Assembly (NCBI GenBank): GCA_900088475.1
Contig: FLMG01004374.1
Coordinates: 124,001-188,000, forward strand
Reading direction: 5' to 3'
Source: Hyphochytrium catenoides
Lineage: Eukaryota; Protista; Hyphochytriomycota
Length of the DNA: 64,000 nucleotides
The notes under the pieces: generated by a model
What the model saw: only the letters and a program-made list of their open reading frames with translations
Databases searched by the model: none
Told to the model about the DNA's origin: nothing
Position numbers and translations under genes: made by a program
Part shown: positions 1 through 64,000 of the stretch, one piece after another
Numbering within the stretch: position 1 is the first letter of the stretch
How the letters are laid out: every line of letters starts with the position of its first letter

Positions 1-2314
1 CCAGTCGGGTGGTACTTGGCAGTAGTAGAGCTCATAATATAAGCGCCCACACGTGCGGCTCGGTCTTTCTTGATTTTCTTTAATGTTCTCAGCTTGTCCT
101 CATCAAAGCCTACAAGACACAGCGCCACAAATGCAGTTTTATGAAGGTATCACATATCATATATAAGGTGTAAAGTGGTGAGCCCACGCCAACCATGATC
201 CCAGACTTTATAGACGTTCTAACCTTCTGGTTCATAGATCCAACCCGAAGTGTCACAGAGCGTAAGGACCACAGCGCCTAATTCCTGCAGCTTGTGTGCC
301 AGGCTAAGGGCAACGTTGCCACTACCAGTGATGACACATCTGCAGGCATCGGAAAGAGGAAAGGGTCGCACCATAGAAAGCGTGACTAGAAGGTTTGGAC
401 CGCCATGGGGTTAAACGGAGAATTACCTCTTGCCCTCCAGTGACTCTCCTCTTGCGTTGAGCATCTCTTGAGCAAAGTAAGCGACACCAAACCCGGTGGC
501 CTCTGGGAAGGTGATAACACCGTTCCCAATCATCCCAGACTCGCTCTACCATTGACAGTACGAGAGATTTGCTCAGATAGACTAGCATAGCGCAATTGGT
601 GTATAGCAACAAGCAGAAGGACGCGTTGGCGTCCAAAGCACTAGATATATCAAACGGAAGCGCGATGAGAGCAAAAAGGAAACGAAAGTGCTACCGTTTA
701 TGTCAAAATTGCGGCTGTTTGACATAAGCCCTTTGTGAGGTCTTTCGACCAAAGGAGGTGCATCCATAATTCGTCTGCATGGTAGCTGACAGAAGAGAGG
801 CAGAGTGCGGCCCACCTTTCCATACTTCTGCTTGATACGCTTGTACTGGCCGTACAAGAAGCCAGTCTCCTTCATGCCACACCCCATGTCTGGCGTAGGA
901 ATGTCTACATTAGGCCCAATGTAGTTCACAAGCTCAGTCATGAAAGACTGGCAGAAACGCTGGATCTCGGCCTCACTCTTCCCAACAGGATTGAAATCGG
1001 CGCCACTAAACGCAACATGAGACGGAACCAGGAGAGGGAGGGCGGAAGGGGGGCGAATCCATGAGAGCGTTGCCAGCAGCTAGGTAAGATAGTAGTAGTA
1101 GGGCACCATAGGGAAAAATCATATCTAAACAGTAGCTGCAACACTTTGGTTTTGATAAAACGAGAGCGAAGTGGGTGAGGTATTGATACTCCGTATACCA
1201 TACCCTGCAGCAGCTCCGATCTCGATGTCTGACGCAATTGCATGCCTGAAGACGTTCTCGAAAGCGATAGACTTTACGGTGCCTAGAGGATGAAGAGGAT
1301 GACAGGTAAATGAGGCAGCACAGTGTCAAAGAGCGTCAGAAATGGTTCGACGGATCTGAAACAGCTATTAAAAGACGCAGAAAACCCTCACCCAGTCCGG
1401 TGCCCTTATAGAAGCGTATGCCGCCCTCATAGAGCCCCAACGCCGAGGAATACTGGACACGATATCCTCTATTCACACGAGCGTTCCCCGTATCGTCTAG
1501 CCACGGGACTCGGAACTGTAGGGTCAAGTTAGGAAGGAAGAGATGGAATGTTCAGGCAACGGATCTATCTACGGGTTTTACCCCGTCTTTCTCTTCTCGC
1601 TCCCCGTTTCTCGCAGATCTCAGCACAGCAATGGAGCCGCTTCATTGACGTCCCCCACTCAAACATCTCTCCCAAATCCTCGCTCGTGATTGGGCCTCTG
1701 CCGCCTTAAGGGAGACGGAGGAGCCTTTGCCCAAGTTCATACATTGCTGGAACTTCTCTGCGCACCTGAATGACTCTCTCAGGCTCCATCAACTGCTTCA
1801 TCACCCAAGCGTAACGTGGGTACCGGTCAAAGACAGGGGCAAGTGAGAGAGTCAACGACTCCATTGCTTGCAGATATCTGAGTTTCAAAGCAGCATTAAG
1901 CGCTGCTAATGGCAAATCTAAAGGAGGGGAATATGGGAGATGCTATGCAGATGTGCAGCATACTTCCCGTAAAGGAAAGGACAAGACAGCATCTATAGAT
2001 AAGGTTGTCGCGCCGAGAAAGAGTACGATAGCGTGGATAAGAGATAGAGAAGATGGAGATTGTAGAGAGACAGTAAAGCTAATGGCATCCTTTATAGACG
2101 TTGCGCTTACTCGACCTGTGTGAAGGAAGAAAGGTGAAGAGAGTTGTTAGATATTGCGGCCACAGGCAACGTTAACTGACTGCATGGTGCTCACTTGGTA
2201 GGGATCCCGCCGGCGGGCTTCAGCGATCCTGGAGAGCAAGACATTAGTGGAGGTGCCGTTATAGGAATTCAGGTCAAGAAGGGACGTACAGCATCTCTGC
2301 AGCTTCTTGACCAT
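1..2314 (-). CDS. NADP-glutamate dehydrogenase-like protein with degenerate active site (multi-exon; 3' part lies beyond the left edge)
   Basis: Hand-spliced from ATG at 2314: MVKKLQRCC...RRRDPYQ|VE|YLQAMESL...MEPERVIQ|FRVPWLDDTGNARVNRGYRVQYSSALGLYEGGIRF...|GADFNPVGKSEAEIQRFCQSFMTEL...GFLYGQYKRI...PEATGFGVAYF...CVITGSGNVA...DTSGWIYEPEG. These are the GdhA-family motifs in the correct order, with GT-AG introns. Confidence 0.9.
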
Positions 2315-4474
2315 TTCTGAAGGCTACGTCTCCTTCTCTTCTAAAGAGTGGCTTGTTTCTCCAAACCTGGCGACGAGGTAGGTTCAATTGAATAATGATT
2401 CAGCAGAGGGAGAGACGTAGTATCAGACGTGGTAGACAGAGGAGAATTAGATGGCATCTCTCACCCTCTTCCCATGCTTAGTGCCATGCACATCGGACAT
2501 CAAAGAGCCGTGTAGCTGCTTGTTATCAACATTAGTCTTGAGATATCTCCTGCTACCTGTAAGGGAAAGGGACATGACATCAGGATAACATAGATATAGC
2601 GGTAGGACGCGAGACATATCCCTCCAAGGGCAGCTCACCGGCTATCAGGCAAGCTTTGCCTTCTCCAGCCGCCAAGGGCGACCGGATGATGGCAGGCCGC
2701 GCGAGTCTCAGCATTGCCGTTTAAGAGCTTGCAAATTCACTTCCTCTTTTTGGCGTTTGAATCGCTCCTTGTGCTATACAAAGCAAAGTGACGAGGGAAG
2801 AAGTCTTCCAAAAGCTGGCGAAGCGATAGTGGAAATCCAAGACACAGTCCCCTTCTGATTCCAACCGGCAGTTGTGGTCTCTGCTCACAGAGACAAACAA
2901 AAGAGACAGAATAACTGAGTGCAAGAGACAGAGTTAGCGCGAGGTATAGTATTCGTCTTACATATAATGTGTTCTGACGAGCTAGAATTTGTAGAGGGAG
3001 CAGACAGAAGCAACGAAAAATTATATCTCAAGCTGGAGTAAGCCTTAGAATCTGGGAGGATGGAGACAGAGACAGAGAAAGTTGAAGATTTTTTCTCAGA
3101 AAGCGGCTAACGCTCTCGTAGCCGTTAGAGAACGAGTCTTACGAATGCACGACCGGGCATCCTTGACTTCTCTTTCACAGTTATCGCGTACCAGGCAATG
3201 GTGTTGGTTCAAACATACTCCTTCCCTCGCTCATACCTATTCTCAATGATCGCCAGCTCGGACTCATATGCTTTGTCAGTCTTCAGATTGGCACATCCGG
3301 TGAGGGATGTCAAGACCCCATACTTTCTACCTTGCAAGGTTATGCCTCCCAAGGTCATGGAGACAAAGCATACTACTCTCACACGAACAACCAAACTTCC
3401 AGGGTTTGCCCAGATTACACGGCACAAATGCCGATGACCCGATTGCAAAGAAAAAGGGCCAAGACAGCATAAGGTTGGAGCCACAAGATCTAGCCTCAGT
3501 AGTGCTTTTGACAGCATCCCGATAGCCTAGCTGTCAAACAAACCGCTGATCCCATACCATCAAAAAGAGAAAGCCTGCCATCAAAGTAAAAGATGGCAAT
3601 TATAATGGAAAAAATAGAACTAAGTATCGGGAGGAAGAGCTGCTCCCTGCCTCCACGGAAACTAAGAAACAAGAAACAATAACGGCACAAACCCCTGGCC
3701 GCGGCTAATAACAAAAGCATCGCTCGGCATCGACACCTAAGAACCATAGAAACAGTGCTCGTAGCACCAAGCAAATGGGACCCAAAGCTCAATGAAGAGC
3801 GCATTAATATAGAGACCTATTCGGTGTGCCACTCAAAGGAGATGTAACGAGCGCAGTTGCCTGCCTTTGGCCAGCAAGTGTGTTAGTGGGGGCCAATCCA
3901 TACTTAGAACAGTAGTAAAAGCAGTGCCAAATCTGTGCGTACACCTCTTCACGAGCAAACTGATCACTGAACAATACTCTAGGTCATCCCTCTTGGAGAG
4001 AGATACATACTATACCATAGAGACAAGATCAGAAGCCTAAGCTGGAAATTACTTGTGCTATACTTTTGCAGGATGACAAGATCACATGCAAAAACCTAAT
4101 GTACGGGGTTAACGTTTGATAGCCAGCGGTCCGGCAGTTGATGAATGTGGTGCAGCATGCGAAGAAAGGAGGCAAGAATACACGGTGATAACCAGAAGAA
4201 CAATAGACTACCCCAACGTCAGAAAAAGAACCAATGTAGATGCAGTCACTATCAGCCCTTTTCCATCTCTGACAACTTGCTTATCCTTTTTATACTTTAG
4301 GATTATGCCCGGAACGGCTTCTCTTCCAGCGATTGACACATATGTGCCTCAACGGAGACGATTGAGGTTGCATAATACAAAGCAGCTGACGAGAGCAGAA
4401 TAAATATCAAGAGCGTAGAATAAGTTATAAGAGCCTTGAGGGCAAGGTCAGCGAAGAAGCAGCTCCCGAATGCA

Positions 4475-4510
4475 TCAGAGGCTTAGGGAGGCGTCAGAGG
4501 CTTAGGGAGG
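4475..4510. repeat. Perfect 17-nt tandem duplication (tcagaggcttagggagg x2, 19-nt period)
   Basis: Copies read directly at 4475-4491 and 4494-4510. Confidence 0.85.
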
Positions 4511-7500
4511 GCCGCTCCTCCTGACAGGGTCTGCTCGATTGGGGCGAGGGAGAAGAGATATAAGATACAGTGTAAGTAAGTGAGACATGCGTAAAGGGGT
4601 TGCAGAGCCTAACTCCGCAAACAGCCGAATCTGACCTCCATGAAGCTTCCTTCCGTCCATGAGCCATGTAAACTTTCTTCTATCAACCTTTTGACCCTCC
4701 AGACAAGTCGTTGGCGCCCCGGTCTGCACCAATCACCGTTATTAGCTTAAAGAACAAATGATGTTTTTATAAAGGCTATGTCAAGCGACCTCCCTCACCT
4801 TATCAGAGCGATGCGACTCGACTAACTCAAAGTTCTCTGATATTCCCTTGAGGAGATGCATCTGCACAGCTCGTACAGGAATCATCTGACCTCACCACCA
4901 GAATCAAGTTAGAGTAATCAAAAGCTCAAGGACATAGCTTAAGGCCAAATGACAGGACAAATGTATAGTTGCGTCGAACGGTAGCAACATGTGCTACGAC
5001 GTACCTCCACAATCTCAAGGCGAACGTCAGTGCACCTTATGTCACTAAGGCTGAAGAGAAGATGATCCCCTAGCACCTCAACGTCATCAAGACACTCAAT
5101 CAGAGCCCCAATGAACTCTGCAAGACAGAAGGATAGCCGATAGGGGATAGTATTATCTACCATTCCTTGATTGGACTACATAATCTGAACGCATTGTAAA
5201 TGCGATCAAAAAGTATTGCTCACCTATAAGAAAGCGGGCCAATCTACGAGAGGAGGCAGGAGCTTCTTCTTCGATACTATATGCTTTCGTTCCGTCGTCA
5301 TGAGAGTGCCGCAGACCCAATAGATGATGCGGGCCCCGGCTATTTATAAACGCCATGCTGAGGCTGATAAACTGCAGACATATGTCTCGGCGACCGGTAT
5401 CTTCAAGTAGCGAAGGCTATTTGAGTCATTCAAAAGGACAACAGACGGATGAATCATCAGGTGACAGCCAGCATGTGAGTGAAGGTGTTGCACAACGGAC
5501 CACAGACCATGAAAGTAGTGGTGTTGACTTGATCCAGAGTCCGCATGATAGTCGCCCGCTGATAGCCCATAAAAAATGCCTTCAGATGGAGCATGACATA
5601 GGTGATGTGCCTGCGGACAGACCACATGAAGAAGTGATACAGACAGTTAGGCAGCAAAGATGGACGACCTACCCAAGACTTTCACCAGGCCGCTTTACTG
5701 CAGCCTTACGACAAGATGAGCATACAGTCGGTAGTCAGTGACGGGAAGAAATGTCCACAAAGTAAGCCATACAGGTCGCATTATCACCTGAAGGTTGTCG
5801 AGCACACTCGTCCAATTGGCACTGCTGTCAATGTAGGCCAGCATAGGACCCTCCTGCAGCGTCAGCTGGGCATAGTGGCTTACAGAGTCAATAAACCTGA
5901 TGCTCTCTGACTCTGCTAACTTCTGAAGCAACCTCTCAAGTAGCTCTCTAAAGGAAAAGAGGGACCACATTAGGAACAATAGCGGTTTGAATTCAGAGTC
6001 CTTCTCCCTCACACAAACTGGACTCAAGTGTCATTCCGAGGAAGGGGTGGTATGTAAAGAGTGAAGGTCCGTACTCTGGAGGGAACTCTCGTCGAACTTT
6101 GTACGCTATGCGGAGGTTCGCACCCAAGTCTTCCATTCGGTCATCCACAAGGTGCTCCAACATGTTAATGAAACCGGTCGCCTAAAGTTCAAAGAGCTTG
6201 TTAGTACCCAAAATCTCCCTCTTTCCTGGCTCCTGCTCTCATCTGTCTCTACTCGTACCTAACCTCCTAAACTATCTCCATTCCAACTATTTATGGGCAG
6301 ACTTTCCCTCTCATTCCCTCCCGTATCTCTCTTTGCTTGCCCTCTCTTTCTTATCTCGTCTACTCAAAAAAACGTTTTCCCAGGTTCGAAGTCTCCTACC
6401 AGCGCAGGTGGCATTGGCTTTGTCTTTACCAATGGCCGATGTCCGGTTCCTAGCACACGTATGAGCTGACGTGCATCTTGCCCAACCATAGTCCTGGCAG
6501 TAACCTTCCCCAACTCGATCCTGCCAAAAGCTGGGTCTTCTGCACCACAAATTTGTTGTTTATCCTTAGACAACCATGGCCTCTCAGCTTTCACACCATT
6601 CGCGGATGCCGAAGAAAGGTTAACGTTCTGGGCTCTGAGTTTTGCCTTTGCCTTCCTTAGTGGTTTTCGTGCCTTTGATGTACCCTTGTCTGCAGCAGTA
6701 GTGGCTTTCGAGACTCTTCGACGTACCGAAACTAGAGGCGAAAGAGAGCTCTTTCTTCGAGCTCGCAAGATGGGTGTTCCACTTCTAGGCGGTTGTTTGG
6801 TGGCCATTGCTACCCCTGCATCGCGGCCTCGGGTGGACGTCAAAGTACCATCATCCTCGGCAGCCCCTTTGGGTGTTGTTGCTGCTCCTGCAGGTGAAGA
6901 GGAACGCAACCGACTGGCAATAGGTCTTTTATCTTTGAGTCTCTGCTTTCGCTCTGGGCCTCCAGTCTCTGATCTCTTATTTTCTGCAACCCCTACGCTT
7001 CTGTGTCTTTTCCCAGGGGGGCTTTTGGCATCAAGGGGCTTCTGACTTTGCCCATCGTCTTCTGGCGAGTTCGCAATGGGATCAGACGACTCCCTGGAGC
7101 GCTTTCTAGTAGAGGATCGAGCAGGCACCTTCCGCCTTGGACGCTGTCCCGGGTGACCTTGCGCGACGGGCACTCTCGTGGCTGCAGGATGTGGTGGCTG
7201 GGGAACCTCTGCAGTCTCTCGCTGAAGTGTATTAAGCCTTTCGTGGACTTTTTGCAGTGATGCTGACTGCTGATGCAGTAGTGCCTCCAGCCTTTCGATT
7301 GCCGTTGAATTGGCTAATACGTTTATCTTGGCTTCCAGCTTCTTCATCTGCTGAGTCTGATCCTGAAGTAGAGCCTTAAACCCGTCAATTTTTGCTGTCA
7401 ATATGTTGGGCAGTTGCATCAACGTGTCCCGCAATCCTTCCAGTTTGAGCTCTACCTCCAAGCAACGACAACTTCTATCGCCAGCTCGACCAGTTCCATC

Positions 7501-8142
7501 TGACGCAGGAGGGGGCGACTCGCTTGACGCTTCTGTGGCAGACGTAGTGTCTGCTGCGGTGGTCCTTGAACTCGCGGCCGAAAACGATGTCTCTGTCTCC
7601 TGATTCTGGAGGATCTTCGCTGCCTCTCCTACCACGGAGCGGTCCGAGGCCCCTCTTCGGGTGGTCTCCGTCCGCGGCCTAGTCCGAGATGCCTGACTCT
7701 GAAAGTTCCTATTAACCGCAGCCTTACCTTTGGCTAACACTGGCAATTGTTGCGCGAAATTTGCACTATTGCGTTGCGGATGCCTAGGTCGAATAGGATC
7801 CGCAGGTGGAGGACTTCCGGGCAGGGACTGAAAGTCATCACTGCTATCACTGTCTATGAAAATTACATCGTCTTCGCTTCTTGCAGCGACTTTGTCGGTA
7901 GACTTCAAGCTTGCTGGCTCTTGTTGGGGCCTTTCTTCAATACCGTCCTCAGCTGCGGCAGCATAACGGGCTGACTCCATCCTAAAGTTACTACCTTCTG
8001 TAGTTGGGGCCTCGTGGGGGGTCGATCCATGAGGCTTGCTAGTGCAGCCCGTAGATCGACGGCGGCGAAGGTTTCTGAGCTTCTCCGGAGAGCTGGGGAT
8101 ATCATCATCAGTGCTGCTGGGAATGCCCTCTCGCTTGAACAT
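4502..8142 (-). CDS. Uncharacterised multi-exon protein: long disordered/basic N-terminal exon with a coiled coil, followed by a predicted helical C-terminal region
   Basis: The 600-aa ORF (6364-8166) splices in frame at CTG|gtagga (~6398) to tttag|GCG ACC GGT TTC ATT AAC ATG (~6181). Further in-phase GT-AG exons follow at about 5790-5948, 5500-5610, 5325-5372, 5160-5223, 5004-5117, 4799-4885 and 4502-4723. The start and the 3' end are uncertain, and more exons may run down to ~3100. No family recognised. Confidence 0.55.
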
Positions 8143-8674
8143 GGCCCCATAGCCGGCCTCCTTCAATCACACACCTTAGCTCTCTGGTATTGTATCAACT
8201 GCCAAAGTCAATCGAGGGTGACCAGCTGCGTCGTCGAGACCCCAGACTTCCGAAGGCCTAAAGTGTAGACAATTGGTTGGCCATCCTGAAGACAGACCGA
8301 CACAAACACTACAGAAATTGTTATGATGCAGATTTCCTCTTCAGATTTCGTTCTACACTCTTGTCTACACTTGAGAAAGAGAAGGCGCGAACAAGACAAT
8401 GCACATTTTTAAGCCAGCCTTCAAGGTAACTAATAATCGATTATCATGCATCACTAATCATTGAGACTTGTCCCTATCATATCTCCATCTCCATCTGATA
8501 TCTACAGATGCCCATCTCCCGCATTGCCAAGAGGATGAGATGAACAGCAGGTACGCCATCCAAAGAAGGCGTCATGATTTGTAGTCAGTTATCCACTAAA
8601 AAGAGGGGTTGTGGGTGCTGAAGGTTCGGAGTATGACGTCTTCCATCACAGTCGCTCGTCTGCTTTGATCAGTC

Positions 8675-9870
8675 TTACATCTGCATAGCGTCAACCGTAT
8701 GTGTAGCTTGATGGGGAACAAACTCCTCTGACACGTATAGTGTCGTACCAGTAGGAAGGTCCAATCCACGTGACCTCTGCACCTTCGATCGCCAGTCTGA
8801 GGTCAAAACGAGTTAGCGGATAAAAACAAAACGTGGACTGACATTTGCCTAAAACGTACTCTGGACATCATTGGGCATCTCAATGTTTCTGTCATAAGAA
8901 ACAGATTTGTCATCCCTGATTACACAGAGATCGACGTTACTGCCTGAGCCGAGATCGTTGAAGATTCCTGAGAGAATAGCCTCCTTCACAAGTTTTCGCG
9001 CCTCCTCTTCTGTCATGTCGTCTTTATATCCAGCCTCAAAGACAGCCATTGCTGCTAAGCTGCCCGAGCCCATCGTCACATAGGGGAGCTTGTCCGTACT
9101 TCCATGAGGATAGATGGTATAGAGGTGGGCACCCGTAGAGTCAACACCCCCAAGAACTAGGGCTGCAGAAACATATCCCTGGTAGTTGAAGAGGTACCGC
9201 TTAAGAAGCGTCATACTGGTCACCTGTGCGGGAATAGTATCTCAGACATCCAACGATCTCACCGTTCAAGTAGTGATAGCTCTTACCACCCTTGACTCCC
9301 TGCCGGTGTTGAGTCGAAGGAGCTCCAGTTGAGAAGATATCATGGCTAAGCGAGTGTGTGAGACGGCTGTAACCAAAACAGTGCTCATAGGAGGGTTCAC
9401 CTGTGGTCATCTCGGTATCCGCAGCTGTTCCTGCTCCACAGCAGTAGATGTTTGGAGCAATATAATGGATCTTTTCGCAGTTCTTATCTGCAACTGTAGT
9501 GTTGTTTGTGGCACGTGTGTCGGCTCCCAAGACGACGCCCCCCTATCTCAATCTTTTAAGGAGCGCCTCTCAGGACAAGTATAAATAGCAGCTCACCTTG
9601 AATACAACGCCAACAATGGTAGTTCCAGTCTTTCTTGTCTTCGGCAGTTTGGCTTTGCCATCAACTCCTACCTGTGACGTTTTTCAGCTGTGGATGGCAT
9701 CCATGGTTATCTACTTTGAATGCAGTACTCACCGAGTTGACAATGAACTCGTTCCTTCTTGTGTTATCAAAGTTGAAGCCGCCAACAGGAGCACCATCCT
9801 TCCAGTTGAGATCGAGGTGTTCCGGTAACTGGTGCTTAACTTCTTGACCATTTGTTACAAACTCTGTCAT
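8675..9870 (-). CDS. PSMB7: 20S proteasome subunit beta type-2 (trypsin-like catalytic subunit, PSMB7/Pup1)
   Basis: Six exons. Propeptide GGFNFDN..RN, cleavage site KTG|TTIVG, then [79 protein letters not shown] and [17 protein letters not shown]. Stop TAA at 8675-8677. Confidence 0.97.
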
Positions 9871-10181
9871 CTTTCCCTTTAGTATGCCTGGTCCCTACTT
9901 TCAAGGGCGGTTCTCCTGCAATATCTTCCTGAACACGACTTATGAACCTGTAATGAAGCTGCAGATCCAGATAGAGAGCTGGCGATGATGGCAATCTCTG
10001 AGAGCTCTGAATCGCGATGAATTCGAGCAGCATCCAAGCGACGGATATCTTCCGAAAGGTTTCACCAGTTGGAAACACTACGGAAAGGTTCAGCTATGAT
10101 TCATCCACGAAATCTTAATTCTTTCGCTCCTCTCGGAATCTTTCATGCTGTTCCAAGAGCCCAAACACTTGAGATTACAAT

Positions 10182-10301
10182 GTACAGCATGTGTGCATCG
10201 TACATCGAGGTACAACGGTACAACCGATTACTGTACCGATTACAGTCGGTGTACATCGCACATTGAGGTACCACAAGTTACAGTCGGTGTACATCGTACA
10301 A
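10182..10301. repeat. Degenerate ~38-nt tandem repeat containing nine GTAC motifs in the divergent PSMB7/HAD intergenic region
   Basis: ttacagtcggtgtacatcg occurs at 10240 and 10278. GTAC occurs at 10182, 10200, 10210, 10218, 10233, 10251, 10268, 10289 and 10296. Confidence 0.85.
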
Positions 10302-10541
10302 GCTGTCATGTCATCTTTATAAGAGTGCCCAAGAAGCTCGGCAATGGCCCTCTTTGCGCTTGTGTTGGTCTCTTCAAGCTTGCACTCACAGCATCATCAG
10401 AAACATCATGAGATGGCTATTATTACCTCTATCTATAATCTATAATAACTCGAGGGAATCACTGTCCCAGATGGGCACAGCGCATTGCTTCTCGTGGTGC
10501 CTGCGAATACTACCTCACGCAGTGGACCCCCGTCTTGACTT

Positions 10542-11900
10542 ATGACAAGAAGCATGGGTAGCTCTATGCATGAAGCTCGTCTTCCAAAGCCAGTCCTTCG
10601 CTCTTTGCCACAGCCTCGATGCGTCTTTTCTGACCTCGACGGCACTATTGTTCATTATGAGAAAGATAAGACTTTTCAGGTGCTCGACGTCCCGGAAGGA
10701 GCTGGACAGGTTGCAACTATAAGGCAGGTACCTCACAGACTTGAGAAACTAGGCTTCACAATGCATCGACCATACTCAAAGAGATTTATTTTGGAAGGTG
10801 CTTTAGAGCATCTAGTGAAGCTGGAGGAGACCACCAGCACTCGGTGTTGCGTGAAGCCTATCCCCTTCCAAGTACAACCCTGAAAGGAGCTTTTATTTCA
10901 CTTCCGACGATAGATCTTATACGACAGATTCGCAGCTATGGATGCCGCTTTATAGTTGTGACAGGCAAGATAAGGCGTAAGCGACCGTACCCTGATCTCG
11001 TACTTATTCTCCTTGAACCGCATCGCCGGTTTGTGGCATTGCAGGAGCGCGATCGAGTACTCTGCTCGGTCGACTACCATATTTACCTGAATCGGATGTC
11101 TACATATACGAGAACGGAGGAAGGATAGCGACACGACGGGAAGGAAAGCTTCTCCCTCTAAGAGACTGGGAGGACAAAGTTAGTAGCTACGCTGGTTACC
11201 GACAAGAGGAAGTCGAGGATCCTCTTGCCCGGACTGGCCCTCTTTGGGATGCTTATAGGGAGATGTCCTCAAGTGGCTGGCTGGTAGGTGATCCTTGGCA
11301 CCTTTTGACGATCACGGCGCTAGAAGATTTGCTTATAACATTCTAGCTGGATGCCAGACATTATGGTACAGCCTTCCGCGTAGACGTCACAAAGTCCCCG
11401 TCCAGCTGCAAAGACACTTGGGAAGCGACAAGGCAAAGACTTTGCTCAAAGTACGGACTCTCCGTGTCCTATAACCTCGGAAAGGTAACAAGTTTGCAGG
11501 ATGGCTATATCCGTATTGTTTAGAGGATGTCGATAAGTGTTGAACCTCGGTCGTATCAGGCGGACTTCTATCCTGAAATATCAGGCAAGAAGAATGCAGC
11601 ATTATATGTGCGGGAGAATCTGTTTCCAGACGTGCAAGATAGTGAGACTCTGGCCTTGTTTGATGACGATAACGATTTGGAGATGGCGCAGGCATGTGCT
11701 GCCGCCATACTTCCAGGTAGGTTTGATCTCGAAGCCTCTATCTGGTACGGAGTATATAGCTAAACGACGGCATAGGGATCACCCATGAGAACGTGACAAA
11801 GGCCTTGCAAGAACATGATAATTGGGCTATCACTGAAAGCCGTGGCATCCTTGGAGCGGAAGAGGCATTGGAGGCGATACTAGGCCGCCTAAAGGATTGA
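10542..11900 (+). CDS. HAD-superfamily hydrolase, subfamily IIB (Cof / sucrose-phosphatase-like)
   Basis: Motif I VFSDLDGT, motif II VVTG(A)RSST, YENGGRI, the motif III Lys in SGKKNAA and motif IV FDDDNDLEMA. Multi-exon; stop TGA at 11898-11900. Confidence 0.88.
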
Positions 11901-12738
11901 TATCTATTTCGGCAATGCCGAGTTTGGTCAAAGGGGTACTAAGCGCTAAGTAACGTTTCAGAGAGACGAGCCTTGTCGTTCGGCCCTACATTCTAAGTCC
12001 CAAGAGGTGCCTGGTTGTCTCTATACATCATGCTGCGGCGGGGCCCTACTGAGCATATCTTCCACAAGCTCCGTTGACATCTAGGAAATAAGAACTAAGG
12101 TTCGAAGATCAGGCGCTACAGGTGGTGCTGCGGCGGTGGGTTGTTGATGATACAAAGTGAGTTGTAACACCTTTCCCACCGCGAGGCGCTAACGCCGAGT
12201 TAAATTGACCTGTATACTTTCTGGAGTGGGGATGAGATGCAACAGTGATGCTGCTTCTCTTCACTCCCACTTGTTGCTTGCTACCTGTCCATCTTCATCG
12301 AGTCGAGCGGGGCATGCGGGACATTGTCTTTCTTCTAGTTGCGCAGTGATGAGATGCCGCGTAGTCTCTGCTGACAGAGCTTAGGAATACAGGGCATATG
12401 GAGTGACACTATATGGTCGGTCAGCGTTGTCCTATTGGCAACCAGCGATGCTGGTCTGGGTCAAGGCAGGACTCTATGGCATTGGGAGGAGTTGCCTTTC
12501 CTTAGGAGGCGCAGGAGGCGGTTCGGAAAGCCAAAGAAAAGAGAAAAGCAAAAGCAACTAGCACGCTAGCGATGATTAGGAGTCTTTTTGCGCCTATAAA
12601 GGGCCCGCTATCCTAGACTCACAGTGGCCCGTAAATGTTAGCCAGCAGGAGGCCACTGGTGCAAATTGGAGCTCCTTAAGAGAGGAAGCAGCGTCTCACC
12701 GTTAGTGGAAACAGTATTGGAGGGTTAGTGGTGGCAGC

Positions 12739-15700
12739 TTGGGTTCTTTAAAGCCCTTGCACTCTCTGTACTGGCGAAAGATGCTCCATCATGTCAATGA
12801 CCTTTACGTGGAGACCTTCAAAAGGGTGAAGGAAGTGCAACGGACTCACGGAACCGCATGGGCAGCCTTTACTTCTTTCCCATTCTTCTACTCATTGTCT
12901 ACGAAGGTGGTGGGAACGGTGAAACGCCGCTCTCCCGAGCTTATCAAGCGACAAGCAGTATGGACCTGGGAATGCCTGGCTGGGGCCTTGGAGCTAACAG
13001 CCTCCACTAGCAAGTCCGTTGCAGTTACCACCATCCGAACAACAGCACGCGCCTGCCACGCAACGAAGGAGTACATTAGCGAAACAGAACCGCCAAGGCC
13101 CTTGCAACCCATCAAGTATAAGCTCATCCTACCTATGTTTGAAGTGGTGGAAGAAGGTAACCCGCTGGACATTATTGCTTGAAGCCTCACACTGTCACTA
13201 ACTCTCTGTCACTTTTTAATGTTTCTTGTTGTCCCCGGCCGCCACCTATGTCCTCTGGTGACAGCGGTGCAGTTTGTCTTGTCGGATGATATTATAGAAC
13301 TCTATGAGGTTGCACGGGCCAAGATTGTAATGCTGCCCTTCGGTCCCACTCTCATCCTACCCATCATGACCGCAGCTGAAACTACTTTCCGGATACTAGT
13401 GCTCGTTCCCTCACGGCCGATGTACTATGTGTCGCGCGAAGCTGTGGCCACTGGCGCCGATCGCTTCATTGACATATCGAAAACTCGCTACCAGGTATGA
13501 ATCATGATTCTCTTCATTCCTCTTGGCTTTGGATCTGAAAGCCTAGGTGTTGGCACACTAGTTTCAGCTTGCTGCAAGACCACATCCACATCCCTAGAGC
13601 CCTCCAATCTTTCATAGCTCTGGTCGTCCTCAGAGCCAGCCCTTCTAGTCACTACTTACCTATCTGAGTGTAATTCTTTCGTTTAGGCCATTGTAGAGCG
13701 CCTCTACTCGGCCACCGTGGTCATTGACCGCATTGACACGCATCTGAATAAGGCACAATGGAACTTACTTGGATGGGGAAGGTACTGTCCCCAGAATCCT
13801 CACTCCGGTTTCCTTTGTTCACTCTTCTCTCTGTTCTTTGCCGCTCTTGACGATCACTCTAATCAGATACTCTGAAGTCACGGAAGAGGCAAGGAAGGAT
13901 ATTCTACTCTCCATGTACCAGCGCTGGAGTGCCATTGACACACCTTTCAAGAAATATGAGTTCTTGGCTTATCTTCGGGCGCACAGCGCAGATCTGTACA
14001 CGGACATTCTCGCCACCTTTCCTGGCCTAACAGGCTCTGGTATCAAAATAGAGGATGTTGACAAGGAGTCAGATCTATACATCTGGCTCTTGGAACACGA
14101 GATGACAACCATTCCCTGCTGGTTCCTCTCAAGAACTGATTCAAGGGTAGGAGGAATGGCTGATCGGAGTAGTTGGCCCTTGTTATTTAGCAAAGTTTCC
14201 TCAGGCTTTCCCATTGGTATCTGTTATCTGCCGCTGGCGTTTAGCTTCTCTTGTCTGCTCTATGTGCCTTGCTTCATCCAAGAGCGGCCCCAATCTTGTC
14301 TTCGATCGAGCATCACATGAGGGAGCTGTAGTAATCATTGGAGGGGTTGACTCTGGACTTGCTTGATTGGGGATTTTGCCAGCGTCACCTTCTCCTCCTC
14401 GATAGTCCCTTCAGTATATATATGGCGAGGGTCTGCCAGTACCTTGTCCACTTCTAAGCCCGTAATACCTCCCCACTGAATCTTCCACCCAACAACGTAG
14501 ATCTGGGAGAAGTTCCCTCCACATGAGGCCAGACGGTTGGAAAGAGCGTACCAGAAGCTCCAATCTTCACCGGATGCTCCTTGTACAGTCCGAGTGGATG
14601 AAGGGAGACATGAAGTGGACCTCAAGAAGTGGACAAGAAGCCCTGTCTATTGGCCAAGTCTAGGCGATGAGGACGTCAGAAGGAGCATCTGGTTGTATAT
14701 GGAGAGGAATTATGAGTTAATGCCCTACTCCATTCAGGCATCTGAGGTAAGAAGTTGGGTCTTCTTCCTTACTTCCTATTTTGACGAGTAAAACTTTGCC
14801 ACAGTTGCTGGAGGAAGCATTCCTCTTCCTTGTTTCACATCTTCCGGACCTTAAGGAGTCGTCGTTGACAAACTCTTACAACGCTAGGAGAAAGGGGCCG
14901 CTTCTGACGGTTCAGGTGGAGGATCAAACTGTGGAGTTCTATAGTCCTATCGGTGAGGACTAATCTTTGCTCTCATAAATCTAATTCTTGAGAAGTACTG
15001 AAGGATCCTTGCAGAGATTATCGCAGTAAAGAAGATTCTAGCTGGCACAACCTTCTTGTACAGCAGGCGGAGAGTTTATCGTGGAGACCCCAGACCTCGG
15101 AATGACAAAGTACGTACCAACGCCTACATCTTGTGAGCCGGGCCTGTGTTTGTTTATCAAGTAGCTTCCAGTCATCTACTTGATCAACGATCTCACCTTG
15201 TCATCTCGACATAGGCCGAGATGGAGCTGTGGACCGGAATCAAGCGCGGCAAAGAGGACAGTCATAATGACGATGCCGACCTCGATGCACCTGTCGACCA
15301 TTTGGTCTTTGTGGTCCATGGCATAGGAGACGCTTTGAGAACCGTCGACTTCAATGTCGTCACCCTTCGGTCGATCATGCATTGCGCGGACAATTTAAGG
15401 TTAGTTTAGTTAGGGTTATTGGCATTTTTGCGGGCCAATGTTTACTGCTATCTAATCAGGAAGTCTGCTCACCTCTCTGCTCTGACTCTCTTTGGCTATC
15501 GGCTGGCTCTCCTCTGTTGAAACTCTTAGTTCCGCCTCTATATCGTCGTAAACCTATTGATGTATGGCCTGCTTACCGGTCATTGTCCACACCTTCGATG
15601 ATTTGTCTCCCTTCTGTCTCTTCGATGCTGCGGTGCTCACTCCTTCCACTCCTGCCATCAAGGTCGATGCATAAGGATTCGATGAATTCTCCTGAGTTCT

Positions 15701-18569
15701 CAAACGTTGATGGGAAGGAGAAGAGAGTTGAGTTTCTTCCAGTGGAGTGGCATACAAAGCTGCACAATGAAGCCATTGGCATCGACGATATGATCAAGCG
15801 CCTAACTCTCAGAACTATTCCTAAGCTAAGGGAGTTCGCTAACGACTCACTGCTGGATGTTCTCTTTTATCTGTCTCCGTCCTTCCATCAACTCATATTA
15901 GACGAGGTGACAGAGGAAATGAACCGACTGTATGACTTATACGTCAACAATCATCCCAGCTTTTCGGGGAAGGTATCAATTGTGGGCCACTCTTTGGGAT
16001 CGGTTGTATGCTTTGATATATTGGCGAACCAGGAGGCAGTTGAAGGTAAGAATGGTTATTGCTCCTACGAGGAGAAGAGAAAGGGGGCCTCCAAACAATT
16101 AGAGAAGTGACCAAAGAATTGAGTATATGATCATTTCCTCTAACCTTTATTTATCACCTTGGTAGGCGGAATTGCCAGAGAAAGGACGGCGTCGAATGCG
16201 GAGAACTATAGCTCAGATGGCGATACTGAAAACAAAATTGTTCCAGCCTCTCTATTCCATCCCTCCAAGGTTTCCTGGGGGTTAAAAGGCAGAGAACGGC
16301 TTGAGCGGCAGCGACCTCCCTCATTGGAACCCCTAGCTTGTGAGTTGCAATCGTCAGTATCTGCAGCCGCTCAAACGCCCCTCAAAGGCGAGGAAGGAAT
16401 TAGCGTCACTCCTCCACTTCTCCATGTATCATCGACAGATAATAGGTGCAACATTCGCCCGAGATCCAGCCGCAACGTCTCGCTTGCTAATCAGAGGCAC
16501 CTCAATTACGACGATGAGGGAGGAATAGAAGGAAGAAAGAGTGCTGTCAGGATCAGTGATGTTTCACTAAAGGATGCTGTGGTCTCAGCTGGTTCAGCGT
16601 GGACGGCCATGTTGATGACCTCGCCAGACGTCACTCCGCGTGGCAATGGCAGTCCGATCGAGCGAGGCTATCCGTCGCGACCTGGCAGTCTAAGAGGATG
16701 TAAGGAGCAGAGACGAAAGTTTTTTGAGACTTCTCCTTTGACTGACCTTGTACACCCCCTTTTCGTCTAACTTTGCGTTCAGCATCAAGGATCACAGCTG
16801 GAGAATGTGAGGGTCCCTCTCCTGTCGTCTCTTCTCCTGCGGATGAAGAAGAGCAGGGCGAAAGTGAGCTAAGCGAAAGCAGCTCTCAGGAAGCAACACG
16901 GAGAGTCACGTACGCGGCTACCAGTTACAAGCAGCTCCATTTTTCAGTAGAGAACTTCTTCTCTCTTGGGTCCCCGTTGGGAATGTTCATTAAGGTTTGT
17001 GGGAGGCTATTGAAACGAAAGAAAGCTATAAGGGTTATGTTGGGGGGTTAACTGTCAAACGCCGCCGGTATTGTGGGGCCTTTGGCACCAGTTAACGGCA
17101 TACTTTGGAAATGTACGTCACAGTGATCTTGCATTAAGTATATATGCTTTCACAGGTGAGAGGGCAAGCTTTGGACAACGACTTTAGGCTCCCAACCTGC
17201 CAGCGATTTTTCAACATCTTTCACCCCTATGACCCGGTGGCCTATCGGATGGAGCCAATTTTTGCCCCAGATAATGCCGATGTCGAGCCTGTCATTATAC
17301 CAACCTTTCATGGCCGTCTGAGGATTCATTATCAGGTTAGAAATCAGCGTGAGAAGAGACGGGTAGCCATTAAGGCGTCCGGAAGTGAATGAACCCACAG
17401 GAGCACTGTCTTCGAGCTAAGAGCGATTGTAGTTAGGCACTGATGGGAGACATCTAAGGGACCTCACCTCCTTAAACTTGTCCCTGTCCTAATAGGTGAA
17501 AGAAGCAGTGAAGAATCTGTGGTTCAACTTCATCTCATTCAAAAGCTCGTTTGAGAGAACTATTGAGAATGCTGTGCAAAAAGTAAGATTCATAAATATC
17601 ATGCTCTACTCATCGTGTAAGATATGCTGGCTTCTGTGTATCTCCCTATGTATTCATGAGCAAGTGTTTATATCCCTTCTACGTTTGTTTGAGGGCATTG
17701 ATTAAGGCGTCTCACCCTCTCACATTTAGGTTGGGCTCATTGAAGAGGATATTCCCCGTTGGGATGCGTACGTCTCGGCTACCAGAACCAGCAGGAAAAT
17801 GCGCTATGGCAGTCTTAATAGGGGTTTGAGATTGGATTATTCTCTTCAGGTATATTGCCGGTGGTCTCCTTGATGTCGTTATGCTGTTTCCCCCTTTCCG
17901 CTATCAAGCTCTTCATGTAAAAAGCACCACTCTACTGGCTGCCTGACCGATATGCAAACGGCAGGAGAATGAGGTGGAGGTAACCACAGAGTATCTATTC
18001 GCCATCACGGCGCACGTTATTTATTGGACATCCAAAGACGTCAGCCTCTTCATAGCCAAGAACCTCTTTAGCGCTCAAGAAGGTAAGGGAGCCTACAGTC
18101 CCCGACGTGCCTTTACGAAGATGTTTCTAGCCACAAGCACCGCGTCTTATATTGGTTCATCGCCACCCATTTGTAACCTCAGAGCTCCAGAGCTCGGCTG
18201 AGATAATAGAGTCGATGGGACTGCAAAACGTCCTGGAAGAGGCTATGGACGACATGGCAACTGCCGCTAGAAACGAAGAACAGACGGGTTCGAATCAATT
18301 AGATGAGGACCATATCCCCCCTTTACATACGCCTTCTGCGATTCCCATCCCAGAAGCACAAGTACCATTGGCCCTAGATGATTCGAGAGGTTGGTAGAGA
18401 ATCCATCGATAGGACTATTTTCACCTTCTCGACAGAAGAAGGATGGATCTTTGGATGTTAGGCTTTCAACGCGAAGCGCATGCAGTTTATTTACGAAGAG
18501 TTTTTTCTTCCGTACATTCTCTATGCAGTTGAACGACTTCTGGCAGACAGTTGGAGACCTAGTCCATGA
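12739..18569 (+). CDS. DDHD-domain intracellular phospholipase A1 (DDHD1/DDHD2/SEC23IP family) with a WWE-like domain
   Basis: WWE-like WEKF..HEARRLERAY..VRVDEGRHEVDL..RSPVYW; HLVFVVHGIG; RVEFLPVEWH; lipase nucleophile GHSLG; FFSLGSPLGMF; FFNIFHPYDPVAYRMEP; RLDYSLQ; AHVIYWTSKDV. The true start is uncertain, and the end is either 18397 or 18569. Confidence 0.92.
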
Positions 18570-20302
18570 AGTTGATAAGGAAGGTAAAGACCCATTCGAA
18601 AACCGTGAGTGGGAAGAGGAGGAGGTTTAGTGGGAAGAACAGAGAGAATCCACTGCGGACTTGCCAGATGAAGCCTACAGCGGCCAGGATGGTGCTGATG
18701 CCATTGAAGGCCGCGGATCCAACAACAAGGTCTCCCTTTTTGATCCAGCCTCTTTTCTGCGCGAGGGCAAGAAGCGCAGTGCAGAAGATGCTGGACCCCC
18801 GGATGGCAGAGTAGAAGGAGCTGATAACACGCTAAGGCGGTAACAAGTTAGACTTACAATGAGTTCATGCCACTTTAAGCAAATAAGATGAGACGGCTTG
18901 GGTTGCAGAACGCCAAGGAAGACAGAGGCGACGAAAATCAACAAAAACCAGTCAGAGAAGAGGGATGACGGGGTTGTCAACAAAGAAAGTGAGAGGTGAC
19001 TTTATCGGCCAAAAAGTTATAATATTGAGAGTTCTGAGGGAAGCAAGCTGATAGATAAAGTACCCAAAAGTGTGCACGACAGCCTTTGATGTGAAGCGCG
19101 AGATGGTAAAACCTTATAAACAGAGCTCACCTGAAGCGTCCAAGCGATTGAGACCCCAATTGACCGGCAGACATATGAAAGAACCACTGGCACCCACTTC
19201 TGGTACTCTTTTGGTACAGACGCCAGTAATATCGGGTTGACAAACGGAAAGGCATGCTTCTCAATGATCTCACCAAGAGACACACCAAGAGTCACAGCCT
19301 GGGCGAACTTGAGCCTTAAAGTGGCTGCCACCGCGAACCACCCTGCGAGGATACCCTGGCAAGCTTCGGAGACCTAGGGTCAAGGTTAGTCGTGAGCACT
19401 AGCAACCCCGAAAGGGAGAACAACACAATTGTAAATGTGAGAAATGCGAGCGACAGGAAAGACACCTGTTGGGGATCAATGGACTTTAAGACAAGCTTGA
19501 TTTTCCTGCTTATAAGCTGATCCTTGGGAATCTGTTTGACATCTGGGATCCCATCTTTGTTATCATCGACCTCATCATCCTATCGGAAAAGCCATCAGAC
19601 ACATCGGTGACACAGCATCCCCAGATTCTCGGTAACAATGCCGTTCCGACCTTTTGAGATGCCTGCTTAGCCGCATAGTAGTTCAGGTAGATCGTGTGGA
19701 GACCGTGGTAGGTGGCAGCCCAGCCCATAATCCTGTAAGCAGCATGAGCCTGTTAGCCCTTTCTATTCCTCCAGCAGATGTCGAGAGCACCATATTACCT
19801 GTAGGCTTTAGTAGTTGAAAGAAGGAGGAAGGAAGGAGTTAGATCCTGAGCAGCGCTTATATGGGCCTGAAAACATGTACCTTCGATCGCGGCGACAGTG
19901 GTGACGTACATGCCACCGAAGAACACTAGAAAAAAGCCCACCAGCAGCGGTGCATATTCTTCAGGGTGATAAGGTTGGGCTATTGCCCGAAGCTTTTTAA
20001 TTTTCCTGCCCACGAGGGCCACGATGGGGCTTAGCTAGGCAACAAGTATAGCATAAGAAGGAAGTGTTAACTTCAGACAGACTGGCACTGTTGGTGTACA
20101 CATAGGTTCTCACATTATCGACAATGGCGTTGGCTTGTTCCAGATACGGTGCCAATCGAACTAGAAGATCTCGTGTCTCCTTTTGCTTACCACTCAAAGA
20201 GCGGGCAATAGAGGTAGGAGAGACTGGTCCGGCGGGCACCTGACCACCTTCCTGAATGGAAGAGGCCGTCGAAACGCGTCTTTTTTCTGGAGACTGCATC
20301 AT
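18559..20302 (-). CDS. Conserved multi-pass membrane protein of unknown function
   Basis: Spliced product includes LLVGFFLVFFGGMYVTTVAAIE|AYR|IMGW, DDEVDDNKDGIPDVKQI, FAVVAATLRLKFAQAVTLGVSLGE, YQKWVPVVLSY, SIAWTLQ|RVISSFYSAIRG and FSLFFPLNLLFFPLTVFEW. Exon phases are consistent; stop TAG at 18559-18561. Confidence 0.8.
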
Positions 20303-20755
20303 GCACTGGTTTACACAAGAGGTATCTTAAGGCGTAAGCTGGGACAGACGTCACACGGGCTGAAGTTTCCTTATGGGCAGTTGAACCCTAGCTATATCGC
20401 TGTGGGAAAGAGGAGATCGCGGAGGGAGATCACCAGCTGCTCCTGCTATGCATGATGATGAGCGCTGCTGCCCGGACAAGTACGCAGTCGGATGACGCCC
20501 GGATGCTTCTACATAGGCAGACAGAGGAAGAGAGAGAGGAGAGGCTAGGAAAGAAGAAGAGCTGCCCAGCACGAGCTTGAACGTCTTCAAACCGCAGCTG
20601 AGAGAGCGGGAGGCCCTGCAATCCTTACTTACCGCTAACGGCAAGCGGGACACGTGGAGGAGAAGATCCCGTTGGAAACTCCTCAACAAAACTACGTCAG
20701 GACAAGAAGGAGGAGATCACAGGCTCCAATTCTAACTTATCTTGTTGGGTTATGA

Positions 20756-20776
20756 GATGATGATGATGATGATGAT
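20756..20776. repeat. (GAT)7 microsatellite
   Basis: Read directly; intergenic. Confidence 0.9.
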
Positions 20777-22613
20777 GGCTGAGGGCTGAGCTGCCTGATC
20801 CATTGTCATCAGTCAGGAGGACACGTGGTGTTGATGTTGGGTACCAAGTCTTCGGTACAATATACCTGTACTGAATGACCTGTACTGCTGCTACGACAAG
20901 GCGATCCTCCATCATAGTCTATAGTCTAATTTAATGGCCTTACGATATGACGGCCCAGAGTGAGAGGAAGACGAGGAAGAAGAACAAAACATTTCTCATT
21001 GCTAGCTGCTGGTAGAAGTGGGTAGGAAGAGATGAATATGATATTGCTAGTTAGCAAAACATCATTATTTTAAAAAGTTGGACTAGCTGTTGGACTATTG
21101 GGCGGCCATCACGACGGCAAAACAAATGTGCCATAATAAGAATAAGCTCGCCGCTCGCCGATTGGCTTCATCTAGGTTTCAAAGACGCCTAGGAGAATAA
21201 TTACGTAGGTCCACCCGAAAGTTATGTAATAGAGGAGGCTCCTCCTCTTCCCCGCTTCAATAGAGAACATAAATATTACTTGGATCCGGCGGAGACAATT
21301 ATTAGAGGTATTTATTGATGATGATCTGATGAGAAGACAGTCTCTCCCATCCAATCAACCGAACCCGTCGCTTTCCGGTTGCTGTGGCGGTCACCGGCGG
21401 GATGGGGCGAAAGCTATTAATGAAAATATTGCGCTGTGTTGGGCCTGTGCCGTATGATAAGATGAGATTCGTCTTCCCTACCAGTAAGCGAAGAAGAAGA
21501 GCTGCATGTAACCTCTCGGTCAACGACAGAAAGGTGGAGACCATGAGGACATGTATCACTCACTAGCTGCAGTTGAGGCAGACGAGAGGTAGATGGTAGA
21601 TAATGAACACTCGGTAATACACTGTCAGGTTGATCCCGTGTTGGCACCTATTTAGTATCCACTACTACTACCATTCTCTCAATGATGTGGGTTTAACGGA
21701 AATAACCATCGTCTGCAGGATGAGATCTACTGACATCTGGAGAATAGAGTCTGTGATTTACGGTGATGATAAAGATTGGAGGTCTTATTACGAGTAACTT
21801 GTATCTTGTGTAAAAGGCCTTAGAAGTGGTATTTGTGCTTTGTTGGGTGATTTGTAGGTTCGTACAGATCTCCTCCGGTAGTGGTTTGTAACGGACGTTC
21901 GTCTGTCCATCGCACCAACATGGGCACAAGAAGCATCCGTCTTTTATCTCGTGACCGAAAGCCAGTAAAGAGGATGATAGGCTTGTGGATTTATTATCTA
22001 GAACTACAAAGCATCATGGTCACGTCTTACGCCTTTCCAAGCCCAAGAAGGAGAAGTTGCCCTCTCTGACACTCCTTGGAGCACGATGGGATGAGTGTTG
22101 AAGTAAGAGGTTCCAAAAAGGACAGTGGCAGTCCACGTTCCTCGAGTACAGTGGTGGCAGTGTTGGCTATCCCTCGCGTCTCTTGGACGCAGGGGGAATG
22201 TCGGAGATGAAACTACATACTCCTATGTTTAGCTAAGCGTGGTTCGATAGTGCTGGACCTACATTCACTAAACAGGAAGTGTGTGTGTGGTGTGTCCACC
22301 TTCGTGCCAAGAATAGATGACTATTGAAGAAATCAGCAAGAGCGATCAGGGGAAGAGTCATAGCCTCTCCATCAAAGAACTATGGGCCTCCCACCTTGGC
22401 TCCTAGCGTCCTAGCTAATTCATCTTTCAATCTCAGACACTAATAGCTCTTCAAAGGAAGGCTGCAACGGAGCTTCTTTGCGGCATACCAAACTGCAATC
22501 AAGCCTTACTTAGGAATCTCCATCACTCAGGCAAACTAATAGATTCACCTACTGTTGATTGGAAGAGGAGCCCGGAATAACGATCAGGGACGTGAGGTAG
22601 CTGCTTCGATAGA

Positions 22614-24149
22614 ATGGACGGCGAGGTGATGACTGGGGTTGATACGAAGTCTGGCCTGAATGGCTCAGGGAGGATATACACGGACGAGCTGGGTACCTGC
22701 TATCATGCGGAGCTTCTACAACAAAACAAACTAATCTACAAAGAGAAGACATACACCATGCAGTTGTTAGAGGGTCTTGATACCAAGAACCAAGGGGGAA
22801 AACGTCAGAAGGCCACCGAGGGCTCAAAAGGCAAAGACTTCTGGGTGTTCCTGAAGTGGCAGGAGACAGGTTCGGCAACTGAACATAAGCTCCTTGGCCC
22901 GTGCGACTTCACGAGTGCCCAAAAGCTCTTTGAAAAGCGATTCCAAGAGTTGAGTGGAAGGCCATGGATTCGGGTCTTGACTAGCCCTAGAGCACAAGCA
23001 GAAGTTGCTATTCCTGGCAAGTTTGAAGTCGTGGGCAGGGAGATAGACGCAATCCGCATAAACCTGACCTCCAACGTTCCCACATGGCAGTATTATCAAG
23101 CCGATGACCGCTATGGCCAACCTGCGGGTTGGTACAGTTATGACGCCGGGATGGCAAAGAAAATTGAGAAACTGTACCAATGCTACTTGCACAATCCCAA
23201 GCTCAACTTGAGATTCCTCGCAGCTGGAGGGGTCACGCATCAAATTGATCTGAGGGGCATGAAGGCAACCAGGACGGACTCTGGGGATGCCCGAAGTCTT
23301 CGACGAATGGTTAAATTAGTGCAGACCCAGAGTATGGGAAGCCAGACTGCATCTGAAAGAGCCTCAGGGCGGAAGGCCACTCAAGAAAAAGCTGCTCACG
23401 AGCCTACCGTCGAACTAGCTTCTTCAGTAAAGAGAACGACGTTGAATGACACCCCCATTCATGGCTCTCCTACCAGCTCGGGTCGCCCATCCCTAGCTGG
23501 AACGTCCGGCCGTCCTTCCCTTGGAATACGTCAAGGATCATCTTCTAGTTGGTCTCTCAAGAGTCAGGAGTCTAGCTCTTCTGACGGCGAAGGAGGCAAG
23601 CGTGTTCGTTTTTCTGCAAAGACTGAGGAGATCAGGGACACCCTCCCCACTGCTCTCAAAAGAAAGCCTAGCAGTGGTTCACCTACGAAGGGTTGCCTCC
23701 GTAAAAGTTCTAGCCTAGAAAGTACTGAGTGCGACGGGACAAAACAGGTCCCCAAAAATTTTCGACTTAACGCTTCTGGGTCTGCAGACTTTGCATTGCC
23801 AGTCGAGCTGCGAGGTGCACGGGTAGTGGCTGTCGGCGGCGATCTATACAGTTCAGTGCTGCTCAAAACAAACGCAGGCAAGAGAGATCAGTTTTACTTA
23901 ATGCAGGTGATTGATGATGGTTCCCATTACTTTCTCTGGACAAGGGCTGGTTCTCTTGGCTCCCTAGGGCGTGGCACACTTCACGGGCCCATGGCTATGG
24001 ACAAGTGCATAGAAGACTTCCGAATAAAATTTGAGGACAAGACTGACAACATATGGGCTGGACTAGATAACCCAATGTATAAGTGGAACTCAGGATCTTA
24101 CCGGCTGTGTGGGCCCTCGCCCAATCTGACGAAGTCTAATGCGCCCTGA
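22614..24149 (+). CDS. Intronless WGR-WWE-WGR domain protein without a PARP catalytic domain (511 aa)
   Basis: N-terminal WGR-like domain (YHAELLQQN..KTYTMQLLE..FWVFLKW..AQKLFEKRFQELSGRPW); WWE (PTWQY..GWYSYD..IEKLY..HQIDLRGMKATRTDSGDARSLRR); Ser-rich linker; C-terminal WGR-like domain (YSSVL..DQFYLMQVI..YFLWTRAGSLG..FRIKFEDKTDNIW). Confidence 0.82.
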   Translation: MDGEVMTGVDTKSGLNGSGRIYTDELGTCYHAELLQQNKLIYKEKTYTMQLLEGLDTKNQGGKRQKATEGSKGKDFWVFLKWQETGSATEHKLLGPCDFTSAQKLFEKRFQELSGRPWIRVLTSPRAQAEVAIPGKFEVVGREIDAIRINLTSNVPTWQYYQADDRYGQPAGWYSYDAGMAKKIEKLYQCYLHNPKLNLRFLAAGGVTHQIDLRGMKATRTDSGDARSLRRMVKLVQTQSMGSQTASERASGRKATQEKAAHEPTVELASSVKRTTLNDTPIHGSPTSSGRPSLAGTSGRPSLGIRQGSSSSWSLKSQESSSSDGEGGKRVRFSAKTEEIRDTLPTALKRKPSSGSPTKGCLRKSSSLESTECDGTKQVPKNFRLNASGSADFALPVELRGARVVAVGGDLYSSVLLKTNAGKRDQFYLMQVIDDGSHYFLWTRAGSLGSLGRGTLHGPMAMDKCIEDFRIKFEDKTDNIWAGLDNPMYKWNSGSYRLCGPSPNLTKSNAP

Positions 24150-25159
24150 CGGAATACTCAATCTCACTTGAAGTTATACTGCTACTACTATCTAAACACT
24201 CACTCAAAGGTCCACTGTTGGCGAAGTGCACCTCTTGTAAATCAGTAACCCGTTAATAAGACAATCTCTTCACCGTCATTTTGACTACCGACACATATTG
24301 CTTTCACCCTATAACACTCCTTTATATGTAAGTGGTTCACAGCACTTCAGCCCCATTCCTCAGCTTTCTCGTAGGGAATACTCGAACTGGCTCATTCTAC
24401 TCAGGACAAGCTCTGTCTTTCGCAGTCTTCCTTCTTTCCTTCTGCGGAGATTACGTACTGTGGGACATCCTTGTTAATTATTTATGTAACCCTTGAATAG
24501 AGCTTCTATCCAGCTTGTTATTGAGTAAAGTACTACCTGAGCAGCCGAAAATAGGTTGGGGAAAGGGGAAAAATCATTCTACTGTACGATTTTACGAACT
24601 GACCGAAGTGAACGCTGTGGCCTTACATTTCTAATAAAGCAGACAACGTTTCCTAATCACCACTGCGAACGGTCAGATGACGAAGCGGTGTTACACTATA
24701 GAGCTGCTGGACCTTCGACAGCACGGTTGCCTTCGATCGCCGGTGCAAGCGACTCACCATCCAATAGCAGGCGACAAGAAGCGATGACAAGGGGATCGGG
24801 GTGTCAGGAGGAGACACCGCTAGTCCTAGGGAGTCCTCAAGCTGATAGAGTAGGGAGACGTAGTGGCTTATTGCATTCTTGGCTGGCTCCCGTCAAATCG
24901 CATACTACTGCGGAATGGGTTGACTGAGTTGACGAACATTACTGCGTGGGGAGAAGAGGGGGCCGCGTACAGGCCTTTCGTCCGTCATGCGGAGCTGCAA
25001 GGGCAGTATACTCACGGACGAGACTGGGCCTGATTTTACTCTGCAGGGAGCTCAATGGCCTCGATACAAGGCATGTATTGCATTATGAGATAAGTGACAA
25101 CGGTCTAGGTGTCTTCGAACCCCGGAGGTCCTGCCTGGAGTTCGGAAGGTTGGCTAGCA

Positions 25160-28100
25160 ATGGAGAGGGAGGAGCTTTCTGGAGATGAGGGAACCAGAGT
25201 ACTCCCATCCCTAGGTCCATTCTCCTTGTCAACTCCTACCGTCAAGCGCGGGCCACTACCGCCCTCATCAAATGGTGATGGTCTCAAGTGCCCTCCCATC
25301 CAGGTTGCGGCTCCCATAGAGACCAGGGGTACAGCCAAGCCCCTTAAGAAGCAGGTAGTTCGAAACAATCCACAGGAACCCTCCACAGAGATCGAAAGCA
25401 ACAACTCTCCCCTTCTAGAAAGAGATTATGACGGGGCTTCGGCGAATCTTCTGACTCCGACGGGAAATGAGGAAGAAGCCAAGCATGACTCGGCCCCAGC
25501 AGAGCTTACAGCGGAGGGAGAAGGGCGGGAGATCAAACCGTCCATTGATCTCGCCCTTCTTTCACAAACTATTGATACTCTTTCAGCCAAAATTAACAGC
25601 CTTGAAGAAAAGCTGAAGGAGGAAGAAAATGAGCTCACTCACCCATGGAACGGCCAACATGGCACTTCTCCAACATCCAGACCTAAAACTCAACCAACGA
25701 ACCTTCAACGTCTTCATGCGGAGCAGGCAGCTCTCAATGAACGGCGTCGTCGGCTCCAGCAGTCACGTCAGCTTTATACGCGTAGCGGGCTCGAGGAAGT
25801 GAAGAAAGAGACCCGAGAGATGCATCCGGAGCAGTCGTTGGACGAGGATGTGTTTGGGCCTGATCCCGACGGAGAGATTAATCAACGTCTTAGAGACTTC
25901 CGTCGTGTCCGATTGTCACTTTCGGCCGTACAGAAAGTACAAAGCTGGTGGCGGATGTTGAAGCCTCTCCGTGTCTTCAAAAGATATCTACGAAGACGGC
26001 GGGAGGCTAGGCGTAAAGCGTTTAGCATGATTGTGACCAGATGTAAGGCTTTGAGACTCACGAGGCGGTCTTTTAAAAGAAAAACCTTAGCGGCACTTAA
26101 AAGAGCTGTAATTGTCAGCAGACAAGAAAGGAAGAGGAAGTATGAGCTGGTGGAGAGAGTCTTCAACCGCTCGCCAGAAGTTCACAAAAAGACCTGGATA
26201 ACAAGACTCTTCCTTACCTTCCAGCTGAAAGAGCGGAAGATAGCAGAACCTACGATGACTCACCAGGAATTAGGGCAAGTTGGACAAGTGGTATCAAGCT
26301 CCCAGTCCTTATACAGGTCCAAGAACCGCCATGAGGAGCTGGCTGGTCTGGTCGACAGAGCAAAGCTGACTGTTCTGAAGTTTCTGGTGGGGGCCTGGTC
26401 CGACTACAGTGTAATGAAGAAGCGGAGAAGGTTGGAAGCCCAGACCTGTCTAGTAAGAGCGTTCAGGAGAGCTTTCTCCGTTGAGATGATGTGGCCTACT
26501 GAGAGGTAAGGATAACTCGGACTAACGTTGAAAGCAGCGGTATAGCAACGTGATAGGCATTTACAGTTTTAGAGGAAATGTAGGCGAACAGAGGGAGGGA
26601 GGAGCGAACTACAGACAGGCAGACAGAGAGATTACTATAATTTCCAAGCAACATCGTGGTAACCAGGTAGTACTAGCTTTGACACCCCCGCCACCTACTT
26701 GATTGCAGGCTCTACGTTCTTTTCACTATGTGGAAGCGGTGGTCTAAGTATAAGATATCAGAGAGGAAGGGCCTTCCAACGCCAGTCTTCCCCCATCGAC
26801 TGCGTGAATGGGACGTATGGCTCGTGCTGTTCAGTGAGAGAGTCCAAAGACTGGATAAGGCCAGCGCAATGTTCCCGCGCGCTCGGCTCAGGCGATACTT
26901 TAGGGCGGTCAAGAGACTGGTGCGGCTTACTCGAGAGAAAGCAGAGAAGGAGGATCGGGCTGCAGCCCATTACAAAGTAAGGCTTCGAGTCCAAGTCATA
27001 CAAGGATGGAACAGATACTGCAGAGCGCGGGGAAAGTCCAGGTAAGCATACTATCAACTATTGCGGCCTCACAATGCGTTGAATTTATGTTCACTCACTC
27101 TAACTCTAACTCTCCTCTGCGAATACCCTCTCCTTGTCCGTCTTCTGTCGAACGAGGAGATCTATCCCCTAGTCTTGCAACGTTCTTTTACTCTTTTTCA
27201 ACAAGCCTCCACTTATTGCCTTGGTCACAGACGTTTATTTTACAAATGCTGGAAAAGCTGGAGGCAGTACGCCCCAATGCATAAGAAGTATAGGAGGTAT
27301 CGTCCTACTGTTCTCGACTGACTCAGAGGCGAGTCTTCTATGTGCTCCTTTTATCTTTTTTTGATATTGTTGTCGCTCAGCCTAAGTTAGATCAGTACAT
27401 CCCTCTATCGCACCTGAGAAGCCACTTGTAGATCTACGCGTCTTCCTCTAGTCTCCTCTTGTCTGGGTGTGATCCGCCTCCTATCTCATATTGCTCCTTC
27501 TTTTGTTCCTCTCTAACTCCATTCACAGCACAATGCAGTCATTCATTATCTCGAAGAGAAAAGCTTACGTATGGGGTCTATGGACTCAATGGCGGAAGAG
27601 ACTTGTCGGAAGGCAAATGCTTCACCTGCACACTACTCACCGCCTTCAGCAGACTTCAAATGCAAGCACTTTGGCATCTTTTTCTCTTTCTCTTTGGGCA
27701 GGGAGAGACTTAGACGCTCGATACCTCCACTGCTGGTGGTCCATGAAGGTTTTCTTAGTGAAGAGAAGGATATGGAATCACTTCGTGCTTCTCCATCAAA
27801 AGGCAGTAGCTCAACATTACGCTTTCCTTACCTTTCACCGATGGAGGGTTGGGACGAAATACAAGCTTTTTAGCAGGGAAAATGATAGCGAGGAAGAGGA
27901 AGACGAAAGAGACAGTGAGGATTCTAGGTCGTCCTCATACTCCATGAAAAGAAAATCCTCGGTGATTTCTGCGCGTCTCTCTCTTGCCTACGCTATCACG
28001 GCCAGGAGAATGAAGCTTAAGCTACCTCCGGGAGCACAGGAAGACCTTCTTCGGTATCAGTCCTTTTACTCTCCCGAAGCGGAAAGTTTAGAGAGGGGAC

Positions 28101-31100
28101 TTGAGAAGCTGAAGGCCCTGCGGCTTAACCCTGATATAGAGATGGGTCAGAGAACAGAACGAACAGACAAACTTAGCATGCTTTATACTTTCTTCACTTA
28201 CAACGCAGAAATCTCTATGCAGGATTACGGCCTGACCATATCTCTCCCTTCAACCAAGTCGAAGAAGTCTGCTACTCCACCTCCAGACCGAGAGATCCTT
28301 CCATCCCAATCTCCCCCGCAAGGAAAAGCTAGTTTTGACAGGAAAAGTGACGAAAAAGGAGCAGTAAAAAAAGGGAGCTCGGCGGTACAGCATACCGGGA
28401 AAGAGGCGAAGATGGCGAAATCCGATGGAGTGGCCCGGAAGGCACCATCGGAAACGCCTCCTGCAGAACCTTCAACGCCTTCATCGACTGTGACACCTTC
28501 GATTGAATCTCTAATCACCGCAAACCTCACTACCATCCTGCGCTTTATATCTCTCCCTGATTTACTTCCGTGTTCGTTCCTCGAGTGTGGAGAGAATACC
28601 TCTCTCCACGATGCAGCGGACACACAGGATAACTTGAAGCTCCAGGAACTTATCCTGTCCGGGTCAGAGGTGAATGCTTGGAACCAAGATGGGGACACTC
28701 CCCTCCATCTAGCTGCTCGCCACTGGAGCGGGAAAGCTCTGCGAACGGTCATCCACCTCCTCCAAGCTGGAGCTGATTGCACTCTTACCAACGCCTGTGG
28801 TATGACTGCCGCTGATATGGCAACCAATGCCGCCGTCAAGGTACAGAGCCGGAGCATCAAAGAAGGAAGCAAGGGGAAACAGTGCATAAAGACTTATCAG
28901 CGACACCTTCTGTTTTTCTGCTTCTCTATGCTAGTATCCTTCATCGCTTCTTAGCTAATGCTCGACGTACACCAATCCTTGCTGGAAGGATAACTTGATC
29001 TTTACAATCTGAGCTCTCTTTCCCCTCTTCCTTTGGGCCTCGTTCGTCATGCCTTACTCTGTGTTCTCCCTTGTTATCTTCTTGTAGCTTCTCCTACAAC
29101 TGCACCAGCAGCGGCTGCTAACGATGAAGTTTACTAGGAAAGAGAAGATCTGGTACGGCACGAGGTTACTATGCTTAATAATCTTCCAACCTATTAGTTC
29201 TCCTGGGACTCTCCTAACCTAATTCCCTCTCCTGCCGCACAAAGGTTCATCCTTAAGCAACGGGGCCAGCTGAGACATCTTGGTGGTCAAAGCCTCTGGA
29301 GGTTGGTGACAGGTCTTCGTGTTGTGCTCCATTCGAAGAAGTCTTGGAATGGGACCCAAACAGGTAAAATCTCCCTTCTAGATTTCTCCCTAGGGTCATC
29401 CTTCGCATTGTAGATATCACAGATGCTTACGTTTGCTATGTGTTCCCGATATCCTCTCTCTCTCATCTCACTTTTTCTTTCGCCCAGCACGGTCAGGGAC
29501 TCATGTCCGGCTGATGTCGAGCATCGCAACAGTCGTTCAGTTACTAGCAGGACCAGGAAACGCTGGAAGAGATGGGCAGCAGGGCGAAAGGGTCAAGGAG
29601 GAGAAAGAGGATAAATTGCTGCTGCAATATGATCCTGAATTCGAGCAAGCGTTGCGGACCTTTTTTGTGGGAGAGGACAAGCCCAAGCCATCGTTGAAGA
29701 AGGTCTGGAACAAAATCACTTGATACAGAGGATCTATGCGACTTACTCTGCGTTTCAGTGACTATGTCGACAACTCTCTTAGCGCCGTCTCCTCTTTCTT
29801 CTCTTGTCGGAAGTTCCAACCAAAGCTGTCATATTTTTGACCTGTCTTTTAAGTTGATTATCTATATCCAGCAATGGTCATGCGCTAATATATTATCCGT
29901 GAATCCTCTTCGTCTAACCTGGTCAGGCATGGGATTATTGTTTATCTGTCACAGCCGCAAATTTTCATGGCACTCACCAGTTGAGTGAGCAGCTTGATGT
30001 CATCTCCAAAGACCGATGGGTGCGTGGGCGACCACACTGATGCTTCAGTTTTTATGCTGCTTACTATGTGTTATCTGCCGCATTTATTGGCTCACTTTGT
30101 GCCTTCTACTCTTCTATGCGAATACTCCTTCTCCAAGGTAGCTTGGGGGTGGGGGTGGGGAGTCCCACCGATAACCAAAGCTAGTCCTATACTCCCCTTT
30201 CGCACTCCTTGCATACTGCCTCTCTGGGTTCATTTGTCTCCAGGACCCACATCTGCCGTATTGAGTGATGACATATCCTACGTTGCCTTGCCATCGTTGT
30301 CCTTCTCACATTTATATAGGAGAAACTGCAACAGCGATGGGAGCATGAAAAGAAAGTTATTACTTCGGTTATCCTCAAGCAGACGCGGCAGGAAATAGAA
30401 TCAGCAATTAAGGAGGTTGTCTCGTTCAGCAGAGGAAGTAATAAAAAGGATGGCAGAGGGGTCGGAGAGGGAGGAGGTGATGGTAGGAAAGCAGGAGATC
30501 AGAAGGAGGATTTCATGCGCCATTTCAATACCAAGGGGCGAAAAGCAGAGATAGATGAAGCTGACCAGACGTCTGCGCCGGATAAAGGGAAGGAGAAGAA
30601 AAGAAAGGAAGAGGACAGGCCCTGGAGAAGAAAGCCTGCAGGAGCTTCCGCGAAGAAAGGGGAGAAAGGAGGGAGCCCGTCCTCCGCCAAGAACACCCCT
30701 CCTTCTCCAAAGAAGGCTGAGCAGTCAGCAACAGTAAGTTCCTCGTACCGTCTTCGGAGTTTTGGGCCTGCTATCTTACCGGTGTCTCTCCTTGTCAAAT
30801 TGTTTGCGTCGTTAAAGACGCAGCGCAGGTCGGGTGAGATAGTCCTGGATGTCTTTCCCGAACCATTGCGCCAAAATGCGAAGTATAACAGGGCTGAGTT
30901 GCAGTTCTCGAGCACAGAGCAGGTTCAGGAATTCTGCCAAGAGCTCTCTAGTAGAGTCAATAAGTTGAATGGTGCGACACCAACGAAGAGGGCGAGGAGG
31001 AGAAGTGGTAGTCTCTGGTTTAGCCTCCCTGGATCTGGGCCTGTGTCGTATGAACATGTAGTATCTGTTCTTGCTCTTTGCCATGAGTAAGGTCTCTTGC

Positions 31101-34100
31101 CAAAGGTTTCTGAAAGACAGTCTCTTCTTCTTTGGAGAGGTCTCTTATAGGCTTTAAGTATTTGACTTGCCGCTCCCCTCTTTTTCTCCCCTTCGTGGAC
31201 ATCTGGTAGACGATGTCACGGTCCCCAGCGTTATGTTCACAGAAGGATTGCGAAGGGACATCAGAGTGCCACCTTTCACAGGCCAAGAAGATGACGCCGA
31301 GAAGTAAGACCCTAATGCGTGAATAACAGAGCGTCCGACTGGACACTGGAGAGTTCAACTTCTTCAGTTCTTTCGTCTTTCAGCCTTTCTTATGGTCATG
31401 CCGGCCTCACCTATGCTTCAGGAGCCATAGCTATAATTTCGCACCTCTAACTATTCTCAATCCTGCATCACAGTGAGAGACGAAGAGNNNNNNNNNNNNN
31501 NNNNNNNNNNNNNNNNNNNNNNNNNNNNNNNNNNNNNNNNNTCTGGGACTGGAAGGAACATGCTTCACGCATTCTGTCTCTCCTTCCACAACTCCACTAT
31601 GAAGTTTGCTGGTACAAGAGAAAGCTTGTATCTCTCGTGGACCGAAGACGAGGAATCCTCTCTCTATTACAGAGCCTTAAAGGGCAGATTAAAGAAGCTG
31701 AGAGCCAGTCCATAGAGAGCGCAAATTTATGGACCGCCACAAGGGAGGTGGCAGAAAGTGTGAAGCAGCTAGAAGCGGCACTGGAACTATCACAAAGAAG
31801 GCTGAAGGACTTAAGGTTACATACTCCCATCAAAGACAGAGAGAGAGAGAGAGAAGAGGTCTAAATTTTGGAAAGTGAGAACCAGAAAAGAGAGAGCAAA
31901 GAGAACTTGAGGAATGCTTGCGTCACTTCCGCCACTGGATAGTGGAGAAGAAGGATCCTAATCTTTATTGTAACTGAAATCTTTCAAGTGCTCCTAGGGG
32001 TTTCTTCTTCTCTAAACACTTTCCCCTCGAGTCCTATCGTACTCGTGTTGTATGCTCTATAGAGTATCTGACTCCTCCTCCTTCTTTCGTCTGTTTATCC
32101 CTTCCATATTCTTCAGAAAGCTGGATGCGCGGGCACGAGAGGAGCTGAGCACTCTGAAGATCGCTCTGACAGCCACGAGAGATAACTTTGCCCGCGCTTC
32201 CACTGGAACAAACTTTAGAGAGATTGGTAAGGATTGTGCTTTCTCATGAGTGGAATGACTAAGACAGTGGACTTGGGTTGTTGAATAGTGAAGGCGGGTG
32301 AGGTTGAGACTCTGTGTTGAAAGGGACTCCATAGCTCAGACTGCGAGTTGGCTGAGTGGGACCCGTCCTAAATAGAGAAGGGGTGATGCTTGTTGGAGGA
32401 GACACTCGCTGCCGGTGGACGAAACTTATTTCTCGTCTTAATCGCAGACTACTGGCGTAACGAAGCAGAAGTCGCGTCCACCATGAAGGGCAGAGCTGAA
32501 AGGGAGATAACAAAACTTACTGACGAGATTCGAGCGTTGGAGAGAGAAACCTCGAAGACAGAGATTGAGGTATTGAAGCTATGATGCTCTAACGCTTCTG
32601 AAGCCTCTATTTTTGTCTATCTTTATCCAGCTTCATCCGTTCCCCTATTTTTCTCTGGTTTTATACATGTACGTACCTTAGCCATTTGAGCTGGTCATCT
32701 TCACCATCTCAATGGGGTGAGCTCTAAGGAAGAGATGGTGCTTGGTCCCCAAAAAGATTATTGCTGCTTATGACACTAGCTCCCTTTCTCACGTTGCTAC
32801 AAATCTCACCGACGCCATGTTAATAGTGGCGTGACAAGACTCGTGCTCTAAAGAGGATGACCACGCAGCACCTTACCATCATGCAAGGATTATCCGACAA
32901 GAAAGAGTTGCTGAAGCTGCGGTACGTGACGTAACTCCCCCCACTTCAGGTCTTTGGACTTCTAGATCTCTGTACTTGTGCGCCTCCTTATCCAATACTC
33001 TGGTTTATTTTCTCTTCTTATCCAACACTTGGGTGGTTGTTCTGCCCACAGCTTCAAGCATGAGGTCCAGTTGTTTGAAGACTTGGGCCACCAGGGAAAA
33101 GAGCTTAAAGCCGACATGGCGGAGGTCGAGAAAGAGATACAACGGTAATTAATGGAAGGCCAGCTGGGTAACAAGAGCAAAGAGGCTTAGGGAACTGATC
33201 TAGAAGGAAAAGAGATGACCCGCATAGGCCATTCAATTCTCAATCTATTTTCCTCTTACGCAAGGGGACAGATCAGGTTATACTCTATACCAGGCACCTA
33301 ATTCCTGCCGTCGGTTCTGGCTTTTCCAGGAGAGAGAAAGTCCTGGTAGCCATTGCGAGCGGTCTTCGCTGCCTAGAGGTTGCGATTGAATGCTTCCACT
33401 CTGGGGTAGAGCCAGACTTCGACACTCTATTTCCTCTCTCCCCACCAGTTACAACTGAAGTAGGAAAGACGACCGAACTCGAGGAGGCAGGGAAAGCTAC
33501 CGCGCAAATGGTCGAGATGCCGAAGACTCCTCCAAAAGAGGAGAAAGTCGAAGAGGCCCCCAAAACTATTGAAGACCGGCCCAAGACGCCTGAGCCAATC
33601 ACGTTACTTTCTAGCGTGGCTGTAGCAAGCAATCCTCTCACCATTCTCTCGCTCGAACAGATCGTAACCACTAGAAAGTACGCATATCTTCGTTCAACTA
33701 CTTCCTCTCTTTCCCACCGTTCTAGTCCTGCTATCTTGCTGTACTTTCAGGGTAGCTTAGTAGTTTCTGGGCCTCTTTTAATGGAGCCACCGTCCCGTTT
33801 GCTCTTTTCAACGCGTTCTTGCTCGTTCCTTTGACTTATCTTCCTTATTAACCCATCCCAGGAAACCCTCAAGCCAGAAGTTGGGAGGAACTGCGTTGGC
33901 CTCTCGCTTGTCAGGAGCGAGGCGCTCCGAGCTCGGTCCGAGTGCTTTGGGTTCCAGAGGAGGCCACAGAGGGCTCAGCCGACAGTCGAGTAGACAGTCG
34001 ATAGGCACGAGCGCGGGATTGCTACGAGAGAAAACAAAGTTAGAGAAACTTCAACAAAGCTACGATCAAAGCGTCTCTCTCGTCTTCAAAGAGACAAGAA

Positions 34101-37100
34101 AGGAGGTGGCACAGAAGGCAAAGGTAATATCTCGCTCACTCTCTTTCTCTCATATGGTTCTCTGTCGTCTCAGATGTCGGCACCTCTTCAGAGGTGAATA
34201 TCTCTTTGTCCTTTTCCTGTTGTTTAAGCCTTTTTTCGATGGCACATTGCATGCCCATTATCTTTCTTCCACATCGTCCTCGCAATGTCCATTAACTCTA
34301 AGTATATGTAGATCGAAATACCTCTCTAACTCATCCCGTCTTTGTCTAGAACCTAAACCTCTCAACTTTGGATCTGGGAGGGCCTTCCCAGGCCGATAGC
34401 ATGTCTACAACGCGAAGTAGGGATCAGACTTACTACCTCTTTCACTTGCTCCGTCCTTCACAAGCTCATTGATAGCTGCTTCTTTTTCGGATAGAAATGT
34501 AGTCCTTTCGCTTTCTTTGAGTGGTTTATCTGCTCATTCATGTTCATTTAGGCCGCTTCGTCACTTCTCAGACGCTGGTCAAGCTTGCTCTACTCTTCAG
34601 CAAACAGAACCCTCTTGTCTGGATGCGCTAGTCTCGTTCGTTTGTCCTTTGGCCACCTGTTCCATCGCCAATCACTTTGACTCACTCAGAGCCAGCGGAA
34701 CCTGTGCTGTCCCTTCCAAAAGCATTTGCACCTCCGCTCATTAGCCGAACCTCGGCCATCCTAACTGCCCTTCTCATTGCACTTTGCTCTTGCACTCTTG
34801 TCCTTAATATCTCACTGCAGCCACTGATACGAGGAATTCGAGCGCCACGCGTAACTCTGTGGATTTGAGTACTCTTTTGACCTTGGAGGCACCAGCTCGA
34901 CCTGCTGAAGTGGTAAAGCCTCCTATTGCGAACAGAAAGAGAACGGATCTGCAGAAGATTATTACAAGCAAAAAAAGCAAAGACGGAGCTACCGGAGGTA
35001 GGGTAGAACTTCTCCTCTCGGCGTTGTTGAAACAATGTTCAGTTGAACCCCTGACAGCAGTGAAGCTCTATCATGTTGCCCTATCACGCATTATGAAGTG
35101 GTGCATCCCCTAGATGCCCACTGACTTAGGATTGACCCTCGAATCTGGACCTCTACTTCTCATTGTTCTCGAAAGTGCCTGTCCTCCATCGCCTCTTCTC
35201 ACATTGCTTCCGGTCAGGCAAGCGGGGTAAAGGAAATCATCAGCATGCCAGCGTCCAAGTCGAATATAAAAAGCCAGATTGGGTCGCGGATGAAGAGGAT
35301 GAGTTGGAGGTTTCAAATGTCAATTTTCTAGATACAGCCAACTTTGGTGCGTCTAATATGACCGAGATGAGTCTCAACGGGGTTTGTTTTGTACGCCTCC
35401 CTCTGCGGTTTCCTTTTCATCATCTGCTTAGAGGTTCTTCATCAGGCAGAGACGGATTCCAGTCTTTCACTCTCTTGAGTTCTCTCTCCTGACCGTGATC
35501 ATAGTCCTTCTTATGCTTCCTATTCCAGCATTCTTTTGTTCGCTAGTCTAGATTCCTTCCTATCGCCGGACGAAGGTCCAACTTCCGAACGGCTCACATT
35601 GAGTTTGACCTCGCAGCCCTGAGCGCTAGCTCTTCTCAAGATGAGGAACAGACGACGGGAAGAAGGGTCCGCAGCGTTTTCCTAGAGACAAGCAAGAAGA
35701 CCTTAATAGGGCAATCGGAAGAAGAAGAACAGGGGGATAGGAGCCAAGAGGAGGCCGAGGCATCGGATGACGAGAAAGAGAAGAATAACTCCAGGAGCGT
35801 CACAGTCATGAAGGAGGTTGTCGACGTAGAGACAGGCGGGGACCGGTTATCCACGATAAGAGATTGGCGCTCTAGCATCTTCCTCAAAAGTGGGATCGTG
35901 AATGAGGCGGGTTGGAAAAAGGGCACCTTAAACCCTTCGATCTTGGGCCGTGCAGGTGCTGCCTAGATATAGATTTCTCCTCCTCCGGGTCAACAACCCT
36001 TGTGACCCTCTCCCGTGGTTCTTGGTTGTTATCCGCTTGGCTTAACATCCTATCCTCTTGCTCTTTGCTACTGCTTGTCTCCTTTAGATTCTCTCCTGCA
36101 GGCAGCAAATTCCGCTTCTGGTCACATCCCCACTCTTCCTCGCTCGAAGACTTTTCTGGCGCTTTCAAGCTCCAAAGGTCAGCTTTTGGATGTTCCCCAG
36201 AAAGCTAAGGGAGAGATAGATGAGACAGGAGTTGCAAATGAAGGAAGGAGTACGAAGAAACCCCTCTCTCTTAACGAGCTTGCAAGGGCTAAAGATAGGG
36301 AGGCATCCCTCGGGGAGAAGGGTGAAGGTGAAGAAGTGGTACAAGACCAGAAGGTCCCTACACTCGCTACTCCGTCCGATCTAAAAGATGAGCCAGAGCT
36401 TAGAGAATCAGAAGAAGCAAGAGAGCCCATGCCTAGCGGTATGTGTCCCTTTCTAGCTGTTAGAAGGTTCAGGAGAATGATGTGATATGAGATACAGCTA
36501 CTAGCTGTTATTAGCGAACGCTAAATTGTAGTGCCCTGCGTTGTGAGGACAGGACGAGGTAGAGAGGGTAGACAGAGAAGGACTCTGAATGATGTCTAAG
36601 TATGAAGAAGAAGAGGCTATTTGTCCGAGAGAGGAGCAAAGAGGTTCTGTAGGAAGGGTTGGTCGGCCTATACTAATCAATTTCGATCACAGGCGTTGTG
36701 AGGCCCTTGACGGTGATTGACAAAGAGGTATTGCCAGAGGAGTGCGAGAAGGCGACAGCTGTCTCCGTTTTCCCGAGCGGTCGGGAAGTCCTTGAGAGTC
36801 TCCAACTGCCTCTATCCCCGATGGCCACGCTCTCTCCCTCCTCTCCAGGTAAAGAGGAGGTGCCAAATCCATACCCTGGTAGTGACCGAAAGGTAAGAAT
36901 CCGGCAAAACTGTTCTAGCCTTCGATCGCGCTTTCCTTTGAGCATTTCTCTCTCACAATATTCGCTAGAATGCACTCACCCGCTTCCAGCTGCCTAGTAG
37001 TTGGGGTCCTCTCCCTAGCTTTAACCTATATATGAGGGATGGGGTCCTCGATCCAAGCTTTTGATCTCCTTTAACTTTTGTTAATAACTCTTCTCGTATT

Positions 37101-39206
37101 TCTGATTAACAGGTACTCGAGCTAAGTACCCTACGTGGGTCATTCGTCCATGGCATGAAGTTCCGCGCACCTTTGACAGAAAGCGAGGAAGATAAGGAGG
37201 GGATGGAGGGCTTGGAAGTTGAAGAGAGCAATCTCAAGCTGCTAATCTCGTCGCTTCCGAAGGGGTTTGTTCGCCCATCCACTGCTCTTTCGTCCAAACA
37301 TGCTTCCTATCTGGACCACATAAGGGAAGCCACTGAGGAGGACGGGAGAGACGTTGACGTAGATGATGAGAACGCAATAATTACTGAGATTAAGCAAGAG
37401 GACAACACGGCTTCCCAACTCCAGGTGGTGGGGAGCCCAGTGAGAGCAGAGCGGAGAGAGAGGCATAAGCCGAACAAAATGGAGGAGGGACGAGGAACAG
37501 AGGATACCCGATATGAAAGTGGGAGGAGTGACGAAGAAGAGGACGAAGGAATGGACGAAGTCTACGAGCTCAGGAGTCTTCCAAAACTCAGCACTTCCGA
37601 GATCAGCCTTCAACCTCCGCCAATCAATGTCATTGTACCTGTGTCTTCTTCCTCAGCGCCTTCGGGGACCACTACGGCCTCTGGACCGTCACTCGATTCG
37701 TTGGAGCCGCTGCAAAGTGATATGGCAGCCGAGAAGGGAAGTGACACGGGGAGCAACCTGATATCTGTTCTGAGGATTACTAGGCCGCCGAGTTATCCTC
37801 GCCCGGCTGAGTTTGGCCCACTTCCCTCACAGACCGCTGTGATAGATACCGTCTCAAGGTCAGAATATCCACTTTTTGAATCTCTCCCTCCTTACTTGGT
37901 GACTCGTGTCCTTCGAACATCATCTGTCCTCTTTTTAACTCCTTTTCTCCTTTCAATCAACCTTATCACCTCTCATGACTTTTATTCACTCAGCCAAGGG
38001 ACAAAGAAGGCGCTACAAGTCCAAATATCTCCTCTTTTGAAGCTAGAGAGCTCTGGCGAAGCTGCAGAGGAGACAGCTAATCAAACAAAAGCTATAGAGA
38101 GCCATCTGAGCAGCGGCATCTCTTCCCTGATTTCTGTAGAAAAAGTCCCATCTCCCATTAGAAAGGAGCAAGAGAAAATGAAGGAAGGCTTAGCGGAAGC
38201 AGCAGATGTAGACGTAGAAACAGGTGCTGGAAAGACTTCCGCCTTCGAAGAAAGAAAGGCTTCCGCTATACCGCGAATTCCTTTCTCCAGGTCAGAGTCT
38301 CTATCCAGTTTGCACAGAGCTAGTAAGCAGAGAGACAGCATTAGTTCCCAAATTGGAACATTTGCGATTGGTGGTGGAGAGACTATTCCGGAAGAAAAGC
38401 CCAGTTCGCCTCTCCCCGCACCACAGGCCGCAAAGGAGACAACTGACAGCATTTCCACTGTCATAGAAGTGCAAGGCAGTACCGTCAAGGTAAGGAGAGC
38501 GGTCCATTGTAAGCAGACGAGGCTATAGATGGGGAGAAGACTTGTGAAACTGGTGGCTTAGGAGGGAAGACAAGATTAAGATGGAAGCCAAAGGCCGTCC
38601 TTAACCGTCATCGTCTACAGAGAGCGGTGCCTCCTAAGAAGGAGCTGACGCTGGCCGAGATTGACGAAAGACTGAAAGAGCTCTTCAAGGATGATCCGAC
38701 GGGAGGACGGCAAAAGAGGTCAGGTCCAAGTGCTAGCCTGCATTCCACTTTCTCTTCAGGGCTTTCCCGTTGCTTCCATCCATGTTATTTTCTCTTCCTG
38801 TCTGTCTCTCTCTCTGTGCATTGCGATGCAGCCTCTCATCCCTCACCAGCACCGGCCAACTGACCTTTGCCAACCAACCTCTGTTCAAAATTTTGGGTCA
38901 GTGCCTGGCAAGGGTTTATAAAACGGGAGCAATCCGAAGCCGAGCGCGCCGCCTATCGCGAGCTCTATCCGCATCTATATAAAGGCGAAGACACATCCAA
39001 AAACGGAGGAAGGGAAGAATGATGTGCAGGACGTTTTGCGCAGACAGGGAGGCACGCACATGATGCCAGGTCAACCCTGTGCTGGCTATCCTATCCAACC
39101 AGCGGCGCAAGACCTAATCGATCTCCTTTCCTTGGGTTTATCTGTACTCGTTATGGCAGCGAAGACGGAGAAAGCTCCTATTTACTCACGTCAGAATACT
39201 TTTTAG
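25160..39206 (+). CDS. Very large multi-exon protein: coiled coil, IQ-like motif, Sfi1-like Trp repeats, ankyrin repeats, coiled coil and long acidic/disordered tail (may be more than one gene)
   Basis: A chain of same-strand exons with GT-AG introns. IQ-like VQKVQSWWRMLKPLRVF; repeated L/F-x2-W motifs (FLVGAWSDY, FFTMWKRW, VIQGWNRY, FYKCWKSWRQY, WGLWTQWRKR, FLTFHRWR); ankyrin TSLHDAA..VNAWNQDGDTPLHLAA..LLQAGADCTLTNACGMTAADMA. Continuity across the N gap cannot be verified. Confidence 0.65.
31488..31541. other. Assembly gap (54 N)
   Basis: Run of N. Confidence 0.99.
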
Positions 39207-39964
39207 GCTAGCCACTGATGAGCAAGCTGCAGCCTTTGCTGCCGGAACTCTCCTACTTATTTATTATGTCAATCCTTAAGTCCATCACATCAGGTCCTCC
39301 CCATACCTCACATGCCCACAGTCTTCTCGTTGTACTTTATTGTTAATGCAAAGAACCTGCTCAAGTCGCAGGACAACTGTTCTCGGCCTCTTGAGGTCAC
39401 TCTGGACTGAGCCCACAGGGTCGGTCAGACGACTAAGGCTAGGTCACTGCCCTGCCATCAGGCTTCTCCCCTATCTTCAGATCTGCCCCGGTCTCAGTCC
39501 CGGTTGCCTTGAGACCTTCCTTATAGAGCCCTGTGCGCTGACCACCATCTCTGGCTTCCCCTGTGGCCCACGGTCCAAGAGATCCCCGCTCGCGCCATCA
39601 GCAGAGAGACGAATCCTCTCGCAAGAACGGTCAGAACCATGACAAAATGGGCGTTAGCGGCTCCTAATGTGTTACCGCCAAAAACCAACTTCCTCCTCCG
39701 TCTTTCTCTTCAACACCCAGCTCTCAATGCCCTTTAACACGCCCTGCTGTGCTGCATCTCTCAGTCTCATTACTGCCTGCATGGCCTGCTCCCGTGTAGA
39801 ACCCGTTCTCCTCCCACTCTATGGCTGCTAATGATGAAAGTCGTAGCGGAGGAGCAGTAGCTGGGTCCTCACTTCTTCTATTAACCTTTCCCAATGAGTG
39901 CCTCTAGGATGTCTGTTGCGTGGCCTTGCCTAGCATGAAAGGCTAGCCCGCCCTTCTTGCCCTA

Positions 39965-42900
39965 ATGGATGTAAAGGAAAATGTCGTCCAGCTGTTGAAC
40001 GATGCCCACCTCGCTGGCCAGACTGAAAAGCTGCAGCTACTAGCGACGGTCAGGGAGATCGCTTTCAATAGGGACCACAGCGTGATTCCTATCATCGCAC
40101 CTGGCGTGGCAGAGCTCAAGGTTGATCAACATGTCAAAGCTCGACTCTTCTGCCTAAACTTCTTTGAGGATATCTTGAGGTCATCGGACTGTGCGGAACC
40201 AGCTGCGAGGAGGGAATATATACGGCTTTTCTTGGATTGTCTTCAATTCCTGCTTCATGATAGCAATGACAACGTTCTCAGGAGAGCCATACATGGCTCA
40301 GGAACAGCAATCTCTGCCCTTGCGGCTGTTGCGCCCTCCATGGCTTCCCAGGGAACCGAGCAAACTATCCAGGGGCTCTGGGTGGCAGCAAGAGATGTTA
40401 AAGCTTTAGCCCTGAGCTTTCTGGATTCCCCCAACTCCAGTCTTCAAGCTGCCGCTGTGAAGCTCTGTCAGACTCTTCTATTGAATCTCACGAATAGCAC
40501 CTTACGCTACTCCACCTCAACCGAAGCGTCAACCTCAGCGGTTGTTGATGAGCAGTTGCCTTCCGTAGATAGTCATCTTGGCTCTCAATCGGACTGCTTC
40601 AGAGTGATGATCACCAAGCTGGATCGGCTGCTGCTTGACACGGGTAGGTCTGTGTTCTTTTGTCTCCCTTCATTCAACTCCGGCTGTTTTCAATGAGGTC
40701 CTGATGGAACGGTGCTATTCTCAAGACACAGGGTCAGATCCTGCTTTCCTCCAATCCTTTCATTAAGTCTTTAGTCTTTGTGCTTCAGGACCGTCTCAGC
40801 GCTTCCTCATGCCACGCCACCAGTCATAATATTCACAAATTTGAACTTTCCTATGCCCTACCGCGCAGACCTTGAGACACAAACCATACAGCAGGTCTTT
40901 CACGCTGTCTGTCTAATAATTATCCAGAAACCTGAGCTCTATGCCATCACTCAAGAGAGCATTGAGAAGTTTATAGCCCAGGTTGTCTCCCATCCCCAAA
41001 GTACGCTCTTCGCTTCCGCACAGCGGACACTCGAGTCAGCGTCAAGACGATTGGTTGGCCGTAGCGCTACTCCACTCCTTCAGCAGGTCCAAAAGCTGTT
41101 CGCAACCTTGCAGAGTCAGTTGTCTGTGGTTGACAAAACAATCGATCGACTACCTCTTCGGACCCTGAGTACTAACTCGAAAGGCGATACTCTTTCGGAG
41201 CAGAGGACGACCAAGCTTTGGTCTCAGGTTCCGACGGGAAAAAAGCGACCCCGAGGAGGTGAAGGTAGGCATGAAGTACGTCTTCTAATCGCATCTCTTT
41301 CTTGATCATGCGTTTCATCTTTCTTGGGCTTCGGAGGGCGCTCATTGCCAGTTGTTTCTCGGTTGAGTAGGTCTTGAAGACGTTACCGTGGGCGTCCAGC
41401 TTACAGAGTATTCAGACAACTTTCAGAGCCTGATGGCTTTGCAGGCGCAGCAGCGTATCATAAAAAAGCACATGAGCATGTCTAACTTCTTTCCTAGAAA
41501 GGAGATATTTCTCAGCAGTGTTCTCTGCAAGCTAGTCGTGCAGAACCACATTGCCTTTAGTCAGACAAAAAATCCAGAGAAGTCAGACTCAATCAACAGC
41601 GTACTGGCACACATCTGTGAGGATTTACCTCTTAGGAAGGAATTGGCTGTGTCACTTCTCTTCGAGATCTATTCCTGGCAGGCCGTCACTGAACTCCGCA
41701 TGCCCGGCACGTCCGAGCAAGTCTATGGAAAGACTCTTCTTCAAATTCTTCAATCCGTCCTTCAGGATGAAGCTGAGGCTGTTGAGAACAGAAAGGCGCT
41801 GCTCTACGTCCTTCAGAAGGCTCCGCAGATCACCAAGGACTGCGTTAGGTTGTTATACAAAGGCATCACAAACCCCACCTACCGGTCTCTGGGTCTCCTA
41901 GCCTTGCGGGATCTTGTGCTACTGCGTCCTGTTTGGCGCTCAGTATGCTGTATTCTAATACTGGAAAGATGTTTTAGCGGAGAAAGGGCAGAGAGAGAAG
42001 CTGCGATCAACTGCGTGTTGAGAAATCTCGTCTCATTGCCCAGTTTGATACCAGCCATAGACACTTTTGCACTCGGCTTCCTCCGACTGTTTGGGATGTC
42101 AAGGCTAGAAGCGTGCCAAGCCATGCTGACAGAATTGGTGCCTGACATGAACGGGCTAACTTCCGCAAGAGTTGGAATTGGTGAAGCAGATAAAACGTTC
42201 AGATTGGAGCTCCCAGAAGCCGCTGTGCTGACTGCGTTAGAACTATCAGAATGGATAGACGAACAAGCAGCGGAGAAGCCAGATGGTAAGGAGGACGCTG
42301 CTTCCAGGCTGGACTTAACTCTGGCCCTATGTGCCCGAAGACCCGAGCTTTTTCAGCGCTTTCTTCAGGTAAATCTTCTCCGTCATACGCGGTAAGGCCA
42401 GGCTCCAAAGTAGGACTGAGTCGATATGCCAGGTGATCACTTCTATTGCAGGCTCAAGATTTACAGAACCTGACGCTCTGCAAGCCGTGAGACCCTTTGC
42501 TCGGATGTTGGCTCTAAGTGATAGCAGGCGGAAGACGGTGCTAAGTGCCGTGGAGCAAGAGTATTCCCCTGGAAATCAAGATATCATAGCAGAGATCATC
42601 TTGGGTATGCTGGAAGTGGAAACGGCACGCGCCAAAGTGGTGAGTTATGGTTTGACTAGTTCTTTTGAATGGAGTTCTATACTATCTACTGAGGTAACTC
42701 CCCTTCTGTTTATTCTCTCTCTCGACTCGCTGCTTCGGTCGGCCGACTCTCTAACCATTTCGCTTCGTACTGGCAGCTTCCTGGCCTTTGCTCACTGTTG
42801 CACTGCAGGTAGAATGGGTAATGACCTTTGTGGGAGTGGATCCTCAGAGAACTAAACTCATGTTCTTAGTTTTGCCTCATATGACCCAAGAACAGGTAGG

Positions 42901-43940
42901 ATATATCTAATAGCTGGTTTTTTTACGCTCTCCCGGCACATTGAGCTCTATTTATTGGTAGCCTAAGTATCCTTATTGTCTGGATCCACTTTCAATTAGC
43001 TCCATCAAGCGATGCCGTTAATCTTCAGACTACCAAAGGACCTAATGGAGCGAGCCATCCTCGCCGCAACGAGAAGCTCGTATTCAACTCCCGGTCAATT
43101 AATCTATCTCATACACATTGTCCAGAACTGTCCCTTAAGAGCTACTGTCTCTGGACTCAATCAATGCTTCGCTATGGAAGATACTTTCGGAAGGTCTCCC
43201 TCTATCTATTTATCTACTCCTGTCTACTGCAGCGCAACAACTCTTTTCTTGGGTGGGGGTAGGCGTAGTAAAACTTAGGTTTTCCCGGGCTGTGGGACTG
43301 CGCTCTCACCATTCGATCGCATGTCAGTATCCTTTAAAATCTGTGTTAGCCCCTAACTAGGCCTTTAACCACCATACGTGCCTGCCTCCTTCAGCGACGC
43401 TTTCAGGGAGGCGATCGAGCTGTTGTCCGTCTTAGAGACCCCTCCTCGCATGATCATACGGACCCTGATTCTTTGCCTCACCCGGTATCCAGTGCTTAAG
43501 GTAAAATTACCTCTCATCCACTAAACCCATTATGACAAGTAAACGGCAAAACTAACGCAGTACCTTTATCTTTGCGCTCCTCTACCTTGTGGGATGGCAG
43601 GGCGTAGTCATCGACGCCTTACGGGCACTGGCGAGCAGAGAAGTATGGCAACAGCGCGAGCTATGGGAAGGCTTCAAGAAGTGTTGTTTGGTAGGTTCAA
43701 TATCAATAAATTCTTTAGCGGAAGTAGCATCTTAATGGCCGAGTCCCAGATACTGGGGCCTTCCTCTTCTGCCACACTCGTCCTTCCAGATCAGCAGAGA
43801 GAACAGATCATGGACCTATTCTCAGAGAACCAGCAGCAAGGTCTTTCTTAAGAGAGCTGGTGCTCACTCAGACGGCAACAAGGTTGACCGGCTACCTAGG
43901 ACTGTGGCTCACGCGTACCAAGGCTCAAAGATGTACCTGA
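39965..43940 (+). CDS. SYMPK: Symplekin / Pta1-like mRNA 3'-end processing scaffold
   Basis: HEAT-like N-terminus (VVQLLNDA..EKLQLLATVREI..D..VKARLFCLNFFED); central SLGLLALRDLVLLRP and ERAEREAAI; C-terminal PPRMIIRTLILCLTRYPVLK..VWQQRELWEGFKKCC, matching the symplekin C-terminal pattern. The last exon is approximate. Confidence 0.82.
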
Positions 43941-44227
43941 AAGGAATCTTGAAAGGACAAATTGACGACGGAAAATTAGGATATCAAGGTAGAAGACGAT
44001 GAGACTTCCTATTGACTTCCTGGCTACCTCCTTCACAAGTACTAGTCCCCGCTAGTGGGCTTTGACCCATGTATATTATTCAAGAGCGGAACCATATAGT
44101 TACTAGGGTAGTAGTCACTGCTAGTGTGCTAAGATTTATAAAGTGAATATGCGGCCCTGAAATAGATATGCAGTTAGAACGCGCATTCAAGAGGTCACAG
44201 GGTGGCTTGCTGCTCCTCAAGCAAAGG

Positions 44228-46061
44228 TCAAGCTGCACCATCCACAGAAGCCGTCTCATGCCTTTTGTCGTCGTCTTCTCCCTCACTGTCTTCTTTGTTG
44301 TTCTCATCGTCATCGTCGTCGTCTTCTTCGGCCTAACGATGACGGTCAGAGACGAACACATCATGGGTCCGACAACGATAGAATCGAACCTTAGTTGGCG
44401 GACCGGGCAATCTGTACATGGTGTCTCGTTCCTCCAGCATTCTTTCTTCAACCAGCTCCTGCACAGCCTCGCCTAGGAGCTAGACGTAGGGAATAGTTGT
44501 CATATCTTCCAGCATCAGAGACTAATTGCCAGGCGAGACAACCTAGGCTTACATGGGATAGCTTCATCATATAGAGGAGGTGGGGAAATTTCCTACGAGC
44601 CAGCTTTATGATCCGTGAAAGCGAAAGCCCACGGCGAGGATTGCCAGCTTCTCGAATTGTTTCTTGGACGATTTCCACGAATTGATTGTGAATATCAGGT
44701 CGCGACGAGCGCAAACCCTTTCCAAGCTTGACAAGGTTCCGCCACTTGTCCTACGACGTTATCTGTGTTAGAGAGTATGCGACCAGCCTATTCGAACTCT
44801 GACAGCAAGGTCATCTGCGTCGACACTTTTGTCCACTTGTATTCCACAATATCCTCCTGACCACGATAGTACTCCCTACCTTCATGTCCACATTCCTCCG
44901 CCCATGCTGCTGAAGCACGGGTCCCAAACTGGGATCATGAAGGATTGCACTCCATTGGCCTTTCCCATAAATTTTCACTCCTTCAACAAGAGCGTGGACT
45001 TCCTCCTCAGTCCAGGCTATACGAGAGCGTGACGGCGAGTCTGCGTCAACAATCTTTCTTGACTTACGTGTCGCCCTAATTTTCAGGATATCAGCCGAGG
45101 AAGACGGAGAAGATAAACTATGCCTTACCTTTTGGATGGGATAGGACCTGACCGCTTATTGGGGCTTCGTCGCTTACGACCGGGTCCCTCCTCCTCATCC
45201 TCTGTTTCTTGGCTGTCATCAGCGTAATTCAGACCCTCATCCTCTTCGTCTCCGTGGGGTTTCTTCGGTGTCTCTTGTGATCTAGGAGATTGTTGAGATG
45301 CTTGTGCCCAGAGATTTCTGCGCTGTCGAATCCTGTCCTGGTCATGCTTCAGCAGCCACCTCCATTTATCCTAGGTCACTGTCATTAGATTCTCACCATC
45401 CAAGAGTAAAAGAGCCTCTATCCAACCTTAAGGTCAATGTTGCTTCTTCTGCCCAACTTTGCGCCGTAATCCTCATCTGCCAGAATCATCCTCCAGTTAC
45501 CTAGTCCATATTCTTCGATTGCATCCAAAAGTGCTTCCACCTCGTCATCATCCCATCGTGTCCGTTGCTGTCTAGATGGGGTAACAGCAGGACTCTCACC
45601 ACCTCTGCTCCTTCGCTTTCGTTGAGTAGGAGTAGAGTACGAAACCTTCTTCGCGGGAGATTGCTTTAAGGGGCTACTATATATAACATTCTTAGGGGTC
45701 TTCTCTCGGCGAGGTATGGGAGACCTGCGTGGTGGACTAAGAGCTGAGAGATCATATTGCTTGGAGAGAATCCGCCATCGGTCCTGGAAACAAACGGCAT
45801 TAGTACTTGCAGGTTTACCTACGCCAGGCAAATGTGGAAAACCCGACTCACTTTAAGCTGAATGTTCGACTTCTCTGCAAGCACGGCGCCGAGCTCTCTA
45901 TCCTTCAGTATGTTTGCCCAACATCCATAACTATCCCCATACTTCTTCCAGCCATGAAGGAGGGCTAAGTCTTCCGCCTTCGTCCACCTCTTTCTCTTGC
46001 GGTGACTATCTTCATCTTCATGAAAGCCCGGTAGACCATCTTTCGAGCCCGTAGTACCCAT
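44228..46061 (-). CDS. Protein with three telobox (TRF-like) Myb domains, a C-terminal linker-histone globular (H15/GH1)-like domain and an acidic tail
   Basis: Myb1 RKRWTKAED..WANILKD..SNIQLK|DRWR; Myb2 RTRWDDDEV..GLGNWRMIL..RSNIDLK|DKWR; Myb3 RIAWTEEEV..GKGQWSAIL..RRNVDMK|DKWRNL; then FVEIVQETIREAGNPRRGLSLSRIIKLARRKFP..LLGEAVQELVEERMLEERDTMYRL. Stop TGA at 44228-44230. A 5' extension to ~46550 is possible. Confidence 0.88.
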
Positions 46062-46811
46062 ACCTCCACAGCGAACGTTAGAACACTATTGCGATCAAAG
46101 TCTCTAAATCTCTTTTCAAGAAAAGGCTTCCTGGCACTAGATGAGCTATTGTGGCTGGAAAATAAGATAGTGACAGAGATTTGAATTTCGGAGATTCTGA
46201 TCACTTTCTTGTACGACCTGTAGAACGGGTTGAATTGTCATTGGACTCTGAAATGGGGAAGAGAAGGGACATTTTGCGGGAAAGCCAGAGCTTCAAGGCT
46301 TTTATGTACAACAACGACGAACCACCGTTACTTGTCGTAGTTCCATGGGTGTATCGTTTGGATTTGTGCCAATTTTTGGGAACAGGGTTTGTCAATTCTA
46401 AGTTTGTTTGAGTAAATACAGGTACTGTACTTGTACTTGTTCCTACTTGTTGGTGCGGCATCGTCCCATCCGTTACTGGGGCCGCCACTTGCAGGACCAG
46501 AAACTAACCGAGTGAGTGGAGGTACGGCTGCACCATTGGCATCATGAAGCGCTGCGTTACCTCGTGGGCCGGGAGCAGAATACGATTCTAATCACCGCAC
46601 TAGCTCAACATGAAGGTGCAGGGCCACTGCGGTGGTCAATCTGTGTACTGCGTCTTTGAGCTTATAGTCCTGCCATCGGCTGCAAGAAAGCCCTGCTTGC
46701 GGCAGTTTGTTATCTACCCTATCCGGCACAGTTCGGAAGAGTCAAATACTCGTGAGGACAATGCTAGTGTGAAGATTTGAAGAAGGAGAGTTGGCTAATC
46801 AGACTTAGGCC

Positions 46812-48760
46812 ATGGCAGACGGTGCCAATCCCACGATGGCTTCAGTGCCAAGTGGTGGAATGGTCAAGCAGGCCCCAGTAGCTATTGAAGATCTCTATGC
46901 GCCTCTGCTACTCGTCGCGCTGACTGGTTACTGCTCGAGCCTCTACCTTGTACATAGAGCTTCTATGACGGTGGCACAATTTGCGTTTGGTATGTCACTG
47001 ATAGCCGTAATCTTTACTTTGGGTGGCCTGGTAGATTATGAGATACCAGATGAGTCACTGCGGCAGCTTCTAGGCTTGGACCCTCGCTTTGCTTATTCAA
47101 GGGTGCTGGAAGGCCAATCTGCACGGATGGCCAATTATGCTGCTAAGCTAGGCCTGCCGTCCGCTGACTCCTTTAGCTTCTTCCTGAGTACTCTACTAGC
47201 AAGCGTTGTGGGCACAGGCGTGGTGCTTACTGTCCTTTTCAAGTGTCCTGCAAATGGAGGCCCAACCGGATGCCTCAATTTACGGCAGAGGCTTCGGTCT
47301 CACAATGCATGCATACAACAAAGACTTGGTTCCTTCTCGTCAACGTACATTGTCTCTTTCGTATCCATTTTCGTCAGCGTTACCTTGAGAATCAATGCAC
47401 GTCTGAGCGGAAGCGCTATTCAGCCGGCGAATGGGTCGCATCACTGGCGGATCGTTATGTCTCCTTCTATAGCCCTAGCTATACATGCAGGAAGTTGCAT
47501 CATGGTGCTGGTATATTTTGTATTAGATCAGGTGAGACTTTGAATGGCCCTTTCACTGCGATATGGCGTGTGAGCTGACCTCTCATTTGCAGAGTACATT
47601 TATAGAACGACAGACCTACACATATATCAATGAGCCCCTACACAAGCAAGGCGGCCTGACGAATGTTGCTAGCAAGAGTGAAAGCGAGAGTTCAGCTAGT
47701 CCCATCAAAAGTGAACTTTGGTCTGACAGTCATTTGCCCAGTATGCGCTTGGCGGGGATGAGCCTCAGAAATATGGTAGGCCCTAATCTACGACCAACGT
47801 TACAATCTGCATATCTGACGGTGTTCTAGCGGCAGGATGCCATCGGAGATACGAATCACCCATCAGGTCAAGGTGGAAGATCTCTAAAAGACAGAAAGCA
47901 AAAATCTTCGTCCTCCAGGAGCTCCAGGTCAAAAACAACTGCCAAGGACAAGCGACAAAAGCTCAACAGAACACCGAGCGGAACCTCTCGATCCGACAAA
48001 GGGCGGACAGTACATAGCGATAGCGAAAAGGACGAAGTCCGTGTACCTTCTCGAAGCCCGAGACAAGGGTCAGGAGGCGCGATGTTCCTGGAAGGCAAAA
48101 TGGGTGACGAACGTATTGATACACCTCGCCAGGGGTTGCGAAGAAGGCTCCCGGGGCCGCCTTTAGAGAAGCATCGCCCTCAGGAAACTGGTGATGTGTC
48201 ACATCTAATTAGCAGTGATAGTGAAGCAGACAGCGGGAAAGAAGGAGGTGGACTCTTACCCCGCTCTTGGGCACAGAGACTTAGCCGCATGTCCATTGGA
48301 AAGTTAAATAAAGCTCCTGTCGTGGAATCAAAGGCTGTGACGGGTAAGTATATCTTTGTGGTTGTCCGAGGGCGAGAGGGGTTGACAGGTCGATATGGCT
48401 CTTTGACTATTAGGTGACGTATCGGCCCTTATTAGCAGCGACAGCTCAGAGGATGATCACAGAGCCCAAACTGCCAAGGTAAGGCAGTTGCCAATGCAAG
48501 ACAGTCAGAGACGCTTTAGGAGCTCCCAAGTTGCCGATTCGCAAGGTACGGGCGGCCTGCAAGACCAAGATTTCACCAAGAAGGTAGCTATCAGCCCTCA
48601 GCTTGAGAGTCAAGCGGCTCGGACCGCCATCGGCCTGCCGGGCAGCCCATGGTCCCGGTATATCGACAGTAGTACTGGAAAGTTTTATTATTACAATCGC
48701 CAGACAGGAGAGTCATCATGGACTGTACCGACCATGGCTACAATAGGCATGTCAATGTAA
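46812..48760 (+). CDS. Multi-pass membrane protein with a disordered cytosolic tail and C-terminal WW domain
   Basis: The hydrophobic exon 46812-47531 splices in phase through exons at ~47593-47775 and ~47830-48342 to a final exon with LPGSPWSRYIDSSTGKFYYYNRQTGESSWTVP (WW domain). Confidence 0.75.
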
Positions 48761-49211
48761 CCTAAGTCGTCTCACTGCAGACTGTCTATCCCACACCTTC
48801 TGACCGCGCTTGTTACTATCTTCACTTCTGAAAGCTTCACATCAGACCCCTCCGTCAAGTACAAGCAGCCCCACCTGCGAATGTGCTTCAAGTGCTCTGC
48901 CACATATGGCTAGTAGTACAGCACTGCGCTGCACTGTCCCTCCCTCTCCCCTGTATTTTTATAAAGTACTCCAGTCTCGTAGCTCTCTTTATTGTAGAGT
49001 TCTATCAGCGCAAAAGCCCCATTCCCTCGGTTGTTAGAGCTTTATAAGTTGTGGGGCCAGAACCTTACTCATAATGGGTAAAAGAAAGAGAGGAAGTAGC
49101 GCTAGTATTCGATTTCTTTACAAAGGTAGTAGGGTCCACCTAGTGGAAGCGCATGGCCAATATGGTGTCTTAAGAGACGACTATGGTATTTGCGTCGTCA
49201 TCAGATCTTCC

Positions 49212-49984
49212 CTACGTACTGCTCGGAGCGATCCGTCCTTCCGCCGATGATTTGGCACTGCTTGCCGTCATTCCCCTTGCCTTGATCTTCTTGGATGCCG
49301 CCCTACAAAAACATAAACGTAATTAAAGGATAGCTCTTGCAGAGATAAGTGTCGATCTTACGCATTCTTTGGCGAAGCTCTCATCTGAACAGTTGTCATG
49401 TCGTTGGTGCTAGCTTCAAACACATCGATCCTGCCGGTAATGGCTGGTCCAAGCATCTCTCGGAGCACATAAGCGAGCAAATTTACCCAAGCGTCAACAA
49501 CCACAAAGGTCGCCTCCTTCCCCAAGCAAAAAGAGACAGCTGTGATCAGTGTCTCTAGATAAACACTGTACATCCACGGTCTAATCTTCTGCATAGCTCC
49601 TTTGGTCCTACAGTGCATCTTGCCAACTTCCCGAATTCTCCGGGATGTGCCGACAATGTCAACTGCATCAATGGTTGTAACGAACTCCATTGCAGCAGCA
49701 AGCACTTTTCCCTTTTTCTTTAGACTCCCGTCAAAAATTGCTTCGAAGGCTTTGGTTCTCTCATACAGTCGGTTGTAAAACTGGTCATAGAAGAAGACAA
49801 CGCCGGTCGTCCCGCTAATCTGCTTCTCTTTGATATTCACCCAGGATCTTCGACAGACCTCGACGACAGCGGGTGTAACCATTGGCGTGATTGGGAATGT
49901 AGGCGGAAAGTAATGTTCAACCATGGCATCTTCGCCGATATTCAGATCATCTTGTCCTCCGTCATTACTCCCTGCGTTACCCAT
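49212..49984 (-). CDS. Single-domain 3/3 globin with an N-terminal myristoylation motif
   Basis: MGNAGS start; A-helix CRRSW; B-helix FFYDQFYNRLY; CD1 Phe (AIF); proximal His in VGKMH; G-helix IRPWMYSVYLETL; H-helix VDAWVNL. A probable short last intron (49303-49360) gives a basic tail ending at 49212; otherwise the stop is at 49358. Confidence 0.88.
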
Positions 49985-50424
49985 GGTTTAAGACCGCGAT
50001 GCTGAAACTAAATATGCACTAATGTCCGTGGCACGAATTGGAGGGAGCGCCTAGTCAATCCTCTCAATTATTCGCAGTGAAGCCGATATCTCGCATTAGC
50101 TTTTTGCTCGACCGTCCTTTTACATGCAGCCGACAAGCAGATATTTGATAGTGGCAGCAGCTCCAGAGAGTGAGGTATGGGCGCGGATATTGCAATGTGT
50201 GGGCGCAGGTGGAGAAACGAGGAACCTCTTCATTCCCCTTCTTTGGTCGACACAGTAGATGCTGCTTCTGGGAGGCGCTCTACTTTCGCAGATCTTGTCC
50301 ATGCTTTCACCTCTTGACTGGCTCATCACTCTCCATTCCCGGTTGACAAAAGATTGTTCATGAACGACACCACTAACCAGGTGCACGGGCACAGCTACAC
50401 ATTCGGAGTCCATAGTGTGTAGAG

Positions 50425-50452
50425 CTAAGTCTAACGCTAACCCTAACCCTTA
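50425..50452. repeat. Short interstitial telomere-like array (degenerate CCCTAA/TTAGGG units)
   Basis: ctaagt-ctaacg-ctaacc-ctaacc-ctta, in 6-nt register. Confidence 0.6.
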
Positions 50453-50849
50453 TCAGGGAGAAACGTGGCCCATCCTGGCTTCGACGACCTGTGTGAGTCC
50501 TAGAATGTTCTTGGAGAGATAGGTAAGTGCCTGCAGTAAGTGGCATCTCATCCCCATCATCCATATGATAGAAAGGAGCTGACGACCCTCTTCATTGTTA
50601 CTGAGTAATTCTGGCGGAAGATGGTGGTCCATGACCCTGCCTGATCATGAAGGATGATACCATGGGGATTGATGGAGGCCGAGATGGGTGTAACCGACGA
50701 GTTGCTGAATCATGTCCTATGTGCAATGCAAGTTCTTAGGTCCGAGGGCGGAGGTGGCTACTGCTTCCTTCTACATTAAAACCCTGTTGCCGTGATGACA
50801 GTAGTAGTGTAGTAGTAGTGCTTGGGCATGAGTCATGGGGAGTCAGGAG

Positions 50850-53520
50850 TCAGGTATTCTATAAGAACCAAGGAAACGGTAGTTGACAAAGTGTTGAGTA
50901 GTTCTAATATCAGCTTTATACACAGCAGCAGGGCCTGTGGTATCAACAAGATTCACAACGTCACAAGTGACTCGGCCGCAGACAAGGTGACCACGGACTA
51001 CCATGCCGGCGAAGTACCTCCAGAACGAGTACTTGAGCGTAAATCATAAATTATATCAACCTCCAGCATGAAGGTCAAGGTGTAGGGAAAGAATCCTTGG
51101 GTACAAAGGACAATGTAGCAATGGCTATTTGTAGAACAAGGTGTAACCGTTCTGACGGTCGCTGAAGTCTGCGTCTCTCGTTATTACACAGCAGGTAACC
51201 CACCATATCTCCAACTTGGTGAGGCCATCCTCATCTGCAGTTCCTCTTCCTTCTTGATCGTCACCACTCGACTCTCCTTGAACAGAGAGCAGACTTATTA
51301 CATTGATAGGTTGTTGGTAATCACCATCTCCTTACATTTCACATACAAAGGGGTTGTTCTAGTGACTTAGTAAGCCAGCGACGAAGAGGTGTTCAGAAGC
51401 ACCATCACAGCAAGGAGACGTCAACCAGGTTTTAGCTGTAGTATGCGGTGTATGTATCCTTCAATGTAAATAATGGTAGACTGGTTCCTCAGCTCTCTTT
51501 ACTAAATTGTTGCCAGCAAAGTCGTGGACGATGGGGCAGAACACTCCTCGCGACATCGATAGTGAGACATTTCTTGCAATCCTCTTCGAGGTGACAGTAC
51601 CAACTCTCAGAAGTGGTTTCGTCAGAATTAGCTCATTCTCCTTGTTGGTTTTGTCGCCGTACCTAAAAGTATTTTTGAGTTTGCGACACAGCCGCAAGAG
51701 TCCTTCTCTTCCAGTCAGCCCATGGTAACTCCTGAAGTTGTGAAGTTTGGTTTGGCTCAAAGGACGAGCAGCTATCAGCGAAGAAGAGCAGTGGTCGTTT
51801 CCACAAGTGGCTTGTTCACCTATGTCGGATTTGCTGGCTACATTTAGTTAGTAGTATTGCTTCAGTCTGTCTAGGACGCATCGCTTTCTGTCAGGGACTC
51901 CATGCATATTGTTCACGATGGAAGGATGATTGAAAGTGCCGCTCCCGGAATTGGATCAAGACAATAACCCTCGTCCTTCTTTTAAATCTGCTTGTCAAGG
52001 AACTCCGACCGACGAAGAGTGAGATGAGACACGATCACTGGCTAAAATCTGTGGCAGGAATGTGAGTTCTCGACTGCATGATAACCAAAAATCTATCTTC
52101 ACTTGTTGATATCACTCTCATGTCTTTCTGGCTCTCCAGGGTATCGTGAACAACTCCCACTGCTCGAGCGAGCAGTCAAGAGTGTCAAGCACATGCCTAT
52201 CATAATCATATCTCCTCCCACCGTCATACGTGACCCGCTAGTCTCATTTATTAAGTTTATTAGTATTTGCTGGCAGCAGAGATTGGGGACTCCTCTTTCC
52301 CGCACCTGCCGTACCGCCTCCTATCTAAAAGTCGAATACAGCTTTCCTTGCTACTCTTAATAAGCAAGTAATAACTTCTACACAACCGGAGTGATGAGGA
52401 GCGATAACTCAAAAGCCAGTCTACTTACACCTTTTCTTCTAACTTCAAGGTGCATCAAGGGTACCTGGCTTTCTCGTGACTGCAGTAGCGTAAGAGCAGA
52501 CTCCTCTCATTATACTCTTTTGGCCTTCCCAGTCGTCCTTGAAACCTACTACGGGCTACATTTTGCTGTTGTTAAATCGCTCTTGACGAAGGCCACTGCG
52601 TGCAGTGGTTCATCAACGGGAAATGCTCTAGGTTCCTCTTCCATCTGAGCTCGAAGCTTCTTTTTGGGATGGGACATCCCTTTCATGACAATCATCCATC
52701 ATTGACAAGACGACTCTTTCAAGCTTCTTTGAAGACATACTTACACTTGCGCCAAATCATTGGTTGACGAGATGATACTTCCAGCACTGGGTGTAATAAG
52801 GCCTCTATAATCCAACGCCTGCGCTGTCCATTGTCTTTTTATCTTCCTTGATCAAGGACTCTTTTAGATCATTGATGTGAAAGATGAGTTTCTCTTGAAC
52901 AAAAAATGCAGGAAGCGTCCTCCTTGTTCTTTCTTTCAGTTGTATCTCTTGGAAGAATAGAACTTGTTACTTCTACTACCATTGTGTACAGGTACAGTAA
53001 TAGCGGGTTCTAGACCTCAATCCTCTTTGGCGTTGTCCGACCAGCAGCATCTTGCTCCCAGACAAGTTTTTTGGTCCGCTGGCTTGGAAGTTATCGTCCT
53101 TACTACTAAAACTAGTAGTTCTATCACTCAGTTTGAAAGGAAGAGGTGCTACAAGGTTCTTTCCTACCAATAATAAGAGGGTCTGGTTTATCCTCTAGCT
53201 CTATGTCGCCAGTTTACCCAACGCTCCAAACAGGCTAATAAGTAGCAGATAGAGTTATTAGGGTCCGACCTGTACAGCGCATTGTGGAAGTGCTAAACCC
53301 AACTACCCCTGACACTATTGAGAATATTACCGATGAGGGTATAGAATGGAAACGCGATGGCCGAGGAGATTCGTAACCTTCCCGATAGGTAAACGAAAGA
53401 CCCTGATGACGGGAAATTCGCGTTGTGATTGGTTGTCTGCCGTCCTCCTCGGTCCTTCGCGCTTCTTGGAAATCCTGCTTGCTCGCCGCATCCTTCCTCC
53501 CTCCTCCCTCCCTCAGCATC
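50850..53520 (-). mobile_element. Highly decayed LTR-retrotransposon (Ty3/gypsy-like) relic
   Basis: No spliceable gene found, with stops in all frames. On the minus strand, in gag-pro-RT order: C-IF-C-SRET-H-LSHQ-* (CX2CX4HX4C with the last Cys replaced by TGA) at 52869-52910; frameshifted VLI-(D/N)SGA-ALSII at ~51925-51965; SRVVTIKKEEELQMRMA resembling the RT N-terminus at ~51223-51280. No LTRs identified. Confidence 0.4.
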
Positions 53521-54147
53521 CGCGGCCTGGCCTAGTCACTCACTCACTCTAGCTCCGTGCAGCCATAGCTATGTCTTTTATTATGTCGTGTTGACGTGCT
53601 GGTGAGTGCTACCCTCACTAGGACCAAAGTGCTCTTCCTCCACGTTGTAGCTTCGTAGCTCCAGATGGCGCTGGCAATTGTCTTACTGCGACGCAGACGG
53701 AAATTCCATTGATGACTCGTTCGGAGAGCTAGAACTGTACCTTCTTTAATGCCGCTACCTTGCAGCAGAATCAGCATCACACCACCACCACCACGGCTCT
53801 CTTTCCCACTGGCCTTCTCAAAGCCAAGCCACATTATCATCTCATTTCAAGAGCGGCGCTTCGGTCTACGCTTGCAGATGTCTAGTTAGCTTGGCCTACT
53901 TTTCTAAACCAACCTCAGACGGCAATTCTCATTCGTGGATCAACAAAAAGGCTTTCTCATTCTGTACATCATTGTCGCCATGAAGGATGAGTTGACGCAA
54001 ATGACCCCTCTTCTCTTGGGCTTTACTTACTAAAACACGCCAAGCAACAGTTGGAAGGGCTTGGTACGGGTGCGATAACGCGTCTCCCATCATTTAAGCA
54101 GGCGAAAGGGAGTTCTTGTGCTGCGTATCTTTATCACGCAATAAGCC

Positions 54148-55449
54148 ATGGCTGGGGTCTGTGCGTTTCCCATGACGGGCATCGACTGTGGTACTCCCTA
54201 CGCGTTAGTAGTAGGGAAGGTCAATGAGGCATGGCAGATTACCTATCTGGCTCTTGGAGTTTTTCTAGCTGCAGTGTCAGGGTATCAGTTACCAAGAATG
54301 TTCTGTCACGGAGCATCTGTGCAAAGGCTATTGGCGGCTACTGGCCTGGCTGCATCTCTCACCCTCTTGGGACGCGCACTAGACCCGTTTGGTTACCTTG
54401 GCCTCTTGCCAAGAACAGTGGTCTTGTTCAGCTCATCGCTGTACAATTCAATAGTTTATGGTGCCATTTTCGGCAGTGTGTACATTATAGCTAAGGAAAA
54501 CGAGGGAGTATTTTCGAGGCTAGCCAAACCCCTTTCTATCACCACATTGGTGAATGTAGGCGCTCTTTTAGCGGTGGACAACGGCTTGGCTCTGCAGGGG
54601 CTATCATCTTCCGAGGTACGCTGCTATCTGGAGGTATCCTCTGGCGTCGTACAGATATTAGCGGGGACTTATTTCTTAGTGGTATGGCTCCAAGGGTGTG
54701 CTATCCTAAGGTCTAGAATGCCTCTAGAGCAGATGAGTCCTGAGACAGTGATGGCCACTCCTAGGTCATCAAGGGCCAGCTTTGCACAGGCTGCTGCGCT
54801 CTCTGAAAATAAGGGTTCTTCTCCACAAGCAGCCGAGACTGGGCTAAAGTATTTACAAGGCGTAGAACCACGCCGTCGACATCGTGTGTCGTGTGCTCTA
54901 TTGCGCAGCATGAGTCCTTTCCATCAGATGATTTGCGTCTCCATAAGTCTCATCACTGGCCTCGGTGCTCTTCAGATGGCTATCAGCCTGAGGGCGCTGA
55001 ACGGACGGTCCATTTTGCCGTGGATGGCTTGGGACAGTTACCAGGACTCTCTAGCTTTGGGAATGGCACCATCTGTGGCAGATGACGCAACCTACAAAGA
55101 AATAGCAGGATGGGTAGTGCTGATGGCAATGCTTTGGACATCCTCTAAAATCCATTCGTCCAACAGCCCATATGCCACGGACACCCCAGTTACCTACACC
55201 GAGGACAATGTGAAGGCAAAGACTTATCTTTCGGTCTCACGCTCCTTACTCTCCTTGCCGCGATCAACCTACCGTGCTGGCAATGTACCCTCTATAATTA
55301 GCGGCCAGCAGTCCGTGGGAGCCTCATTTCCGCAGTTTTCATCAACCTTATCACAGCCCTCAGACTACTCTACCGCTTATCTGACGGGCACATATACTAA
55401 CTGTTCGTCTACTCCGTCGTCGGCCTCCTACAAGCACCTGAAGATGTAA
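54148..55449 (+). CDS. Intronless multi-pass (about 7 TM) membrane protein, GPCR-like/TOM1-like topology, with a Ser/Thr-rich tail
   Basis: 433-aa ORF with ATG start, about seven hydrophobic segments, an LDPFGYLG loop motif and a long loop before the last two helices. The family assignment is tentative. Confidence 0.7.
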   Translation: MAGVCAFPMTGIDCGTPYALVVGKVNEAWQITYLALGVFLAAVSGYQLPRMFCHGASVQRLLAATGLAASLTLLGRALDPFGYLGLLPRTVVLFSSSLYNSIVYGAIFGSVYIIAKENEGVFSRLAKPLSITTLVNVGALLAVDNGLALQGLSSSEVRCYLEVSSGVVQILAGTYFLVVWLQGCAILRSRMPLEQMSPETVMATPRSSRASFAQAAALSENKGSSPQAAETGLKYLQGVEPRRRHRVSCALLRSMSPFHQMICVSISLITGLGALQMAISLRALNGRSILPWMAWDSYQDSLALGMAPSVADDATYKEIAGWVVLMAMLWTSSKIHSSNSPYATDTPVTYTEDNVKAKTYLSVSRSLLSLPRSTYRAGNVPSIISGQQSVGASFPQFSSTLSQPSDYSTAYLTGTYTNCSSTPSSASYKHLKM

Positions 55450-55544
55450 CGCTCTGCTAGCTGTATTATATACTCTTTTTGTGATAGATGTACCTAATAA
55501 ACTCCTACGATAAATTCTTACGCTTTTTTGTACATAACTAGTGA

Positions 55545-57012
55545 TCAAACTTCCCAACACTTGCTAATAGTGAGTTGGAAGGCTTCATCGTCAAAGACGA
55601 GGCAACTAATGTCTTCGCAATATTTCCGGAAGTCCTCAAGTTGCACTTTTCCTCCTCTCGCTTTCTCGATCTCCTCCCACTAAGGCGAAGTATTTTCCTT
55701 AGCGGCAGTCGAGGGTACAAATAAAGACTTTACATGCTTACCAGCGGATGGGTTCTAAAGTTTCTCCGGACAGCGTCCTCCGTTGTTGCTCCTCGTCGTA
55801 CGTCGGGGTGTCTGGAAGCATCAAATAGCTTGAATAGAGCCGCAATTGTTACATTTCCTCCGCAGAGCCTCGATATATCCTGGTACACCCTTTCAATGGC
55901 TCCCAGCCGTTGTGGCTTGGCAGGGCCTCTTAACAGATCAAGGAACCTTTGAGTTTCCAAAGGTCCCTCTTTTCCCCTAGTTAGATAGCTCCAAGTCTGC
56001 GTACAACGTGTCATTGCTGAGGAGGTGCCCTTCACTGCTATTTCTAGGTTCGCTACTGACCTGCTCTCTGTCTGCCTCGCTCAGACGGATTTGAATGTTC
56101 TCCCAGAGGGCGGTATACTGCTCCAATGTGATAGTCGGCCCACAAAGACTCTGGACCCTAGAAGGGAAGAGGCCATTGTGAAGTAGTCAACTACTGTGCG
56201 CCCTGAAGCTCCACGTCAGCATTGTAGCTTCCCTCTCCTACCTATTGCAAAAGTCACTATAGCAGTAATTTGCGAGCACTTTCTCTCTCAACTTCTCTAC
56301 CGAAGGTGGAGCTCCTGGTAGCCAGCGAAGTACCTGGGTTCTGTAGAGCGGATTCACTCCTGCACATCCGAAGTCAAGAATGAGCAGACCCAAATACTAC
56401 TTCGACGCGATTTGATCATCTGTCAACCTTACCATACGCCGTTTGCTTTTCAGTTTGATATCGAACTTGAGACATGACCGGAGTCTCTTTCGTCCATCGC
56501 TCACGATAAGCTTCCATCTCCGCTGGAGGCATGCCGCCCTTAAGCTTGAAGCTGCTACCAAACTCTGAAACCTCTGGGTTGGCGGGGTCAGCGAATGAGG
56601 CGGCAGTGACTGTCTTCCACTTTTCGCTTGTCTGAGTTCGATCTGCGTTGATGATGTTGTTATAGTCAAATCTCTCTGCTGATTGCCCTATCGGTGAGCG
56701 GAGTGCGCCACCGTACTGCTCTCTATGTATGCCAGCTCCTGAGGTTGATTAGGACGAGGAATGGGTCATTTCTATTCTCTTTATAACTGGGCGATGATCT
56801 CGTCCACAGACCTTCTTCCTGCATCTCCCTAGTCGTGGACCGAAACTGTTGACCTCCGGGGAAGCCGTTGGGCTTTAGAAGGGGATTATACTCCTCCTCT
56901 ACCCAATTTCCCTGCAAATCTACAACGTTAGGGCTAGGACCATTATCCTTTCCATCGGCACACTTACCAACTTAGTCCTAGAGCTGTACTGGTTCCTTCC
57001 TCCACGGAGCAT
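55545..57012 (-). CDS. Calcyphosin-like EF-hand protein with an N-terminal NWE (GNWxEE) ciliary microtubule-inner-protein motif
   Basis: Exons 1-2 give MLRGGRNQYSSRTKL|GNWVEEEY. The C-terminal exons give RFLDLLRGPAKPQRLGAIERVY..FDASRHPDVRRGATTEDAVRRNF..|GKVQLEDFRKYCEDISCLVFDDEAFQLTISKCWEV*, which follows the calcyphosin C-terminal pattern. Confidence 0.8.
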
Positions 57013-57350
57013 GTTTGTTCCAGCAGGCTCATGCTGGCTTCGCTTTTTATGCATCTTCGCACTTGGTCGGTCCTTGTGTAAGAAGCACTTGGACTCTAAC
57101 AGACGAACTTAACCAACAGCAGCTGATAATGAGTTTATTATGGCTGCCACTATCTTTAGTAAGTTGCGGTAGGCCTCTTATCTGTAGGTCGATTGATTGA
57201 ACCTTTATCTTGAAGCAGGATTTGCCATTAAGTGCTATTGGCCGCTTGATTTTGGCCGGCAATGGTTACGATGTTTATCGGCGAAGCTGTGAGAAACAGA
57301 GACAAGCTATACGAAGGTAGAATCATAGCGAACCCAGAGACAGGAATAGG

Positions 57351-57418
57351 AGAGAGAGAGAGAGTGAGAGAGAGAGAAAAGGAAAGGGACAAAGATTTTG
57401 AGGCAGAGAGAGGAAAAG

Positions 57419-57470
<52 letters not shown>
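57351..57470. repeat. Interrupted (GA)n microsatellite in a divergent intergenic region
   Basis: Read directly. Confidence 0.95.
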
Positions 57471-57475
<5 letters not shown>

Positions 57476-58266
57476 GAAAGAAGAAATAAAAGGGAGAGGA
57501 GATGTGGGTAGGGAGCAAGAAGAGAGGAGCGGTGTTCGCAACCAACAAGAAATACTATCTCAAAGAAGCACAGGCATGTGCGGAGGACAGACAAAGGGAA
57601 ACAGAAAGGGCAAAAAGACAGCTACAGAGACAGAAGGAAGAAAGACAGTCCGAGAGCTAGCCTTTATAAAGACGGCCGAGACGAGAAGCTAGCGGCCGGC
57701 CAAACTCAGAGCCATCATCCGCTCATAGCCCATTTTCTCTCAGTAACCGACAGCCGCAGAGCCGGTACCGGCAACCCACCAGCGGTGTGGTAATCCGTTC
57801 CCTCGGAGATTCAGTTACTGCAATCCAGTAACCGGACCTTGCATCCGGTCAGCTCAAGCCTTCACTCGGTTTGTTCGCGTGGTCGCCGTCATGAGTGAGA
57901 ACTCCAAGGGAAAAGTTGATGAAGATTTTCGGCCAGTTCCTTCCTGCACGAGGTAGCAGAAGGCCAATCACTGATCAATCGTCCCGCCTTCATCAGAAGC
58001 TGAGTTCTCGAGATCAGACCCGACCCGACCTTGCACGTCTTCATGGCTACTCTATCACGCTGCGCTCTTACCCATCAGGATGCATCGTAGAAGGTGCTTC
58101 AGTGGGATTAGATCTCACATGATAGGGTAGTACGACAGAATTGAGGCCCGCTCGGACAGGATCACAAACACGACGACCACGACATAAACCTTCCTGTGTA
58201 GCTAACCTCGCACTTGAACCCTTCTGCTCTACGCGAGCGGTGGTCTCGGTTGCAGCTTGTTCTAAC

Positions 58267-60636
58267 ATGGTGGATCTGGCTAACTATTTTGAGACTGGGA
58301 CGAGCGTTGGGTAGGAAATAATTGATCGTCTCTGAACCTAATGTAGCCGTTGCCTGACCTGCCACGTATGTAGGTCGCTGCTGCTCATTCTTATGATCAT
58401 CTTCTTTCCGGCCATCATTATTGGTCTGAAGGCTATTCTTCTTGATGCAAAGATGTAAGTGTGTCATAAGCCTTTCACTCTTTTCCTTCGCCATCCTCTT
58501 CCCAAAACCACACCGTCTTCTCTGAAAGTAACCCCCGAAACCTGCTGTATGGCACAGTACCGGTTCGCCCACAAGTGTCTACAGAGCGACAAGGAATCCA
58601 CCTATCAATGGGGCTGTGTACTACCCATACGGCATATCGGAGATGCAGGTATTCGTACAGTCCAAGGCCTTCTTATCTCGATATTTCTTTTTTTTTGTTC
58701 AGTATTGAAGGGTCCTGATGCAGGGGAAAAGGCCTTACATGGAGGATCGGCACATAGCATTTGCAGACTTTGAAGGTAGTAGAGACAGCCACTACACCAT
58801 GTCCTCTTTACTATTCATCGTTGATACTAAGCCCTCATTATTGTGCAGACGACAGCATGTCTTTCTACGGTGTTTTCGACGGCCATGGTGGGAGCACAGC
58901 CTCACAGTAAGCAGATATAAGAAGCAGACCATCCGCCTCTTATACCTTGCCTCTCTTTGACTACTACTACTCACCTTCTCCTGGATCTCACATTGTTCTT
59001 TTCCCTACCGAACGTCCCTCAATCCAGATTTTGTGCCGATCATCTTCCCCAGAATCTTAGAGCGATGAGTACCTTGAAGTCGGATCCTGCAGAGTCACTA
59101 AAAACAGCCTTCCTTCTTACAGACAAAGCGGTAGGGCGTCCTTGGCCCTTCAGATAGTTCTCATCTTTGCAGCTATCCCATCATGTCTCGTTCTCCCAAC
59201 AATTCCTTCTGCGCTTTGTCACCTCCTTGACTACGGCTCAAACTGTAGTGCTGGTTATCACACTTTGTCCCCTTTACGTCGTCATGTCATGTGCGTCATG
59301 TTGGTTTATCTTCACCTTCATATTCTCTTCCACTGCTCATCCTCACATCAATGCCCTTCAATGTTCGTGTACCTATCTCCTTCTAATAGTACCTCGATCT
59401 GGCAAGTAAAAGGGGCTTGAATGACGGAACCACAGCTTTGGCCTTATTGGTCCATGGCGAGAACCTCTATGTTGCGAATGGTACGGGTTGTTAATCCTTT
59501 GAAAGGGAGACTTGACTTGTTGATGTTGATTCGTAGCTGGGGATTCCCGAGCCATACTAATTCAGAAGGGAGGCAAAGTGGTCCCTCTGTCCAATGACCA
59601 CAAGGTCAGTAAGGGAGATGGCATTCGTTATAATACGGATGTGAGAGGGATAAGTGCTATAGGGAGGTTGCAAAAGACAGAGAGAGAGAGAATTGGAGGA
59701 CGAAGGTGGCTGCTGGAGTCCGCGAAAGTGCTAGAAGAGAGAATGGAAGCGTTTCTCTCGAGGACATATTGATGGACTCAAGGCTGTCAAGGCTAAGGGT
59801 TATGGTCAATGCCAGAGTGGGGGCCGGAAGGCAAGGAGTGAGCGGATTATCATGCTTACGTCTCACTGTCATGTCCAGCCTAACCGACCCGACGAAAAGG
59901 AACGAATCACGGCTGCCGGAGGACACGTCGTCTTCTGGGGCGTGTGGCGGGTAGAGGGCATTCTGGCAGTCTCAAGGTAAGGTGAATCTTTATTGAGGTC
60001 GACATATACTTTATGTGTGATGGTTGATCTTTGCGTGAGAGGCGCAGGCCTAGTTACGTTGGATAATAGTAGAAGGACTCTGACTCATTCGTTCAACCTT
60101 GAATCTTTATGCAGAGCCGTCGGTGACAGAATGCTGAAGGATTTGGTGACAGCAGAGCCTGAAATCCAAAGCTGGCGAAGGACAGAAGAGGATCTTTTTG
60201 TCATGTTGGCATCAGATGGTGTCTGGGATACATTGTCGAATGACGAGGCGGGAAGCATTGTGCTCAAGGCCACTGACCCCAAGGTAAGTGGAAGATGAAA
60301 CGAGCCGATTTTGATGAGGTCTTATCTTGGATAGAGGGCCAGAAACAAGGTTAGAAGCTAAAGGCTATCCACAAAGGACATTGAATGATGCGAGGGAGTA
60401 AGAACTATGTTGGAGACTAAGGGGAAAGAGATATGAATGGGAAGATCCTGGCCATCTGCCACTGTGGAGGCTAACTTGGCTTTGCAATGCAGACAGCTGC
60501 TAGAGAAGTCATGGAAGAGGCTTATAATCGCGGTAGCCTCGATAATATCTGCGTGCTGGTAGTTGATATTCGTGCTCCGAGAGATAGTAAGAACGAAGAG
60601 CGTGAGGAGAGCATCGAGGATAAGAAAGAATTGTGA
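58267..60636 (+). CDS. Protein phosphatase 2C with an N-terminal transmembrane anchor (PPM1L-like)
   Basis: Spliced: [15 protein letters not shown]|[30 protein letters not shown]|[29 protein letters not shown]|AGDSRA..LSNDHK|[17 protein letters not shown]|[31 protein letters not shown]. Confidence 0.93.
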
Positions 60637-60919
60637 ATATGCTTGAGCATACATACGTCCGTCCTTCATTCGTTTACCCTCCACACATTTCTTGATAAGC
60701 TGGTGCCTCTCATCTGGGCATTAATTGCAAATCGCGCCATCTGTCTTGCCTTTGCTGGTGGTGACTCAGGCTGGTGGAGACAGACCCTTAGCAGTGGTCA
60801 CCATACACCTCTCATAGCTGAGGATGCTGCCAAAGCATCCTCCAAACGAGCCAGCGTTGCTCACTGTTCCTATTCCTTCCAACCACTTTCGTTCCCTCGT
60901 AGAAATTGGCTGACTTCGC

Positions 60920-63900
60920 CTAAACGGTGAGGGCATAAGCTTCTTCCTCCTTCCTTAGCACTCCGTACTGTACGAGCAGCTCGAAGGTCTGCTTAGCTCC
61001 GGCATCCGATGGCATCTATGTACAAAAACTACCTTAGTAGCTATCATTGCGTGTAGGACATCTCTTGGGCAGGTTACCAATCGAACAGATAGAGGATCTC
61101 AAGCTCGCTGAGGGAGAGGAGGACGGCCACAACGGAGGAGTCGACACAGAGATTGAGATAGAAGCTGGCAAGGAGACTACGATAGTTGGTCCTGCACAGG
61201 GACTCAGTTCCCTTGAAAGAGCCGAAGATATAAAGAGTGAGCGTAGCTCCTCGCTACCTGAGGCAGAGCAGCCGTGGCTGTATACTGGCTAAGAAGTTCC
61301 ATCAAGGTCTTCTCTACCGCGTGACCTTGAGCTGGGGGCACTAGAGCGCGAAGCAGCTTGATCACACGGCCCTTCATGTGTTTGTTTCTCTCTGATAGCT
61401 CCACCAAGCTGTGCTGGGACTGACAACAGCGGTTGATTACAACCCCTATGAAGGAGATAGTGGAGATAAGATAGCGATACCAGGCCTAGTTCATTCTGAG
61501 CCTCCCGAAGTCTGTCGTCGATATTCTTGATCGCAGACTGCAGCTGAGAAATTGTTTAGCATCCTGAAAGAAGGTCTGACGAAGTTAACCCAACGAGGCA
61601 GTAAAGCTTGACATTGCAATAAAGCGAGACAGACGAACAAGCAGTATATAACCGATAGGTTGCAAGCGCCATGATCGAGATCATAGACCATACGATGATG
61701 CACACTTATAATGTTGGGACTAAGTGCTCACCATATCCTGTGAGCTAAGCTCCTCGAGCGAGCTCCTAAGCAACGAGGCCTGCTTTTCCATCTGGTGCAG
61801 ATTTGCTTTGGCTGTTTAGAGAGAAATGCGCGGAGAAAGCGAGCGTTAGGTCAATGTCAGACTCTTTGATAGCGCACTGCATCACTTCTAAGCTGGAGAG
61901 AAAGCCGGTGTCTCCTCTCGGTTATTTTATGTTTCAAGCCAGGAGCGCTGACATAAAAATAAGCAGCATGAGACCGTGATACCTTTCTCTAGATACAGGA
62001 TCCTTTTCTGGTGTCTCTCCTCTTCTTCAGAGTACTTCCTCTTTTTGCCGACATTAGCTGCTTCTTCTTCGTTAGCTTTCAGTGCTGCCTCCTTCTCTCC
62101 AAGCTGAGCCGTCAGTTCCTCTTGTTGCCCCTGTTACCAGACCGCAGAACAATTAGTACTCGAGCTGCTTTCGTATAGTCTAATATGACAAAGTTCCTGA
62201 TGCAGTTCTAGACAATAGTTCCAGCTGCTGTTGGGCAAGAGGAGAGCTGGACAAGTCCTCTTCTTCTCCCCTTCTCTGCCACTCGCCGCATCTTTCCCTG
62301 GCCTCTCTTCTCCTTTCGGGTTGCTCTTCCCCTACGAACCCTACCAAAATGATCGGCAGTGCAGCTGCGTCCCCTATAAATGGAACTCTCTTCAAGAATG
62401 CCCCCCTTTTAGTTGTAATGACCTACCAGAAGCTCTGAGAGTTCTTGCTGTGCGTTTTGGAGCTCTGTTCTCACTTCCTGTGCCCGCCGTTCAAATCCCT
62501 GTTCCTCCCCACGTTCCCATTGTTGTATGCGAGACAGTAGGTCTTCTCGCTTGGCCGACGCCGCTTGCAGCCGCTACAGAGGGGTCATGAGACTTCACCT
62601 CTTGGCAGATGATGATGACACAAAATTTCGCACGCAAAGGGACAAACTGCCAAGAGATCTGCAGAGGGGGCCTTCAAGCAAGAAACGGTGTACATCGGGA
62701 GCAGAGAAATTCTTACGTTTTCAACCTCTCTGAGGTCTTCTTCCAAGCGTTGTAGCGTTTGGTTGCGCTCCATCTACAGAATAGTTTGTCCAGAGAGACA
62801 GAGAAGGACGTCGCCTATCAGGGCATGGCAGCGCAAGTCACAGGCACTATGAGATAGGAACCCTGACCTGGAGGCTTTCTTCCAACTGGGAAGCGGTCAG
62901 CCGCAGCTAGAGAGACAAGCACAAGGGGCCGAAGTGGATGTTACCGATAAGAGACAGAGATAGTTATAGATATGGTCTACGCTGTGATTGAGGGTGCCTT
63001 CAAACAGCTAGGCAGCCCATTAGGCAAGGAACAAAAATTAGACCACTCACATCCGCTGACTGTCTGCGTCTTTCTGTCTCGAGAGCCTTCTTTTCAGCCG
63101 CAGCACTCTTAATTGCTTCATTCGCTACAAGGAGGAGAAAGGGAGGAGCCTTCAGGAGCTGGAGGATCGAAGACCGCTCATAGGGCGAAGAGAGGGCAAG
63201 GAGAATATAGTCTGATTGTAAGAAATAAAAAAGTGTGGCGTCTGTACAAGGAGGTTAGGGGATCTGTACCTTCCTTCAATAGTTCTTCCAAAAGGATCAA
63301 CTTCTCCTTAGACTTGGAAGTTGACAGCGTCTGCAGGTCTGATTCAGAGACTAGACGGTAGACCTAGAAGCAATCATAGTGAGCAAGCCAGGCCTTATAT
63401 AACACACCAGCCGTCCTGACGGCTCGATGCTTAAGCCAGGCCACATGTAGAATGGGGATGGGGCTACTGAATGACAGAGAGATTATCCAACAGATGGGAG
63501 GTGACAAAAATGGAGCATATCGAGGGGCCTTCAAAACAAACCACGACGAGAGCCTCGGCCGAGCTCATCACGCACCAGTTGTGGCCTCTTACTGCTAAGA
63601 ATCTCTTTAGTTACAGCCTCCTGTTGCTCGAGTGTGGAGTTGACATTACGGATCTAGAGACATGGAGTTAACGGACGGCTCCCTTCCACATTGCCGTCTT
63701 TGGAGAACTCGTTTCGAAGGTGTTCAAACATAAAGAAGAAGGGTATCCTCCCATCCGCGGTGCAAGACTTCATACGCCCGCCTTGGTCAGGGCTTTCCCT
63801 ACCTTCTCGTAGATCGCTTGCAGCTGAGACAGTGCTTGCTCCAGAGCTGGCGCTCGGTTCTCGCTCATTGTTCCCGCTTATCCCGCTCTTGGCAGGAGGG

Positions 63901-64000
63901 AAGGTCAAGAAGGCGAAAAGGAGATCTAGTCTCCTCTAGTGCCGAACCAGAACGATCGCACGCGGACTATTGGTTTCCAGCGTTCTGCAATACGGTGAAT
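60920..64000 (-). CDS. Uncharacterised multi-exon Ser-rich / coiled-coil protein (5' end beyond the right edge)
   Basis: Minus-strand exons bounded by GT-AG, with E/K/Q/L-rich content (e.g. MERNQTLQRLEEDLREVEN, QQEELTAQLGEKEAALKANEEEAA). The end is at either ~61074 or ~60920. Confidence 0.55.

What the first reader, a model, noticed from the sequence alone, without database searches (positions are those of the whole stretch)
800..1520. Glutamate dehydrogenase homologue that has lost all three active-site lysines (candidate pseudoenzyme)
Seen in sequence: the spliced protein reads LGLYEGGIRFY where GdhA has GPYKGG.RFH, ENVFRHAI where GdhA has EQ.FKNAL, and IGAAAGGADF where GdhA has MGGGKGGSDF. 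The GVLTGK segment is also absent. Established: these Lys residues (E. coli GdhA K92, K116, K128) bind the two glutamate carboxylates and form the catalytic Schiff base. The reading frame, splice sites, the catalytic-Asp position (PTPD), PEATG and the GSGNV dinucleotide-binding motif are intact, which suggests continued selection. Inference: a non-catalytic GDH-fold protein (NAD(P)H sensor or regulatory subunit of a hetero-oligomer), an enzyme with a new substrate (K to E would favour a cationic side chain), or the inactive N-terminal half of a tandem double-GDH whose second half lies beyond the window.
Basis: partly seen in the sequence, partly recalled or inferred. Interest (0 to 1): 0.75.

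Follow-up and report, generated by a model that had tools for sequence, protein, structure and literature searches.

The report
Conserved catalytically dead glutamate dehydrogenase paralogue
This intron-rich gene belongs to an old family of glutamate-dehydrogenase look-alikes, found across stramenopiles (water moulds, diatoms, brown algae), that has lost the residues needed for the reaction but is still strongly conserved, and that databases still label as a working enzyme.

Summary
A minus-strand gene of at least 12 exons (window 2714 to 1; its 3' end lies beyond the window start) encodes a class-I, about 50 kDa GDH-fold protein. At the three active-site lysines it reads E (K89), R (K113) and A (K125), and the GVLTGK segment is missing.

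It is not a decaying copy or a splicing artefact. It belongs to one clade found across stramenopiles, in oomycetes and in ochrophytes including diatoms and brown algae. All 41 members examined lack K89 and K125, 38 lack K113, and 39 have Gly for the catalytic Asp165. The window copy keeps Asp.

The clade has its own highly conserved N-terminal motif (VHG..WRNKPLFRREGD..F..G.EA). Selection on it is strong: dN/dS is 0.04 between two Phytophthora species. Its glutamate-pocket columns vary more than other columns that are invariant in working GDHs. The window gene keeps 104 of 112 clade-conserved columns.

Most likely reading: a mitochondrial, non-catalytic GDH-fold protein (pseudoenzyme) that keeps the oligomer scaffold and the Rossmann core. 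The nearest precedent is the inactive GdhA subunit of Thermus thermophilus. The tandem double-GDH idea is not supported.

I found no paper describing the clade, and one paper tabulates a member as an oomycete's GDH. The scan noted this stretch before in an overlapping window (s1-371095). No RNA run was listed.

The parts
2639..2714 (-). Exon 1 with the start codon (ATG 2714-2712). It encodes MLRLARPAIIRSPLAAGEGKACLIA, which looks like a mitochondrial presequence (Arg/Ala/Leu/Ser-rich, no acidic residue before position 18).
   Evidence: ORF and sequence; donor GTGAGC. Relatives also begin with basic, Ala/Ser/Arg-rich N-termini. The targeting is an inference; no predictor was run.
2465..2556 (-). 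Exon 2, ending ..SLMSDVHGTKHGKR. This is the start of the clade-specific N-terminal motif (VHG).
   Evidence: tblastn with Pythium P0264 residues 33-46, 79% identity. V and H are clade-conserved columns absent from canonical GDHs.
2290..2366 (-). Exon 3: VWRNKPLFRREGDVAFRNGQEAAEM. This is the core of the clade-specific N-terminal motif.
   Evidence: tblastn with P0264 residues 45-72, 79% identity. W, P, L, G, F, G and A of this motif are invariant in 60 clade members. The motif has no PDB relative, and a region-restricted search found it only in GDH-like clade members plus one entry with no Pfam annotation that was not examined.
2195..2228 (-). Exon 4: ..IAEARRRDPYQ, the start of the canonical GDH N-terminal helix region.
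   Evidence: Aligned to P0264 EEAQRRDPYQ; splice sites AG / GTGAGC.
2111..2115 (-). Predicted 5-nt microexon GTCGA. Together with the next base it supplies Val-Glu.
   Evidence: It is the only in-frame path I found between exons 4 and 6. Acceptor AG follows a pyrimidine-rich tract and the donor is GTAAGC. It gives the same length as P0264 (..DPYQ-SE-FIQAV..). It is not confirmed by RNA.
1766..1877 (-). Exon 6: YLQAMESLTLSLAPVFDRYPRYAWVMKQLMEPERVIQ.
   Evidence: tblastn with P0264, P0006 and P0019, 56-59% identity.
1392..1515 (-). Exon 7: FRVPWLDDTGNARVNRGYRVQYSSALGLYEGGIRFYKGTGL. It holds the K89->E change (codon 1428-1426).
   Evidence: Pfam ELFV_dehydrog_N 42 bits; PDB alignments place E on residue 89 of 1bgv; codon checked.
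1204..1282 (-). Exon 8: TVKSIAFENVFRHAIASDIEIGAAA. It holds Q110->N, K113->R (codon 1247-1245) and K125->A (codon 1208-1206).
   Evidence: Family alignment; tblastn; codons. The exon alone is too short for a PDB or Pfam hit.
816..1005 (-). Exon 9: GADFNPVGKSEAEIQRFCQSFMTELVNYIGPNVDIPTPDMGCG..KQKYGK. It holds Asp at position 165 (codon 890-888).
   Evidence: Pfam ELFV_dehydrog_N 54.7 bits; best PDB match is P. falciparum GDH2 3r3j, E 3.9e-21; this exon was the query of the representative search.
427..545 (-). Exon 10: SESGMIGNGVITFPEATGFGVAYFAQEMLNARGESLEGK. GVLTGK is replaced; T209 of the PEATG motif is kept.
   Evidence: Pfam ELFV_dehydrog E 9e-4, below the gathering score; tblastn; column table.
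224..339 (-). Exon 11: CVITGSGNVALSLAHKLQELGAVVLTLCDTSGWIYEPE. This is the Rossmann GxGxxA loop, with N240 and V241 kept and the conserved Asp of the SD motif.
   Evidence: Pfam ELFV_dehydrog 33 bits; columns.
1..109 (-). Exon 12 (partial): FDEDKLRTLKKIKKDRAARVGAYIMSSTTAKYHPT. The gene runs off the window start; by comparison with relatives about 125 C-terminal residues are missing.
   Evidence: tblastn with P0264 up to residue 364 of 504.

Best explanation
The gene encodes a member of an ancient, vertically inherited stramenopile clade of class-I GDH paralogues that can no longer carry out the GDH reaction, i.e. a pseudoenzyme. Shown: the fold is that of a hexameric NADP-type GDH. The catalytic Lys125 and the gamma-carboxylate Lys89 are lost in every member examined, and Lys113, Gln110 and Asp165 in almost all. 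The rest of the protein is strongly conserved, including the core of the Rossmann dinucleotide-binding motif and a clade-specific N-terminal motif. Inferred: after mitochondrial import the protein still assembles on the GDH oligomer scaffold and probably still binds at least the ADP-ribose part of NAD(P)(H). It then acts without catalysis, as a regulatory or scaffolding subunit. The invariant motif VHG..WRNKPLFRREGD..F..G.EA would be the new functional surface, either as a partner-binding element or as an intra-oligomer latch. The partner could be a working GDH, as in Thermus GdhA/GdhB, or another mitochondrial protein; this is not known.
For: Exons hit ELFV_dehydrog_N and ELFV_dehydrog and solved class-I GDHs. 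The nearest named full-length relative (Pythium P0264, 63.5% identical over the exons) models at pLDDT 88 and superposes on C. glutamicum GDH with TM 0.83/0.93. In 41 of 41 clade members K89 and K125 are replaced, in 38 of 41 K113, and in 39 of 41 D165 is Gly. The clade is one side of a branch against 15 canonical or canonical-side GDHs (SH-aLRT 95), and its internal branching follows the organisms: Saprolegniales versus Peronosporales; diatoms with Triparma; brown algae with Tribonema. dN/dS is 0.04 between P. infestans and P. nicotianae (dN 0.020, dS 0.54, 494 codons). Glutamate-pocket columns are more variable within the clade than 122 other columns that are invariant in working GDHs (median entropy 2.17 against 0.44 bits, Mann-Whitney p 0.005). 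NAD-contact columns do not differ significantly (p 0.22), and the GxGxxA glycines and the SD Asp are nearly invariant. The window gene keeps 104 of 112 clade-conserved columns and 19 of 20 clade-specific ones. Its 11 introns all have GT..AG and its 377 codons hold no stop. MMETSP transcript-derived members show that the clade is transcribed in other species. Roles of Lys89, Ser380, Lys113, Gln110 and Asp165 are taken from bioRxiv 10.1101/2024.12.26.630402. The role of Lys125 as catalytic base is from my own knowledge of C. symbiosum GDH. Precedent for an inactive GDH paralogue acting as a regulatory subunit: PMC9570180 and bioRxiv 10.1101/2025.10.31.685773.
Against: No biochemical, proteomic or interaction data were found for any clade member. 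No RNA run for this organism was listed, so the splice model, including the 5-nt microexon, rests on homology. The last ~125 residues lie outside the window. NAD-contact residues are partly eroded in ochrophyte members (N240->K, N373->L/M, T209->P), so coenzyme binding is not assured across the clade. The window copy keeps Asp165, Asn240, Val241 and Thr209, so it is less degenerate than its relatives, and a residual or altered activity cannot be excluded from sequence. Whether these genomes also hold a working class-I GDH in the same compartment was not tested. The one clue (a P. tricornutum 'GDH-B' called cytoplasmic) does not favour a simple heterohexamer. The clade test used only 15 canonical or canonical-side sequences and no canonical stramenopile GDH.
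Confidence: 0.6

Rival explanations
1. Neo-enzyme: the clade keeps the Rossmann domain because it still carries out an NAD(P)(H)-dependent reaction on a different substrate, using residues other than the classical Lys/Asp set.
For: Purifying selection is very strong (omega 0.04). The GxGxxA glycines and the SD Asp are nearly invariant. Oomycete-type members and the window copy keep several nicotinamide and phosphate contacts (N240 and V241 in the window; K and N of PAKAAN in oomycetes). Related folds (shikimate dehydrogenase, malic enzyme) show that the scaffold is versatile (own knowledge).
Against: No polar residue is conserved across the clade at any of the former catalytic or substrate positions: K89 is E/S/A/Q/D or M/I/V/L, K113 is R/S/A/T/K/I, K125 is H/A/V/Y/C/S. 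The pocket columns are the most variable part of the protein. To my knowledge every characterised Glu/Leu/Phe/Val dehydrogenase uses the Lys125 and Asp165 equivalents.
Confidence: 0.22
2. Thermus-type arrangement specifically: the dead paralogue co-assembles with a working class-I GDH into a heterohexamer and confers allosteric control.
For: Precedent in T. thermophilus GdhA/GdhB. The oligomerisation domain is well conserved with canonical GDHs: the clade majority residue equals the canonical residue in 95 of 129 canonical-invariant non-site columns.
Against: Co-occurrence and co-localisation with a canonical GDH were not tested. A downy-mildew comparative table lists only the dead-clade protein as GDH for P. 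infestans. The diatom GDH-B is described as cytoplasmic. The Thermus proteins belong to another GDH subclass, about 21% identical.
Confidence: 0.15
3. Decaying pseudogene: a duplicated GDH drifting neutrally in this genome.
For: Loss of the catalytic lysines. No transcript evidence for this organism.
Against: There are 377 codons without a stop across 12 exons, all with GT..AG introns. The gene keeps 104 of 112 clade-conserved columns. The same substitution pattern occurs across oomycetes and ochrophytes, with omega 0.04 in the clade.
Confidence: 0.02
4. Splicing or annotation artefact: alternative exons restore GPYKGG and GGGKGG, or this is the first half of a tandem double GDH.
For: The exon model is homology-based only. 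Database entries of 1077-2094 aa sit in the same clusters.
Against: No frame of window 1-3000 encodes the canonical motifs. The P. infestans, P. nicotianae and Plasmopara genes are nearly intron-free and their transcript-derived and genomic products show the same losses. The long entries match the GDH-like gene plus the downstream kinase gene: 494 + about 1060 aa.
Confidence: 0.02

Closest known systems
Thermus thermophilus GdhA, the catalytically inactive regulatory subunit of the GdhA/GdhB heterohexamer (PDB 3AOE; Tomita et al., as cited in PMC9570180 and bioRxiv 10.1101/2025.10.31.685773)
   Same: A GDH paralogue that keeps the fold and oligomer-forming capacity, has no activity of its own, and is retained by selection. 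It is the only described case I found of a GDH-family pseudoenzyme.
   Different: It is bacterial and belongs to a different GDH subclass: about 21% identity and rank 47 in the fold search. It has no N-terminal WRNKPLFRREGD motif. Its function is known (leucine activation), whereas nothing is known for the stramenopile clade. Heteromer formation was not tested here.
Canonical class-I NADP-dependent GDH (E. coli GdhA, C. glutamicum 5IJZ/5GUD, P. falciparum GDH1/GDH2 2BMA/3R3J)
   Same: Same fold and domain order, with 40-46% sequence identity for clade members. The strongly conserved stretch KSEAEIQRFCQSFMTEL is shared, as are the GxGxxA loop and the SD motif.
   Different: The clade lacks Lys89, Lys113 (Arg in the window), Lys125, Gln110 and the GVLTGK segment. 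Relatives also lack Asp165, Ser380, Val377 and Asn373. Clade members score below NCBIfam's curated cut-off for the NADP-GDH equivalog: 476 and 445 bits against 536, while a canonical enzyme scores 767. The clade has an extra conserved N-terminal extension of about 40 residues.
ADLP, the alanine-dehydrogenase-like pseudoenzyme of T. thermophilus that senses NAD+ and regulates a CoA transferase (bioRxiv 10.1101/2025.10.31.685773)
   Same: An amino-acid dehydrogenase homologue that lost its catalytic lysine but kept NAD(H) binding and now regulates another enzyme. This matches the mode of action I consider most likely here.
   Different: A different fold family. Its partner and ligand binding are shown experimentally, whereas here both are inferred.

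Membership tests
Glu/Leu/Phe/Val dehydrogenase superfamily (Pfam PF02812 + PF00208), fold membership | Significant match to both the dimerisation (N) domain and the NAD(P)-binding domain models | tested here: met
   Exons score 42 and 54.7 bits on PF02812 (cut-off 25.3) and 33 bits on PF00208 (cut-off 23.4). A relative's model superposes on solved GDHs with TM 0.83/0.93.
Catalytically competent glutamate dehydrogenase (EC 1.4.1.2-4) | Catalytic Lys125 (C. symbiosum numbering) in the GGGKGG motif | tested here: not met
   Ala at codon 1208-1206. Replaced in 41 of 41 clade members.
Catalytically competent glutamate dehydrogenase (EC 1.4.1.2-4) | Catalytic Asp165 | tested here: met
   Asp at codon 890-888 aligns with residue 165 of 1bgv. 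It is Gly in 39 of 41 relatives.
Catalytically competent glutamate dehydrogenase (EC 1.4.1.2-4) | Lys89 (with Ser380) binding the gamma-carboxylate of glutamate | tested here: not met
   Lys89 is Glu at codon 1428-1426. Ser380 lies beyond the window, and in relatives it is A/I/H/L/N/S.
Catalytically competent glutamate dehydrogenase (EC 1.4.1.2-4) | Lys113 and Gln110 binding the alpha-carboxylate | tested here: not met
   Arg and Asn in the window. Arg might still bind a carboxylate, so this loss is conservative in this copy.
Catalytically competent glutamate dehydrogenase (EC 1.4.1.2-4) | Score above NCBIfam's curated cut-off for the NADP-GDH equivalog NF006929 | tested here: inconclusive
   Relatives P0264 and P0180 score 476 and 445 bits, below the cut-off of 536, and canonical P0304 scores 767. 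The window protein itself could not be scored because the joined model was not used.
Stramenopile lysine-less GDH-like clade (defined in this report) | N-terminal motif VHG..WRNKPLFRREGD..F..G.EA upstream of the GDH core | tested here: met
   Exons 2556-2465 and 2366-2290 carry it, with 79% identity to Pythium P0264. All motif columns are kept.
Stramenopile lysine-less GDH-like clade (defined in this report) | Loss of Lys89 and Lys125, and retention of the clade-conserved columns | tested here: met
   104 of 112 clade-conserved columns and 19 of 20 clade-specific columns are kept. The best-scoring relatives of every exon set are clade members, at 61-65% identity.
Stramenopile lysine-less GDH-like clade (defined in this report) | Gly in place of Asp165 | tested here: not met
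   The window has Asp; 2 of the 41 relatives also have Asp. I treat this as variation within the clade, not as exclusion from it.
Stramenopile lysine-less GDH-like clade (defined in this report) | Placement inside the clade on a tree | not tested
   A tree row for the window protein would need the joined exon model, which I left out. Clade monophyly without it: SH-aLRT 95.
Thermus-type regulatory GDH subunit (GdhA) | Forms a heterohexamer with a catalytic paralogue and transmits an allosteric signal | not testable with these tools
   No multimer prediction, interaction data or whole-genome inventory was available.

The most novel reading that the evidence does not exclude
The protein annotated as 'NADP-specific glutamate dehydrogenase' throughout oomycetes, and one of the 'GDHs' of diatoms, brown algae and other ochrophytes, is an undescribed mitochondrial pseudoenzyme. 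It dates at least to the common ancestor of oomycetes and ochrophytes. Its real function is carried by a new N-terminal motif on a dead GDH scaffold. Nitrogen-assimilation schemes that count it as GDH would then need correcting, and the motif would mark an unknown regulatory interaction.
Probability: 0.5. Interest if true: 0.7.

Novelty: new variant of a known kind. Interest (0 to 1): 0.6.

Why it matters
GDH sits at the junction of carbon and nitrogen metabolism. Transcript and genome studies of diatoms, brown algae and plant-pathogenic oomycetes routinely read this gene as a working ammonium-assimilating or glutamate-catabolising enzyme. For example, P. infestans XP_002904619.1 is the entry tabulated as 'Glutamate dehydrogenase' in PMC6264045. 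If the whole clade is catalytically dead, those pathway maps attribute GDH activity to a protein that cannot supply it. It would also give a eukaryotic counterpart to the only described GDH pseudoenzyme (Thermus GdhA). The invariant 20-residue motif and the many available orthologues make the question directly testable by expression, activity and binding assays, and pull-downs.

Tried and rejected
- RNA evidence: the look-up of sequencing runs listed no run for window 1-2800.
- Exact or near-identical database protein for the window gene: none turned up. The best exon-summed identity is 65%, and nothing closer appeared in the two full-length homologue searches.
- PDB or Pfam relatives of the N-terminal motif: none. 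A region-restricted homologue search returned clade members, plus one 718-aa entry with no Pfam annotation that I did not examine.
- The short exon 1282-1204 alone gives no PDB or Pfam hit. Its register comes from the family alignment.
- Literature: eight full-text searches looked for a description of a lysine-less or pseudo-GDH in oomycetes, diatoms or stramenopiles, or for accession numbers of members (for the Thermus precedent). They found only the Thermus precedent and uses of clade members as 'GDH'.
- ESM Atlas feature search only returned generic GDH clusters.
- Synteny with the Peronosporales kinase neighbour: absent from the window.
- dS between Phytophthora and Plasmopara was saturated and no ratio was obtained.
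- Rejected readings: decaying pseudogene, hidden canonical exons, tandem double GDH, and a cationic-substrate dehydrogenase (see the rivals).
- Position of the N-terminal motif in the AlphaFold model: not examined, because coordinates are not exposed by the tools.
Full report
**What is in the window**

Reading the minus strand of window 1-3000 shows an intron-rich eukaryotic gene. From the sequence, from homology to full-length relatives and from a splice-site check, I derive 12 exons:
- 2714-2639, with the ATG
- 2556-2465
- 2366-2290
- 2228-2195
- 2115-2111, a predicted 5-nt microexon
- 1877-1766
- 1515-1392
- 1282-1204
- 1005-816
- 545-427
- 339-224
- 109-1, cut by the window start

All 11 introns are GT..AG. 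The phases fit, and the 377 codons hold no stop.

Single-exon translations pass Pfam's gathering scores for ELFV_dehydrog_N and ELFV_dehydrog. They align to solved class-I GDHs, the best being P. falciparum GDH2 3r3j at E 3.9e-21.

I searched exon by exon, by reference. I sent no joined model to any search, fold or tree tool. In one search the exon coordinates were concatenated in memory only to count stop codons.

**Check of the observation**

The HMMER alignments fix the numbering on C. symbiosum GDH (1bgv):
- Residue 30 of exon 1515-1392 is position 89.
- Residue 1 of exon 1005-816 is position 127, and residue 39 is position 165.

The codons read as follows:

| Codon | Bases | Residue | Position |
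|---|---|---|---|
| 1428-1426 | GAG | Glu | Lys89 |
| 1247-1245 | AGG | Arg | Lys113 |
| 1208-1206 | GCA | Ala | Lys125 |
| 890-888 | GAC | Asp | Asp165 |

Gln110 is Asn. GVLTGK is replaced by SESGMI. PEATG and GSGNVA are intact. No frame of window 1-3000 encodes a canonical alternative for any of these motifs, and the window holds no second GDH.

**Relatives**

A search of 1.84 billion representatives with the 63-residue exon brought up proteins that share the odd motifs. Two full-length searches with such hits followed. They show that these proteins are widespread in stramenopiles:
- Oomycetes: Pythium, Globisporangium, Phytophthora, Peronospora, Plasmopara, Hyaloperonospora, Aphanomyces, Saprolegnia, Achlya.
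- Ochrophytes: many diatoms, Triparma, Ectocarpus and other brown algae, Tribonema, Chrysoparadoxa, Heterosigma, Nannochloropsis, Ochromonas.

Their sources name them 'glutamate dehydrogenase (NADP+)' or 'hypothetical protein'. Several come from transcript assemblies (MMETSP), so the family is expressed elsewhere. All named hits are stramenopiles, which agrees with an earlier scan note calling this genome stramenopile.

The window protein is 61-65% identical to oomycete and ochrophyte members alike, and nothing closer was found. It therefore represents a further lineage of the same family.

**The losses are a property of the clade**

I aligned 41 members with 9 canonical enzymes. The results by position:

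| Position | Clade members (n = 41) |
|---|---|
| Lys89 | replaced in 41 (M/I/V/L in the oomycete type; E/S/A/Q/D elsewhere) |
| Lys125 | replaced in 41 (H/A/V/Y/C/S) |
| Lys113 | replaced in 38 (Arg in the oomycete type and in the window) |
| Asp165 | Gly in 39 |

Gln110, Ala163, Gly164, Gly376, Val377 and Ser380 are also replaced.

On a maximum-likelihood tree (29 clade members against 15 canonical or canonical-side sequences) the clade is one side of a branch, with SH-aLRT 95. Its internal order follows the organisms. That fits a single ancient duplication followed by vertical descent, at least since the common ancestor of oomycetes and ochrophytes. One caveat: no canonical stramenopile GDH was in the tree.

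**Selection**

Codon alignments recovered from genomic loci give dN 0.020, dS 0.54 and omega 0.04 between P. infestans and P. nicotianae over 494 codons.

Within the clade, 112 columns covered by the window exons are at least 90% conserved, and the window keeps 104 of them. Of 20 columns that are clade-specific (rare or absent in canonical GDHs) it keeps 19. The exception is position 165, where it has the canonical Asp. A drifting pseudogene is excluded.

**Which parts are constrained**

Among columns invariant in the canonical set, the 13 glutamate-pocket columns have a median entropy of 2.17 bits in the clade. The 122 other columns have a median of 0.44 bits (Mann-Whitney p 0.005). Eleven NAD-contact columns lie in between (median 1.49 bits, p 0.22). 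The GxGxxA glycines, the following Ala and the Asp of the SD motif are nearly invariant.

So the pocket has been released from constraint rather than rebuilt around a new conserved set. This argues against a new substrate and for a non-catalytic role. The Rossmann core is still under constraint.

The most conserved stretch of all is a clade-specific N-terminal extension, VHG-x7-WRNKPLFRREGD-x2-F-x2-G-x-EA. Its H, W, P, L, G, F, G and A are invariant in 60 sequences. It has no PDB or Pfam relative, and a region-restricted search found it only with this clade.

An AlphaFold model of Pythium P0264 built on the clade alignment has mean pLDDT 88. It superposes on C. glutamicum GDH with TM 0.83/0.93. 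The extension is modelled at moderate to high confidence from about residue 45. I could not inspect where it packs.

**Localisation (inference)**

The window protein starts MLRLARPAIIRSPLAA.., and relatives start with similar basic, Ala/Ser/Arg-rich segments without a hydrophobic signal peptide. These look like mitochondrial presequences. No predictor was available.

**Most likely mechanism**

The protein is a mitochondrial GDH-fold pseudoenzyme. It keeps the oligomer scaffold and probably nucleotide binding, and it works through protein-protein contacts, with the N-terminal motif as the new functional surface.

The only described analogue I found is T. thermophilus GdhA, the inactive regulatory subunit of the GdhA/GdhB heterohexamer. 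The same laboratory's ADLP shows that a lysine-less amino-acid dehydrogenase homologue can act as an NAD+ sensor for another enzyme.

Whether the stramenopile protein pairs with a working GDH is open. A downy-mildew comparison tabulates only the dead-clade protein as GDH for P. infestans, and the diatom GDH-B is described as cytoplasmic.

The window copy is less degenerate than its relatives: Asp165, Asn240, Val241 and Thr209 are kept and Lys113 is Arg. I therefore leave 0.22 for a residual or altered catalytic function.

**Comparison and novelty**

The protein is a member of the ELFV dehydrogenase fold family. It fails the residue tests for a competent GDH. Its relatives fall below NCBIfam's curated cut-off for the NADP-GDH equivalog: 476 and 445 bits against 536, with a canonical enzyme at 767.

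Full-length relatives are single-domain proteins. The 1555-aa entries match a 494-aa GDH-like gene merged with the kinase gene about 0.8 kb downstream.

The full-text searches aimed at this question found no description of the clade. The library lacks most subscription journals, so prior description cannot be excluded.

I rate it a new variant of a known kind, namely GDH-family pseudoenzymes.

Noticed in passing
window 2111-2115 (-): Predicted 5-nt microexon GTCGA. Acceptor AG follows a pyrimidine-rich tract and the donor is GTAAGC. It is the only in-frame, homology-consistent link I found between exon 2228-2195 (..RRDPYQ) and exon 1877-1766 (YLQAM..). No RNA is available to confirm it.
   Followed up: partly
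L003 4001-9640, L004 4001-9630, L005 4001-9607: In P. infestans, P. nicotianae and Plasmopara halstedii the GDH-like gene is followed about 0.7-0.8 kb downstream, on the same strand, by a protein-kinase gene of about 1060-1090 aa. Entries of 1555 and 1077 aa in the same 90% cluster look like merged gene models. No such kinase lies next to the window gene.
   Followed up: partly
P0121 / P0380 (JGI metagenome proteins): A second, separate GDH-like lineage has K89->T, K113->Q and K125->R but keeps Asp165, and carries an acidic insertion after GVLTGK. It sits on a long branch on the canonical side of the tree. It may be an independent loss of GDH catalysis.
   Followed up: no
P0001-P0004: The four top-scoring representatives hold two copies of the GGGKGG..QYKR segment joined abruptly. 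They look like chimeric or mis-assembled canonical GDH fragments, not relatives of the window gene.
   Followed up: no
window 888-890, 320-325, 489-491 (-): Unlike nearly all clade relatives, the window copy keeps canonical Asp165, Asn240/Val241 (GSGNVA) and Thr209 (PEATG). It has a two-residue insertion (ASDIEIG) relative to the oomycete-type members (one relative to ochrophytes) and Leu for the clade-conserved Pro in GPY. It is a distinct, less degenerate lineage of the clade.
   Followed up: partly
L001 7503-7673: In the metagenomic contig carrying P0281 (the second-closest relative by exon score), a separate 56-aa call with a weak ELFV_dehydrog hit follows the 447-aa gene. The true gene is probably split there by an intron, so P0281 is C-terminally truncated.
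   Followed up: no

Follow-up and report, generated by a model that had tools for sequence, protein, structure and literature searches.

The DNA analyzed here, a 64-kb stretch referred to below as the window, contains a predicted gene on its minus strand (46061 to 44228) that begins with an ATG at position 46061 and ends with a TGA at 44230 to 44228. Three-frame translation of positions 46400 to 44000 revealed seven predicted exons that join into one open reading frame of 1,398 nt, encoding a protein of 465 amino acids (Table 1). The ATG and TGA of this minus-strand model coincide exactly with the limits that an earlier note on this DNA had given for the locus (44228 to 46061). The architecture described there, consisting of three telobox Myb domains, a short linker, a compact helical domain, and an acidic tail, is present in the predicted product. 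Between the preceding stop and the predicted start codon there is no other in-frame ATG. All six predicted introns have GT..AG boundaries and are 53 to 129 nt long, and most of them carry a CTRAY-like branch site 10 to 25 nt from the 3' end. Intron 6 is the least certain of the six; if it were left unspliced, the protein would end 19 residues past the sequence PPTK and would lack the acidic tail. The predicted N terminus, MGTTGSK (46061 to 46041, minus strand), fits a loose N-myristoylation pattern (G2, S6), and such a signal would be unexpected in a nuclear protein that binds DNA.

TABLE 1 Predicted gene structure and protein features of the three-Myb locus (positions are those of the window; residues are those of the predicted protein)
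Feature	Positions	Strand	Remarks
Whole predicted coding region	44228..46061	minus	Seven exons joined in one frame, stop included
Exons 1-4	46061-45852, 45783-45427, 45370-45129, 45075-44880	minus	Frame changes at GT..AG boundaries
Exons 5-7	44750-44553, 44479-44390, 44332-44228 (stop included)	minus	Frame changes at GT..AG boundaries
Intron 1	45851-45784	minus	Phase 0, just before DRWR; interrupts Myb repeat 1
Intron 2	45426-45371	minus	Phase 0, just before DKWR; interrupts Myb repeat 2
Intron 3	45128-45076	minus	Inside linker 2
Intron 4	44879-44751	minus	Phase 0, just before DKWR; interrupts Myb repeat 3
Intron 5	44552-44480	minus	Splits C-terminal domain at start of presumed third helix
Intron 6	44389-44333	minus	57 nt, in frame, stop inside, donor GTTCGA
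Myb repeat 1, residues 22-77, telobox LKDRWR, basic arm KRKRW	45763..45998	minus	Pfam PF00249
Linker 1, residues 78-143 (66 aa)	45565..45762	minus	Basic, S/T/P-rich
Myb repeat 2, residues 144-197, telobox LKDKWR	45347..45564	minus	Pfam PF00249; PDB 2aje
Linker 2, residues 198-285 (88 aa)	45030..45346	minus	Acidic patch, then basic NLS-like stretches
Myb repeat 3, residues 286-344, telobox MKDKWRNL	44724..45029	minus	Pfam PF00249; PDB TRF1/TRF2/B-Myb/TBF1
Candidate winged-helix/GH1-like domain, residues 356-428	44399..44690	minus	ESM-Atlas leads, partial AF2 model
Acidic C-terminal tail, residues 429-465	44231..44398	minus	Hinges on predicted intron 6

Sequence variation at the locus was examined in the three public DNA runs that contain it, which come from one organism and two samples; their contigs were aligned to positions 43000 to 47500. 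The counts given here are those of the listed differences, with 13 further differences outside the list. Within the 1,398 nt of exon there are five listed substitutions, of which one is synonymous and four change the protein (T99A, K226E, D233E, and T366I). K226E and D233E are located in linker 2, and all five listed exon substitutions lie outside the Myb repeats. The 436 nt of intron carry three listed substitutions and two listed indels, a 1-nt deletion at 45408 (intron 2) and a 2-nt deletion at 45111 (intron 3). These are the only two listed indels in the gene span, and the remaining ones all lie upstream of the ATG. Listed variants are approximately one-third as dense in exons as in introns. 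This pattern supports the reading frame and the exon map. Polymorphism alone is no proof of purifying selection, since four of the five listed exon substitutions are nonsynonymous and the sample is small. Two contig forms that differ by 6 letters were also seen at 44423 to 44574, a segment that covers the boundary of exon 6, intron 5, and exon 5. At 46384 to 46388, upstream of the gene, 38 other letters replace 3 in a contig form that occurs in all three runs at about half depth. These contig forms suggest a heterozygous diploid or a mixed sample.

The protein had been read as containing three TRF-type Myb domains with the signatures LKDRWR, LKDKWR, and MKDKWRNL, and the domain searches agree with that reading. 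When exons 1, 2, and 4 were individually scanned against Pfam, Myb_DNA-binding (PF00249) was found in each of them, with E values of 5.2e-5 for repeat 1 (23.7 bits), 1.5e-5 for repeat 2 (25.5 bits), and 1.1e-6 for repeat 3 (29.1 bits). Compared with the PF00249 cut-off of 24.4 bits, repeat 1 scores just under and repeats 2 and 3 score above; the queries were exon pieces, and the last half of helix 3 sits in the next exon. The three teloboxes, at residues 69 to 74, 188 to 193, and 334 to 339 of the predicted protein, were read directly. The joined repeats end in NIQLKDRWR, NIDLKDKWR, and NVDMKDKWRNL, all of which fit the pattern [VI]-x-[LM]-K-D-[KR]-W-R. Across all six translated frames of the window, D[KR]WR occurs 4 times versus 0.74 expected from shuffles, and three of the four occurrences are the starts of the exons that follow repeats 1 to 3. 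Each repeat is preceded by a basic arm, and these arms resemble that of TRF1 in the PDB alignment. Pfam scans of the exon pieces found no TRFH or other dimerization family in any exon.

The repeats are 45 to 46% identical to one another in pairwise comparisons over their first 50 positions. Introns 1, 2, and 4 lie at an identical site in the three repeats, each splitting the telobox immediately ahead of its D. A search for DNA-level repeats within the gene returned short chance matches only. The shared codon boundary of these three introns, the 45 to 46% identity of the repeats, and the loss of repetition at the DNA level point to an ancient event in which a Myb unit of two exons was triplicated within the gene.

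Sequence searches of the PDB matched repeat 2 to a plant telomere repeat-binding protein (2aje) and repeat 3 to TRF1, TRF2, B-Myb, and TBF1. A profile built from all three repeats matched human TRF1 (5e-7) and also TRF2, SNAPc4, c-Myb, and plant TBP1/TRP. Its best match was the SANT domain of Chd1 (5.6e-8), over profile positions 7 to 38 only, which end before helix 3. Yeast TBF1 and Schizosaccharomyces pombe trf1 align with the full length of the profile, through position 50 and including the start of helix 3. Because the telobox is kept and the alignment with TBF1 and S. pombe trf1 is full length, the sequence assigns the repeats to the TRF/TBP type and not to the Chd1 SANT type. A SNAPc4-like multi-Myb protein was also considered and rejected; the PDB matches to it are weak, and both the teloboxes and the long linkers of the repeats speak against it.

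The two linkers between the repeats had been described as SP/TP rich, with basic and acidic character, and their composition is in keeping with that description. Linker 1 contains 16 K/R in 66 residues and 8 S/T-P sites, 4 of which are of the S/T-P-x-K/R form, and linker 2 contains 4 S/T-P sites. Over both linkers, 7 of the 12 S/T-P sites fit S/T-P-x-K/R, and the folded domains hold none. No Pfam family was found in linker 1 or in exon 3, which encodes part of linker 2. Sites of the S/T-P-x-K/R form fit the CDK consensus, and SPKK-type motifs also occur in the tails of H1 histones; for these predicted linkers, the two readings cannot be separated. The D/E-rich tail proposed earlier stands as to its composition (18 D/E in 37 residues) and is present only if the predicted 57-nt intron 6 is spliced out.

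The C-terminal domain, of approximately 73 residues, is helical and begins 11 residues after repeat 3. On exon 5 lie the final part of repeat 3, two helices, and the beginning of a presumed third helix; the remainder (helix 3 and the wing) is encoded by exon 6. The domain was searched as separate exon 5 and exon 6 pieces. With each piece alone, Pfam returned neither Linker_histone (PF00538) nor any other winged-helix family at an E value of ≤1. H1/H5 was likewise not among the PDB sequence matches of these pieces, the top matches of which were designed repeat proteins. AlphaFold2 modeling of exon 5 alone (pLDDT, 77.8) placed helices at residues 18 to 35, 44 to 54, and 56 to 62 of the piece. 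This predicted spacing is compatible with that of a GH1 fold from helix 1 through the loop and helix 2 to the beginning of helix 3. As would be expected of a model that covers two-thirds of this small domain, the partial exon 5 model gave no match at an E value of ≤0.001 with Foldseek and no match at a Z score of ≥5 with VIA-align.

ESM-Atlas features are the only positive signal for GH1. For exon 5 and for its residues 17 to 66, the nearest clusters were Linker_histone (0.77 and 0.76), followed by the winged helices of SAMD1_WH, HARE-HTH, GDS1, NFRKB, and RNase R, so that every named neighbor is a winged helix; ESM-Atlas scores of <0.9 count as leads only. The features of residues 352 to 401 lie nearest to the H1/H5 globular domain, the SAMD1 winged helix, and HARE-HTH, and the partial AlphaFold2 helix spacing is compatible. 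The domain differs from the H1/H5 globular domain in that the pieces have no profile or sequence match to it, in its near-neutral charge (12 K/R and 10 D/E), and in its wing, which would be short. Canonical GH1 domains are basic. The helix 1 pattern (aromatic-x-E-I-V-x-E-x-I), the G-x-S turn, and the terminal YRL are features that we take to recall GH1, especially that of TRB proteins. The short wing ending in YR[IL] presumably resembles that of TRB GH1 domains, and the spacing of helix 2 to the telobox presumably resembles that of TRB Myb domains; we treat these resemblances as a lead only. The compact helical domain has ESM-Atlas leads (0.77) to a GH1-like winged helix, and the split pieces have no Pfam or PDB match to one. 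We consider a GH1-type winged helix the probable identity of this domain, with reservations. The original observation is largely correct and nonrandom, and its GH1 call is plausible.

A literature search found no description of a protein that combines three telobox Myb domains with GH1, and the predicted protein was compared with the known families that come closest. The combination of Myb and GH1 seen in TRB/SMH proteins has been called plant specific, arising in streptophytes (PMC10167121, PMC11287191), and the H1 genes of Ectocarpus are stated not to be of the GH1-Myb type (PMC7784034). Like TRB/SMH proteins, the protein encoded here has a telobox-type Myb together with a compact domain, which here is a putative GH1. 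In TRB/SMH proteins, a single Myb at the N terminus is followed by a GH1 in the center and a coiled coil at the C terminus, whereas the predicted protein has three Myb repeats and a C-terminal putative GH1, and what follows the latter, judged by reading the sequence, is a 37-residue tail with 18 D/E in place of a coiled coil. Fungal Tay1/Teb1 proteins have two Myb domains described as tandem, and a single chain binds multivalently (PMC7952879, PMC4650311). They share with the predicted protein the possession of at least two TRF-like Myb domains per polypeptide and the lack of a TRFH domain, but they have no winged helix, and the three Myb repeats found here are separated by linkers of 66 and 88 residues.

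The Caenorhabditis elegans proteins TEBP-1/2 (DTN-1/2) contain three Myb-containing domains and bind duplex telomeric DNA without a classical dimerization domain; in these proteins, DNA binding is confined to the third domain, and the first two serve as a dimerization module (PMC11032478). The presence of three Myb modules and the absence of a classical dimerization domain are common to TEBP-1/2 and the predicted protein. TEBP-1/2 have one DNA-binding module and no GH1-like domain, whereas the telobox is kept in all three repeats here. TRF1, TRF2, Taz1, and Tbf1 have the same Myb type, with a basic arm and LKDKWR in the recognition helix, and TRF1, TRF2, and TBF1 are among the PDB matches. These proteins have a single C-terminal Myb and a TRFH dimer; here, there are three Myb repeats, the first of them N terminal, and no TRFH-like Pfam family. 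The predicted protein fails the defining features of each of these families and yet mixes elements of all of them.

Searches for relatives of the protein were blank. Exon 5 (66 amino acids), compared with 1.84 billion cluster representatives, gave two chance matches to repeat proteins and no relative. A word-index protein search with the 137-residue open reading frame around exon 2 returned none, within a length window that shuts out full-length relatives. No relative was recovered in two metagenome scans, one with exon 5 and one with exon 4, and exact look-ups of five neighboring open reading frames found none on record. As a control, a neighboring 511-residue open reading frame with WWE and WGR domains was subjected to the word-index search; it was also blank at 1e-5 despite its Pfam-recognized domains, and because of this the word-index blanks are weak evidence. 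Little weight can be given to the blank searches as a whole. None of the blank searches could have picked up relatives of the Tay1 type. Since no homologue was found, conservation cannot be used as an argument for the gene. The genome evidently comes from a lineage that is poorly covered in reference libraries.

The reading that we favor, with confidence slightly better than even, is that the locus is a functional nuclear gene whose product is a sequence-specific binder of duplex DNA, recognizing telomere-type (TTAGGG-like, telobox) repeats by a multivalent mechanism. From the features described above, we infer its DNA specificity, the fold of its C-terminal domain, its action at telomeric versus interstitial sites, and its phosphoregulation. 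The three TRF/TBP-type Myb repeats would be joined by linkers that are long, flexible, and basic and that carry many SPKK-like motifs, so that a single chain could contact several DNA repeats at variable spacing with no need for TRFH-type dimerization. The C-terminal domain, probably a GH1-like winged helix, would add a nonspecific contact with DNA or the nucleosome linker or would mediate interaction with itself or a partner, a role modeled on that of the H1/5 domain of plant TRB proteins. In this view, the S/T-P sites, together with the acidic tail, would serve to modulate binding. A point against the favored reading is that two of the three Myb modules of TEBP-1/2 do not bind DNA. The protein may act at chromosome ends, at interstitial teloboxes, or at both. 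The earlier note went further in proposing monomeric multivalent telomere binding, CDK control, and a place at the core of a shelterin equivalent, and these proposals are purely conjectural.

Two other functions were weighed against telomere-repeat binding. The protein could be a regulator of transcription or chromatin that acts at telobox sites in promoters and recruits chromatin modifiers, as do plant TRBs, yeast Tbf1, and S. pombe Teb1. Its nearest architectural analogue, TRB, acts for the most part on teloboxes in promoters and brings in PRC2 and JMJ14 (PMC11287191, PMC10049986). In addition, the repeat profile aligns at full length with TBF1, and a neighboring open reading frame has, ~450 bp upstream, a short telomere-like array at an interstitial site. 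Nothing in these points sets promoter regulation apart from a telomeric role, and both can hold together. A chain of three repeats with long linkers between them is better matched to long arrays than to single motifs in promoters; we regard promoter regulation as somewhat unlikely. Alternatively, the repeats could be SANT-type chromatin readers that bind histone tails or nonspecific DNA in the manner of the SANT-SLIDE module of Chd1/ISWI, making the protein a general architectural factor. Among PDB chains, the profile matches those of the Chd1 SANT domain best, Pfam HTH_CHD1_Hrp3 matches all three pieces with E values of ~3e-4 to 7e-4, and repeat 2 is net acidic (13 D/E versus 10 K/R). The HTH_CHD1_Hrp3 scores are, however, under the family cut-off, and the Chd1 matches span only positions 7 to 38, whereas TBF1 and S. 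pombe trf1 reach position 50. All three repeats also keep a recognition helix of the LKD[KR]WR type and a basic N-terminal arm, and we judge a SANT-type reader to be improbable.

The remaining alternative concerns the gene itself, in that the model might be partly wrong, with the C-terminal domain and tail not joined to the Myb repeats, or the locus might be untranscribed or decaying. The public listing contains no RNA run, no protein of the locus or of the five neighboring open reading frames is on record, the GTTCGA donor of the in-frame intron 6 is unusual, four of the five listed exon substitutions are nonsynonymous, and the myristoylation-like MGTTGSK N terminus is odd for a nuclear protein. 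On the other hand, six canonical GT-AG introns give a single frame over seven exons, and three of these introns occupy the identical position in three homologous repeats. Exon 5 holds the repeat 3 telobox together with helices 1 and 2 of the C-terminal domain, which ties the two parts physically to each other, and the listed indels are absent from all exons. A defective model or gene is, in our judgment, very improbable.

To our knowledge, duplex telomere-binding proteins have yet to be described for most protist lineages. The known solutions to duplex telomere binding are diverse and include a TRFH dimer with one Myb, the tandem Myb domains of Tay1, the three modules of TEBP, and the Myb-GH1 combination of plant TRB proteins. 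If our preferred reading of a multivalent telomere-repeat binder is true, a single chain with three intact teloboxes and possibly an H1-like domain would be a further solution, and the three-Myb protein would be a ready bait for the end protection complex of this organism. A GH1 fold, if confirmed, would challenge the view of Myb-GH1 proteins as plant specific. A more far-reaching possibility is that the pairing of telobox Myb and GH1 arose independently outside plants, with the Myb triplicated, in what would be the principal protein binding duplex telomere repeats in a little-sampled lineage. We offer this as a tentative and, on present grounds, unlikely idea; if true, evolution would have linked the recognition of telomere repeats with an H1-type nucleosome-linker module on at least two occasions. 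If the GH1 fold fails, the protein would be one more multi-Myb telobox protein, its C-terminal domain being unassigned, and the architecture would be less remarkable if it were common in unsampled proteomes.

The surroundings of the gene were also examined. Scans of the whole 64-kb window for tRNAs and Rfam families gave no match. Among the 17 open reading frames of at least 150 amino acids that were scanned, only two contained a Pfam family. One is an ankyrin-repeat open reading frame at 27491 to 28954. The other is the 511-residue open reading frame at 22614 to 24149 (plus strand), with its WWE (E value, 5.6e-7) and WGR (E value, 4e-10) domains; Pfam found no PARP catalytic domain inside this open reading frame, which could represent the N-terminal exon of a PARP-like gene. 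An interstitial telomere-like array of ~3.5 TTAGGG units, with two mismatches, lies at 50430 to 50455 and contains two overlapping 12-mer matches versus 0.21 expected. It is this array that sits ~450 bp upstream of a minus-strand open reading frame of 208 amino acids (49358 to 49984), and it is a possible telobox-type promoter element and candidate target of the three-Myb protein.
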